Source of the DNA: Chiloscyllium plagiosum
Taxonomy: Eukaryota
Length of the DNA: 63,758 nucleotides
Reading direction: 5' to 3'
Assembly (NCBI RefSeq): GCF_004010195.1
Contig: NC_057718.1
Coordinates: 78,916,676-78,980,433, forward strand
The stretch's first letter is position 1, and each line of letters opens with the position of its first letter. A program made the translations under genes and the position numbers. Of this stretch, positions 1 to 63,758 are shown piece after piece. The notes below the pieces were generated by a model. That model saw nothing but the letters and a program-made list of their open reading frames with translations, was not told the DNA's origin and did not search any database.

Positions 1-395
1 ACCCTGGACGTCCTGCTTTTCAGCCTTCTTCCTAGTTCTCCGAAGTCCCGCTGTAGTATGTTTCTCCTCTTCTTCCCGACATCATTTGTGCCGGCATGTA
101 CCACCACCTCTGGCTCTTCACCCTCGTCCTTGAGGATTTCCTGCACTCTGTCCGCGATGTCTTTCACCCTGGCACCAGGAAGGCAACACACCATCCTTAA
201 ATCCCGTCTGCTGCACCAAAAACCCCGGTCAGTTCCTCTCACGATGGAGTCCCCTATTACCACGGCTCTGTGCAATGTCTGCTCTGCCTCTGCGCCAACT
301 TTTGATTGACAGACCTGGCCGCCTTGCGAACTGGCAGTGTCATCTGTCTCTACTGTTTCCAAAAGATTCAACTTGTTACTGACAGGTACTTCTCC
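1..395 (-). mobile_element. CR1-clade LINE ORF1 fragment (SGNH esterase-like domain)
   Basis: Minus-strand translation VIGDSIVRGTDRGF...CCLPGARVKDIADRVQEILKDEGEEPEVVVHAGTNDVGK contains the GDS and GxND motifs of the CR1 ORF1 esterase domain. Confidence 0.8.
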
Positions 396-1843
396 CGGGG
401 TCTCTTGCACCTGTCTCCTCTCTGCCTTCCTTGTTGGGTTGGTGGGGGGTGTGGACCTGACGAGGGAGTCGTGGAAGGAGTGGTCTCTCCTGAATGCTGA
501 TAAGTGTGGAGAGGGAAATATATCCCTGGAGGTGGGGTCTGTCTGGAGGTGGCGGAAATGACAGAGGATGATACAAAGAATCCAGAGGTTGGTGGGGTAG
601 AAGGTGAAGACCAGTGGGGTTCTGTCCTGGTGGCGATAGGAGGGGCGGGGTTCAAGGGCGGAGGTCTGGGAAATGGAGGAGATGCGGTGGAGAGCAACAT
701 TGATCACGTCAGAGGGGAAATTGCGGTCTTTGAAGAAGGAGGCCATTTGAGTTGTTCGGTAGTGGAATTGGTCCTCCTGGGAGCAGATGCGGCAGAGGCG
801 GAGGAATTGGGAATATGGGATGGCATTTTTACAGGGGACAGGGTGGGAGGAGGTGTAATCTGGTCTTTACACCGCTGAAGCTAGACGCCAACTCGTGGAC
901 ACCTCCTCCTGCTGCCCCCTTGACCATGACCCCATCTCATACCACCAAACCATCATCTCCCAGACCATCCATAACCTTATCACCTCAGGAGATCTCCCAT
1001 CCACTGCCTCCAACCTCATAGTCCCACAACCCATACCGCTCGTTTCTACCTCCTGCCCAAAATCCACAAACCCGACTGATCCAGCCAACCCATTGTCTCA
1101 GCCTGCTCCTGCCCCACCGAACTCATCTCTGCATACCTCGACACTGTCCTGTCCCCCTTAGTCCAAGAACTCTCCACCTACGTTCGGGACACCATCCACG
1201 CCCTCCACCTCCTCCATGATTTTCACTTCCCCGGCCCCCAAAGCCTTATCTTCACCATGGATATCCAGCCCCTATACACTTCCATCCCCCATCACCAAGG
1301 CCTGCAAGCCCTCCGCTTCTTCCTCTCCCGCTGACCCAACCAGTACCCTTCCACTGACACCCTCCTTCGACTGACTAAACTGGTCCTCACTCTTAACAAC
1401 TTCTCCTTCCAATCCTCCCACTTCCTCCAAACCAAAGAAGTAGCCATGGGCACACGCATGGGCCCCACCTATGCCTGCCACTTCGTCGGATATGTGGAAC
1501 AGTCCATCTTCCGCAGTTACACTGGCACCACCACCCACCTTTTCCTCCACTACATTGATGACTGTATCGGCACTACTTTTTGCTCCCACGAGGAGGTTGA
1601 ACAGTTCATCCACTTTACTAACACCTTCCACCACGACCTCAAATTTACCTGGACCGTCTCAGACTCTTCCCTCCCCTTCCTACACCTCTCCATTTCTATC
1701 TCGGTGACCGACTCAACACAGACATTTACTACAAACCGACCGACTCCCACAGCTACCTAGATTACACCTCTTCCCACCCTGCCCCCTGTAAAAACACCAT
1801 CCCATATTCCCAATTCCTACCCCTCTGCCGCATCTGCTCCCAG
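396..1843. mobile_element. Penelope-like element (family A), RT region with an inverted segment
   Basis: + strand 878-1843 reads LLPKIHKP, IVSACSCPTELIS, FTMDIQPLYTSIPH, AMGTRMGPTYA, HYIDDCIG and YKPTDSHSYLDYTSSHP, with stops and frameshifts. About 396-875 is the downstream part of the same ORF on the - strand. Confidence 0.85.
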
Positions 1844-2171
1844 GGCCCTTCAAAGATCAGCAAGGCAGCCATTGTGTGGAGCTGCAGGAGATGGAGGAGA
1901 TAGTAAATGAGTGTTTTGCATCAGTGTTTACTGTGGAAAAGTACGTGGAAGATATAGAATGTAGTAGATGGTGACATTTTGAAAAAATGTCCATATTATA
2001 GAGGAGGAAGTGCTGGATATCCTTAAAATGCACAAAAGTGGATAAATCCCCAGGACCTGATTAGGTTTTCCCCCAGAACTCAGTGGGAAGCTAGGGAAGT
2101 GATTGCTGATCCCCTTGCTGAAATATTTGTATCATGGATGTAGGTTTGCTTGCTGAGCTGAAAGGTTCATT

Positions 2172-2400
2172 GGCTGAAAATGTGTTGCTGAAAAGCGCAG
2201 CAGGTTAGGCAGCATCCAAGGAACAGGAGAATCGACGTTTCGGGCATAAGCCCTTCTTCAGGAAAGCCATTCTTTCCTGAAGAAGGGCTTATGCCCGAAA
2301 CGTCGATTCTCCTATTCCTCGGATGCTGCCTGACCTGCTGCGCTTTTCCAGCAACACATTTTCAGCCTCTGATCTCCAGCATCTGCAGCCCTCACTTTAT
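2172..2400. mobile_element. Short palindromic PLE-derived element (family A) with two inverted hammerhead motifs
   Basis: Inverted arms of about 95 bp centred at about 2268, plus a roughly 30 nt tail. 14-bp TSD ctgaaaggttcatt (2158-2171 / 2401-2414). Confidence 0.85.
2277..2304 (+). ncRNA. Minimal type I hammerhead ribozyme motif (mirror copy on - strand at 2234-2261)
   Basis: CUGAAGA-A-GGGC(UUAU)GCCC-GAAA-C-GUC: both conserved core boxes, a 4-bp stem II, a palindromic ACGU stem III and a GUC cleavage triplet. Stem I is weak. Confidence 0.7.
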
Positions 2401-2496
2401 CTGAAAGGTTCATTTCCAGGCGTTTTGTTACCTTACTAGATAACATCTTCAGCGGACCTCATGCGAAGCAATGCTGAAAAGTCCTGCTTTCTATGT

Positions 2497-2790
2497 GGGC
2501 GGCACGGTGGCTAGCACTTGGGTTCATTTTCCGACTTGGGTTCATTTTCCGACTCAGGCAACTGTTTGTGTGGAGTTTGCATATTCTCCCCATATCTGCG
2601 TGGGTTTCCTCCAGGTGCTCCGGTTTCCCCCCACAGTCCAAAAATGTGCAGATTAGGTGAATTGGCCATGCTAAGTTGCCCGTCGTGTTAGGTGTAGGGG
2701 AATAGGTCTGGGTGGGTTGCTCTTCAGAGGTTCAGTGTGGACTTGTTGGGTGGAAGGGCCTGTTTCCACACTCGAAGGAATCTAATCTAT
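2497..2790 (+). mobile_element. HE1-type V-SINE
   Basis: tRNA-like head, V-domain (gtgtggagtttgca...gggtttcctcc...ccacagtccaaaa) and HER1-like tail with aatct repeats. Confidence 0.9.
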
Positions 2791-4316
2791 TTATATGCCT
2801 GGGTTTCTTTGGGGTGGTAATGTCATTTCCTGTGGTGAAGTCACTTCCTGTTCTTTTTCTCACGGGGTAGTAGAAGGAGTCTAACTCGATGTGTTTGTTG
2901 ATAGAGTTCAGGTTGGAATGCCAATGTTTCTAGGAATTCTTGTGGGTGCCTTTGTTTGGCTTGTCCTAGCATGGATGTGTTGGCCCAGTCGAAGTGGTGT
3001 CCTTCCTCATCAGTATGTGAGGATACTAGTGAGAGAGGGTCATGCCTTTTTTTGGCTAGTTGGTGTTCATGTATCCTGGTGGCTAGTTTTCTGCCTGTTT
3101 GTCCGATGTAGTGTTTGTTACAAAATACCTTGCAAGTATTGTAACAAACACTACATCGAACAAACAGGCAGAAAACTAGTCACCAGGATACATGAACACC
3201 AACTAGCCACAAAAAGACATGACCCTCTCTCACTAGTATCCTCACATACTGACAAGAAAGGACACCACTTTGACTGGGACAACACATCCATCCTAAGACA
3301 AGCCAAACAAAGACATACACGAGAATTCCTAGAAGCATGGCATTCCAACCTGAACTCTATCAACAAACACATCGAGTTAGGCCCCATCTACCACCCCCGA
3401 GAAAAGGAATAGGAAGTGACTTCACCACAGGAAATGACATCACCAACCCAAAGAAACCCAAACATATAAATAGAAAGCAGGAATTTTCAGCATTACTTTG
3501 CATGAGGTCCACTAAAGATGTTACCTAGTAAGATAACGAAACGTCTAGAAATGAATCTTTCAGCTCAGCGAGCAAACCAACATCCAAAACCTCAACCTGA
3601 GATACAAATCTTCTCAAAATGTTTGTTTCATCAATAGTCACAGGTGAGGTGCCGGAAGACTGGAGGTTTGCTAACATGGTGCCACTGTTTAAGGAGGGTG
3701 GTAAGGACAAGCAAGAGAACTATAGATCAATGAGCTTGACATCAGTGGTGGGCAAGTTTTTGCAGGGAATCCTGAGGGACAGGATGTACATATATTTGGA
3801 AAAGCAAGGACTTATTAGGGATAGTCAACATAGCTTTGTGTGTGGCAAATCATGTATCACAAACTTGATTGAGTTTTTTGAAGAAGTAACAAAGAGGGTT
3901 TATGAGGGCAGAACAGTGAACATGACCTATACGGACTTCAGTAAGGCGTTGACAAGGTTTCTATGGGAGACTGGTTAACAAGGTTAGATCTCATGGAATA
4001 TAGGGAGAACTAGCCATTTGGATACAGAACTGGTCCAAAGGTAGAAGACAGAGGGTGGTGGTGGAGGGTTGTTTTTCAGACTGGAGGACTGTGACCAGTG
4101 AAGTGTCACAAGGATCGGTGCTGTGTCCACTCCTTTTTGTCATTTACATAAATGATTTGGATGTGAGCATAATAGGTGTAATAATAGGCATAATAACTTT
4201 GCAAATGACACCAAAATTGGAGATGTAGTGAGCAGCGAAGAAGGTTACCTCAGATTACAATGGGATATCAAATGGAAAGAGCTGCCAGAGGAAGTGATGG
4301 AGGCGAGTACATTTGC

Positions 4317-4520
4317 TGAAAAATGTGTTGCTGGAAAAACGCAGCAGGTCAGGCAGCATCCAAGGAGCAGGAGAATCGATGTTTTGGGCAGAAGCCTTTC
4401 TTCAGGAATGTCCGAAACATCAATTCTCCTGCTCCTTGAATGCTGCCTGATCTGCTGCGCTTTTCCAGCAACACATTTTTCAGCTCTGATCTCCAGCATC
4501 TGCAGTCCTCACTTTCTACT
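4317..4520. mobile_element. Short palindromic PLE-derived element (family A)
   Basis: Same arms as 2172-2400, hammerhead cores mutated or partly deleted. 11-bp TSD agtacatttgc (4306-4316 / 4521-4531). Confidence 0.85.
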
Positions 4521-5779
4521 AGTACATTTGCACCAGTTAAAAGGTATCTGGATGAGTACATGAATAGGAAGGGTTTGGAGAGATATGGGACTAGATTGGG
4601 TTTGGGTGCCTCATCGGCATGGACGGGTTGGGCAGAAGGGTCTGTTTCCGTGCTGTACATCTCTATGACTCTGTGACTCTAAATGGGCCAAGCGGTTGAG
4701 AAGTGGCAGATGGAGTTTAATTTAGATAAATGCATTTTGAGAAAGCAAATCTCAGCAGGACATATACACTTAATGATAAGGTCCTAGGGAGTGTTACTGC
4801 ACAAAGAGACCTTGGAGTGCAGGTTCATAGCTCTTTGAAAGTGAGTCGCAGGTAGATAGGATAGTGAAGAAGGCGTTTGATATGCTTTCCTTTATTGGTC
4901 AGAGTATTGACTACAGGTGTTGGGAGGTCAAGTGGCAGCTGTACAAGGACATTGGTTAGGCAACTTTTGGAATATTCATGCATTTCTAGTCTCCTTCCTA
5001 TTCGCAGGATGTTGTGAAACTTGAAAGGGTTCAGAAAAGATTTACAAGGATGTTGCCAGGGTTGGAGGATTTGAGCTATAGGAAGAGGCTGAATAGGCTG
5101 GGGCTGTTTTCCCTGAAGCATCAGAGGCTGAGGGATGACCTTATAAAGGTTTATAAAATCATGAGGGGCATGGATAGGATAAATAGACAAAGTTTTTTTT
5201 CCCTGGGGTGGGGGAGTCCAGAACTAGAGGGCAGAGGTTTAAGGTGAGGGGGAAAGATATAAAAGAGACCTAAGGGCCAACATTTTCACACAGAGGGTAG
5301 TATGTGTATGGAATGAGCTGCCAAAGGAAGTGGTGGAGTCTAGTATAATTGCAACATTTAAAAGGCATCTGGATGGGTATATGAATAGGAAGGGTTTGGA
5401 GGGATATGGGGCGGGTGCTGGCAGGTGGGACTAGATTGGGTTGGGATATCTGGTCGGCATGGAGGAGTTGGACTGAAGGGTCTGTGTCTATGCTGTACAT
5501 CTCTATGACTCGATACAGTTAACTGAAGGTCCCATCAATGGATTCAAATTTGTGAGTCTTTTCTGCATTTTCTTCAACATATTCATCTCATTCCTAATGT
5601 GTGGGGCCCAGGACTGGACACAGTACTCCAGTTGAAGGCAAACTAGTGCTTTATAACTTGCTTGTTTTGTTTTGTTCTCCCTATTTACAACTCCTAGGAT
5701 TCAGCACCTTTTTTCAACTGTCCTCTAAACTGTTACCATAAATGATTTGTGCATGTACACTCCCAGAATACTGAATGGA

Positions 5780-5952
5780 CTCACAAACTCTTAACATTTG
5801 CCTGTACCTATATTTTTGTTCTTGCCGCTATTATTACCTATTATTTACTTATATATACCATTTAACTCTGTGATCTGCCTGTATTACTCGCAAGACAAAG
5901 CTTTTCACTGTCCTGTGATACACGTGACAATAAATTCAATTCAATTCAATCA
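5780..5952 (+). mobile_element. Rex1/Babar-like LINE 3' end
   Basis: caagacaaagcttttcactgt...gtgacaataaa followed by a (ttcaa)n tail; homologous to the - strand copy at 15425-15755. Confidence 0.55.
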
Positions 5953-6084
5953 TCTACTCCTGCAACTCTTTTAGAATGGTACCCTTTATATTGTCTGTCC
6001 ATGTTCTTTCCCCAAAATGAAGCATTTCATTGTCCTCTGCATTAAATTTCATCTGCCGTTTGTCCACCCATTCAATTAAGTCAT

Positions 6085-7250
6085 TTAGAATTATAAAAGT
6101 CTACAGCATGAAAACAGGCCCTTTAGCCCAACTTGCACAGGTCACCCAGTTTTCACAATTTAAACCAGTCCCATTTGCCTGTGTTTGGTCCACAGCTATC
6201 CCATCCATGTACCTGTCCAAATGTTTCTTAAATAACAAAATTGTACTCGCTTCCACCACTACCTCTGGCAACCCGTTCCAAGCACCCTCTGTGTGAAAAA
6301 AATTGCCTCTCTGGAACTCTTTTGTATCTCTCCACTCTCACCTTAAACCTATGCCCTTTAGTTTTAGACTTCCCTACTGTGGGGAAAAGCTGTCTACTTT
6401 CTACTTTATCTATGCCTGTCATGATTTTATATACCTCTGTAAGGTCACCCCTCAGAGTCCAATGCTCCAGAGAAAAGAGTCCCAGCCTATCCAACCTCGC
6501 CTTATAACATAAATCTTCCAGTCCAGGTGAGATGTTAAAGGGTTAATTTGTTTTGCTGATATGTAAGAAATTGAATGGCCTGGAGGGGAGGTGTTTCTCT
6601 GTCTTGCAGGCAGGACTTGACAATCAAATCATAATCTATTAACGCTACAGTTTAAGGAATAACCTAATCTCACACTGTTTTAAAGAATAACCTAATTACA
6701 CACTGTTTTACGGAATTACCTAATCACACATTATTTCTGGAAATAATCTAATTACTTTACATTGTTTTTGGATGGTATGTGACTATGGGGGAGTGGCAGG
6801 AGATTGTGTCTTGCATGCATGACTGACTGTGATGTAAAACCCTGTATAAAGGGAGGTTGGTTCCCTTGTTCAGGAAGCCTCGCTTGACATGCTCCGCAAG
6901 CATCGTGAAGAATGTTAAGTGATCCTCCAAAAGCTGAAATAAATTGTGGCTGTTCACAGAAGTTGGCGTATTGCAGTTGCATCAAGCATGTAAGAATCTT
7001 AAGAAGGGAACCTAACACAGGTAGCATCCCAGTAAATCTTTTCTGCACTCTTTCTAATTTAATAATATCCTTTCTTCAGTAGGGCGACCAGAACTGCATG
7101 CAGCACTCCAAATGTGGCCTCACCAACATCTTGTACGGCTGCAACAAGACATCCCATCTCTGATATTCAATGGTCTGACTGAATGCTGAACGCCTTCTTC
7201 ACCACCCTGTCTACCTATAACTCCATCTTCAAGGAGCTATGAACCTGTTT
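6085..7250 (-). mobile_element. CR1-clade LINE 3' fragment split by a solo LTR
   Basis: Reads RLGLFSLE...LRGDLTEVYKIM...KTKGHRFKV; continuity is restored across 6528-7017. Confidence 0.85.
6528..7017 (+). mobile_element. Solo LTR, 490 bp
   Basis: TG...CA termini, exact 4-bp TSD CAGG (6524-6527 / 7018-7021), about 28-nt tandem repeats at 6654-6750, TATAAA at about 6845, AATAAA at about 6938. Confidence 0.85.
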
Positions 7251-7429
7251 CTGCCCTTTTAGGTTGAATACTATCTTCCTTACAGTTCATAGTACTCGCA
7301 CATTTCATTTCCTTCACAAATTTTGAAATCATGTCCTGTACACCAAGGTCTAGTTTATAAATACATATCTGAAAAAAAAGGAGTCCTAAAATATCTCCTG
7401 GGGAGCTTGTTCAAGTGTGAAAAACAATT

Positions 7430-7990
7430 GTCAACTTTACACTTTGTTTCCTGTCACTTAGCCAATTTTGTATCTAGTTTGCTACTCTTTCTTTTATTCT
7501 ATGATCTTCAAGCTGGTTTATAAATCCATTTTGTGATACTTCATTAAATGCCTTTTGGGAATGTGTTCACAAATGTCAAAGGCATTACTCTCATAAACCA
7601 CTCTGTTATTTCATCAAAAACTGAAGCAACATGATAAAACCATGATTTGCCTTTAACTAATCTGTGCTGGTTTTCCTTAATTAACCCAAATCCATCTGAG
7701 TGATGGCTCATTTTGTCCCAAATCAAGAGATTTCTCACCACTGGCATTAAACTGACTGGCCTGTAGTTACTATGCTTTACAGCCTTTTTTTGAATAAGGG
7801 TGCAATGTTTACATTACTCTTGTCCTTTTTGTTTCACCCTACATCGAAAGAGTATTTTGAATTATTGCCAGTTCTCACCTTCACTTCCCTTAATATTCTT
7901 GAATGCATATTATTTGTTCCTAGTGACTCATCTAATTTTAGTATAGTCAACCTATCCAATGCCTCCTCTTTATCAATTTTAAGTCAATTA
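7430..7990 (-). mobile_element. Old CR1 ORF2 fragment
   Basis: Degenerate GLIKENQHRLVKGKSW, resembling the CR1 QHGF-K-KSC region. Confidence 0.55.
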
Positions 7991-8199
7991 ATTTTCTGAA
8001 TATAAGAAAGATTGGAACTTATGAACAGTACCTGTGCAACTTACACCTTCACCTCTCTTGGTATGTTTGGGTGCATCTTACCCAGACATTTTGCTTTAAT
8101 AATTTAAGCACAGTCAGCCAATACCTCTGATTTATCAATTTTGAACATCAAGTATCTGAATCTCCTATCATTACTGATCTTCCTCAGTCTTCTATGTGC

Positions 8200-8960
8200 G
8201 CCATGCATGGCTGAGCCACAAGTGGTGCCAGAGACGCGGGTCTGGCTGCCATCTGCAGATGAATGATCACTTTCACCAGTATTGAAAACTGCGTTTGATC
8301 TCTGATTTTTACTCATTCGCCACCTCCCTGCAAAATCTTAATCTGAGGAATGACTACATCTATAAACATGCTATCCACAAAACTATTAACTTCATGGGTG
8401 TGCTACAGATGTCAGATGCTGCTCAAGCTCCAAAGCTGCAGCAACAAGAGCTCTGAATTGACAACACTTCCAAGATTTGTGAAATGACCAGGAGTTGCCC
8501 ATTGGAAGAGGATGTGCATTCCATGGCATGGTACAAGCTGCACTGCCATTCCCCTCTCTCCAACAGATAATAAAACTTTATAGTTCAAAAGAAAACCTCA
8601 TCAATGAAATACCAAGCAGCTGCTGTAAATAAAGTCTGATGCCATTGATGGATTGCTATTTGTGCCTCATTAGTGTAAAGGATCCTGCTGACAGATGAGC
8701 AGGTCTTTTATAATGATCCATTAAATTGGATCTGGAAGCACAACATTGCAATCTGACCCTCAGCATTTGTTGAATCTGGTTTGTGCCAGCAGCCTTGTAG
8801 ACAGTGTTGCCAAGGTCAGTGATAAGAGCAGGTAACTGTCTCCAGTACCTGACCAACAATGGCACCACACAGCCAGTGCTGCTGAGGATTCCCAACAGAG
8901 CACAACTTCTAATGCAGGTAGTAGTTCAAAAGTAATAAATGGAACAAAGTAAGAAGAATA
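8200..8960 (-). mobile_element. Possible highly degraded PIF/Harbinger transposase remnant
   Basis: Short minus-strand segments resemble Harbinger transposase motifs (F-ASGSF, VQLV, PGS). No continuous ORF. Confidence 0.3.
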
Positions 8961-9074
8961 ACATTCTGACCACCATAACATAGCCTCTAGTTAGGGGAGA
9001 AGGATCTGGAGGAGACACTGAGCAGATACTTAATCACCTCTTCCAAGTGCCAAATGAGGAAAAACCTTAAATTC

Positions 9075-10190
9075 CAGTGATGGAGAGGCATTTTAAAGAG
9101 CAGTCTGAGTCCTGTGTTCAGTAGCATAAATCGATTTTTATTTATAGTTCCTTTACCACATATCTGGGAGAGGCTAAAGACCACTCTGCATCTGGCTTCC
9201 ACATGGGGCCCAGTTGCCCCTTTAATTACAGCTCAGATTGGAGGTACAGCACACTCTGCTTTTCCCAATAAAATACAGGATATTTATATATATTGCGTTA
9301 CAATGATTACATGCAACATTGACATCACTGCTTGCCACATCCCCTGTGGCCTACACATCCAATCCTGTAAATACATGATCGATGTTGAACAACTTCATGG
9401 TCCACTGTAGGTTCTCCCATCATTTCGTGAAGTTTGCCAGATCTCCTATCACTTGTCCTTGGGCTCCTACGATTATTGACCACATTCCAACATCAATTGT
9501 TTTGCCCCTTCCTAGACATTTGCCAGCCTTATAATGTGATGCATTGTTAAATCTAATACTATAATTCCGTGACAAAACTAACAATTTCTGGAGGAGCTTC
9601 CTTCTTATCCAACTTACAAAACGGCACTTGTTTATTCTCTTGATGTCATTGAGTCCCTGTTTTAAAATTGTTTCTTCCCCCTTGCTATGTTATTTGTCTC
9701 TTGGTACTCTTATGAGGTTGTCTTGTTTATAACTTTTTGTTGTTCTTATCTTCTTGCTGATGGGGAAACAAGTTTCTTTGTGTTTATTGAAACTAGTCTC
9801 TGCATCCAAGGCTAGCTGCCTTCAGAAATTTAATTCCCCAATATGTAATAAATTTAAACTTCTATTCTTGTATGAGCGTATGTCTACTCTAATATGTAAT
9901 TATCATTACTTAAAAAGCCTCATCACAGGTAGGTCAAGCTCTGCCTTTCTATTTCATATCAAAATCAGAATCCTTAAATCAGATGTTTTTCATTTAAGCT
10001 GCCTTATCAGTTTTACTGTTTGCATTCTAACCCTATCTTACTCAGACTCAGAGGCATTTTGTTGTCTGTGAAGGCAGTAATTTGAGCAATATGAAATGCT
10101 ATATCAGCTAAAATTTCCTTTGATTGTGTCACTTAGAAAGAAAACTCTTGATAGCCATTTGTCATATTCAGCTATGGGTAACTACAACAC
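9075..10190 (+). repeat. Unclassified 1.1 kb repeat, copy 1
   Basis: Colinear reverse-complement similarity to 21935-22615 plus 25430-25880, e.g. tgcatccaaggctagctgcc, gactcagaggcattttgttgtctg, ccttcctagacatttgccagcc. Confidence 0.8.
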
Positions 10191-10583
10191 AGACAATTAC
10201 TGCTGTTTTGTTTTTAGAAACTGAATCTCATATCTCAGTTTCATATTTAAATTTAACAATTGTCTGCTACATTAGCATCTATTACATTTTTCCCTCTATA
10301 GTAGCTCCTGAACATATATAACCTTAAACTAAATAGTATCCATTTATTAATAAGGGATATCATTATTCAACAATTTAAAGTTTTTCTGGCTTCTACTTAA
10401 CTGAGTACTCCTTCAAAAGGTTTAATACAGTCCTCCTTCCTTTGCAGCTTCCTTCTACCCCTATTTGTAGCTTCCCTGTCCCACTGCAGCCTTTCTTTTA
10501 CTAGTTTTGTTTTCAGCTTCCCTTTCTTCCTCTTTCAACTCCCCAAACTCCCTGCTGCAGCTTCCCTGTCTCCTCCACAACTT

Positions 10584-11110
10584 GTAACCAATCCCTCTCC
10601 ACTCACTGGCCCATTGAGCCTAATTCTTTCATCTACACTTACCTCCTGGAAACTAGCCCACAGCACCACCTACCGCATCCCTGGATCTGACAGAAGAAAT
10701 TTCTGACAAATGGTAAGGCACCACCAGTCACTGCCACCACCCCCCCACGACCATACCCCCACCCAAAAGCCTAGCTTTGTCACCCCTGGCCTTGCCATCC
10801 CTGTCAAAGGCTTAGCAGCAAATGCTTCCCAAACCTCAGCACCCCTGGCTTCAGGATCACTAACAAAAGATTTCCAAACAAAAGGTTCCCATATCCTTGG
10901 GCTTCAAGCCTCCCCACAATGATGTAACCATTCCTTCTCCACTCACTGGCCCTGTTTCCTCCCTCCACATTTCCTGTAGCCTCCATCCTACACCTGGTAA
11001 CTAGTCAACAGTACCAACTATGCCATGACTGGAATTGCCAGAAAGAATTTCTGTCAGATTGCAACACCCGTGCATCCCCCACTCCCAGTCTTGCAACCTT
11101 GGCCTGCCGT
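10584..11110 (+). repeat. Diverged direct repeat, period about 340 bp
   Basis: tgtaaccaatccctctccactcactggccc (10584) and tgtaaccattccttctccactcactggccc (10923), each followed by a gaa(a)tttctg segment. Confidence 0.65.
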
Positions 11111-11182
11111 CTCAATGAAAGGCACTTGAAAACCCTTGGAATCACTGGGTTCTCTTGGTACTTGACCTCAGTACTCAGAGGA

Positions 11183-11439
11183 GAAAGTGAGGACTGCAGA
11201 TGCTGGAGATCAGAGCTGAAAATGTGTTGCTGGAAAAGCGCAGCAGGTCAGGCAGCATCCAAGGAGCAGGAGAATCAACGTTTCAGGCATGAGCCCTTCT
11301 TCAGGAAGGAGCCCTTCCTGAAGAAGGGCTCATGTCCGAAATGTCGATTCTCCAGAAGGGCTCATGCCCGAAACATCGATTCTCCTGCTCCTTGGATGCT
11401 GCCTGGCTTGCTGCACTTTTCCAGCAACACATTTTCAGT
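11183..11439. mobile_element. Short palindromic PLE-derived element (family A), opposite orientation, with internal tandem duplication
   Basis: Inverted arms, 15-bp TSD tcagtactcagagga (11168-11182 / 11440-11454), 32-nt tandem duplication at 11322-11385. Confidence 0.85.
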
Positions 11440-11629
11440 TCAGTACTCAGAGGAAAGCCTTACTCTATCGCGAATCTATCAGCAGCAAATGTGAAAGTGT
11501 ATGTGCCTGCGATTGAAAGAACAGCTCCTTAGAGTATCTGTTCATTCTACTTTGAAAGACAACCTTTTTCTGATTGGTCATCGCTGTAATAGATTTTTCC
11601 CATCAGTTTTGGAGAATTCAGGATTGACT

Positions 11630-12066
11630 TTGGCTGCCACCTCTGTGTATTTTGAGCACTGTTGTGGGTTCAAGTCCACTCAAGATTTGAGCACGATATC
11701 TTGTACAGACCCTCCAATACAATATTGAGGGAATTCTGGATTGTCAAAGGTGCCATCACTCGGATGACAGGATAAAACAAGATACAGTCTGTCCTGTAAG
11801 ATGATATAAACAATCCCTTGTCACTGTTCAAAGAGCAGGCGTGTTATCCTTTGGTTTAACCAATATTTGTTTCCTCAACCAATGTTACTAAAACAGATTA
11901 TTTGACTATTTGTTACATTTTTGATTGTAGGAGTTTTCTGTATGCAAATTTGTTGCAACATTTCCAATATTACAATAGTGGCTATTCTTCTAAAGTACTT
12001 CATTGACAGTACAGTACTTCGGGATGTCCTGAGGTAATGAATAGAAAATGGAGATGCAAGTCTTTT
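11630..12066 (+). mobile_element. DeuSINE (SacSINE1/AmnSINE1-like), old
   Basis: B-box ggttcaagtcc, Deu-domain-like ccaatattt...cctcaaccaat...aaaacagattat, tail aagtacttcattg...gtcctgagg...atgcaagtcttt. Family assignment is from recall. Confidence 0.7.
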
Positions 12067-12194
12067 GGGATTGGAGGGGCAGTGAGAAAACTGCTGAGTT
12101 AGGTTCTTGCTCTTAAATTAAATGCTGATGACCAACAAGAGTAGCCTATAAAGTATGACCTTAAATAAATTGCATGCACAAAATTTGAATGGAA

Positions 12195-12615
12195 ACATTC
12201 CCCTCTGCAACTGAAGTCTTCTCACCACGTCAATAAACTGATCTTTTCTTCTTCAGCAAATGAAGCTTCCACCTCCTCCAGTCAGTTACTGAGGCACCAC
12301 CCCCTCAGCAACTAAAGCTTTCCCACTTCCCCTCCTTCCACTCAGAAATCTACATCTCTATATCCATCATCAACGCAAGCCTCATTCCATTGGTAACTAA
12401 AGTGACTGCCTTCAAAAGACTAAATTTCCCCTTGTCAGCAACTGAAGCTCCCGTTCCCCCTCAGCAACTGTAGTTCTCCCTCACTCAATGACTCGCTCCC
12501 CTCACAACTCAGCAACCAAAGCCTCGGCCTTCCAACATTTGGAACGTTCTCCTGCAACTGTAGTTTCCTGTGTTCCCTGTCTCCATCCCCATGTTCTCAA
12601 TAACTGAGCTTCCCC
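12195..12615 (+). repeat. Degenerate irregular repeat array of a CAGCAACTGAAGCT-like motif
   Basis: About 10 variants (ctgcaactgaagt, cagcaaatgaagct, cagcaactaaagct, cagcaactgaagct, cagcaactgtagt and others) separated by C/T-rich spacers. Confidence 0.6.
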
Positions 12616-12616
12616 C

Positions 12617-13265
12617 TGTTAAGGACTGGGCCAGGCACCCTCAAAACATTTCAACAAGTTAGCCCAGACCCAAACTTTTCTAGTTGATTTGAGCAGGTGT
12701 ATAGTGGATATTCCAGGAGTGATGCAGCTGGCCAACCACTTAGTTTTAAACAAAACAGAATTTTTTTGCAAGATTACGGAATGAAACACAAACAAAAAAA
12801 GAATAGAATCTAGTATAACATAACTACTTAAAAATTCAACAGACTATCCCAACTTAATGATGTTGTTCCAAATACTTACAACAATTCCCATAAACACTCC
12901 TTGGCAAAAAAGGTAACATCAAACACAGGGGTTTACAGGAGAGATGTCAGAGAGAGATATATAGCACAGGGATTCAGCATGAAATACCTTCTTCCAATGT
13001 AGCTGTTTATCTGAGCAACAGCCGAAAAACTGACTGACTGCTTGCTCTGAACAGCCAGACTGTGAAAACCCAAACCAAACCAAACTGGAGTAAAGCTGAG
13101 CTGGGAGAACTGGCCACTTCCCTTTCATTGTACACGCCTTTAATTTTTAAACTTAAAAGCTTCTTCAAATAGATCAAGCCAGACATTTTGGAACCTGTGT
13201 CTTGTAAAGCACTTTTGAAAAAAACCGAGGACAACACAAGATGTTAAAGGAGCAGAATTGTCACA
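12617..13265 (-). mobile_element. Solo LTR, about 650 bp
   Basis: TG...CA termini and TSD CCCC. Both ends match the reverse complement of the LTR at 15915-20586. Confidence 0.75.
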
Positions 13266-13554
13266 CCCCCAAGCAAGTGAAAGCTCCACCGCCCCCTGAC
13301 AAACCACCATCACTATTCTGCTCAGCAGCTGAAGTCTACTGCCTTCATATACTACACTCCCAAATATTAAATTGTGAAACAAAATTGTGTCATACTGGGA
13401 AAAGGGCAGCACCTCCAATACTGCAGCATTCTTACTGGAGTTTCAATCTCGATATTGACCTGTTGGATTTTGTTTAGTGTGGATCTTTTTGTAGTGGTTC
13501 CTGTGAAAATATTCACTATGACTAACAATCAAAACAATAATTTTTGGGTTAAAA

Positions 13555-13780
13555 AAAGACAGAAAACTGCAGGAGCTGGAAATTTGAAATCAAAACAGAA
13601 ATTGCTGTAGAAAATCAACAGGTGTAGCTGCATCTGGGGTGAGAAAATAGAGTCAACATTTCGAGTCTTGTGACCTTTCTTCAGAATCAATTCTGAAGCC
13701 TTAAAACATTAACTCTGCCTTCTCTCCACAGATGCTGCCAGGCCTGCTGAGTTTCTCCAGCAATTTCTGTTTTTTCATTT
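13555..13780. mobile_element. Older palindromic PLE-terminus-derived element
   Basis: aacagaaattgctg...gcatctg / cagatgctgccaggcctgctgagtttctccagcaatttctgtt inverted arms. Similar copies at 39830-40045, 38170-38260, 41315-41400 and 56365-57020. Confidence 0.65.
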
Positions 13781-15424
13781 CAATAATTTTTAGTGTTCAT
13801 TGTGAGGGTGCAGACATCACCAGCATGGGATGGTAAAGTACCCCGTGGCTGAACAGGGAGAGGATAGTGATTTTAGTTCACCCTCAGGATGGTAAAGTGC
13901 TCCACATTTGATCAGGGAAAAAGAAGAAAAGGAATGACATCAAATAGGATCTGGCAGGATCTGAAGTCAGGACTATAGTTGACTAAACATAAGAAATGAA
14001 TTGACCAAATGTTTGAAGTTAAATGGAACCCCATCAATCCACCTGTTTTGTAAAGAGGGTGATTAAAAAAAGGAAGGAGAAACAGTGAAGTCAAGGCCTT
14101 AATATTAATCTTTTGTGCTCATGTAGAATTAACAAAATACCTGAATCATTTGAGAGAGAAACAAAGATTGTCCAAATTAATGCCAGTTGGGCCAATATTT
14201 GCGACCCCTGAATCAAACTGAATAATTAAAAGACAAATTCTTTAGTTGGCAGATATTTATCACTGCTGAGAGGTATGAAGATAAACTGCCTTGACATGAT
14301 TGTGTGCTGCTAGTTTGGAATGAGAAAAGTTGGATGCAAAATTAGTTGTGAGATGCTCAAGCGAGCAAACCAAAAGTTAAAAACTGAGATCAGAAGAAAG
14401 TAAGAAAGTATTCACAGTTATAGGAGAGAGAGAGAGAGAGAGAGGGCGGCCAGCCTTTTGTGCTATGGTCCCTGAACTGAATATTAATTCTTGATGAGGA
14501 GCTTATGCTTGAAACATTGTCTCTCCTGCTCCTCGGATGCTGCCTAACCATCTGTGCTTTTCCAGCACCACACTCTCGACCTGTTAACGCTTTATGTTCA
14601 CTTTCGTTTAGTAATTGTTAAACATTGCCATGTGTAATTTATGTGCTTTCATTCCTGAAGTACAGATGTGGGGATACTCTGAGTTCACTTTATATTATAG
14701 GAATGTATGATGATATGAAAGAGTAATGTGTGTATTCTTATCAATTTGGTTATTGTGAGGACCTTTTAGGAACTATCAGTGGTCATGTAAAAGGAAGACC
14801 TACTACAAGATGTTTATTTAAAATATGTTTCTCAGAAGCCTGGTTAAAAAAAACTTTTTGGTATCATTTGAATGAAGCCAATTGAAGAAGAAAAATTAAA
14901 TTAAATGACATACTTTATTTCCTCTTCCCTTAAAATACTGCACAATCCGTGTTATATTTATTTTGAAAGAAGAGTCCAGGGTAAATATTTAACTTCAGAT
15001 ATTTTATGATTGAATTATCATGGTTGGAACTTCATTTCCTGGCCAGAGTGAACTTCCAAATGTTATTTTAACTATGAGTGAACCTTTAACTCTGGATGAT
15101 AAGATTTGCTCATCTTTAATGTTGATTGGTGCGAATTGTGCTCTAAAAATAGTGAAAATTGTAATTTTGAAAATGTAATTTTACTTGGACAAAATTATCT
15201 GATGATATGTTTTGAAATCTGAGAAGACAGATATCAAGGAATTGAAAAAAGTAACATCTAACAAAGGAGGTGGGCTTTCCTTTGTTCAGGAAAGACTTAT
15301 AATACATGGCCCTTAATTCTGTATGGAGGAAAAGGGGCTGTTTACATAATTACTTGCAAGAGTTTTCACCCAGCCTCTTTAGATCAGCAATAAATTATCT
15401 GCACAGCTCAAAGAATTTATATTG

Positions 15425-15755
15425 ATTAATTGATTGATTTATTGTCGGGGTACCGAAGTACACTGAAAAGCTTTGCCTACAAGCAGTACAGACAGATCAT
15501 AGTAAGCAAGGATGTACAGATCAAAAAGACTTAGACAGAGGCATACAGGTTACACTGCACAGGGCATGCATTAGGCCAGATCAATGTTAGCAAGATCAGC
15601 ATTATTTGAGGCGCGAGAGTCCTTCTATAATAACAGCCGGGAAGAAGCTGTTCCTGAACCTGTTGGCCCATGTGTTCAAGTTTCTGTATCTTCTGCCTGA
15701 CGGAAGAGGTTGGAGGAGATCATTACTGGGGTGAGAGGGGTCTTTGATGATGTTG
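15425..15755 (-). mobile_element. Rex1/Babar-like LINE 3' end
   Basis: (attg)n tail, then gggaagaagctgttcctgaacctg and cttctgcctgacggaagagg, typical of the Rex1 ORF end (LLPSGRR). Confidence 0.65.
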
Positions 15756-16507
15756 GTTTTATATATATTCAATACACATAATTTTTACCGACAGGGATAC
15801 TCGGAATAATAAACCAATTCTGCTTGAAGTGGAATGGATGGATATTATTCTGTTTTTCAGACACCTGCAGATACAGAAGATTTTTCCAACAGCTTTGAAT
15901 TTCTGAGTTTGGCTTGTGATGATGCTTCCACTTTAAGAGGTTATTTTGTCCTGTTTTTTTTTTAAGAGAGGTTGTAAGGCTGAAATATGGAGCAAACTAC
16001 TGAAGACCACTTGAGTAAACAGCTTGGGAGGCTTGGGATTATTTAATGTAGCTTGAATGGGTGTGGCCAGCTCTTATAGATCAGGATTTCTGAGCAGCAT
16101 CAGAAGCTACTTGGGGTTTCAAAAGAGCTGGTAGCTTCAGTGAATGTCTCCTGGCTGCTACACTGTATGAATTTTCTCTTGATGTTTTCCTCCTGGATTG
16201 AAGAACTGCACATGAGAATCTGTGTCTGAAGTCTCCTCATTTGCCAAAGGATGTGTTTGTGGAATGTCATTATATTCATGATTTGGAGACACCGGTGTTG
16301 GACTGGCGTGGACAAAGTTAAAAATCACACAATACCAGGTTATAATCCAACAGGTTTATTTGGAAGCACTAGTTAGCGAGGCGTTGCCTCTTCATCAGGT
16401 GGTTGTGGAGCAGGACTGGAAGACACAGAATTTATAGCAAAAGGATACAGTGTCTCGGAGTTGTAGTGATATATTAAACACAATTAGATTAAGTCTTGTA
16501 TCTTTCA

Positions 16508-18903
16508 AATTAAAAAATCACACAACACCAGGTTATAGTCCAACAGGTTTATTTGGAAGCACTAGCTTTCAGAGCGCTACTCCTTCATCAGGTGGTTGTG
16601 GAGTACACAGTTGTAAGACACAGAATTTATAGCAAAAGTTTACAGTATGTTGTAACTGAAATTATACATTGAAAAATACCTTGATTGTTTGTTAAGTCTC
16701 TTATCTGTTACAATGACCTTGTTAGTTTCACATCTTTCTTAATTAAAACGTACAACTTGTTTTAAAATGTTACATTCTCAAATGAACTTTAACAATTGGT
16801 GTCAGCCCAGATAACGTATTGGGAATTAGCGCCACTGTATGCTGCTGTCTGTGCCATAATGTTTAGATTGATTCTCATCTAAAAAATGGATTAATAGAAT
16901 CTTACATGGATTCATGCAGTTTTTGAGCAAAGCACAATGTAACTCTGCAAGTACAAATTCACCCTACAAACTTATATCTGTGTATCTGTGCATGTGGGTG
17001 TGTATTTTGGGCGGGTNNNNNNNNNNNNGTGGGTGTATATTTTGGGGGGGTGGGGTGGGGGGGGGGGGGTGAGTGCCTGTGAGAGAGAGAGAGAGAGTGT
17101 GTGTGTGTGTCTTTGTATATATCATATATATAATATATATAGTGCAATGGTAGTCACCTGTAGTGTAACATGAGCCCAAGGTCCCGGTTGAGGCCCTCCC
17201 TATGGATACTGAACTTAGCTCGGCTACTTTTTTGCTGCTGCCTGTCCCGAAGTCCGCCTTGGAGGATGGTCACCCAAAGGTCTGAGGTCAAATATCCTGG
17301 ACCACTGAAGTGTTCTCCAACTGGGAGGGAACCCTCTTGTCTGTTGATTGTTGTGTGGTGCCCATTCATCCGTTGCCGTAGCCTCTGCTCGGTTTCACCA
17401 ATGTACCATGCCTCAAGGCATCCTTGCCTGCAGTGTATGAGATAGACAATGTTGGCTGAGTCCATGGGTACCTGCCACGTAAATGGTGGGGGGTGTCCCC
17501 ATGTGTAATGGTGGTACCCATGTCCATACTCCGACACGTGTTGCGGCGTCCACCTTGACAGGGTTTTATGGAGTTGTCCTGAAAGCTGGCCAGTTTGCTA
17601 CGAACAATGATCTGTGTGAGGTTTGGTGGTTGTTTAAAGATGAGAAGTGGAGATGTGGGGAAAGTCTTGGCGAGGTGCTCATCCTCATTGATAATGTGTT
17701 GCAGGCTGCGAAGATCATGGCGTAGTTTTTTGGCTCCTGGGAATTACTGGACAACAAAGGGTATCCTGTCAGTTGCAGCACGTGTCGTCTCCTGAGGAGG
17801 TCATTGTGGTACCTTGCTGTGGCACGTCAGAACTGGCAGTCAATGAGTTGAACATCGTTCCTCCGTTCTTATGAGGGCATCCCTGAGTACTTCCAGGTGA
17901 CCGTCACATTCCTCCTCATCTGAACAGATCCTGTATATGCATAGGGCTTGTCCAGAGGGGATGGCTGTTTTAATATGTTTTGGTGGAAGCTGGAGAAGTG
18001 CAGCATTGTGAGGTTATCCGTGGGTTTGCAGTAGAGTGAGGTGCTGAGGCGCCCATCCTTGATGGAGATGCATGTGTCCTAGAATGAGACAGATAGTAGA
18101 GAGTAGTCCATGGTGAGTTTGATGGTGGGATGAAACTTGTTGATATCACTGTGTAGTTTTATCAGTGACTCCTCGCCATAGGTTCAGAGGAAGAAAATAT
18201 CGTCAATGTACCTGGTGTATAGTGTTGTTTGGAGGTCCTGTGTAGAGAAGAAGTCTTGTTCAAACTTGTACACACACAAACATACTCCTAATGACACACT
18301 CACACATGCACCCTCTCACAGACTTAGACCCCTTTACACGCACACACACACTCTGTCACAGACACTCACACCCACACACCCCCACCATCCCTGCTTTCCC
18401 CCCCCGCCACACACACACACACCCACATGCACACATACATATAGAAGTTTGTAGGGTAAGTTGTACTTGCAGAGTTACATTGTGCTTTGCTCAAAAACTG
18501 CATGAATCCATGTAAGATTCTATTAATTCATTTTTTAGATGAGAATCAGTCTAAACATTATGGCACAGACAGTAGCACACAGTGGTGCTAATTCCCAATA
18601 CTGGGCTGACACCAATTGTTAAAGTTCACTTGAGAATGTAACATTTTAAAACAAGTTTTACGTTTTACATAAGAAAGATGAGAAACTAACAAGGTCATTG
18701 TAAAGATGAGACTTAACAAACAATCAAGGTATTTTTCAATGTATAATTTCAGTTACATCACACTGTAAACTTTTGCTATAAATTCTGTGTCTTACAACTG
18801 TGTACTCCACAACCACCTGATGAAGGAGTGGCGCTCCGACAGCTAGTGGTGTGATTTTTAACTTTGTACACCCCAGTCCAACACCGGCATCTCCAAATCA
18901 TGA
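16508..18903 (-). mobile_element. Penelope-like element (family B) with RT/GIY-YIG remnants between long inverted arms
   Basis: Minus strand reads YTRYIDDIFFL (about 18200) and IVYLIHCRQGC...WYIGETEQRLRQRMNGH (17154-17537). Inverted arms about 600 bp. 13-bp near-TSD cttgtatctttca / cttgcatctttca. Confidence 0.9.
16559..16596 (-). ncRNA. Minimal type I hammerhead motif, family B
   Basis: CAC-CUGAUGA-A-GGAG(UAGCG)CUCU-GAAA-G-CUA-GUG: intact core, CAC/GUG stem I, palindromic AGCU stem III. The mirror copy at 18812-18850 (+) has GACA in place of GAAA. Confidence 0.7.
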
Positions 18904-19288
18904 CTTGCATCTTTCAGAATGGAAAATCTGGTTTAGGCTCTTTAATATGTAAATTTGAGAACTCCTTTTGAATTACATTCTCAAGGTGGCTTCAGTTTAA
19001 TCTAACAATAAGTGTTATCTTAGCTCAGACAATGTATTAAAGGTGCAAACTTAAAGTCTGTCCCAATGTTGAGTCAGTTTTATTTCTAAAGTGGGACTAC
19101 AGAAACCTACATGGATTTTTTTCAATTTTTATGCAATTTCAGAATCCTATATGGATATATGCAATTTTTGAGCAAAATAGAATGTAATTTTGCAACCACA
19201 GATCCATCCCGTAAATTTATATGTGTGTGAGTGCACTCTGTCTCTCCTGCACACGCACACATATAAATTTATGGGGTGGATCTGTAAT

Positions 19289-19611
19289 TAGATTAGATTA
19301 GATTCCCTACAGCGTGGAAACAGGCCCTTCGGTCCAACAAGTCTACACCGACCCCCCGAAGAGTAACCCACCCAAACCCATTTCCCTCTGACTAGTGCAC
19401 CTAACACTATAGAAAATTTAGCATGGCCAATTCACCTAACCTGCATATTTTTGTACTGTGGGAGGAAACTGGAGCACCCGGAGAAAACCCACGCAGACAG
19501 GGGGAGAATGTGCAAACTCCACACACACAGTTGCCTGAGGCTGGAATTGAACCTGGGACCTGGTGCTGTGAGGCAACAGTGCTAACAACTGAGCCACGGT
19601 GCTGCCCGCGC
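19289..19611 (-). mobile_element. HE1-type V-SINE
   Basis: Full head, V-domain and tail with (attag)n. Confidence 0.9.
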
Positions 19612-19825
19612 CGTTGCAGAATTACATTTTATTTTGCTCAAAAATTACATAAATCGATGTAGGATTCTGAAAGTCCTACTTTAGAAATAAAACTGACTCA
19701 ACATTGGGACAGACTTTTAAGTTCACACCTTTAATACATTGCCTGAGCTAAGATAATACCTATTGTTAGATAAACTGAACCTACCTTTAGAACGTAATTT
19801 AACAGGAGTTCTCAAATTTACATAG

Positions 19826-20147
19826 TTGATTAGCTTCCCTATAGTGTGGAAACAGGCCCTTCAGCCCAACAAGTCCACACTGGCCCTCCGAAGAGTAACC
19901 CACCTAGCCAGAGTCATTTCCTTACATTTATCCCTGACTAATGCACCTAACACGATGGGCAATTTCACATGGTCAATTCACCTAACCTGCACATCTTTTG
20001 GAATGTGGGAGGAAACCAGAGCACTTGGAGGAAACCCATGCAGACACGGGGAGAATGTGCAAACTCCACACAGACAATCACCCGAGGCTGGAATCCAACT
20101 CACGTCCCTGGCGCTGTGAGGCAGCAGTGCTAACCACTGAGCCACCC
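19826..20147 (-). mobile_element. HE1-type V-SINE
   Basis: Head, V-domain and tail present. Confidence 0.9.
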
Positions 20148-20642
20148 AATGTATCCCAAGAGCCTAAACCAGCATATCCCATCTTAAAAGATGCCAGACT
20201 TGATCTGTTTGTTTAATATATCATTACAACTCAGTGACACTGTAACCCTTTCGCTATAAGTTCTATGTCTTCCAGTCCTGCTCCACAACCATCTGGTGAA
20301 GAGGCTGCACCTCGAAAGCTAGTGCTTCCAAATAAATGTGTTGGACTATAGCCTATTATTATTAATCTATGTATTATTCTGTTACGTTTATTCTAAATTC
20401 CTCTTTCTTTGGCTATATTTTAACTACAGTGTTTAAATAAATTGCGTTTTGCTTAACGTTGAGTAGTTTGATCAGTTGCTTTGCATCTGGTACAGACAGT
20501 TTACATTTGCCTTTAAATTAAGAAAAGATTAGGGTCTAGGCTATGTTCTTAAAATATTTTGAGGGGATCAGGTCTGGTCCATAGCAGGCTGCAGAATTAC
20601 AATGCTCCAACACAGTGATGGATGAGTCTTCCTCAACCCATT

Positions 20643-20834
20643 AAGTTACAAAATCACACAACACCAGGTTATAGTCCAATAGGTTTATTTGGAAGCACTA
20701 GCTGTCATCTACCTGATGGAGGAGCAGTGTTCCGTAAACTAGAGCTTCCAAATAAACCTGTTGGACTATAACCTGATGCTGTGTGATGTTTAACTTTGTC
20801 CACTCCTGTCCAACGCTGGCTCCTCCACATCATG
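20643..20834. mobile_element. Short palindromic PLE-derived element (family B)
   Basis: Inverted arms caggttatagtccaataggtttatttggaagc / gcttccaaataaacctgttggactataacctg with a degenerate hammerhead between them. Flanking repeat tcaacccat. Confidence 0.8.
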
Positions 20835-21376
20835 TCAACCCATAAAGCCACTCGTTAATGCTACTCAGTATCAGATAATTATTATGAAAATATTAAATAT
20901 ATTGAATATCAGACATTTCAAAACCACTAAGCCCAGGCATATTTAAGCATATCATTACAAGAAATTATATTCAGATTTGCATGGTCTGGCATTCTACAAC
21001 ATTTAAAGTGAATAGTTACCTGAAATTTAAAAGGACTCTGGAAAATGATAAATGCGTGCTCACAATCTCAGTGGTTTCAATGCATGGAAAACAAAAGTAT
21101 CTTTGAAAGAGTGCATGAAATATTAAATTTGGACAGTTACATATAGATACATCAAATATCCAGAGAGAGCTATCAAGGAACTTTTTAAAATAAAAGTCAT
21201 TTAAGAGAAAGAAGGAACAATGTATGCTATTGCCTGCAATCAAACAGAAATGTTTGACTTTTGTTTTAAGATATCATAAGACTATGTTTCATTGGACCGC
21301 AAATGTTTCCAGGGCTGAAGAATGAGATAGGATGGTGACTAGTTGAGTTGCAAGTTGGATGAGAGTGAGTGATGAA

Positions 21377-21580
21377 GGGTTTCCTCTGGGTGCTCTGATT
21401 TCCTCCCACAGTCCAAAAGATGTGCAGGTTAGGTGAATTGGCCATGGTAAATTGCTCCATAGTGTTAGGAGCATCATTCAGAATGAAATGGGTCTGGGTG
21501 GGTTACTCTTCAGAGAGTCAGTGTGGACTTGCTGGGCCAAAGGGCCTGTTTCCACAGTGTAGGGAATCTAATCTAATCTG
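21377..21580 (+). mobile_element. 5'-truncated HE1 V-SINE
   Basis: 3' half of the V-domain plus tail. Confidence 0.85.
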
Positions 21581-21746
21581 AAACTACTGCAAAAATATGC
21601 TTCTTTTGCTTTATACTCTGGACAGTAAGGTTTCTCCAGGGTTCCTGAATCAGTTGTAAAGGTCATTAATGGGGCTACATTTAGTTTACAAGTATAGGAA
21701 GGGAAAAAATGTGATACAGCATCAAATGGAAATGGGAATAACTCAC

Positions 21747-21772
21747 CTTGGGTGTGGTCAAATGGAATATAT
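21747..21772 (-). other. Candidate 26-nt exon of the minus-strand gene
   Basis: Consensus donor AAG|GTGAGT. Acceptor gaag| has no pyrimidine tract but is preceded by CCTTTAAT (U12 branch-like). Lies in non-repeat DNA. Confidence 0.3.
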
Positions 21773-23664
21773 CTTCAAAACATACCATTAAAGGTTAATC
21801 AATAAAGGTTAATTGGACGTGACAATGAGGAATTTTTAAAAAGTGAAGTTGTAGGTAGTGAAGAGGGGATCAATGAACGTAAGATATAGGCCAGTTTAAT
21901 GCTTAGGCCAAGTGCCTAAAGGGGAGGGAGGGGGTGTTGTTGTAGTTGCCCATGGCTGAATATGACAAAATGGCTATTAGGCATTTTCTTTTTAACTGAC
22001 ACAGACAATCAAAGGAAATTTTAGCTGATGTAATATTTCACATAGCTCAAATAATGGCCTCACAGACAGACAACAAAATGCCTCTGAGTCTTAGTAAAAC
22101 TGGACTAGAATGCAAAAGTAAGACACTGATAACGCAGCTCAAATGAATACCATCTGATTTGAGATTTTCAATATTTATATGAAATAGAAAAGGAAAGCTG
22201 GGCCTACGTGAATTGACGCTTTTTAAATAATGATAATTTAATTTAGTGTAGACACACTACAAGAGTAGAAGTTTAAATTTCTTACATGTTGGGGGATTAA
22301 ATTTCTGTAGGCAGCTAGCCTTGGATGCAGACTAGTTTCATATACAGCCTTGAAGACACTTTTTTCCCCGTCAGCAAGAAGATTACAACAACAAAAATGT
22401 GTAAATAAGATAACCTCATAAGAGTACCAAGAGACAAATAACATTAGCAAGGTGGGGTGGGGGGTTCATAAACAATTGTGAAACACGGTCACTGTGACCA
22501 AGGGAACAACCAACCTCAGCTTCGCAAGTCAGATAAGAGGGAAGCTGTTCCTGAAATTGTTAGCTTTGACACAGAATCATAGTATTAGGTTTAGCTGTGC
22601 ATAACTTTATAAGTGACTTTATATTACAAATATTATAACAATAAATAGCGATATCTTGCAAAGTGTCCATGTTGGGGCGGCAGGGGGGGGGTGTTACTGG
22701 ATATCTTAAAGGTAAATAAATCTCTGGGACTGGATCAGATGTACTCTAGAACTTTGTGGGAATCTAGGGAAGTGATTACTGGGCCACTTGCTGAGATATT
22801 TGGATTATCTTTAGCCACAGATGTGGTGCCGCAAGAGTGGAATTTAGCTAATATGGTGCCATTATTTAAGAAAGATGGTAAGGAAAACCAGGGAATTGTA
22901 GACCAGTGAGCCTGACATCAGTGGTGGACAAATTGTTGAAGGTGATTCTGAGGGATAGGACTTACATATATTTGAAAAGGCAAGGACTGATTAGAAATAG
23001 TCGGTATGGCATGGGAAATGGTATCTCACTATCTTGATTCAGTTTTTTGAACTAATGTCATAGAAACTTGATAAAGTTACAGTGGTGGACGTTGTCTGTA
23101 CGGACTTTAGTAAGGCAGTCAACAAGGCTCCGCACATCAGACTGGTTAACAAGGTTAGATCAGATGGAATACAGGAAGAATTAGCTATTTGAAAACAAAA
23201 TTGGTAGAAGGTAGGATGGTGGATGGTGGTGGAGGGTTGCTTTTTGAACTTGAGGCCTGTGACCAGATCTGTGCTGTGGGGATCAGTGCTACGTCCACGG
23301 CTTTTTGTCATTTATATAAATTTTGAATGTGAATACAGGAGGTATGGTTAGTAAATTTGCAGATATCACCAAAATAGGTAGTGTAGTGAAAGTAAAGAAG
23401 GTCACCTCAGAGTACAACAGGAACTTGATCAGAAGAGCCAATGGAGTGACAGATGGAGTTTATTCTGGATAAATGTGAGGTGCAACATTTTGGTAGGGCA
23501 AATCAAAGTAGGACTTAAACACAATGGTACAGTCTTGAGGAGTGTGGCCAAACAAAGAGACCTTGGAGTGCAGGTTCATACTTCCTTGAAAGTGGAGCCG
23601 CAGGTAGACAGTGTAGTAAAAAAGGGGTTTATTATGCTTGCGTTTATTGGTCAGTGCATTGAGT

Positions 23665-24359
23665 TGGAATGGGACTATTTGGTGCCGCCCTTTTGGCGCC
23701 GATCATTTGGCCCTGCCGTTTTGGCTCTAAACTGTTTTGACACTCATTACTTTGGCGCTGAGCTGTTTTGGTACCAATTCAGAATAAAAAAAAGTCTTGT
23801 AGAGCCCGTAAGAAATTTGTTTTTATTGCATTGTAAGAAATAAATCTAATTCTTTTTTATTCATTATTTTAACCTATTCACTATAAAAACAAATTTCTAC
23901 ATTTTGCTACATTTATCAAACACATATGCATAACCATCGTGTGAAAATTTTGGTTTGTCTCTCTTGCTTAGAATGTTTTCAGCCATTTCTGGTATGGGCT
24001 CTACAAGAAAATAGAAAGAAAATTGTATTATAGCTTTCCAATGTGAAGACAGAAGGGCCTAAGTATCATCAAGGCAGTAGGTAACTATTAACAATTGTTA
24101 AATGAGAAAATGATTACAAAACGAGATTTGAATCTACAGCGGGTCATTACAGCTTTGACTATCAACTCTTGCTAGTTGAGAAAATTACATGGGTTGTTAG
24201 TCATTCTCTCTTCTTTAACCAAATAAGACTTTTTAAAATTCTAAATTGGCGTCAAAACAGCTCAGCGCCAAAGTAATGAGCGCCAAAACAGTTTAGAGCC
24301 AAAACGGCAGGGCCAAATGATCGGCGCCAAAAGGGCGGCACCAAAATGTACCCGACCCG
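23665..24359. mobile_element. Non-autonomous foldback DNA transposon (MITE-like) with modular TIRs
   Basis: TIRs of about 120 bp built from about 7 units of a 14-16 nt TTTTGGCGCC-type motif, AT-rich interior, 8-bp TSD cattgagt / tattgagt. Confidence 0.85.
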
Positions 24360-24412
24360 TATTGAGTATAGGAGTTGAGAGGCCATGTTGTGGCTGTAGA
24401 GGACATTGTTTG

Positions 24413-25243
24413 GGAGAAAGTGAGGACTGCAGATACTGGAGATCAGAGTTGAAAAGTGTGGCACTGGAAAAACACAGCAGGTCAGGCAGCATCTGAGGAG
24501 CAGGAGAATTGACGTTTCAGGCATAAGCCCTTCATCAGAAATGTGGAGGGGTGGAGGGCAAGGGGTCTGAGAGATACATACGAGGGTGGAGGTGGGACTA
24601 GGGGGAAGGTAGCTGGGAATGCGATAGGTAAAGGTTGACGGTGATGGTGATAGGTCAGAGGGGAGGGTAGAGTGGATAGGTGGGAAGGAAAATGGACTGG
24701 TAGGACAGTTCAAGAGGGCAGTGCCAAGTTAGAGGGTTGGATCTGGGATGAGGTGGGGGGAGGGGAGATGTGGAAACTGCTAAAATCGATGTTGATGCTG
24801 TGTGGTTGGAGGATCCCAAGGCGGAAGATGAGGTGTTCTTCCTCCAGGCATCGGGCCACCCTGTCGACTGGAGGAAGAATGCCTCATTTTCTGCCTTGGG
24901 ACCCACCAACCACACAGCATCAATGTCGATTTCACTAGTTTCCTCATCTCCCATACCCTCACCTCATCCCAGATCTATCCCTCCAAATCAGCACCGCTCT
25001 CTTCAACTGTCCCAGCAGTCCATCTTTCTTCCCACCTATCCTCTCCACCCTCCCCTCCAACTTATCACCATCATCCGTCACTTCCATCCACCTATCGTCT
25101 TCCCAGCTACCTTCCTCCCCCCCAGCACCAATACCACCTTCCTATTTATCTTTCAGCCCCCTTTACTCCCCCCAACCCTCACATTTCCGATGAAGGGCTT
25201 ATGCCTGAAACATCAATTCTGCTGCTCCTTGCATGCTGCCTGA
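24413..25243. mobile_element. Long fold-back PLE 3' end (family A)
   Basis: Inverted arms of about 400 bp centred near 24860. Includes the terminus of the short palindromes and the GIY-YIG C-terminal remnant (FRLGILQPHSINIDF). Confidence 0.85.
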
Positions 25244-26710
25244 GTCACAGGTCAACTAAAAGATTAGGCAACTTTTGGAGTACTGTATTCAATTTTGGTC
25301 TCCTTACTATTGGAAAGACATTGTTAACTTGAAAAGGTTCGAAAAATATTTACAAGGCTCTTGCCAGGGTTGGACAGTCTGACTTGTATGGAGAGGCTGA
25401 ATAGGCTGGGGCTATTGTAATAAGCAAGTATATATGATGTGGCTGGCAAATGTCTAGGAAGGGACATAACAACTGGTGTTGAAATGTGGCCAATATCATA
25501 AAAGCACAATGACAGGTGATACGGGGTCTGGCAAACATCATAAGATGGTGAGAGGACATAAGATGGACCATGATGTTGTCCATCATTGATTGTGTATTCA
25601 CAGGATTGGTTGAGTAGGTCAGAGGGAATGTGGCAAGCAGAGATGTTAATGTTGCATCTAATCTTTGTGGTGCAGTATGTATAAATATCCTGTATTTTAT
25701 TGGGAAAGGTAAAATGTCACTGACCTCTGATCTGAGCTGTAATTAAGAGGGCAACTGGGCCCCATGTGAGATCCAGATTTGGAGCGGTCTCTTTCCCTCT
25801 TCCACCAGGGTGGTAAAGATTGATTTGTGCTACTGAACACTAGACCTAGACTCCTCTTTAAAATCCCTCTCTAACAGCCTGGTTAAAATCTACTCGCCTT
25901 ATGCATATGCAGTAGAAATACACTAGCTATGACCTCACCAGTCTATGGGAGGTGTGTTTAGGATGATGAATTTTTGTATGTTGAAGTGTATATGGGTATT
26001 TTTAAAGAAACTTTTTTTATTTAACTTATGCCTATTGTTTGCACAAGTATAAATACTGTGGTGTCAAGATAAACATTTCCTTGTATGTTATGTGGATAGG
26101 TAATTATTAACAATATTGATGAATTCATGACAATTCTGCTTCCATATGAATCTATATCCTATGTATGCCAATGTAAATACAGAAGCTATTCTTACTACAT
26201 GATTATATCATTTAATAAATGAGTTAGTTTGAATAAAAATGTAACCCCTAAAAATGAAAAAGTAGCTTTTGAAAAATCTCAAGAAAAGCCATTCAGGAAT
26301 CATCTTGCACCCTGATGTATATTTTTCTGACTCAGAGAGGACAGTACTACCAAGTGAGTCACAGATGACACACCATAAAAGGCCTTGCCATAACACTAAA
26401 GTGTATTTAAGCTTAATTAATCATCAAAAAAAACATACTCCATATTGACCATACTGGAAGTGTAAGATGAAAAATGATAAAGATACATTGAGTTTACATT
26501 ATGCCATATATCATGTTAGTCATATAATGTGATAATGGATACAGAGTAGCAGCTGGTCTTGGATATCTAGTACTCCATAGTGGCTCTCCGGGATCTCAAA
26601 ATGCTTCACATATAATTAATTACTTTTGAAGTGCATACAGACGTCAACTTTACAGCAATGTGAATTCTTTCACTTTTTACACTTATCTTCCTTTTGATGA
26701 GACTGTGAAA

Positions 26711-27575
26711 TTTATTCATTAATTCATTTTGTGGGATGTGGGCATTGCTGGCTCTCTAGCATTTATTACCCATCCTTAGTTGCTCTTGAGAAGGTGATGA
26801 GCTATTTTCTTGAACTGCTGCAGTCCACCTGCTGTGATTGACCAACAATGCCACTGGGGAGAGAATTCCAGGATTTTGACCCGCCAACAGTGAAAGAACA
26901 TAGATATATTTTCAAGTCAAGATGGTGAGTGGCTTGGAGGGGAACTGAAGGTAATGGTGTTCCAATATATTTGCTGCCCTTGTCCTTCTAGATGGAAGTG
27001 GTCGTGGGTTTGGAAGGTGTTGTCTAAGGATCTTTGGTGAATTTCTGCAGAGCATTTTGTAGATAGTGCACACTACTGCTACAGAGTATCAGTTGTAGAG
27101 GGAGTGGAAGCTTGTGGATGTAGTGCCAATCAAGTAGGCTGCTTTGTTCTGGTCATTGTCAAGTGTTTTGAGTGGTGACAGGACTGCACTCATCCAGGCA
27201 AGTAGGGAGTATTCCATCACAGGAGGGCAGTATTCCATCACACTCCTGACTTGTGCCTTGTCGATGGTGGACAGGCTTTGGGGAGTCAGGAGGTGAGTTA
27301 CTTGCCGCAGTACTTCTTGCCTCTGACCTACTCTTGTTTGTCACTGCATTTATGTGGTGAGAGCAGTTGAGTTTCTGATCAATGATTACCCCTAGGATGT
27401 TGATAGTAGGAGATTCAAAGATGGTAACACCATTGAATGTCAAAGGGCAGTGGTTAGATTGTCTCATATTGGTGACGGTCATAGCCTGGCATTTGTGTGG
27501 CACTAATGTTACTTGCTACTTGTCAGCTGGATATTATCCAGATCTTGTTGCATTTGGACACTGACTGCTTCAATT
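26711..27575 (-). mobile_element. L2/CR1-group LINE 3' fragment, second family
   Basis: Reads PHKCQAMTV...PLTFNGVTI..SPTINILGVIIDQKLN; 3' end gcccacatccc...aatgaataaa. Related pieces at about 51640-52100. Confidence 0.75.
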
Positions 27576-28684
27576 TGAAAGCATTATTGTAGCCTGAACA
27601 CACTTTCTTCTAAGCTGAAGAAGTCCAAGTTCATTTCATATGAAGGCATTACAGCTGCAGAGAGAATGACACTTTCTTCAGTCTGATCTGACTCAGTCGC
27701 CAGTGGTGAATGAAATGTTCCAAATTGCAGAGACTGTGAATGGTACTGAAACTTTGGGTTTGATAGAAGATGAAAGCTATATTTTCATCCAACTCCAAAT
27801 GATCAGATGACTTGATTCTGCACAAAAGTGGGGAGAAGCAGATCTTTATCCACACTGCTATGCCAAAGAACCAGATTGGAGGCAGATGCCAGGCTACACA
27901 TCGAATTCTCCCTTTATGACCTGAAAATACCCCAAAGGAGCTCACATTAATTCAGACTTGCTAGGCATATTGAAATCTAAAGACTTTTTAAAATTATATC
28001 AATGAGTTAGAAGGTTAATTAGCTTTTCTAGTGTTAATTGACTCCTGTGAAAATGAATTACAGCCTTAGTTGAATTTCAGCTGGAGTGGAAAAACACTTT
28101 TCCATCTTGGAATGATGGATTAGGTCATGGAGGGATACGCACCACTGAAATTCCCTAGCAGGTGATGGGATCCTGGACTAGGTATGGAAATATATTTTGG
28201 ATGGGGACAATGCAATACATTTTGAGTAGAGACTATGGCCTAGAGCCAGGCAAGGTGGGAGCTCCACTTCACCAGCAGATAGATATTGTTACAATTTGAT
28301 TTTCACAAAATCCAATTGGTGATCTCTTGGTGCAGAGAGTTTAGCATACACTTCAACCAATTCTGGAACTACCAAATGAAAGTTTCTTCTATTTCCTTAT
28401 TCCTTGTGAAAGTATTTTGAAGTTTTAACATAATTCACAATGAATGTGAATTAACAGTGATAAATGCCAATAATTGTTTCAGATTAGCCACTGTAGGAAA
28501 TAAAATGGAAGGGAGTTGTTTCTGAACTGCTAAATTTGAAATGTACATTATATTCTGTTATATTCAACCTAGGATGATTCAGTGTCGATGCTGTGGACTA
28601 GGAACAGAAAGTTTTCAATTTTCTAGTAGCACTAATGTATGTATATATTTAAATTTTAAAGTTGAGAGTAGTTAATTTTATATT

Positions 28685-29395
28685 AAGGGAATGTTGCGAA
28701 ACAAAGAGACCTTAGGGTGGAGATACATAGTTCCTTGAAGGTGAAGTCACAGGTAGACAGATAGTGAAGAAAGCATTCGGTACACTTGCTGTTATTGGTC
28801 AGTGCGTTGAGTTTGGAGTTGGGATGTCACGGTTGTACAGGACATTGGTTAGGCCACTTTTGCATTCAGATCTGGTCTCCCTGCTATAGGAAAGATGTTG
28901 TGAAACTTGAAATGGTGCAGAAAAGATTGACAAGGATGTTGCTGGGGTTGGACGGTTTGAGCTGTAAGGAGAGGATGTCTGGCTGGGGTGACTTTCCTTG
29001 GAACATTGGAGGCTGACAGGCAACCTTATAGAGGTTTATAAAATCATGAAGGGCATAGATAGGATGAATAGTCAAAGAATTTTCCCAAGGTAGGGGAGTG
29101 CAAATCTAGAGGGCATAGGTTTAAGGTAGAAAGGGAAGCATATAAAAGAGACCTAAGGGGTAACTTCTTCATGCATGTACGTGTATGGAATGAGCTGCCA
29201 GAGGAAGTGTTGGAGGATGGTACAAATACAACATTTAGAAGGTATCATGATGGATACATAAATAGGAAGGGTTTAGAAGAATATTGGCCAAATGTTAGCA
29301 AATGGGACCAAATTAATTTAGGATATCTGGTCAGCATGGACGAGTTGGATCGAAAGGTCTTGTTTCCATGCTGTACAACTCTATGACTGTGACTC
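28685..29395 (+). mobile_element. CR1/HER1 LINE 3' fragment
   Basis: Reads WSPCYRKDVVKLEMVQKRLTRML and VWNELPEEV; ctctatgact tail. Confidence 0.9.
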
Positions 29396-29680
29396 TAAGT
29401 CATAGTTGTATTGAGATTTTTGAAGGGTTTTTAGCTGTGAGGTCTAGTGAGATTTATCACTCTATTTTACAAATTGCCTCATTAATTACTCACCACACCA
29501 CAATGGCATCTCTCATACAGATTCCTAGAAAGACACTCTACTCAGCAGATACCCCCTGAAACACCAGCATTCCTGCCAACTGTAAAAGGCTATTATGTGC
29601 CTGGACAGGCACTAGCATTCCAAACCTACTCAAGCTCGGTCAAGGACTGTGCCTGAATATGTTGAGGATGGAGAAGATTG

Positions 29681-29983
29681 GTGGGTGGCACAGTGGTTAG
29701 CACTGCTGCCTCACAGCGCCAGAGACCCGGGTTCAATTCCCGTCTCAGGCGACTGTGTGTGGAGTTTGCACATTCTCCCTGTGTCTGTGTGGGTTTCCTC
29801 CGGGTGCTCCGGTTTCCTCCCATAATCCAAAAATGTGCAGGTTAGGTGAATTGCCAATGCTAAATTACACCTAGTGTTAGTTGAAGGGGTAAATGTAGGG
29901 GAATGGGTCTGGGTGGGTTGCACGTCGGTGTGGACTTGTTGGGCCAAAGGGCCTGTTTCCACACTGTAAGTAATCTAATCTAA
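29681..29983 (+). mobile_element. HE1 V-SINE
   Basis: A-box tggcacagtgg, B-box ggttcaattcc, V-domain, tail. Confidence 0.9.
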
Positions 29984-29994
29984 ACGAAAAGATG

Positions 29995-31162
29995 GCACTG
30001 TGATTCTCTAACAGGAGCTGGAGATCCTGGTGGATGGGATGGATCAGAGGAGGGATACACTGTTATGGAGATGTGGGTATACTATACCTTTAAGAGAGTA
30101 AAAGCTAGCAGTGGAAGCACCAAGTGTTCTCAATAAGCCACAATGTAACATGTGCTCCAGCTATTGGAGTAGCTCGTTGCCTGGAAATGACAAAACAGAT
30201 TCGAATTAGGCCAATCAGTTTAAATTATACCCTGAAAAATACCAAATTCCAATCAAGTTTGAATTGAGTATCTTAAAATCTTAAAAGCCAATGACACAAT
30301 CCGATGCTTTGGGATATAAGGCTGAGGAAAATTGAACAGTTGGGAGGAGAACTGCCACCAGGCCAACAGATGTAGACTACTAGTCGAAACACTCTGAGAG
30401 GCACCTGCCTAGAGAAGGAGTTTTCACAGAGAAAAACCTCAACACTGACCGGGAAAGCCAATCTACTGACAAAGATCAAGAGAAGATTTGACTGCTGGCT
30501 GGTTTTAAAATTTGAATTTTCCTGTAAATCGTATTTGGGAGTTTTATCGAACTAGTATTGGGTGGCACGATGGCTCAGCAGTTAGCACTGCTGCCTTACA
30601 GCACCAGGGTCCCGGGTTCGATTCCAGCCTCGGGCGACTGTCTGTGTGGAGTTTGCACATTCTCCCTGTGTCTGCGTGGGTTTCCTTCGGGTGCTCCGGT
30701 TTCCTCCCACAGTCCAAAGATGTGCAGGTCAGGTGAATTCACCATACTAAATTGCCCATAGGTTAGGTGCGTTAGTCAGAGGGAAATGGGTCTGGGTGGG
30801 TTACTCTTCGGAGGGTCGGTGTAGACTTGTTGGGCTGAAGGGCCTGTTTCCACACTGTAGGGATTCTAATCTAATCTAATCTTTAAGAAATAATGTTGTT
30901 AATTTTTACTTTAAATAGTTCTTGGCTACTCAATTTTTTACAGATTACTGCACGGGATAAATCTTTTCTGTGTTGCTGGTTTTAAATTAAGCAGGAGGAT
31001 TTACCCCATGTCGTAACAGCACCCTTATTGGAGGACCAGCAGGGGAGGCTGCACCACCAGGTGCTACCAGCCTGGTCTGAAATCATCACCAGGGTCAGTG
31101 CCATCTTCAAGGTGAGTAGGAACAGCCAGCAATGCAGAAAGAAGATCAATGACCTTCTCTGA
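29995..31162 (+). pseudogene. Harbinger-type Myb/SANT-like DNA-binding ORF remnant split by an LTR
   Basis: QELEILVDGMDQRRDT (30012-30059) joins in frame to PLLEDQQGRLHHQVLPAWSEIITRVSAIFKVSRNSQQCRKKINDLL* (31023-31162) once the LTR and one TSD copy are removed. Confidence 0.7.
30061..31018 (+). mobile_element. Solo LTR (Gypsy-like TGTTA...TAACA) containing an HE1 SINE at 30559-30882
   Basis: Inverted termini, 4-bp near-TSD acac / gcac. Its 3' end matches the reverse complement of about 52125-52165. Confidence 0.8.
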
Positions 31163-31499
31163 TCTACAACACTCTTCTTTTTACCATCCCTCCTATTGCA
31201 CCCATTTTCCACCAAGGCTCACACTCTGCCACTCTCATTACTGTAATCAACACTTTCCATTACTTACTGTTGGATATTCTCATTGTCTTAAAATAACCAG
31301 TCGTCAACTGGTAAAAATTCGAGAATTTTTATTAAGATGCAGTGACACTTACATTCTGGCTGCCAAGAATAAGCGTGTAACTTCAGCTTACATTTATAAA
31401 CATTAACAAGCTGATAGCTTTATCTTAATTATATTTTGTTTTGAGACAGACTAGTACTCTCACTTACATACATAGTACTCTCCTTACATACATACATAT

Positions 31500-32022
31500 T
31501 TTGACTGGAACAACACATCCATCCTAGGAAAAGCCAACAGAGATATGCATGAGAATTCCTAGAAGCATGGCATTCCAACCGGAATTCTATCAGCAGACAC
31601 ATTGACTTGGATCCCATTTACCACCCTGTGAGAAAAAGAACAGGAAATGACATCACCACAGGAAATTGCATCACCAACCCAAGGAAACCCAAAAATATAA
31701 ATAGAAAGCTTGAAACACCAGCAGTGCTTCATCTGGAGGCTCATTGAGGATGTTACCTAGCATGGTGAAGAGATTTGAAAATGAACCTTCCGGCTCAGCG
31801 AGCAAACCTACATCCAGAACAATTCCACACCAACCCTTTATATGCTCTGTGCTACTTCTGCAATCCTCCAGGGACATCTCATCGCTTTCTATTTATATGT
31901 TTGGGTTTCCTTGGTTGGTGATTTCATTTCTTGTGGTGATGTCAATTCCTATGCTGATGTCATTTCCTGTTCTTTTTTCAGGGGTGGTAAATGGGATCCA
32001 AGTCAATGTATTTGTTGATAGA
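31500..32022. mobile_element. PLE family C 3' fragments, direct and inverted
   Basis: Homologous to 3270-3590 (FDWNNT...FLEAWHS) with an inverted piece at 31880-32022. Confidence 0.8.
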
Positions 32023-32950
32023 AATAATTTGCCAGGATCTCCTAATTGAAGGCTATCTCTCTTGTCTATGGATCACTGACAATTTTGGTAAGTTTCCTAG
32101 CTTTGTGTTTTGCACTAAATGGCAGGGCATAAGTGGGACAGTGAGCCTGGTATCTTTCGCTGAGAGGCAAGATACAAACAGCAAGGTAAGGCAGGGATCC
32201 AGGTTAGCTCAGTGTGAAGGAACATTAAGAAAACAAGTAAACAGTCTGAAAATGCAACCTGGTCTGGTCAACAAGCTGGGTGAATGTCCCTGAGCAAAGT
32301 ATCCTTGCTGCAGCATTACAATAAGAGTTGCTCGTGCACCCTGTGAGATATTGTGTTATGAGATATTATACTATAGGTTATCTTTATTAACTCACTCACG
32401 TGCTCGCTATAATTTACAGAATTTTCGCACTTTATCAGTCCTTGCTACAAGCGATGTTTATCTCTGAATAAGTGCAGCATACAGAACAACATCATGCCCA
32501 TCAAGTCTCCACAAAACATTATAATATTAATCAGCTCTTATCAACCATCTCTTGGACCTGAATAGATTCAGTACTTGTTAAATACCTTCTATCCCTTTAA
32601 GACAAATCAGTGCTTCCATGAAATTGCATGAAATGAATGAAACTAATGCTGGCAAATAGTAAGTAAATCTCTCAATATTCTTTCATATTTAGAGCACATA
32701 GGCTTAGTGTTTACTAACATTTACTAATTTAAAAGACAAAACAACTAACCCCTCTTGATTATGCAAGCAAACTGGATAGACATCCTTAATCCCATCAAAG
32801 GTGACAGCCAGCACTTAGCATGTTTTAACTCATCTCCTGTCTCTCAGGACAGAAGCCCTTCAAACCTTTGTGTACTTTTGATAAAAAATGTAACACCATA
32901 GTAATGGAATTTTAATATATTTAAGAGCTGTATTTCAGGATTCTATTTTG

Positions 32951-33268
32951 GGGCAGCACTGCTGCCTTGCAGCACCAGAGACCCAGGTTCGATTCCAACC
33001 TCAGGCTTCTGTCTGTGTGGTGTTTGCACATTTGTCCTGTGTCTGCATGGGTTTCCTCTGGGTGCTCCGATTTCTTCCCACAGTCCAAAGAAGTGCAGGT
33101 CGGTTGAATTGACCATGCTAAATTGCCCATAGTGTTCAGGGATGTGTATGTTAGGTTCATTAGTCAGGGGTAAATATAGGGTAGGGGAATGGGTCTGGGT
33201 GGTATACTCTTCAGAGGGTCAGTGTGGACTTGTTGGGCAGAAGGGCCTGTTTCCACACTGTAGGAATT
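32951..33268 (+). mobile_element. HE1 V-SINE
   Basis: B-box, V-domain, tail. Confidence 0.9.
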
Positions 33269-34549
33269 CTGTTCCATTGTCACCTCGATCTTGTGCTGTG
33301 ATTGCTGAATAAAGAGGGTATTTTTCCCACTCACTGGTTTTGGTTGTTATTTGAACATGATCCCACAACCCCAAAACAAACATTAAAATACAGAACTGTA
33401 TTGTAAGTGGATCAGAGGCACATGTTGGATGATAATATTCATGGATGAGTATGCCCTGAGATGCTGTTGTGTGGTGACCAATGTTCCCTCTAAATTCCAC
33501 ATGCACCCAGATGCTCCAATGTTCCCTGCAAAGCAATTTGTGTCAATGCAGATCGCAGCATTGACTTCCAATTTTGAAAGTTGCTCCAGGACATGGTCCT
33601 CTGAGATGTGCATAGAAGAAAAAATAATTTGAGAGATTGCCAATGATGATGAACATAGAAGCTCTTCACTGCAAGATGCAAGCTGAAGTTGCCGAGTATC
33701 CAGGGAGAATTCAGGGCATGTTGAAAATTCTTGGCATCTAGTTTGCTTCTGGTGGATGGTAAGATAGAGAACTTTACTTAAATGAGGTGAAAACTGCAGT
33801 TAATAAGGTTGTTAACAAGCAATAAACCCCCTTAATAGGCAACTCATTGCTGCCTAGCAAGAATTTCACCTCAATGTTTAGCAGCTTGTGAATTGATAAG
33901 CAAGTTATTCACAATATTGCAATAAGCCTCGCTGGGCTTTTTCATGATTCTGCCACATTTCACATCATCACTCAGGCCCCTATCAGATTCTGTCCGTTTT
34001 TCTGATTTGGAAACTCTTCCACTGTTAATGGATCAAAATTAACATCATCACTTTCTCAAGGGCCATTAGAGATAGGCGATTAATGCTGATCTTACCAGTG
34101 ACAACTACATGGTTTAAGTGAAGAAAGCAAAACAATGCCATGTTTGCTAGGACCAGCACTTGTGTGATGAGGACTATCAGTATCAACAGGTTCAGATTTG
34201 TAGCTCTGGCTCACTTCCCACAGGTATAATGAGTCACTGTATAAATGTGGCAATCAAGACACTAGCAAATAAGCCAGGAATCTTTGTCAACTGAAAAGGT
34301 TTCTACTTCCTCAATGTTCAGCTGGTCTGTAAACATTAAAAGATCATCTTGCATATTTGTGCAAGTTACCAGTTACTAGCCATGATACATTCATCATTTT
34401 GTCAGCCAACAGTCCCAGAGATATCCACACCTTGAAACACGGTAAATAATAACTTCTCAGACACAAGGTCTATATTCGAAAGAAACAACTAACAGCAACT
34501 CTGTGATACCCTATCATTGACACCCAGGAATATAGATATTTTTAATCAA

Positions 34550-34645
34550 CCTATTAAGACATGTTTGAACACACTGGAGCAGGTGAGATTTGAACCCAAG
34601 CCTTGTGACCCAGAGATAGGGACATTATCACACCACCACCAGAGC
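34550..34645 (-). mobile_element. Short tRNA-derived SINE head (related copies about 57765-57850 and 62335-62435)
   Basis: Reverse complement has gtccctatctctgggtca...gggttcaaatctcacc (B-box). Confidence 0.5.
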
Positions 34646-37600
34646 TCCTTTCTTCTTAAGTCAGGAACGTGGATAAATGTAATCCAGAGGATTCAAAGCT
34701 GTGAGGATACCTCAATGGATTTCAAATCCATCACCTTAGCCACTCATCCATAACTAGTGGTTACATCCATTGTGTACAACAGAAACCACAAGAAACATCA
34801 GAGCATAATTGAGCAATCATGATGTTGATGATATGGTTCAGGTGTCTGGCCAAATCAGAGGTTGCCCTTCTTATGTGACACAGTTATGATTTCCAAAATA
34901 GCCATTACAGGCTGAGACTTGCACAACTCTGCACACCACACTAATAGGGTATTACACATCAGGAAGGGAAAGGTTACGGAATGCTTTGAATTTTTAAAGG
35001 GTGGAGCAATATGTGGCCAAGAGTACCAATACACTCACACAATCTGCCAGGGAAGCCCAGATTCAGCAACCTTCAGTTAAACTAAGGTTGTGATATATAA
35101 AATCTGAACCCATGTTCCTCTAGCCCCCAAAACAAAACCATGCTAAAGCCTATAAATTCATCCCAATCACAGACACTATTACTCATCTTTAACTGTTTGT
35201 CCTGCCATTAAGCAGAAGCTAACTTGATAGCAGCAAGCAAATATGGGCAAATGGGATGGCTGATGGCTGTAATTAATTTAATTGTGTATAAACATGATTC
35301 AGAAGTATGGTAATGTAATAGCATGTTACACAGCCAAATGATTGCCATTGTGCAATTATAAATCCACTATCTTCCTTTCTCTACTCCAGTGATACTACCA
35401 AAGGCAGCAGTGCTACTGAGAAGCTGCTCAGATGTCAACGCCAACTGCCTGTTGCTCGAGGCTAATGACCTCAGTTTGAGAAAGCCCAGTCTCAGGCTGC
35501 TACCTGCACTTGTGTAGAGACAGACTTGGCATTTGGAATAGGAGGCAGCATGTTAGCTTCTGAATGATGGAGCAGGACAAGGAGTCAGAAGTGGAAATGC
35601 TCCAAGTAAATCTTCATTTCCATATCCTCTTTCTTCCCCTCTTGTCTCATCTGCATTTTCTACTAGCCAAGAAGTGAAGAACACTTCACTGTTTTTCGGT
35701 GCAATATTGAACAGAGAATGGATTATCCCATTCCTCAATATAGTAGTTTTCTGAGACTGCAGGTCATTGATTAGGATCTGATGGAATCAGTTGATACTAT
35801 GTCTAATGTACTACACAGGTAGCCAATCTGGCAAGGGACCAGAAACTATTTTTCATTTATATTAGATTAAGTTTGAGATCCTGAGTACTTATGAACTGAA
35901 TAAAGCCACAAGATTCCATGATTTGAAATAAATGAAATAAACTTTACTATAGAAAATTAGAAAAATAAAACAACCATGTCTGTGTACATACACAAATTTC
36001 AACATCTGGAATTAACATGAGGTAAATTTGGATTAACAAACTGCTCAAACACACTGAAAAGCATAACCAATAGTAGATGCAGTCAAGACAAATCCCATAG
36101 ATTTCTCACGAACCCATCCACACGCCAGTGACATCAGGTACCGCCAAATCTAATTAAGACTATGTCTCCTTTACAATAGATTTCAAGTCTTCACTTCCAA
36201 AGATCTAGCCTGGAAAGTCCCTCAGTGCCATCAACGTTTGCTTTAACAACATATTTCTCAATAAGTCAATCTCTTGCTGAGATTGTGCTCCCTTGAATTC
36301 TTGGGGCTGAATTCCAGCACCTAGTGATGGCACAATTCCAGCTCTTTTTCAGGCAGTTTGCTTTGCTAAGTTGGCACTGTTCCTGTATTTCTCTAAACCT
36401 CAATCTTCCTCAGCTGTACTGAGCAAGTATTGCTCATGAGCTTCCTTTGCTCTGTTCTCACTATCAAATATCTTATGCGATCTCAATGAGCCCCTCAGTT
36501 CATCAAAGCCAACAGCAGCACTTTAACCTTATGAAGACACCTTCTTTTGCTGCTCCTCTCTCTCCAACACATACCCTGTGGCTTTCCACTATTTTCTTAG
36601 TTCCTCTAGAGCTCTTCCAAGCCCTGATTGCCTGGAGACTGCTAACAATTTCACATTTACTGCTCAGAGCTTCTTCCCTCAACTCCCACCTGAATGATTA
36701 GCAGCCTGAAAGTAGTAAAAGCTTTCTGGTTTGACTCCCTCTGTCCAACTGAATGGGTCCCATTGCTTCCCTTTGCATGCTCCCCAGTCCTATAGTCCCT
36801 GTTTTACATCAGTTTCCACAATGCAAGTACATTATTCCTTTATGACCAGGTTCTTTGCTGGACAAAAAGGTTGGCAGATCAAATGAAACCTGTTATGTTG
36901 TTGCTATGTGCATGCATTAGAACTTATGGCCAATTGGGAAATGGAGACTGACTTCTATCTTTCTCCACTCCTGTGCGGTGCTTCTGCAAAAGCCAACAGA
37001 ATGTCAAACATTTCATGCTGCTGTCCCAGAACAGTCCTCCTCGTTGCCGGCTTCAGGATTAGCACTTGAATCCTGCTAAGTCTCAAGCTGGCTACGAGGG
37101 GGACTACTCTGTACAGAACAGAAGTTGAAGGGTGCTGTGCGCTCTGACAGGGACTGTCTGTTGTTATATACACCTGCCCCTACTACCTGTGGTGTTGCTT
37201 CATCCTCTGATAAACCAATTAATTTTGATTGCCCCAATGAGTGTATACATGAGCTGGTAGAAGGTGCATGCATTGTATTATGATTCATACACAGTGTGAA
37301 GCATCTCCCCCTGAGTATACCCTGAGGAGAATCTAAGAGGTGAGAAACTTGAATCAGAACTGACAAGCTGACAGGCTGTTATGTCATCTGCCTTAGTCAC
37401 GGAGTGAGTGTTATATATCATGTAACTGTGTAAAGTATAAGTCTGTAACCAGGTAGCTTGGAAACTCTCCATTCTTCATATCCTTAGTCAGCCAGGCTGG
37501 AAGTTACAATATCTTCTCCTCTAGAGCTGTCAAGGTAGAATTAACTGGGACAGCTATTCTGTGCTCTCTTTTGAAACAGAGGAAGATGAGACTGAAAACT

Positions 37601-37677
37601 GAGAAATTAAATGTTTTGAGGCGATGAATGATCAATGGTCTCATCAAACGTTGAGGCAGGCTCAAGGGGTTGAATGG

Positions 37678-37810
37678 GTAAAAGCAACAACTGCAGATGC
37701 TGGAAATCAGAGTCTAGATTAGAGAGGCGCTGGAAAAGCACAGCAGGTCAGGCAGCATCCGAGGAGCAGGAAAATTGAAGTTTCGGGCAAAAGCCCTTCA
37801 TCAGGACTCC
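37678..37810 (-). mobile_element. Single-arm PLE family A terminus with hammerhead motif
   Basis: 13-bp TSD aggggttgaatgg (37665-37677 / 37811-37823). Minus strand CUGAUGA-A-GGGC(UUUU)GCCC-GAAA-CUUC at 37777-37804. Confidence 0.8.
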
Positions 37811-39080
37811 AGGGGTTGAATGGTCTATTTCTACTCCAAATTGTATTTATGTAGGTTCAAGTCAATATTTATCCCTCAATCAACATAATAAAAAGATTAC
37901 CTGCTCATTATTGCATTACTGCCTGTGGAGGATAATGTGTATAAATGGGCTGCTACATTTCCAATACGACCCTGCAGGTTAAATATCCACAATGGTGATG
38001 CTGTTCAGCAAGCAGATAGGGTTAAAAATCAAGCCTGCAAATTTATTTAGTTATTTGGCGTGGGGTTGATGAGTTGTTGCATTTAAGCAAATTACAAAAA
38101 AAAATTTATATAAATGTGAAATGTTCTGCTTAATATTAATGTTCTGAAGACTTGAAATGTTAACTTTATTCCTCTTCCTGGATGTTACCTGACCAGCCAA
38201 GTTTCTCTAGCATTTGCTATTTTTTTCAGATTTCCAGCATCTGCAGTACCTTGCTTTTATTACAATAATATGTAGTTTTAAGAACATAAGGACAGATGTA
38301 CGCAATTTAGTCTCTCAAGCCTCTTCCACCATTCAACTGGTTCATGGCTGATTACACCTATGGAGAGACAAGAAAGATAATGGACATTGGTGTCATTGTA
38401 CAGGGAATCCAGTAACTGCATTATTCGCATCAAGCCAAGAGGCCATGAATAATAAACATTTGGTTTTGTTATTGTAGGAAATGATCCTTTGCGATTGTTA
38501 ATAATAATAAAGGGCTTATATTTATTTGTAGCAAAATAAATCTTCCTTATAATTATTGATTAATTTTTGAACATTTATGGTTGTCCAGCCCAGCCAATTT
38601 CTGCCCTCCAGCAAGGCATGAAGTTTGTTGAAGGGACTGAAAGACATTGGCTTTGGGCTTCTCAATCGTTAGCTGAAGAGAATTACTGCTCACCCATTAC
38701 CGAAATGTTGAACAAGCAATGTGACAATAGAGAGATGAAGGCTTGAGGCAGTTGGTGGTGAGAAAGAGCTGAATGATTCTCCATGAATTAGGCAGGCAGG
38801 TCATTTGCTAAACTTCATTTTAACATTTAAAGCCATCGCTGTGATTATCCATTTTTATTTAATTTTATTTCAGTTCTGTATTTTGAGTTGCTGCTTTCAA
38901 AGCTTCATATGTTGCATACTTATTAACAGGGTTTTCCTAGGTATCTCTCAACTTTCTGGAATGTGTGCATCACATTGCTACCTCAAGTGTCAACAGTACA
39001 ATGCATTTTTAGCTACTTTTAATCCAAACATATTCAGAGAGTGCACTCATCTTCATGCATGAAATGTTCCATAAGGATAC

Positions 39081-39131
39081 TTTCCTTCTCCAGAACTGAC
39101 CATGTGGAGTTCTTGGTCCTGGAGCCATAGA
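39081..39131 (-). CDS. Candidate first coding exon (51 nt) of an unidentified minus-strand gene, followed by a U12-type intron
   Basis: Strong acceptor ttctgtgttttttctcag|, ATG at 39128 giving MAPGPRTPHGQFWRRK, donor |GTATCCTTA. All three frames are open. Unique sequence 2.5 kb from the promoter. Confidence 0.55.
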
Positions 39132-39242
39132 CTGAGAAAAAACACAGAAGTCTAAACAAAAATGTACGGCTCTGCTTCAAATTATCATTTTTTTACACAA
39201 GAAGGATGAATCAATGATGTATGAGACTTGGAGTGCAGCATG

Positions 39243-39540
39243 ATTGCACGTGGTTAGCACCAAACCTGGGTTTGAGTCCAGCTTGGGTGACTATGTGTGG
39301 AATTTGCATGTTCTCCTCCTGTCTGTATGGGTTTCTGCCAGGTGCTCTGGTTTTCTCCCACAGTCCAAAGATATGCAAGTTAGATGGATTGGCAATGCTA
39401 AATTGCTCCATTGTGTGCAAGCTAGATGGATTAGTTAGGGTAAATTAAAGTCTATGGGGAAAGGATGGGGAGTGGTCTTTGGAAGATTGGTGCAGACTCA
39501 ACGGGCTGAAGAGCCTCTTTCTATACTTTAGGTATTCTGT
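39243..39540 (+). mobile_element. Older V-SINE
   Basis: Diverged V-domain and tail. Confidence 0.8.
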
Positions 39541-40388
39541 GAGAGTTGCCCAAATCTCCTCACAATGTTTTTTCTCTTATTTGGTCATTTGGAGAGCAAG
39601 AGAGTGCTCTTGAAATTAAACAGTGTTGGAGACCCACAGATATGGGAGGGAAGAAGTAAATATAAAAGGATTGGCAGAGAACTGCAGGTAGGCACTAGAT
39701 TATTTGACAAACCAGAGGTAAAGAGCATGGACTGAAGATGGTTTGGGGTTGAACAGCAGAGTGGACTTGGTGTGAACTTCAAGAGCAAGATTAAAAAAAA
39801 CTAAAAAAACTAGGTGCTTAATAGTTAGTAACAAAAGCAGAAATTGCTGGAAAAACTCAGCAGGTCCTACAGCATCTGTACAGAGAAATCAGTATTAATC
39901 CTCTGAAAAATGGGGAAGGGTCACTGGAACAGAAATGTTAACTCTGACTTCTCTCCACAGATGCTGCCAGACCTGCTGAGCTTTTCCAGTAATTTCTGTT
40001 TTTTGCTTCAGATTTCCAGAATCCACAGTTCTTTCCGTTTTTACTTGCTGATTAGTTAGTATCTGGTAACCTTTTATACAAGTCTTCAATAAGTCTTTCA
40101 TTTATTTCTGTTATGTTCAGTTAGTCTACAGAGATATGGTAGGACACCTCAGTCCACTTAATGCAAAAACTGAGCAAACTCCAGGATATTTCTCAAGGAC
40201 TGGATGAGCACATCTTCAGGAAGTGTGGTCAGCTGAAGCAGTTTGAGCTCTGCGTTTCAGAGCCTGAGCAGCAGCTCATTTCTCTCCAATATATCTGTGA
40301 AATTGGTTAGTAAGTTGCTGGATATCGCCATCATGTATTTTGAGTGAATATGCAATAGAGTAGCACCAGAATACACATCTTGCTGTCC

Positions 40389-40888
40389 NNNNNNNNNNNN
40401 NNNNNNNNNNNNNNNNNNNNNNNNNNNNNNNNNNNNNNNNNNNNNNNNNNNNNNNNNNNNNNNNNNNNNNNNNNNNNNNNNNNNNNNNNNNNNNNNNNNN
40501 NNNNNNNNNNNNNNNNNNNNNNNNNNNNNNNNNNNNNNNNNNNNNNNNNNNNNNNNNNNNNNNNNNNNNNNNNNNNNNNNNNNNNNNNNNNNNNNNNNNN
40601 NNNNNNNNNNNNNNNNNNNNNNNNNNNNNNNNNNNNNNNNNNNNNNNNNNNNNNNNNNNNNNNNNNNNNNNNNNNNNNNNNNNNNNNNNNNNNNNNNNNN
40701 NNNNNNNNNNNNNNNNNNNNNNNNNNNNNNNNNNNNNNNNNNNNNNNNNNNNNNNNNNNNNNNNNNNNNNNNNNNNNNNNNNNNNNNNNNNNNNNNNNNN
40801 NNNNNNNNNNNNNNNNNNNNNNNNNNNNNNNNNNNNNNNNNNNNNNNNNNNNNNNNNNNNNNNNNNNNNNNNNNNNNNNNNNNNNNNN
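40389..40888. other. Assembly gap, 500 N (others at 17017-17028 and 49917-50686)
   Basis: Runs of N. Confidence 1.
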
Positions 40889-41088
40889 TGTGGACCTAAT
40901 GAGTGAGTCATGGAGGGAACCGTCCCTACTGACATGCAGATATTTTTCCCAAGTCCCAACACCTCCCCCTATTTATTTCTCAGCCCCCTCCCCAGATCTG
41001 ATGAAGAATCCTGCCCGAAACGTCGGCTCTCCTTCCACTCGACCTTTTTCCAGCTCCGACTCTCCACCGCCTACAGTCCTCACTATCT
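40889..41088 (+). mobile_element. PLE family A terminus with degenerate hammerhead
   Basis: ctgatga at 40998 and gaaacgtc at 41017, stem II disrupted, ends cagtcctcact. Confidence 0.7.
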
Positions 41089-41649
41089 CCCACGAGTGGC
41101 TATGAGCCAGTGCATTTGCAGCAAAAAGCTGCTGGTGGTTCTTCCAGACAGGTTGGTGTCTGAATGGCCAGCAGAGCTTGACAGAGTGGCACCAATTACC
41201 ACGAAGAGAAAGACTGACCTCCACCAGCCAGCCAGCAAGCAAACACCCTCAACACAAATCAATTAACTTAAAAATCTCAACCCTTCGCCTGGAACCTACA
41301 CGAAATAAACGATAAAACCTTGCTGGGGAAACTCAGCAGGTCTGGCAACATCTGCGGAGAGAATAAAAAGTTACCATGTCGACTCCAGACACCGTTCTTA
41401 AGAGGTAAAATATCTTGATTTATGAAACAGCGGAAGCTTCCCCTCTGAGGGCCTGATGCAAAGAAAAACAAAATCACCACGGTTGGAAAAAGTAAGCAGC
41501 CGATTCCTTTCACCTTTATGTTCCTGGGGGATAGAAAACAGTTGACCTGTTCCTTCCCACGCGAATAACTGCAGTGAATTGATGTATTCGAGTTAATGTG
41601 CTTCAGGTTGATCAGACAATGGGAAATGAACACAGAGGTGTGCACACAC

Positions 41650-41725
41650 CTGGAGGCAGTGTTTTCAGTTGTTGTTGTTGTTGTTGTTGTCCGTCTTGCT
41701 GCCCTCTGCCGGCTGTAGCCGGTTG
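41650..41725 (-). other. Candidate non-coding first exon of the minus-strand gene
   Basis: Donor CAG|GTGTGT at 41650/41649, contains (AAC)n, no ATG. The start position is a guess. Confidence 0.4.
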
Positions 41726-42250
41726 CCCTAGTTACCACATACCGGTCGCAAGATGGCCGCCTCGGTAGTAGAGAGGCGCCCGAGTGCTGGCTGACGACTC
41801 AGTCCCTGCAGCTTGCAGCCACTGGGTGGACTCCCACCATTTGTTTCATTTTTTGCCTCCTTCCCCCTCTCCAGAAAACTTTTGAGTGCTTCTCTCTCTC
41901 TCTCTTTTGAAGACGGCAGCAGCAACAACAACTGGTCATGGCGTGCACTTTGCACCAGTAAGGCTACCGACATGGAACCGTCCGAGCTGCAGCCGCCTCA
42001 AATGCAAAGGTACAACAGAGGGCGACGGCTCGTGAGGAGAGGGAAGGGGCAAACGTTTTATGTACGTTTAAGCCAAGGGTTTGCAACGTGAAGGACGTTT
42101 CGAGAGTCAACCGAGCGGGGAGGGGTATATGCAGGGCTGCAGACTGGGCCGCAAGCAGCTCCTGCCAAATAGTGATCTCCCGGTGGCTAGCATAGGGCCA
42201 CAGCCCCCGCGTTTGCGCACAGCCACCCTCGCCGCTTCCTGCCACATAGT
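41690..42250. promoter_or_regulatory. CpG-rich, probably bidirectional promoter with RFX X-box-like and YY1 motifs
   Basis: Main non-repeat CpG-dense region of the window. GTTGCCCTAGTTAC at 41722-41735, CAAGATGGCCGCC at 41749-41761, splice donors pointing away on both strands. Confidence 0.75.
41972..42009 (+). CDS. Candidate coding end of exon 1 of an unidentified plus-strand gene (MEPSELQPPQMQ-)
   Basis: Strong Kozak gacATGG and donor AAG|GTACAA. Alternative: ATG 41938 with donor CCA|GTAAGG at 41957. No downstream exon identified in the window. Confidence 0.4.
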
Positions 42251-45200
42251 GCACAGAGGAAAAAATACTGCAGCTTTTAAATTGCACCTTGAAAAGGGGG
42301 AAAACCCCATGCAACATAATTTTAACTTCTTGCATTCTGTAGAAAAATGGATGAGGTTACGTATGCATACAGGTGTTTCGGCATAAGTTATAGTTACTTG
42401 CAGGAAATTGTTGCGAATGAGCGAGTTTCGTTTGGGAAAACACTGACAATAGTGGTCGGATTCTGCAGCAAAACAAAAAAAAGAACTAAATGCATAAAAA
42501 TAAATGCTCTGGAATGGCTGTGCTGCTGTTAAAAAAAAAATCTGAATCATTGAGCTGGTGGAGATGTTACAATACTTAACACATTCTCCTCGGCCCATTG
42601 ATACAAAGGAGTTTAGCAAAAGGTGCGTCAGGTCATGCACAATGTGCTCAAAACTGCACGAATGTAGTTCTGATAACAATGTTGGAGATTTATGAACATT
42701 CAAAAGTAACCGTTTGAAGAATTGTTACAGACCCTGCTTGCAGGGTGAAGTTAGGCTGATTTAGAATTGTATGGCAGTTTCTAAACTGGAGAAAGTCCGG
42801 CTGATCCCTCCACTCCCTCTTTACAGATAAACAGTCTCTAGAATTGCGAAGCTATGCTAAGTTCAACAGCTTTGTGACCCAGAGCTCGTGTCCACCTAAT
42901 TCTGTCTCACAGGACTAGGTGCATGGAAAACAGTTTTATATTGTTAGTTAAAAATCTTAATTGGTAACCTTAACATTTGTACCAGTATTTTTCTTTATCC
43001 TAAAAGCTGTACAGTGACTCCAGTGCCCGTAGGGCTCTTTTGTGTGCTAGAGTTGTTCTGAAACATTTTCTCCCCTCGTGGAACATCTAATGCATCAGTG
43101 AACAATTTATTCAGATTTAGCCGAATCTCAGGACTTTTACGTGCATTGACACGGTTTGTGCCAGAACCGGAATCTGGTGTTCACCGGAGGCGATGAAGTT
43201 GAAAAGAAGTGCAGATTGTTGGGTATCTTGTGGACGTGGTGTGGGTTGCTCGTTTTTTGAGAAGTCTACTAGTTGCAACGTAAATTCTGGGAAGAATATT
43301 CTAAATTCAGAGTTTGAGTGGGAGTTTGCGACAAATGTGATGTAGATTGAGAACAAATCCACAGATGCTGATGCTGAAAATAACTTTTTGCAATGTGATT
43401 AGCTCACGTTGCTTCTTTCCTTGTTTGTCTGGAAACTTGTATAGCCGATTGAGGAGAACTATTGTGCCGATCGGACGGCGGAGTGTTTCAAGCTGCGGTT
43501 TTAATGCACTTCAAGGGCAGCGCTGCATTTTCCGGAATATTTTGTTTTTCTAGGGTGCGGCCGTTTCGTTTGCAATTTAGTACGTCTAAGTAATGCTGCT
43601 ATGTGTTTATTCTGGAATTAAGGATGACTGAAGTTTGTGGTGCAGCAAGGCTTGTGATTAGCATGATGCTTTATGACCATTCTTTGCCATTTCTGAATAA
43701 CTGTTAGCACGCAAAATGCCAAATTATTTCTAATCGATTAATTTTCTCAACTAGCAAAATGTTGAGCTAAATCTTCGCAGGAATTATCTTCCTTTTCCTC
43801 ACTCTCTTTCTTTCCTACCCATCCCGAAATTAATTTCTGCCCTGGAGAGTGAGATAGGTGTAATTTTGCCCAAATTTTGGATGCGTAGAATTTCCCGTTT
43901 TTTTTCTTAAGGTCCCTGCCTTGGAATATTCCATGGCTGAGTCCATCTTTTTCTCTCTGAAGCTGAACCACTTGGTGTCTCATCTCACCCTGAGCTGAGC
44001 TCTCAGTCACATACCTGCTTTCATTAATAAGACCATCTTCTGAATGGCTTATCATTTCTTTGTTATCTCAAGTATTAAAGAATTAAAAATGCTTCCCTTG
44101 CTTGCGTCCTGTTAACTAACCTTCACAAACATAGGGTTTCTCTTTATCTTAGCACATAAGTTCTGTTCAAGCATCATGTGATCTCAGTTGGCTCCCCTTC
44201 TGTGAAGGCCTCATTCTGAACATTTTCCTGATCATCAGATCCTTCAATGGCTTTAGGTCTAAACTCTTGCAACTTGAGTGAAATGTTTAAGATCTGGAGG
44301 GGTCTTGTCATGGTGAATGTGGAAAAGATGTTTTAGAATCAAGAACCTAGGGGTCACTATTTCAAACATGAGAATTTCTTTTCTCGGTGGGTCATGAATC
44401 CTTGGATCTCTACTTCCAACATATTTTGTAGAGTCTTTGAATATATTTAAAGCAGAGTTAGATTCTTATTATACAAAGGATAAAAGGTCATGGGGTTAGA
44501 CTGGAATGTGCCGTAATCAGGTCAGTAATTCTTCATCTTAGTGTTCACACAGGCTTGAGGGGCAGAGTGGCCTTCTGATTCATGTGTTCTGCATCCTTTT
44601 GAAATCTCTGCTCACCTTCAGTTCCTTTTTTTTGTGTTCTTGATTTTCACGTGCTTTATCGGTTATAGCTATGCCTTCAACCACCTTGTGCTAAGATTTG
44701 GAATTGATTCTCGACATGCTCCATCTCTCTGCTTACGTTTTTTTTAAACCCTAACACTGACCAGGCTTTCACTTATTTGTCCTATTATATCTGTAAAATC
44801 TTGTTACATGAGATTCTAATGAAACGAGTTGGAAATAAAAGTTGTTGTTAGACTGGAATTTGGGACATGTAATTTGATGCAAATGGACCCATTGTACTAC
44901 TAGCTACCCACATGTTCACATCACAGTAGACTGCTTACTAAAGATATCTCTGCTGTGCTTCCTGAATCACTCATTTTAATATTTGTCAGCTAGAGTGTCT
45001 TGGAACCCTATTATGAAAATTCCACATATGTTTAAAAACAAAATGCTGGACTGACTATTGGATGAATCACCTAGGCATTCTTTTTCGGTGAAGGAATTGG
45101 TTTGTAATATTACAATTGTGAACTCTGAGCATGGGGATGTTTCATTATTTAATTAGCATAATTGTCCATCCAGGCCCCAGCATCTGAAGCTACTTTTGTC

Positions 45201-45424
45201 ATTGTGAAAATGAAAGTGACTGTTTTTCCCCCTCCTCCTCATTTCTTCCTTTGTTATTCAGTTACAAAAACTGCATGTGAAATTTCCCAACTCCTGATTT
45301 TTTCCTGTGATTAAATCATCATATGGATTTTTCAGCACTGCATTATTGTATACTTAGTGAATTAACACACAGGATAAAACTACATTTGAAAGAAATTATT
45401 ATATTTTCAAAACTTAAGCATGTT

Positions 45425-45995
45425 ATAGAGTCAGAGAGATGTACAGCATGGAAACAGTTACTTTGGTCCAACTCGTCCATGCTGATCAGATATCCAAAAT
45501 TAATATACTCCCATTTGCCAGCTCCTGGCTAATACCCCTTTTAAATCCTTCCTATTCATATACCTATCCAGATGTCTTTTTAAATGTTGTAATTATACCA
45601 GCCTCCACCACTTCCTCTAGCAGATCATTCCATACACTCATCACCCTCTGCGTGAAAAGGTTGCCCCTTAGGTCCCTTTTAAATCTTTCCCCATCTCACT
45701 CTAAACCTATGCCCTCTAGTTCTGGACTCCCCTACCTGGGGAAAAGACCTTGCCTATTTACCCTATCCATGCTTCTCATGATTTTATAAACCTCTATAAG
45801 GTTACCCCTCAGCTTCCAACATTCCAGGGAAAACCCCTCCAAGCGTTTTCAGCCTCTCCCTATAGCTCCAACCCTGGCAACATTCTTGTAAATCTTCTCT
45901 GAACCTTTTCAAATTTCACAGCATATCCTTCCTATAGGAGGGACACAAGAATTGCACGCAATATTTCAAATATGGCCTAACCAATATCCTGTCTC
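45425..45995 (-). mobile_element. CR1/HER1 LINE 3' fragment
   Basis: Reverse complement of the HER1-type ORF2 end and tail. Confidence 0.9.
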
Positions 45996-46204
45996 AAGGC
46001 ATTTAACAGCATTAAAGTTATGAAGTAGTTTTGTAGGATAGTCATCTTGAGAAGTGTAATGTAGGAATCAAACCAGCTGATCTCTGTGCAGCAACACCGT
46101 ACAAATGGCAGTGAATTGAGGACCGGATAATCTGACATTCTTTGAGAATAAATATTGGCCAGGACACTGAGAATGAATTCTTGCTCTTTGAAATAGCCCT
46201 GTAT

Positions 46205-47162
46205 AATAGAGTCATAGAGATGTACAGCACAACAGACAGCTCAGTCCGACTCATCCATGCCGACTCATATCCTAAATTAATCTAATGCCATTTGGCCCAT
46301 ATCCCTCTAAACCCTTCCTTTTTTTTAGATTTGATTAGATTCCCTACAGCATGGAAACAGGCCCTTCGGCCCAACAAGTCCACACCGACCCGCCGAAGCG
46401 CAACCCACCCAGACCCATTCCCCCCACACCTACCCCTAACACTACAGGCAATTTAGCATGGCCAATTCACCTAACCTGCACGTTTTTGGAATGTGGGAGG
46501 AAACCGGAGCACCCGGAGGAAACCCGCCCAGACACGGGGACAATGTGCAAACTCCACACAGAGTCGCCAGAGGCGGGAATTGAACCCGGGTCTCTGGCGC
46601 TGTGAGGCAGCAGTGCTAACCACTGTGCCACCGTGCCCCCCACTAATCATGTACATATCCAGATGTCTTTTAAATGTTGTGATTATATAAGCCTCCATCA
46701 CTTCCTCTGGCATTCATTCCTTACACTCAAGCCTCTGCGTGAAAAAGTTGCCCCTTAGGTCCATTTTAAGTCTTTCTCTGGCCTCCTCTACCCTGGGGAA
46801 AAGATTTTGACTATTGGCTCTCTCCATATCCCTCGTGATTTTATAAACCTCTATAAGGTCATCCCTTAGCTTCAGACTTTCCAGGGAAAATAGCCCCAGC
46901 TTATTCAGCCTCTTTCTGTAGCTTAAAACCTCCAACACTGGCAGCAACATTGTAAATTTTTTCTGAACTTTTTCAAGTTTCACAACCTCCTTCTGATAGG
47001 GAGGAGACCAGAATTGCACAAGGTATTCCAAAAGTGACCTAACCAATGTCCTGTACAGTCCCAACATGACCTCTCAATCCTATACTCCATGCGTTGATCA
47101 ATAAAGGCAAACGTACCAAACAAACCCCTTCACTACACAGTCTACCTGTGACTCCATTTTCA
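46205..47162 (-). mobile_element. CR1/HER1 LINE 3' fragment with nested HE1 SINE (46327-46640, -)
   Basis: Reads LYRTLVRSLLEYLVQFWSP...LEKVQKKFT; the SINE has A/B boxes and V-domain. Confidence 0.9.
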
Positions 47163-47567
47163 AGTAAGTTGCTTATATTCATTTAAGGTGGCAAGTGAGT
47201 CTTTGGTTTGTTAGCTCTGGCACTTTTAAGAGTCTTTATTACATTGAAGTTTCAGTCTATATTGTTTTTGAGTTTCTGAAAAGGGTTGAGTTTGCTAACT
47301 CAATGACTGTTACTCATGAATCAAAATAATACACCACTGCTGTATTTTGTTGTGAGAGCTGTGATGGTTTGGTTTCCAGATATTTAGTTGCAGGAAGTTT
47401 CCATGTTGGGCAAGCTATGTGACAAATTAGAGATGAAGTTGTTCAGAGAGATGGTGAGCTCAAGCTGGACGTTTTTCAGTATATATTTTCAAAGAGTACC
47501 ATGGACTTGAAAATTAATAGTTGTGAAACATGGAAAACAATGACAGTAACAGGGACATAACAGTTTA

Positions 47568-48336
47568 CAGAGGAACCTCAATTATCCGAACAAGATGGGC
47601 GAGAATTGATTATTCGGTTAATCGATTCAATGCCTTTCCTCTGGGGCTCGGGACTTTTCTATTAAGTCTGTTCACCATTCAGTAGATAAGGCAGCACCAC
47701 AGCACGTGCGAGGCTCTATCCCTAAAACCCCATCCAACACAGCCCCCTGCCTGCCTCTCAACACCGCCCCCAAAGCCCCATCCAATACTGTCCTCCGCCC
47801 GCCCCAATACCTCCCACTCCTGCCTGCCCTCAGCACCTCCCTCCCCTTATTCCCCCAATACTGCCCCCGACAGCACACCGCCCACCCCCAAACCGGTCCA
47901 GCTCCGCCCCTGCCCGCCCCTCCCCCTCCGGGGCAGCCGGAGTGTGGGCACCAATAGTAAGACTGCTATCTTTCTGTGGTAAGTCTCCAAATAGCGTACG
48001 CACATCTTTTTAAACTGCAACGTTTTGGTAAGTTCCACCTCTGCCCTGTACGGGACAATGTTAGAGAGAATATCTGGGAAAGGGGGTTTAGGGTTCATCC
48101 CTCTGTAGAACTCCAAGAAAACTGTGGGGGGGGGGGAAGAGAAGAGAGAGTGCGGGAGGTCAGTCATTTGGAGACAGTGCCATCTATATCCAGGACTGTT
48201 CTTGGCAGTGATAGTTTTTAATCAATATAAACAAAAGATGCGATCAGGGTTGAAACAGCTCTTTCATGTAATGTTTCTATTGGTACCTTGGGATCTCCTT
48301 CGAATAATTGATATTCAGATAATTGAGATTCCCATG
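47568..48336. mobile_element. Non-autonomous Tc1/mariner-pogo (Tigger-like) element
   Basis: TA|cagaggaacctcaattatccgaa ... ttcagataattgagattcccatg|TA: imperfect 23-bp TIR with TA TSD; C-rich repetitive interior at 47720-47930. Confidence 0.75.
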
Positions 48337-48850
48337 TAATAGGAATGGTAAGGTGTGTTGCTGGACTCGTAGTTCAGAGACCTGAGTTTATGTCCCGCAA
48401 ACGTTCATTGATCTAAAGTAATCTAATCTAATCTAAAGTAATCTAAAGAAATTGTCACTTCAATAGCTTAGAGTTCAAGTTCAATTAAATTTCGAATTAG
48501 AAACCAACCACATTCGTAACTGAAATGACTTAAAAACTCATCTGGTTCACAAGTAACATTTAGGGAAGGAAACTGACTCTTGCCTTATCTGGTCCACTTG
48601 AGAGTTCAGATCCATACCAATGCTCTATTTTGCAGGTTTCATAATTGAATATGAATTTCACCAACTTCTGTGATGGTATTTGTCAGTGCATTAGCTCATA
48701 TCTCTGGTTTGCTAGTTCAGTGGTGTTATGGATACGTCACCATACCTCCCTAAGGAAAAAGGGAAATGCTACAGTCCCTCAGATGCAGGATGAATTGCCT
48801 CTCGAGCTTCAGCCCTTGTGTATGTAAGAACTTTTGACACCACCCCCCCC

Positions 48851-50985
48851 GAGGTAACAGTGGCTGAAGAACCTGAACTTGAGGGAATTTATATTTGCCA
48901 GGATTTGGTGTCGGAGAGACTGTTAGGTCTGAAGGTTGATAAGTCTCCGGGGCCTGATGGTCTACATCCCAGGGTATTGAAGGAGGTGGCTTGGGAAATC
49001 GTGGATGCGTTGGTGATTATTTTCCAGAGTTCGATAGATTCGGGGTCGGTTCCTGAGAATTGGAGGGTGGCTAATGTTATACCACTTTTTAAGAAAGGTG
49101 GGAGAGAGAAAGCAGGAAATTATAGACCAGTTAGTCTGACCTCAGTGGTGGGAAAGATGCTGGAGTCTATTATAAAGGATGAAATTACGGCACATCTGGA
49201 TAGTAGTAACAGGATAGGACAGAGTCAGCATGGATTTATGAAGGGGGAATCATGCTTGACTATTCTTCTTGAATTTTTTGAGGATGTAATTCTGAAGATG
49301 GACGAGGGAGATCCAGAAGATGTAGTGTACCTGGACTTTCGGAAAGCTTTTGATAAAGTCCCACATAGGAGGTTAGTGAGCAAAATTAGGGCGCATGGTA
49401 TTGGGGGCAAAGTACTAGATTGGATTGAAAATTGGTTGGCTGATAGGAAACAAAGGGTAGTGATAAACGACTCCATTTCGGAATGGCATGCAGTGACCAG
49501 TGGGGTACCGTAGGGATCCGTGCTGGGACCGCAGCTTTTTACAATATATGTTAATGATATAGAAGATGGTATCAGCAATAACATTAGCAAATTTGCTGAT
49601 GATACAAAGCTGGGTGGCAGGGTGAAATGTGATGAGGACGTTAGGAGATTACAGGGTGACCTGGACAAGTCAGGTGAGTGGGCAGATGCATGGCAGATGC
49701 AGTTTAATGTGGATAAATGTATGGTTATCCACTTTGGTAGCAAGAACAGAAAGGCAGACTACTACCTCAATGGAATCAAGTTATGTAAAGGGGCAGTACA
49801 GAGAGATCTAGGTGTTCTTGTACACCAGTCAATGTAGGCAAGCATGCAGGTACAGCAGGTAGTAAAGAAGGCTAATAGCATGCTGGCCTTCATAACAAGA
49901 GGAATTGAATATAGAANNNNNNNNNNNNNNNNNNNNNNNNNNNNNNNNNNNNNNNNNNNNNNNNNNNNNNNNNNNNNNNNNNNNNNNNNNNNNNNNNNNN
50001 NNNNNNNNNNNNNNNNNNNNNNNNNNNNNNNNNNNNNNNNNNNNNNNNNNNNNNNNNNNNNNNNNNNNNNNNNNNNNNNNNNNNNNNNNNNNNNNNNNNN
50101 NNNNNNNNNNNNNNNNNNNNNNNNNNNNNNNNNNNNNNNNNNNNNNNNNNNNNNNNNNNNNNNNNNNNNNNNNNNNNNNNNNNNNNNNNNNNNNNNNNNN
50201 NNNNNNNNNNNNNNNNNNNNNNNNNNNNNNNNNNNNNNNNNNNNNNNNNNNNNNNNNNNNNNNNNNNNNNNNNNNNNNNNNNNNNNNNNNNNNNNNNNNN
50301 NNNNNNNNNNNNNNNNNNNNNNNNNNNNNNNNNNNNNNNNNNNNNNNNNNNNNNNNNNNNNNNNNNNNNNNNNNNNNNNNNNNNNNNNNNNNNNNNNNNN
50401 NNNNNNNNNNNNNNNNNNNNNNNNNNNNNNNNNNNNNNNNNNNNNNNNNNNNNNNNNNNNNNNNNNNNNNNNNNNNNNNNNNNNNNNNNNNNNNNNNNNN
50501 NNNNNNNNNNNNNNNNNNNNNNNNNNNNNNNNNNNNNNNNNNNNNNNNNNNNNNNNNNNNNNNNNNNNNNNNNNNNNNNNNNNNNNNNNNNNNNNNNNNN
50601 NNNNNNNNNNNNNNNNNNNNNNNNNNNNNNNNNNNNNNNNNNNNNNNNNNNNNNNNNNNNNNNNNNNNNNNNNNNNNNNNNNNNNNAACCAGAGGACAAA
50701 GCTTAAAAATACGGGGTAGGCCATTTAGGACAGAGATGAGGAGAAACTTCTTCACCCAGAGAGTGGTGGGTGTGTGGAATGCTCTGCCCCAGAGGGCAGT
50801 GGAGGCCCAGTCTCTGGATTCATTTAAGAAAGAGTTGGATAGAACTCTCAAAGATGGTGGAATCAAGGGTTATGGAGATAAGGCAGGAAGAGGATGCTGA
50901 TTAGGAATGATCAGCCATGATCATATTGAATGGCGGTGCAGGCTCGAAGGGCAGAATGGCCTACCCCTGCACCTATTGTCTATTG
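48851..50985 (+). mobile_element. Relatively young CR1 LINE (RT domain to 3' UTR) spanning a gap
   Basis: Long frame with KSPGPDGLHPRVLKE, YRPVSLTS, DFRKAFDKV, GVP*GSVLGP, KFADDTK; two visible in-frame stops; ctattgt tail. Confidence 0.95.
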
Positions 50986-52124
50986 AGTCTGGATGAGGAT
51001 GTGAACTTAGGATGGGGTTTGTGCATTGAAATAGATTTTTCATACATTTTAGTTAAAGTTGGACCTCAGTAATGGGGTTTTATTGTTGTACTTCATTACT
51101 CATTCACTAAAAGTATTATATTGAAATGTATCCAAAGTCAGTTTCGATATTTACAATAAAGTGAAATTGAAAGCCCAAGCTTGTCTGAGCATCACCCAAT
51201 TTGGTTAATAAAGTTTGAGAAAGGTTATAATTGCATTAGAATATTCAGAGAAAGTTCAGATTTCTGGAAAAAAAAAGTCAATCTTTAAGGAAAGATTGAG
51301 CAGCTTGCTTATTAAAATTTAGAAAAATGAGAAATTATCTAATTGAAAAGAGGATTTTGAGGGGACTTGGAAGGGTGGATGCTGTAAGGATGTTCAGCTT
51401 GTAGGTGAAATTGGAACAAGGGAAAATATTTTAAAAACTGTGTCTCTCCCATTTAAGATTAAGATGGAGTTTTTTTTTGATGATCTGTGAATTGTTTCTC
51501 TTCCCTTCACCCACCCACCCGACAAAAGGAGGCTTAGTTATTGAATATGTTGAAAGCCGAATTAAATTTTGTTATTCGAGGGTTATGGAATGCAGAGAGG
51601 AGAATGGAGTTGAGGCCATGACAGAGCAGAACTCGGGTTGAAATAAGAGTAACTGACCTTGACCCCCACCCAACTGCAACATTGACATCCTAGTGGTTAA
51701 CATTGACCGGAAATATATCGACTGGATCAGCCAAATAAATATTGTAGCTACAAGAATTTGCTAGATGCTAGGGGTTCTGCAGCAAGGAACTCACCTCACT
51801 CCCTAGTGCCTGTCTACCATGTTCAAGGCACAAGTCAGGAGTGTGATGGATTACTGTCTATGCCTGGAACTCCAACAAGACTTGAAGCTCAACACTATCC
51901 AAGACAAAGCTCATTTAATTGGCATCTGTGCAACATTTTGAACTTTTATTCCCTCTATTAAAAGTGTGCGTTAAGTGTGTACCATTTTACAAATGCAATA
52001 CAATTTGCCAAGATTCTTTAACAACATCTTCCAAACTTGCGTTCTCCACCACCCGGAAGATCAAGGCCAGCTGGAATATGAGGATACTACCCACTTCAAT
52101 GTTGTTTTCAAATATCACATTCTT

Positions 52125-52563
52125 CTTATGACACTGGGTAAACCCCTCTGCTAATTTAAACTAGCTGCAAAGAGAAAGTTCAGCTCACGCCATAATTTGT
52201 TAAAATTCAAGAGGCAAAGAACCATCACAGAGGTCACTATTTAAAGTAAATATTAACAGCTTTATTCTTTAAGTCCAACAGGGAATATTAAAGCTAACAA
52301 TTATATTTAACTCCTTTCTCTTAAACCTATCCTTTACCCCTCACTCTAGAATACTCGTCCAACAAAAAAATCCTGATTTTAAAGATTTACAAAAAAAAAT
52401 CACTTTTCAAAAACCAGTCAGCTTTGTCGATTTTCCTCTGTAGATTTTCTCTAGGTCAGTTTCGATGTTCGGCGCGCACACGTCTTGTACACAGGTACCC
52501 TTCAGAGAGCTCTTCAACTAGTAGTCTATTTGTGGATGTCCTTGGCAGTTCTTCGAACTGTTC
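52125..52563 (-). mobile_element. Partial LTR related to 30061-31018
   Basis: ttatgacactgggtaaacccctctgctaatttaaa matches the reverse complement of that LTR's 3' end. Confidence 0.55.
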
Positions 52564-52564
52564 A

Positions 52565-55410
52565 AAATGAGGAAAGAAGCGAGTCAAACACTCTGGGCAG
52601 GCAGGAACAAAGCAGAGAACAAGGTAGCACTGATAAATTTAACTGCATTTATTTCAATGTAAGAGGCCTCGCAGGGAAGGCAGATTAACTCAGAGTGTGG
52701 TTAGGAACATGGGACTGGGATATCATAGCAATTACAGAAATGTGGCTCAGGGATAGATTGGACTGGCAGCCTAATGTTCCAGATAACACATACAATAGGA
52801 AGGATAGAAAGGCAAGAGAGGAAGTGGCATGGCGTTTTTGGTAAGTGATAGCATAATGGCTGTACGGGAGGATATTCCCGGAAATACATCCAGGGAAGCT
52901 AAGTGGGTGAAACTGAGAAATAAGAAAGGGATGATCACCTTATTGGGATAGTATTAATGCCCCCAATAGCAGGAAGTTGAGAAACAAATTTGTAAGGAGA
53001 TTCCAATTATCTGCAAGAATAATATGGTGGTTATGTAAGGGGATTTTTAACTTTCCAAACTTGGACTGGGACTGCCACAGCGTTAAGAGCTTAGATGGAG
53101 AGGAACTTGTCAAGAGTGTACAAGACAATTTTGAGTCAGTATGTGTCAATACCTACTGGAGAAGGTGCAAAACTTGACCTACTCTTGGGAATCAGGCAGG
53201 GCAGGTGACTGAGTTGTCAGTGGGGGAGCACTTTGGGGCCAGCAACCATAATTCTATTAGTTTTAAAATAGCGATGATAAAGGATAGACCAGATTTAAAA
53301 GTTGAAGTTTTAAATTGGAGGAAGGCTAATTTTGACAGTATTAAGCAAGAACTTTCAAAAGCTGATTTGCGGCAGATGTTTGCAGGTAAAAGGATGGCTG
53401 GAAATGGGAAGTCTTCAGAAATGAGATAACAGGAGTTCAGAGACAGTATATTCCTGTTAGGGTGAAAAGAAGGGCTGGTATGTGTAGGGAATGCTGGATG
53501 ACTAGAGAAATTGAGGGTTTGGTTAAGAAAAAGAAGGAAAAATATGTCAGGTATAGACAAGATAGATCAAATGAGTACTTAGAGTATAAAAGCAGTACGA
53601 GTATACTTAAGAGGGAAATCAGGAGGGTAAAAAGTGGACATGAGATAGCTTTGGCAAATAGGGTTAAGGAGAATCCAAAGGGTTTTTACGAATACATTAA
53701 GGACAAAAGGTTAACTGGGGAGCAAATTGGACCCCTCAAATATCAGCAAGGCAGTCTTTGTGTAGAGCCGCAGGAGATGGGGGAGATACTAAATGAGTAT
53801 TTTGCATCAGTGTTTATAGTGGAGAACGACATAGAAGATATAGAATGTAGGGAAATAGATGGTGACATCTTGAAAAAGATCCATATTACAGAGGAGGAAG
53901 TGCTGGATGTCTTGAAACAAAAAAGTGGATAAATTTCTTGGACCTGATCAGATGTACCTTGGAACTCTGCGAGCTAAGGAAATGATTGTTGGGCCCCTTG
54001 CTGAGGTATCTATATCATTGATAGTCACAGGTGAGATGACAGAAAACTAGAGGTTGGCTAACGTGGTGCCACTGTTTAAGAAGTGATGGTAAGGACAAAC
54101 CAGGGAAGTATAGACCAGTGAGTCTGAAGTCAGTGGTGGGCAAGTTTTTGGAGGGAATCCTGAGGGATAGGATTTACACATATTTGGAAAGGCAGGGACT
54201 GATTAGGGATAGTCAACATGGCTTTGTGCGTGGGAAATCATGTCTCACAAACTTGAGTTTTTTGAAAAATTAATTAAGTGGATTGATGAGGGCAGAGCAT
54301 TGGATGCCTAAGTAAGGCATTCGACAAGGTTCCTGTGAGAGACTGGTTAGCAAGGTTAGATCTTGTGGAATACAGGGAGAACTAGCCATTTGGATACAGA
54401 ACAAGCATGAAGGTAGAAGGCAGATGGAGGGTTGTTTTTCAGACTGGAGGCCTGTGACCAGTGGAGTTGCCACTGATTTGGATGTGAACGTAATAGGTGT
54501 AGTTAGTAAGTTTGCCGATGACACCAAAATTGGAGTTGTAGTGGACAGCGAAGAAGGTTGCCTCAGATTACAATGGCATCTTGATCAAATTGGTCATGTG
54601 CTGAGAAGTGGCAGATGGAGTTAAGATAAATGCGAGGTGCTGCATTTTGGGAAAGCACATCTTAGCAGGACTTGTACACTTAATAGTCGGGTGCTAGGGA
54701 GTTGCTGAACAAAGAGACCTTGGAGTGCAGGTTCATAGCTCCTTGAAAGTGAAGTCGCAGGTAAAGATGATGTTTGGTATGCTTTTCTTTATTGGTCAGA
54801 GCATTGAGTATAGTAGTTGGGAGGTCATGTTGTGGCTATACAGGACATTGGTTAGGCCATGTTTGGAATATTGCATGCAATTCTGGTCGTCTTCCTATTG
54901 GAAAGATGTTGTGAAACTTGAAAGGGTTCAGAAAAGATTTACAAGGATGTTACCAGGGTTGGAGGTTTTGAGCTATAGGGAGAGGCTGAATAGGCTAGGG
55001 CTGTTTTCCCTGGAGCGTCGAAGTCTGAGGGGTGATCTCATAGAGGTTTCCAAAATCGTGAGGGTCATGGATAAGATAAATAGGCAAAGTCTTTTCCCTG
55101 GGGTCGGGGAGTCCAGAACTAGAGGACATAGATTTAGGGTAAGAGAGGAACGACATAAAAGAGACCCAAGGGGCAACTTTTTCACACAGAGGGTGGTGCA
55201 TGTATGGAATGAGCTGCCAGAGGAAGTGGTGTAAGCTGGTAGAATTGCAATATTTAAAAGGCATCTGGTTGGGTTTATGAATAGGAAGGATTTAGAGGGA
55301 TATTGACGAAGTGCTGGCAAATGGAACTAGGTTAGGTTGAGATATCTGTTCGGCATGGAGTAGTTAGACCGAAGGGTCTGTTTCCGTGCTGTACCTTTTT
55401 ATGACTCTAT
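52565..55410 (+). mobile_element. Near-complete degraded CR1/HER1 ORF2 (APE endonuclease and RT) and 3' UTR
   Basis: Reads CIYFNVRGL, DIIAITEMW, FNFPNLDW, GASNHNSI, KFADDTK, LERVQKRFTRM; many frameshifts. Confidence 0.95.
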
Positions 55411-58400
55411 GTCTGGTTTTATTCCCCAAAACATTGGATTGTTTAATTAGTTTTAATATTGTCAAAATAGTAATTTCAGATTTGATTGGATTTTGGTATC
55501 TTGGGCCATAATTTAATCTAGCCGAATTTGAATTTGTTTTTGTTTCATGGAACTCACCTGCTATTTGTTTCAACCAAGTATTACATTCTTTCTTTGTTCA
55601 GGGCACTCTATGCTTTCAGTCCTTGCTAGCTTTTCAACTCTCTTAAAGGTACAGTGCACCTGTACACCTTCATAACTCTCTGAAAATATATTGCTCTTTG
55701 TTTCTTGTTATCAGGAAAAGATCCTGGAACTGCCTCCCTGACTACGCTGTGGTTGTATCGACACCATGACTGCAGTGGTTCAAAAGGTGGCTTGCCAATA
55801 TCTTAAGGATAATTAGGCGTGGATAATAAAAGCAGACCTTGTTAGGTTTGTTCACATCCCATGAACAAAGTTAAAATATGATGGACTACTGTACAGCTAT
55901 TCAGTCTGAAGGCAGGATATCTTCATGGGACATTCTTCACAAAGAGATCCAATCTTCCATGTTAGAGAAGCCTTTTCTCAATGTGGTATATGTCACAGCT
56001 GCACAAGCAGCTCTCGTGATACTAGCATATAATTAAACTAATTCCAAAATCCATTTCCCTTACGTCACTTCTACTTTATACACACCTGTCGAAGTACAAG
56101 TCAAAGATCTTGATGAGAAATGGACATCACAGCAGGAACAGTGGCACATTTGCATCATACCCTGAGAAGAGATGCAGGGACTCTACTGTGCAAGTAATAA
56201 TTATGTACTCTATGTATTTAATCAAAATGTGATCCAATAGGCATATTATCCATTTTGAGCCATAGCATCCACCTCTTATGAGCAAATCTTTCCTGGTGTT
56301 GCTCAGGTGAGTGTTCTAAGGATCATTACAATCTTTCGGTTGTAAGTTAAAAATGTTCAGTTTAAAAACAACATGCTGGAGAAACGCAGGACTGGCAGCA
56401 TCTGTAGACAGAGGGAGACTGTGTTAATGTTTTGAGAAAGTAATGACTTCGGAACAGAAGGGCTGAAAATGATGGATTTTATGCTGTTAACTTGGGAAGG
56501 AAGAATAAGGGGGACAGATGATGAGGGTGCCCAGAGCAAGAGGCAAAGAGTTTTAATGATAGTAGAGTTGATGTAAATAGAGAATAGAAGTTAACTATCG
56601 GTGCTAACAACAAAAAAGTATGTCACCTCTGCTGAGAGTAAGTACATGCAGGCAAGACACTTAGGTGGGGAGAGAATCAAAGGGATGAAAGTGCTCATGT
56701 TCTGAATATGTGGGAATCAACATTGAGTTCAGAAGGATATAAAAGGCCTAAACACAGAATGAAGTGCTGTTTTTCCAGCTTGCATTTGGCTTCCTCAGAT
56801 TACTGCAACATGCTGAGGACAAAAATGTTGGCATCAGAGCAAGCTGCTATATTGAAATGAAAGACGAAGATCATTGTTATAGATACAATTTCGAAGAGGA
56901 GTCGTATTGAACTCCACCTTAACTCTGTACCTCTTGCCTCATGTGATGCCAGGCCTGCTGAGTTTTCCGGCACTTTGTTTTTATTTCAGATCTCCTGTCT
57001 TCACAGTATTTGGCTTCTATTTATGGTTTTGGTGCTTTTTACAAAGGGGCAAACATTCTTTGCACAAGCCTTTGATTAATTTGAGTATTCCTTAAAAATT
57101 TTTTCTTTGGGATATCAAAAAACATTCAATACGCATACTCTTTTTATATGTAAAAATAGTGATGCAATCATGCTAAATTACACCCTACTATTAATGATCT
57201 AGTTTAAGATTCTGCTGAAAAGAGCTAATTGGAAGACTCACCGAACCCTTAAAATAATATCTATCCACTTTATTAGTTGACTAATAAAGATTGTTGGAGG
57301 TCATGTGTATGGAAACAGTTGTGGTCTAGTTTTTAAGTGAATGGGTCCTTGATATGTGACATGAATCAGCCTTAGACCATAATTAACAAGGTAGTGTGTT
57401 AAATATCATTCCAACTGGAGAATGAAAGGCAGATTTTTGTTGCACTTTAAATAATGTAGTCTTCACAATGCCTGAAGAAGATCTAGATTTCTGCAAAAAA
57501 AAAAATGCACAGCCTACTTCTTTCTTAAAATTAGATCTGGAGCAGTACACTCATTGACTCAGATCCACCAGTAGTAGTCATGTACATTGTTGCAGTCTCA
57601 GACAGTTTCCGGGAGCCAGCTCGTGCTGCATTTACTAACCTGTGAATCACCAAAAATGTCTCTGGGCTCCTCTGATATGCCCGCTTGGCCTTGACAGCAT
57701 AAAAATTTGGATCTTTTACTTAATGAGTTTAGTTTAGAATCCGTTTTTAAATTTTTTTAATCAGCCCACTCAAGGAAGTTATTACATACCTATGTAGCAG
57801 GTGTATCTGAGCCTGGGTCACCAGGCTCTGAGGTAGGGACACTGCTATTATGCTGAAAACATCATGAAGAGGTTTATTTAGAGGTGCTCCTAGCAATTGC
57901 ATGTGCTGCTAATCCCACATCTTCCTTTCCCTTACATCTCACCTCCAAGCAACTTGATAATACATGTACAGTATTCGTAACAGCTGATTCATTGGTAGCT
58001 GGATAGGGAATTCCTGCTGAAACTGATGAGAGATGTAAGAAGCAATTTAAAATGCAGTCCACATGGTGCAAGTCCCAGGAGCATAATCAGACAAAATTTG
58101 ACCCCGAATCAAGTAATAACAGGTGACCAAAGTGCTGGTCATCGGTTTTCGGAAGATCCTTGAAGGAATGATCAGGTTTAAGTGTGTGGCAGAATTCTAC
58201 AGCTGAAAGCTTATACTCAGTTGGAGGGTGAAAGGGATGCAGAAGAGACCAGGGCTGAGGATCGCAGAAGTCTCAGAGCAATATTGCCGTGAAGGAAATC
58301 TCAGAAAATGGGGTCTGAGCGCAAAGATAAGAATTTAAAATTCTTGAGGCGATATTGAATTGAGAGTCAAGGTAAGTCAGCAAATGAAAGTGGTTGAATG

Positions 58401-61400
58401 CAATATGAGAATCAGGAAAAACCAGCTTTGACTAAGTTGAAAGTTGCGAAGCATGGAAGCTTGGAGGGCATTGCAATATTATACAGCTTTGCCTGAACAA
58501 TGCCATTAATATATATTTATGTCAGTTTAATGTATTACATTTTGATTATACTCATCAATTACCTAAGTTTTTTATGTCACTCCTTTTTAAAGATTATAAT
58601 TTCCAATGAACAGTGAAAGTTCAAGCAGTAGATGAGTAATTTATTTGCCTCAGAATTTAACATGTCCCCAAGAATTTTAATTTTATAATTATTTTAATAT
58701 TCTATAGTTAATTAAACTTGAGATTTTAGAGGAAGAATCACATAGATGCAGGGGACAGGTAAACTGTGTGTCCATGGCAAAAGCATGTATTGATTGTGTA
58801 TTTTACTTGGAACAATTTAACTAGCTGCAGTGCTGATCGTGTAATTATAGCATGACAAGTTTTATATACAGTTTCCTTTTATACCTGTGTACATTTATAT
58901 TTTTGTGTGCTTTTTCCCAATTATTCCCTGTACTCTATAACATTGTTTAAACTGAAGATTAGGTATTGATGTGACAAGTCTAATATGGCTCTTCAATCTC
59001 AGTCGTTACATTGAAATTTTAAAAATGATTCATGGTGTTCTAGAATAGTGAACAAATGATATTCAAATATTAGAGGTTCAAATTAATGGAATAAAGTTTA
59101 AATTGCAAAATGCTATCAAGAACTGGGTAATTGTAAGACGACAGCTCACCAAAAGAAATGCTAATACATGCAGTATCAGCAGCAGTAATGAAAGATTAAC
59201 GAATACCATTGCATTTCTATCATAACTTGAATTAATAGAGGAGCCAGGAGATGTAGAAATAGTTACTAAATATCAACACCAGTCATGAATGAATCAGTGA
59301 AGTGGCAGGTCTAGAAGTTAGAAGAAAAATAATTAACAAACAAATGGGTAGTGTATTTAACAAAACTGAACTGAAGTTGACTGCTATTTAGAACCACAAA
59401 TTCTTAGAGGGGAGAATGGATTTCTGCTCATTGCAACTGGAGCAACGCAAAAGAAAACAGACCATAAGGCATAGGAGTATAAGAACATTAGTCAGCCATT
59501 GAGTAAAAATGGTGTCAGTTACAAATTTCAGCAAGAAAGAATGTTTTAAAAGTTCGTAGGGCCAGGGCAACTGTGCTGGTAGGAAGGACAATTGTGCTTG
59601 ATACTTCTGTGTAGATCTGCGGAGGGAGAAAAGAAAATTGGTGGTGAGCAGGAAGCTGAATTGGCAGCAGTTGTTAACAGCTGGGAATTGAAACAGGCAG
59701 GAAAATGCTGAATTTAGTAAGGTTAGTAGGAGTGGCTAAGATGAATACGTTTGCAGAAGAAAGCACAGCCTCTGCTTCCATTAACACTTTAATTTTTTTT
59801 TCTACAAAACATGTGAAATACCAGCTTTTAACATGTTGTTATTTGTGAGGAGAGGAGGACGATCAGAAATTCAACTCTATTAAATAGGATGCAAAAAAGA
59901 CTGATTTAATGGGGCAGTGGTTGTAGAGGGAATTTGGTATTGAATGAAAGGGTTTTGAGTGAGTTGGGACTAATTGAGTACTTTAATAAACTGCTTGCAT
60001 CTGTTGCTGCTCATTGCAACTCGACCAGTACCACTGGCTGTGCCAAGTTCAATAACATGGGAGATAAAGGATATGAACATGGGACAATGACACTCAGCCA
60101 TTTGGGGAGTGATTGCAAGTAATATAAAGAATTAAATGTGCTTACAAAGCTCTGGGATTTACTTCTAGGTGTATTGAATTCAAAAATAGCAACTTGCTTA
60201 AAATTGTACAAGACCCTCCTGAGGTTCTAGCGCAGAAATTACATTGAAATACCTGAAGAAAGTGCAGGTAAGCAGACAGTGACAATAGTGTCAAAAAGGA
60301 GAGATTACATCTATTTGGAAAGGTTGAACAGGTTGGGGCTGCCTTATTTAGAAAAGAGAAGATTTTGAGAATGTCTGAATAAGGTTGGCTTAGACAGGTA
60401 GTTGTAGTGAGAATGTTTCCAATTGTGGGAGAACTTCAAAATTAGGCAACATTAATGCAAGATAGTTTCTGAAAAATGTAATGGGAGATGAGGCTCAGTA
60501 GGCTGATGGACCTGTTCCTGTGCCAGAACCTTTTGTATGGGTCTATGTTTCAATGGCCTTTTTAAAAATTTGGGCCACAGGAAATGGTTGAGATGAGCAG
60601 TTTAGATGCTTTCAAAAGGCAGTTCGACAGGTGTGTGAAAGAAAAATAAAGATTGATGCAAGGTTAAGATAAGGCATTTCAAATGTGAGGAGAGCTTGTG
60701 GATTTATAGACACCAGCATGGGTGAGTTTGTTTGATTGTCGTGTGACATGGGTAAACGGCACATTAGAGAGTAACAGCAAATGAACTGAATGTGAGTGAG
60801 TTGAGAAGATTGGAGGCATATGCTTTGAAAGTGATAAGTAACAGTGGATTAATAGGTGTTGCTCTTACAAACTAGATTTATGCAAAAGCGTTTTAAGTGA
60901 CCAGGTTTGAAATTCCCTTTAACTAAAGGGATTATTTCGGCTTGCTTCTTCGTGTGGTAAGTGTAGTAAATGATGTAGGTGAAGTACTAATTTTTGGAGA
61001 TGCAGAATATGATCAAGTGAAATCACAAAACTAGCCAACAACAGATGCATTACAAGTTCCTACAGGACTGTTACAAGTTTGATTACAACTTTGTTCTTGT
61101 GTATTCATTATTTTAAATGATATTATAAAACATGCAAGCTTACTTATAGTGGAGTTCTATTGCTAATTCAATTTAACATGTTAAGTGGTACCTATAATGT
61201 GCTTGGAGAAACAGAGCTTGTTTTCTGAGAGGTTTGAGCCTCTACAGAATAGAATTTAATTACTGCATTAAATTTGGAATAAGTTTAAAATGTTGTGTTG
61301 TTCAGCTACGGATTCTATAGCATAAATTGGTAGTAGTCACTCATCCAGAATCTACCAGGCAGGAGACAGTTAAAATTTGCATATATTCTAACGATTATAT

Positions 61401-62629
61401 AGTGGGAATTGTCATACTGGGAATATGAGCCTTGGAATAAGAAACGTAAATTGTTGAACACCTTGTGTTAATTATCAGTAGTACCTGGAGGTAGTGTTTT
61501 TCCTAAATGGTACAATTTCCCAAGGAGTCTAAATACTAGACAAATATGGAGCTCTAATGGCTACACAGAACAGTATACTCTACACATTAATATATGTCTA
61601 TTATAATAATAAGTTTCCAAATTGTCATGTCATATTGGTGTCAGAATTCAGGGTTTTGATTTTATTTGCACTTCTCATGCTACTCTTGATTTGTATGTTT
61701 AGATGCCATGTGCTGAGTTATTCAGATTTCATAGTGGGACAATCGCTAAGAAACACCAGTTAAAACTATGAGAGAGCAGAGCATGTATCTTTAATGTGTA
61801 TCCATTGAGTCACTCTGCCTATAGCTAAAACAAATGAAAATTATTTAATTGGAGCTCTCAAATTGCTGTTTTAAGTAAAAATTACCAAATTATGAAATTG
61901 TGGCTTACAAATTTCATAAATAAGACTGACTGGAGGAAGAAAAGGGGTGTCAAGGGGTTGTGCCAGATAGAAGAACTGTTGTCTACTGCTGTACAAGTTG
62001 AGTTGGTTGGAAGTGGTCACAGGTGGGTAGGGGAGAAATGCAATCTGGTAGTAAACAAGATCCAGTCTCGCTAGTTGCCTCAGCTAGTGCAGGGGCATTT
62101 GGAAATGCTGAAATTAGTTAACTGACTCATTGTTTAGATTGCAGTAGACAATTCCATTCCAGACCTCATTACACCCTTGAAGATGAGCAAAGCTGAATTG
62201 CAGAAATGAGGTAATGCTAATATTGTTTCAAGCCAGTCAGTAAGGCCGCATCTACATCACCTTCTTTTGTGGATAATGTTACAGCTAATTCTACCTCTTT
62301 AGTGTCACAGGTGCTCCCTGAATTTTTGTTAATCAACTTGCTTAGACATGCTATGACACGTTTCTGGATTGGGTGAGACTTCAACCTAAGCCTTCTGGCC
62401 CAGTGGTAGGGACACTGACACTGCACCACAAGAACCCTAAAATGTTTTAATTAACTTATTTGGAAATGCTAAGCACACCTCTGGGACAGGTGTGACTTGA
62501 ATCCTTGATGTCGTCTTTCCAACATTTCTTTCACACTAGTGAAATCAGTTCTCAATCTTGTGTCTCAAGCTCAATTATCGAATGAACATTATCCTAAAGA
62601 GAAATGTTTATCTATATTACCTATATGAT

Positions 62630-63248
62630 GGGCGGCACAGTGGCAAGTGGTTAGCACTGCTGCCCCACAGCGCCAGAGACCCTGGTTCAATTCCCGCCTC
62701 AGGCAACTGTCTGTGTGGAGTTTGCACACACTCCCAGTGCCTGCATGGGTTTCCTCCGGGTGCTCCGATTTCCTCCCACAGTCCAAAGAAAAATGTGCAG
62801 GTTAGGTGATTTGGCCATGCTAAAATTGCACGTAGTGTTAGGTGAAGGGGTAAATGTAGAGGAATGAGTCTGTGGGTGGGTTGCTCTTCGGAGGGTCGGT
62901 GTGGATGTGTTGGGCCGAAGCCCCTGTTAAAAACTGGGCGGCCAGGTGGCACAGTGGTTAGCACTGTTGCCTTACAGTGCCAGAGACCCGGGTTCAATTC
63001 CCGCCTCAGGCAACTGTCTGTGTGGAGTTTGCACATTCTCCCCGTGTTTGCGTGGGTTACCTCCGGGTGCTCTGGTTTCCTCCCACAGTCCAAAGATGTG
63101 CAGGTTAGGTGAATTGGCCATGCTAAATTGCCAGTAGTGTTAGGTGACGGGGTAAATACAGGGGAATGGGTCTGGGTGGGTTGCTCTTTTGGAGGGTCAG
63201 TGTGGACTTGTTGGGCCGAAGGGCCTGTTTCCACATTGTAAGTAATCA
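62630..63248 (+). mobile_element. Head-to-tail pair of HE1 V-SINEs (62630-62927 and 62945-63248)
   Basis: Two consecutive head, V-domain and tail units separated by about 17 nt. Confidence 0.9.
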
Positions 63249-63440
63249 ATTATATTTTATGGGCAGTGTTTTCTTCGAATGGCCCTTTATAATTGATTTG
63301 TCAGAATGTTAGATGAACAGACTCTTCTAGCTCCTACTCGAGCCAGTGTTTCTTCACCTGACATGTTTTTAACAACACATTGGCTTGGGAAGCCAAGAAA
63401 ATCCAGTGAATAATCATTCTTGATCTCTTCCACCAAGAAT

Positions 63441-63758
63441 ATGATTCGGAGATGCCGGTGTTGGACTGGGGTGTACAAAGTTTAAAAATCACATCACCAG
63501 GTTATAGTCCAACAGGTTTAATTGGAAACACACTAGCTTTCGGCGCGACGCTCCTTCATCAGTGATTGTGGAGGGCTCAATCGTAACACAGAATTTATAG
63601 CAAAAATTTGCAGTGTGATGTAACTGAAATTATACATTGAATTCTCCTCTGTGGTCCAGGACATTCAGCCTCAGACCTTCGGGTGACCATCCTCCAAGGT
63701 GGACTTCGGGACAGGCAGCAGAGGAAAGTGGCCGAGCAGAGGCTGATAGCTAAGTTCG
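63441..63758. mobile_element. PLE family B terminus (-) joined to GIY-YIG C-terminus (+), runs off the window
   Basis: Arm homologous to 16278-16680 with hammerhead core (minus strand CUGAUGA...GAAAGCUA, about 63533-63563), then DLRVTILQGGLRDRQQRKVAEQRLIAKF. Confidence 0.85.

What the first reader, a model, noticed from the sequence alone, without database searches (positions are those of the whole stretch)
2172..2400. Short palindromic non-coding retroelements carrying hammerhead ribozyme motifs on both strands
Seen: a roughly 230 bp hairpin with a 14-bp TSD. Each arm holds CUGAAGA-stemII-GAAA-C-GUC, so a hammerhead core is transcribed from either strand. Independent insertions with their own 11-15 bp TSDs occur at 4317-4520 and 11183-11439, with a single arm at 37678-37810 and a long version at 24413-25243. 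In the short copies the fold-back point lies within a few nt of the CUGANGA box and one arm carries an extra 30 nt tail. Known: PLE pseudo-LTRs carry minimal type I hammerheads thought to cleave as dimers, and PLE insertions often show 5' inversions. Inference: these are either a retrozyme/SINE-like non-autonomous family mobilised by PLE RT, or a stereotyped fold-back product of PLE insertion tied to the ribozyme. The differing centres favour independent formation.
Basis: partly seen in the sequence, partly recalled or inferred. Interest (0 to 1): 0.8.

Follow-up and report, generated by a model that had tools for sequence, protein, structure and literature searches.

The report
Twin-primed Penelope retroelement hairpin stubs
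The 230-base hairpin is a real insertion made of two head-to-head copies of the tail end of a Penelope-like jumping gene, a known kind of debris that is very abundant in this genome; its regular shape likely arises because both cut DNA strands start copying the element's RNA at two fixed points, which is a useful clue to how these elements insert.

Summary
Window 2172-2400 is a 96%-complementary hairpin with a 14-bp target-site duplication (TSD) and a 34-nt tail on one arm only. Both arms carry CUGAAGA / 4-bp stem / GAAA / ACGUC. The four other copies are real.

It is not a new class of element. Longer copies run without a break into a GIY-YIG endonuclease ORF whose homologues have RT followed by GIY-YIG. 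The unit is therefore the 3' module of a Penelope-like element (PLE). An inverted 5'-truncated copy, a 30-40-bp tail at one end and a TSD together are the published PLE signature.

What the census adds:
- **Arm ends:** 35 of 42 hairpins pair one tailed end (T) with one tail-less end (t). None was T/T or t/t.
- **Inner boundary:** arms mostly end within 4 nt upstream of the CUGANGA box, not at the predicted ribozyme cut.
- **Centres:** they fall into recurrent microhomology classes formed anew at each insertion. One 35-mer junction has 825 exact copies, each of the 23 fetched with its own TSD.
- **Arms:** the two arms of a copy are more alike than arms of different copies.

The best reading is twin target-primed reverse transcription at two fixed start sites. 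Ribozyme cleavage was not tested. A whole-hairpin transcript would bury the core in a duplex of about -185 kcal/mol.

This scan had already noted the same thing at least 8 times elsewhere in this genome.

The parts
2158..2171 (.). left copy of the 14-bp target-site duplication CTGAAAGGTTCATT
   Evidence: family D2, exact repeat with 2401-2414
2172..2266 (-). tail-less (t-ended) arm. Read on the minus strand it is the PLE 3' module, from just upstream of the CUGAAGA box to ...CACATTTTCAGCC.
   Evidence: 95.8% to the right arm over 96 nt
2234..2261 (-). minimal hammerhead core of the left arm (CUGAAGA, A, GGGC-UUAU-GCCC, GAAA, CGUC)
   Evidence: motif read from sequence. No Rfam hammerhead match.
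2267..2400 (+). tailed (T-ended) arm: same module in sense orientation on the plus strand
   Evidence: Genome-wide relatives are 97-98% identical.
2277..2304 (+). minimal hammerhead core of the right arm; predicted cut after C2304
   Evidence: cleavage not tested
2367..2400 (+). 34-nt tail, present on this arm only (the sequence between the two inferred reverse-transcription start sites)
   Evidence: Matches the 30-40-bp PLE tail of PMC8557442 and PMC11167929.
2401..2414 (.). right copy of the target-site duplication
4317..4520 (+). second hairpin. The t arm (left) reaches 4 nt upstream of the box; the T arm (right) starts inside helix II (joint CAGGAAT|GTCCGAAAC). TSD 4306-4316 / 4521-4531.
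11183..11439 (-). third hairpin, tailed arm on the minus strand. The centre has a 32-nt duplication of the core. TSD 11168-11182 / 11440-11454.
14488..14574 (+). older single arm (80% to arm 1) with helix II GAGC/GCTT
24413..25243 (-). long hairpin. Arms of about 440 nt reach into the 3' end of the endonuclease ORF. The left arm is T-ended and the right arm is cut short. No TSD found.
37678..37811 (-). single arm of an older subfamily starting 2 nt upstream of the box; TSD 37666-37677 / 37812-37823

Best explanation
These are short insertions of the 3'-terminal module of Penelope-like retrotransposons, and the hairpin form likely arises when both nicked target strands prime reverse transcription of that RNA at two fixed internal sites.

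**Shown**
- The unit is a PLE end.
- Each hairpin is a separate insertion with its own TSD.
- One arm ends at the tailed site (T, ...CTCACTTTCTCC). The other ends 34 nt earlier (t, ...CACATTTTCAGC).
- Inner ends cluster 1-4 nt upstream of the hammerhead box.

**Inferred**
- The template is a short RNA whose 5' end lies at that boundary, probably a transcription start at the Inr-like TCATTCC.
- One target 3'-OH starts cDNA at t and the other at T, probably on the same RNA with the t-primed cDNA leading.
- The two growing cDNAs are joined by a template switch that uses 1-3 nt of microhomology in the box or helix II.
- The hammerhead rides along as part of the copied module. Its cleavage is not needed to explain any end.
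For: **PLE identity**
- The arm is contiguous with an ORF reading C..C..IIYCIRC..YIGETGR (L068:1643-2239). Pfam GIY-YIG scores E 0.0086, below the cut-off.
- Homologues at 49-85% identity show RVT_1 followed by GIY-YIG. P0004 scores 23.2 bits against a cut-off of 22.6.
- A partial tandem (pLTR) copy lies at L030:829-1271.

**Census of the first 44 hairpins along C1 from an end-blind pattern**
- 2 were dropped for N gaps.
- Of the 42 left: 35 T/t, 5 T/shorter, 2 without T, 0 T/T, 0 t/t.
- 36 of 42 have a TSD of 14 nt or more.
- The t arm is the more complete at the centre in 17, the T arm in 6, and 12 are about equal.

**Unbiased 864-kb sample**
- About 21 TSD-flanked hairpins, of which 19 are T/t.
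- 15 TSD-flanked single arms. 10 start 1-7 nt upstream of the box and none starts at the cut site.

**Inner boundary**
- 53 of 82 arms with a box have ATTC directly upstream. 58 of the 82 do not continue into shared UTR.
- Read loose ends pile up at the A of ATTC, at t and at T.

**Independent formation**
- 12 hairpins among the 20 best relatives have varied centres, only two of them alike.
- Arms within a copy differ at 3.04 positions per 71 nt, against 4.22 between copies. 0 of 5000 permutations reached this.

**Published support**
- PAc protein cleaves and extends both target strands, and starts at two internal sites that bracket the tail (PMC11167929, main text read).
Against: - No direct evidence for the RNA 5' end. 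The only raw RNA run is single-cell polyA, and it showed no pile-up of starts or ends.
- In vitro, PAc uses both start sites on both strands without preference (PMC11167929). The strict T/t pairing therefore needs an extra coupling that is only inferred here.
- Exceptions exist within the 825-copy joint class: L119 is T/T, and L123 and L149 have the tail on the other arm.
- 5 of 42 second arms end short of t.
- The young family's longest copies (L104, L106) gave no Pfam domain, so no intact autonomous parent was found.
- An RT pause at the boundary, rather than an RNA end, is not excluded.
Confidence: 0.72

Rival explanations
1. Snap-back self-priming. A single target-primed cDNA runs off the RNA, folds back on itself through the palindromic helix II region and copies itself. 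The inverted arm would then be a second strand, not a second TPRT event.
For: - Recurrent joints fit 2-3-nt pairings of a cDNA 3' end (...CAGG or ...GGAAT) onto helix II or loop II of an antisense strand.
- Arkhipova et al. 2013 proposed self-priming from palindromes at inverted junctions (PMC3846280, passages read).
Against: - A self-copied arm should end where the first cDNA began, giving T/T or t/t. The census found 0 of 42 such hairpins.
- In 17 of 23 unequal pairs the arm that is complete at the centre is the tail-less one. A snap-back copy cannot then carry 34 nt more at its outer end.
- In both arms the antisense strand abuts a target 3' end, as direct TPRT predicts.
Confidence: 0.15
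2. The hairpin is itself a replicating non-autonomous element (SINE- or retrozyme-like). A master hairpin would be transcribed and retrotransposed as a unit by PLE RT.
For: - One 35-nt joint has 825 exact copies, against 0 for the control.
- All 23 members examined have their own TSDs.
- 4 of about 21 hairpins in the unbiased sample carry this joint.
Against: - The same joint sits on at least 4 subfamily backgrounds.
- The commonest background has 10,834 exact arms that continue past the joint point, about 13 times more than the joint.
- The joint is 7 of the first 100 hairpin centres, alongside other recurrent classes with 8, 7, 4 and 3.
- Outer ends and tail side vary among members (L119, L123, L149).
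- Private variants are shared by both arms. That fits re-formation from one template.
- The cores are inverted, so no monomer can be excised.
- No pol III head matched.
Confidence: 0.08
3. Miniature inverted-repeat or foldback DNA transposon.
For: Terminal inverted repeats with a TSD.
Against: - The ends are asymmetric: a tail on one arm only, in 35 of 42.
- TSD length varies between about 11 and 21 nt.
- Single arms insert with TSDs of their own.
- There is a continuum to copies carrying the endonuclease ORF.
Confidence: 0.01

Closest known systems
Insertion units of endonuclease-bearing Penelope-like elements (Arkhipova et al. 2013, PMC3846280; Craig et al. 2021, PMC8557442; passages read)
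   Same: - 5'-truncated copies with an adjacent inverted 5'-truncated copy.
- A 30-40-bp tail at one end only.
- A TSD and a palindromic joint.
- A hammerhead motif in the pLTR.
   Different: - Here the structure is reduced to its minimum, two stubs of about 95-130 nt with no ORF.
- It is present in thousands of copies.
- The inner ends are quantified and cluster at the 5' edge of the hammerhead.
PAc (Poseidon of Anolis carolinensis) in vitro (Frangieh et al. 2024, PMC11167929; main text read)
   Same: - Both target strands are cleaved and extended.
- Reverse transcription starts at two adjacent internal RNA sites, and the tail lies between them.
- The hammerhead lies some 60-100 nt upstream of those sites.
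- Cleavage is not needed for insertion.
   Different: - In vitro there is no strand preference for either site. In this genome the two arms of a hairpin almost always use different sites.
- The ORF start does not overlap stem II here. The ATG in loop II stops after 29 codons (read).
Minimal type I hammerheads of PLEs (Cervera and de la Pena 2014, PMC4209133; Results read)
   Same: - CUGANGA core and GAAA.
- An unpaired base 5' of helix II.
- A short helix I.
- Helix III reduced to a small palindrome (ACGU), which suggests action as a dimer.
- Pairs of motifs 100-700 bp apart on opposite strands were already noted in Schistosoma mansoni.
   Different: - Helix II is 4 bp, not 7-8.
- The paired motifs are explained here as the two arms of one insertion.
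L1 twin priming (Ostertag and Kazazian 2001; recalled, not read here)
   Same: A second target 3' end primes on the RNA, which gives an inverted 5' part joined by microhomology.
   Different: In L1 the inverted piece covers RNA upstream of the direct piece. Here both arms cover the same 3' module and start at two fixed sites 34 nt apart.
Animal non-LTR retrozymes (bioRxiv 10.64898/2026.07.22.740005; abstract and passages read)
   Same: Non-coding, hammerhead-bearing derivatives of PLE pLTRs.
   Different: Retrozymes are direct tandem repeats that can release monomers. These units are inverted or solitary.

Membership tests
EN+ Penelope-like element insertion | [quoted passage not shown] | tested here: met
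   - The endonuclease part is contiguous with the arm in L068 and L002.
- Pfam GIY-YIG scores 16.8 bits, below the 22.6 cut-off.
- Homologues P0003 and P0004 show RVT_1 then GIY-YIG. Only P0004's GIY-YIG score (23.2 bits) passes a Pfam cut-off; both RVT_1 scores are below theirs.
- The RT part was not found attached to this family in the loci fetched.
EN+ Penelope-like element insertion | [quoted passage not shown] | tested here: met
   A 34-nt tail at 2367-2400. 35 of 42 hairpins are T/t and 0 are T/T.
EN+ Penelope-like element insertion | adjacent inverted 5'-truncated copy, and partial tandems (pLTR) | tested here: met
   Hairpins. A partial tandem with a 319-bp period and one TSD at L030:829-1271.
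EN+ Penelope-like element insertion | target-site duplication of variable length | tested here: met
   11-21 nt with at most 1 mismatch.
Minimal type I hammerhead (PLE min-HHR) | conserved core CUGANGA ... GAAA ... UH | tested here: met
   Read in both arms of 2172-2400. The most frequent form in 81 arms has the box and GGGC-loop-GCCC.
Minimal type I hammerhead (PLE min-HHR) | helices I and II supported by pairing and covariation | tested here: inconclusive
   - Helix II is GGGC/GCCC in most of 81 arms. GAGC with GCTC or GCTT occurs in 4, and single-sided changes in about 7.
- Helix I is AUUC against GAUU, 3 of 4 pairs (read).
Minimal type I hammerhead (PLE min-HHR) | self-cleavage, alone or as a dimer | not testable with these tools
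   - No pile-up of ends at the predicted cut in the one raw RNA run, which is a weak test.
- No insertion ends at the cut: 0 of 15 single arms.
Rfam hammerhead families | match to a curated covariance model | tested here: not met
   No hammerhead match at gathering score over the window, nor at E up to 10 on 2150-2420. This is expected for a motif without helix III.
Retrozyme | two or more hammerheads in the same orientation, so that a monomer is excised and circularised | tested here: not met
   The arms are inverted, so each transcript has one sense core. The whole-hairpin RNA folds to -184 / -190 kcal/mol with the core paired.
SINE | pol III head derived from tRNA, 7SL or 5S | tested here: not met
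   No such Rfam match at E up to 10.
MITE / foldback DNA transposon | symmetric terminal inverted repeats and a fixed short TSD | tested here: not met
   Asymmetric ends and a variable 11-21-nt TSD.

The most novel reading that the evidence does not exclude
The roughly 130-nt module is a complete retrotransposable unit in its own right. Its RNA would start at an initiator 4 nt before the hammerhead box, so any stub with the boundary could seed new stubs. One such RNA would be read twice in a fixed order, first from the t site by one nicked strand and then from the T site by the other. That would give a concrete rule for the long-unexplained tail and inverted-repeat architecture of all Penelope-like elements.
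Probability: 0.3. Interest if true: 0.6.

Novelty: new member of a known kind. Interest (0 to 1): 0.4.

Why it matters
How Penelope-like elements integrate is still open. The tail and the inverted repeats have been described for twenty years without an agreed mechanism, and the first in vitro system dates from 2024.

This genome offers thousands of minimal, young, TSD-flanked products of that reaction. They show three regularities:
- one tailed end paired with one tail-less end;
- a discrete inner boundary at the front edge of the hammerhead;
- microhomology joints.

These are direct constraints on any model, and each can be tested in vitro.

On the practical side, the hairpins score against microRNA precursor models and could be mis-annotated. 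If transcribed they would form long double-stranded RNA.

Tried and rejected
- **Rfam:** no hammerhead match. Only microRNA-hairpin models matched, below their gathering scores.
- **RNA evidence:** no RNA holder listed. The one raw RNA run laid is single-cell polyA. It showed no place where molecules begin or end, and 94% of laid reads run on into unrelated flanks.
- **Second lay:** meant to look for empty sites in DNA runs.
- **Protein identity from the older copy:** Pfam gave nothing for the 104-aa piece of L002. A search among longer proteins gave one uncharacterised protein. The Atlas gave nothing usable.
- **Walk to a full-length young element (L101-L108):** 31 ORF pieces gave only one RVT_1 hit, 4.3 kb upstream in L108, which may belong to another element.
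- **DNA search with the joint region:** found nothing because all its words are too common. It was replaced by exact patterns.
- **Master-hairpin idea:** raised by the 825-copy joint and rejected.
in my reading of about 8 TSD-flanked single arms, 2 show a G next to the boundary. In hairpins with two full arms the extra base cannot be told from position -5 of the other arm. Not confirmed.
- **DPE-like motif downstream of the putative initiator:** positions +28 to +32 read ACGTC, a poor fit to the consensus as I recall it.
- **Print search:** searches for 'Penelope-like' with 'twin priming', and for PLE with shark and hammerhead ribozyme, found no paper describing these stubs.
- **Not available:** Repbase and Dfam could not be consulted.

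Full report
**1. Observation**

- Arms 2190-2266 and 2272-2348 are 96% complementary and 5 nt apart. An exact 14-nt direct repeat flanks the element at 2158-2171 and 2401-2414.
- BLAST of the right arm against the window extends the pairing to 2172-2266. This leaves 2367-2400 as a 34-nt tail on the right arm only.
- Both arms read CTGAAGA-A-GGGC-TTAT-GCCC-GAAA-CGTC, with C2304 as the predicted cleavage base.
- The copies at 4317-4520, 11183-11439, 37678-37811 and 24413-25243 are real. The first three have TSDs of 11, 15 and 12 nt.
- Two corrections apply. In 4317-4520 the right arm begins inside helix II and the left core is mutated, so not all copies carry two cores. The long copy has no detectable TSD.

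**2. What it is**

The genome is 3.56 Gb and the family is very abundant.
- A 129-nt arm gave 2,422 first-look candidates.
- An unbiased 864-kb sample, taken as three stretches on three contigs, held 163 arm hits.
- One 49-mer of one subfamily occurs 10,834 times exactly, against 0 for the control.

Longer copies run upstream without a break into coding sequence.
- L002 and the window's long hairpin reach ...YIGETG...HFN...GINVDF.
- A young copy, L068:1643-2239, has C..C..IIYCIRC..YIGETGR. Pfam calls GIY-YIG there only weakly, at E 0.0086 and 16.8 bits against a cut-off of 22.6.
- Its homologues are 49-85% identical and are named only as uncharacterised proteins of two carpet-shark species. 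They show RVT_1 followed by GIY-YIG. Only one GIY-YIG score (23.2 bits) passes its cut-off; the RVT_1 scores do not.

[quoted passage not shown] A partial tandem insertion with one TSD (L030:829-1271) supplies the pseudo-LTR form. The unit is therefore the 3' end of a PLE: about 270 nt of UTR, the hammerhead motif, then about 62 and 96 nt to two alternative ends.

**3. Comparison with print**

- Arkhipova et al. 2013 (PMC3846280, passages) describe an ORF between pLTRs and an adjacent inverted pLTR. They also describe a 31-bp tail on one of the inverted pLTRs, a TSD, and palindromes at the inverted joint that they read as self-priming.
- Craig et al. 2021 (PMC8557442, passages) give the same scheme for all EN+ PLEs.
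- Cervera and de la Pena 2014 (PMC4209133, Results) define the minimal hammerhead of PLEs. They noted pairs of motifs 100-700 bp apart on opposite strands.
- Frangieh et al. 2024 (PMC11167929, main text) show three things for a lizard PLE protein. It cleaves and extends both target strands. It starts reverse transcription at two internal RNA sites that bracket the tail. It does not need hammerhead cleavage.

The window's hairpins are the minimal form of this known architecture.

**4. What the census adds**

(a) *Outer ends.* An end-blind pattern asks for an antisense arm reaching the box, a gap of up to 30 nt, then the sense GAAACGTCGATTCTCC. It has 8,431 matches, with some hairpins counted on both strands.
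- I fetched the first 44 distinct hairpins along contig C1. Two were dropped for N gaps.
- Of the 42 left, 35 pair a tailed end with a tail-less end, 5 pair a tailed end with a shorter arm, and 2 lack a tailed end. None is T/T or t/t.
- 36 of 42 have a TSD of 14 nt or more with at most one mismatch.
- In the 864-kb sample, 19 of about 21 TSD-flanked hairpins are T/t.
- Of 15 TSD-flanked single arms, 12 end at T and 3 at t. Independent choice would therefore predict mostly T/T.

(b) *Inner ends.*
- Of 82 arms with a recognisable box, 53 have ATTC directly upstream, and 58 do not continue into UTR shared with other copies.
- 10 of 15 TSD-flanked single arms start 1-7 nt upstream of the box. The other 5 start within the next 18 nt. 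None starts at the predicted cut.
- Loose ends of reads and contigs from three coded organisms pile up at the A of ATTC, at t (two nearby places) and at T.

(c) *Centres.*
- Among the 20 relatives closest to the window's arm, 12 are hairpins, and their centres vary, with only two alike.
- Yet one 35-nt joint occurs 825 times exactly, and all 23 members fetched have their own TSDs.
- I tested whether this marks a replicating master hairpin, and it does not. The joint sits on at least four subfamily backgrounds. The commonest background is about 13 times more frequent in arms that run on past the joint point.
- The joint is 7 of the first 100 centres, beside other recurrent classes with 8, 7, 4 and 3.
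- Each recurrent class can be written as a cDNA end at 1-4 nt upstream of the box, paired by 1-3 nt to the box, helix II or loop II of an antisense strand.

(d) *Arms.* Within a copy the arms differ at 3.04 positions per 71 nt, against 4.22 between copies. None of 5000 permutations reached this. The subfamily marker is in both arms or in neither in 22 of 23 copies.

**5. Mechanism**

In both arms the antisense strand abuts a target 3' end, which is the polarity of target-primed reverse transcription. Four facts fit two primings on one short RNA:
- strict T/t pairing;
- arms alike at birth;
- the t arm more often complete at the centre (17 against 6, with 12 equal);
- microhomology joints.

In this model one nicked strand starts at t and runs ahead. 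The other starts at T, and the two cDNAs are joined by a template switch.

This is inference, not demonstration. A single cDNA snapping back on itself would give equal outer ends, which the census did not find, so I rank it lower.

The discrete inner boundary is best read as the 5' end of the RNA.
- The sequence there is TCATTCC, which fits an initiator.
- D. virilis Penelope has an internal TATA-less promoter (PMC2377424, passages).
- The partial tandem copy also begins at the box of its upstream repeat.
- An RT pause at this point is not excluded.

**6. The hammerhead**

- The core, the unpaired A, the 4-bp helix II and the ACGU palindrome in place of helix III fit the published minimal type.
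- Rfam's models do not match.
- Covariation is thin: GAGC with GCTC or GCTT in 4 of 81 arms.
- Cleavage could not be tested.
- A transcript of the whole hairpin is predicted to fold into a near-perfect duplex of -184 to -190 kcal/mol, against -29.5 for one arm. This buries both cores. Having a hammerhead on either strand is therefore a by-product of the inversion, and each transcript carries only one sense core.

**7. Verdict**

The finding is real and well described, and it belongs to a known kind. The new content is the quantified regularity of the ends and joints, which bears on the open mechanism of PLE integration.

Earlier notes of this scan reached much the same reading on at least 8 other windows of this genome. 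I tested the twin-priming and boundary claims myself. I could not confirm the extra-G claim.

Noticed in passing
window 39822-40040: A hairpin of a second, related family. Its arms carry ...GAAGGGTCACTGGAAC(A)GAAATGTTAAC... (a hammerhead-like motif with a longer helix II) followed by GATGCTGCCAGACCTGCTGAGCTTTTCCAG. The right arm has an extra tail (CTTCAGATTTCCAGAATCCACAG...). The architecture is the same as in the finding. Related single pieces lie at 13690-13763 and 41320-41359.
   Followed up: partly
window 2320-2366 and the matching parts of other copies: The block GATGCTGCC.GACCTGCTG.GCTTTTCCAGCA, with a small stem (CTGCTG ... CAGCA) just before the t site, is conserved across PLE subfamilies and in the second family. 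It may be the protein-binding and initiation module, by analogy with the AC-rich stem-loop of PAc.
   Followed up: no
window 2224-2314: The hairpin scores against microRNA precursor models: mir-3179 at 61 bits and MIR6136 at 57 bits, both below their gathering scores. Such stubs could be mis-annotated as microRNA genes.
   Followed up: no
L082:300-311 (reads of run X21): 13 RNA-library reads with 12 start places join opposite strands at the unit's 5' boundary. Hairpin centres are therefore present in a polyA RNA library. Pre-mRNA or DNA carry-over is not excluded.
   Followed up: no
L030:829-1271: One insertion with one TSD contains two units in direct order with a 319-bp period. The first starts exactly at the box and reads on past the T end into internal sequence. 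This is a pLTR-type or retrozyme-like partial tandem.
   Followed up: partly
window 2516-2551: An exact 18-nt tandem duplication, ACTTGGGTTCATTTTCCG x2.
   Followed up: no
L104 and L106 (G000:C36 and C43): Two young copies share 4.7 kb upstream of the unit, but no ORF piece of 70 aa or more hits Pfam. The young family may be driven by long non-coding or decayed elements.
   Followed up: partly
runs X1-X20: Three coded organisms hold the repeated part of the stretch (shares 0.15-0.27 in small runs). The family is therefore shared by related species.
   Followed up: no
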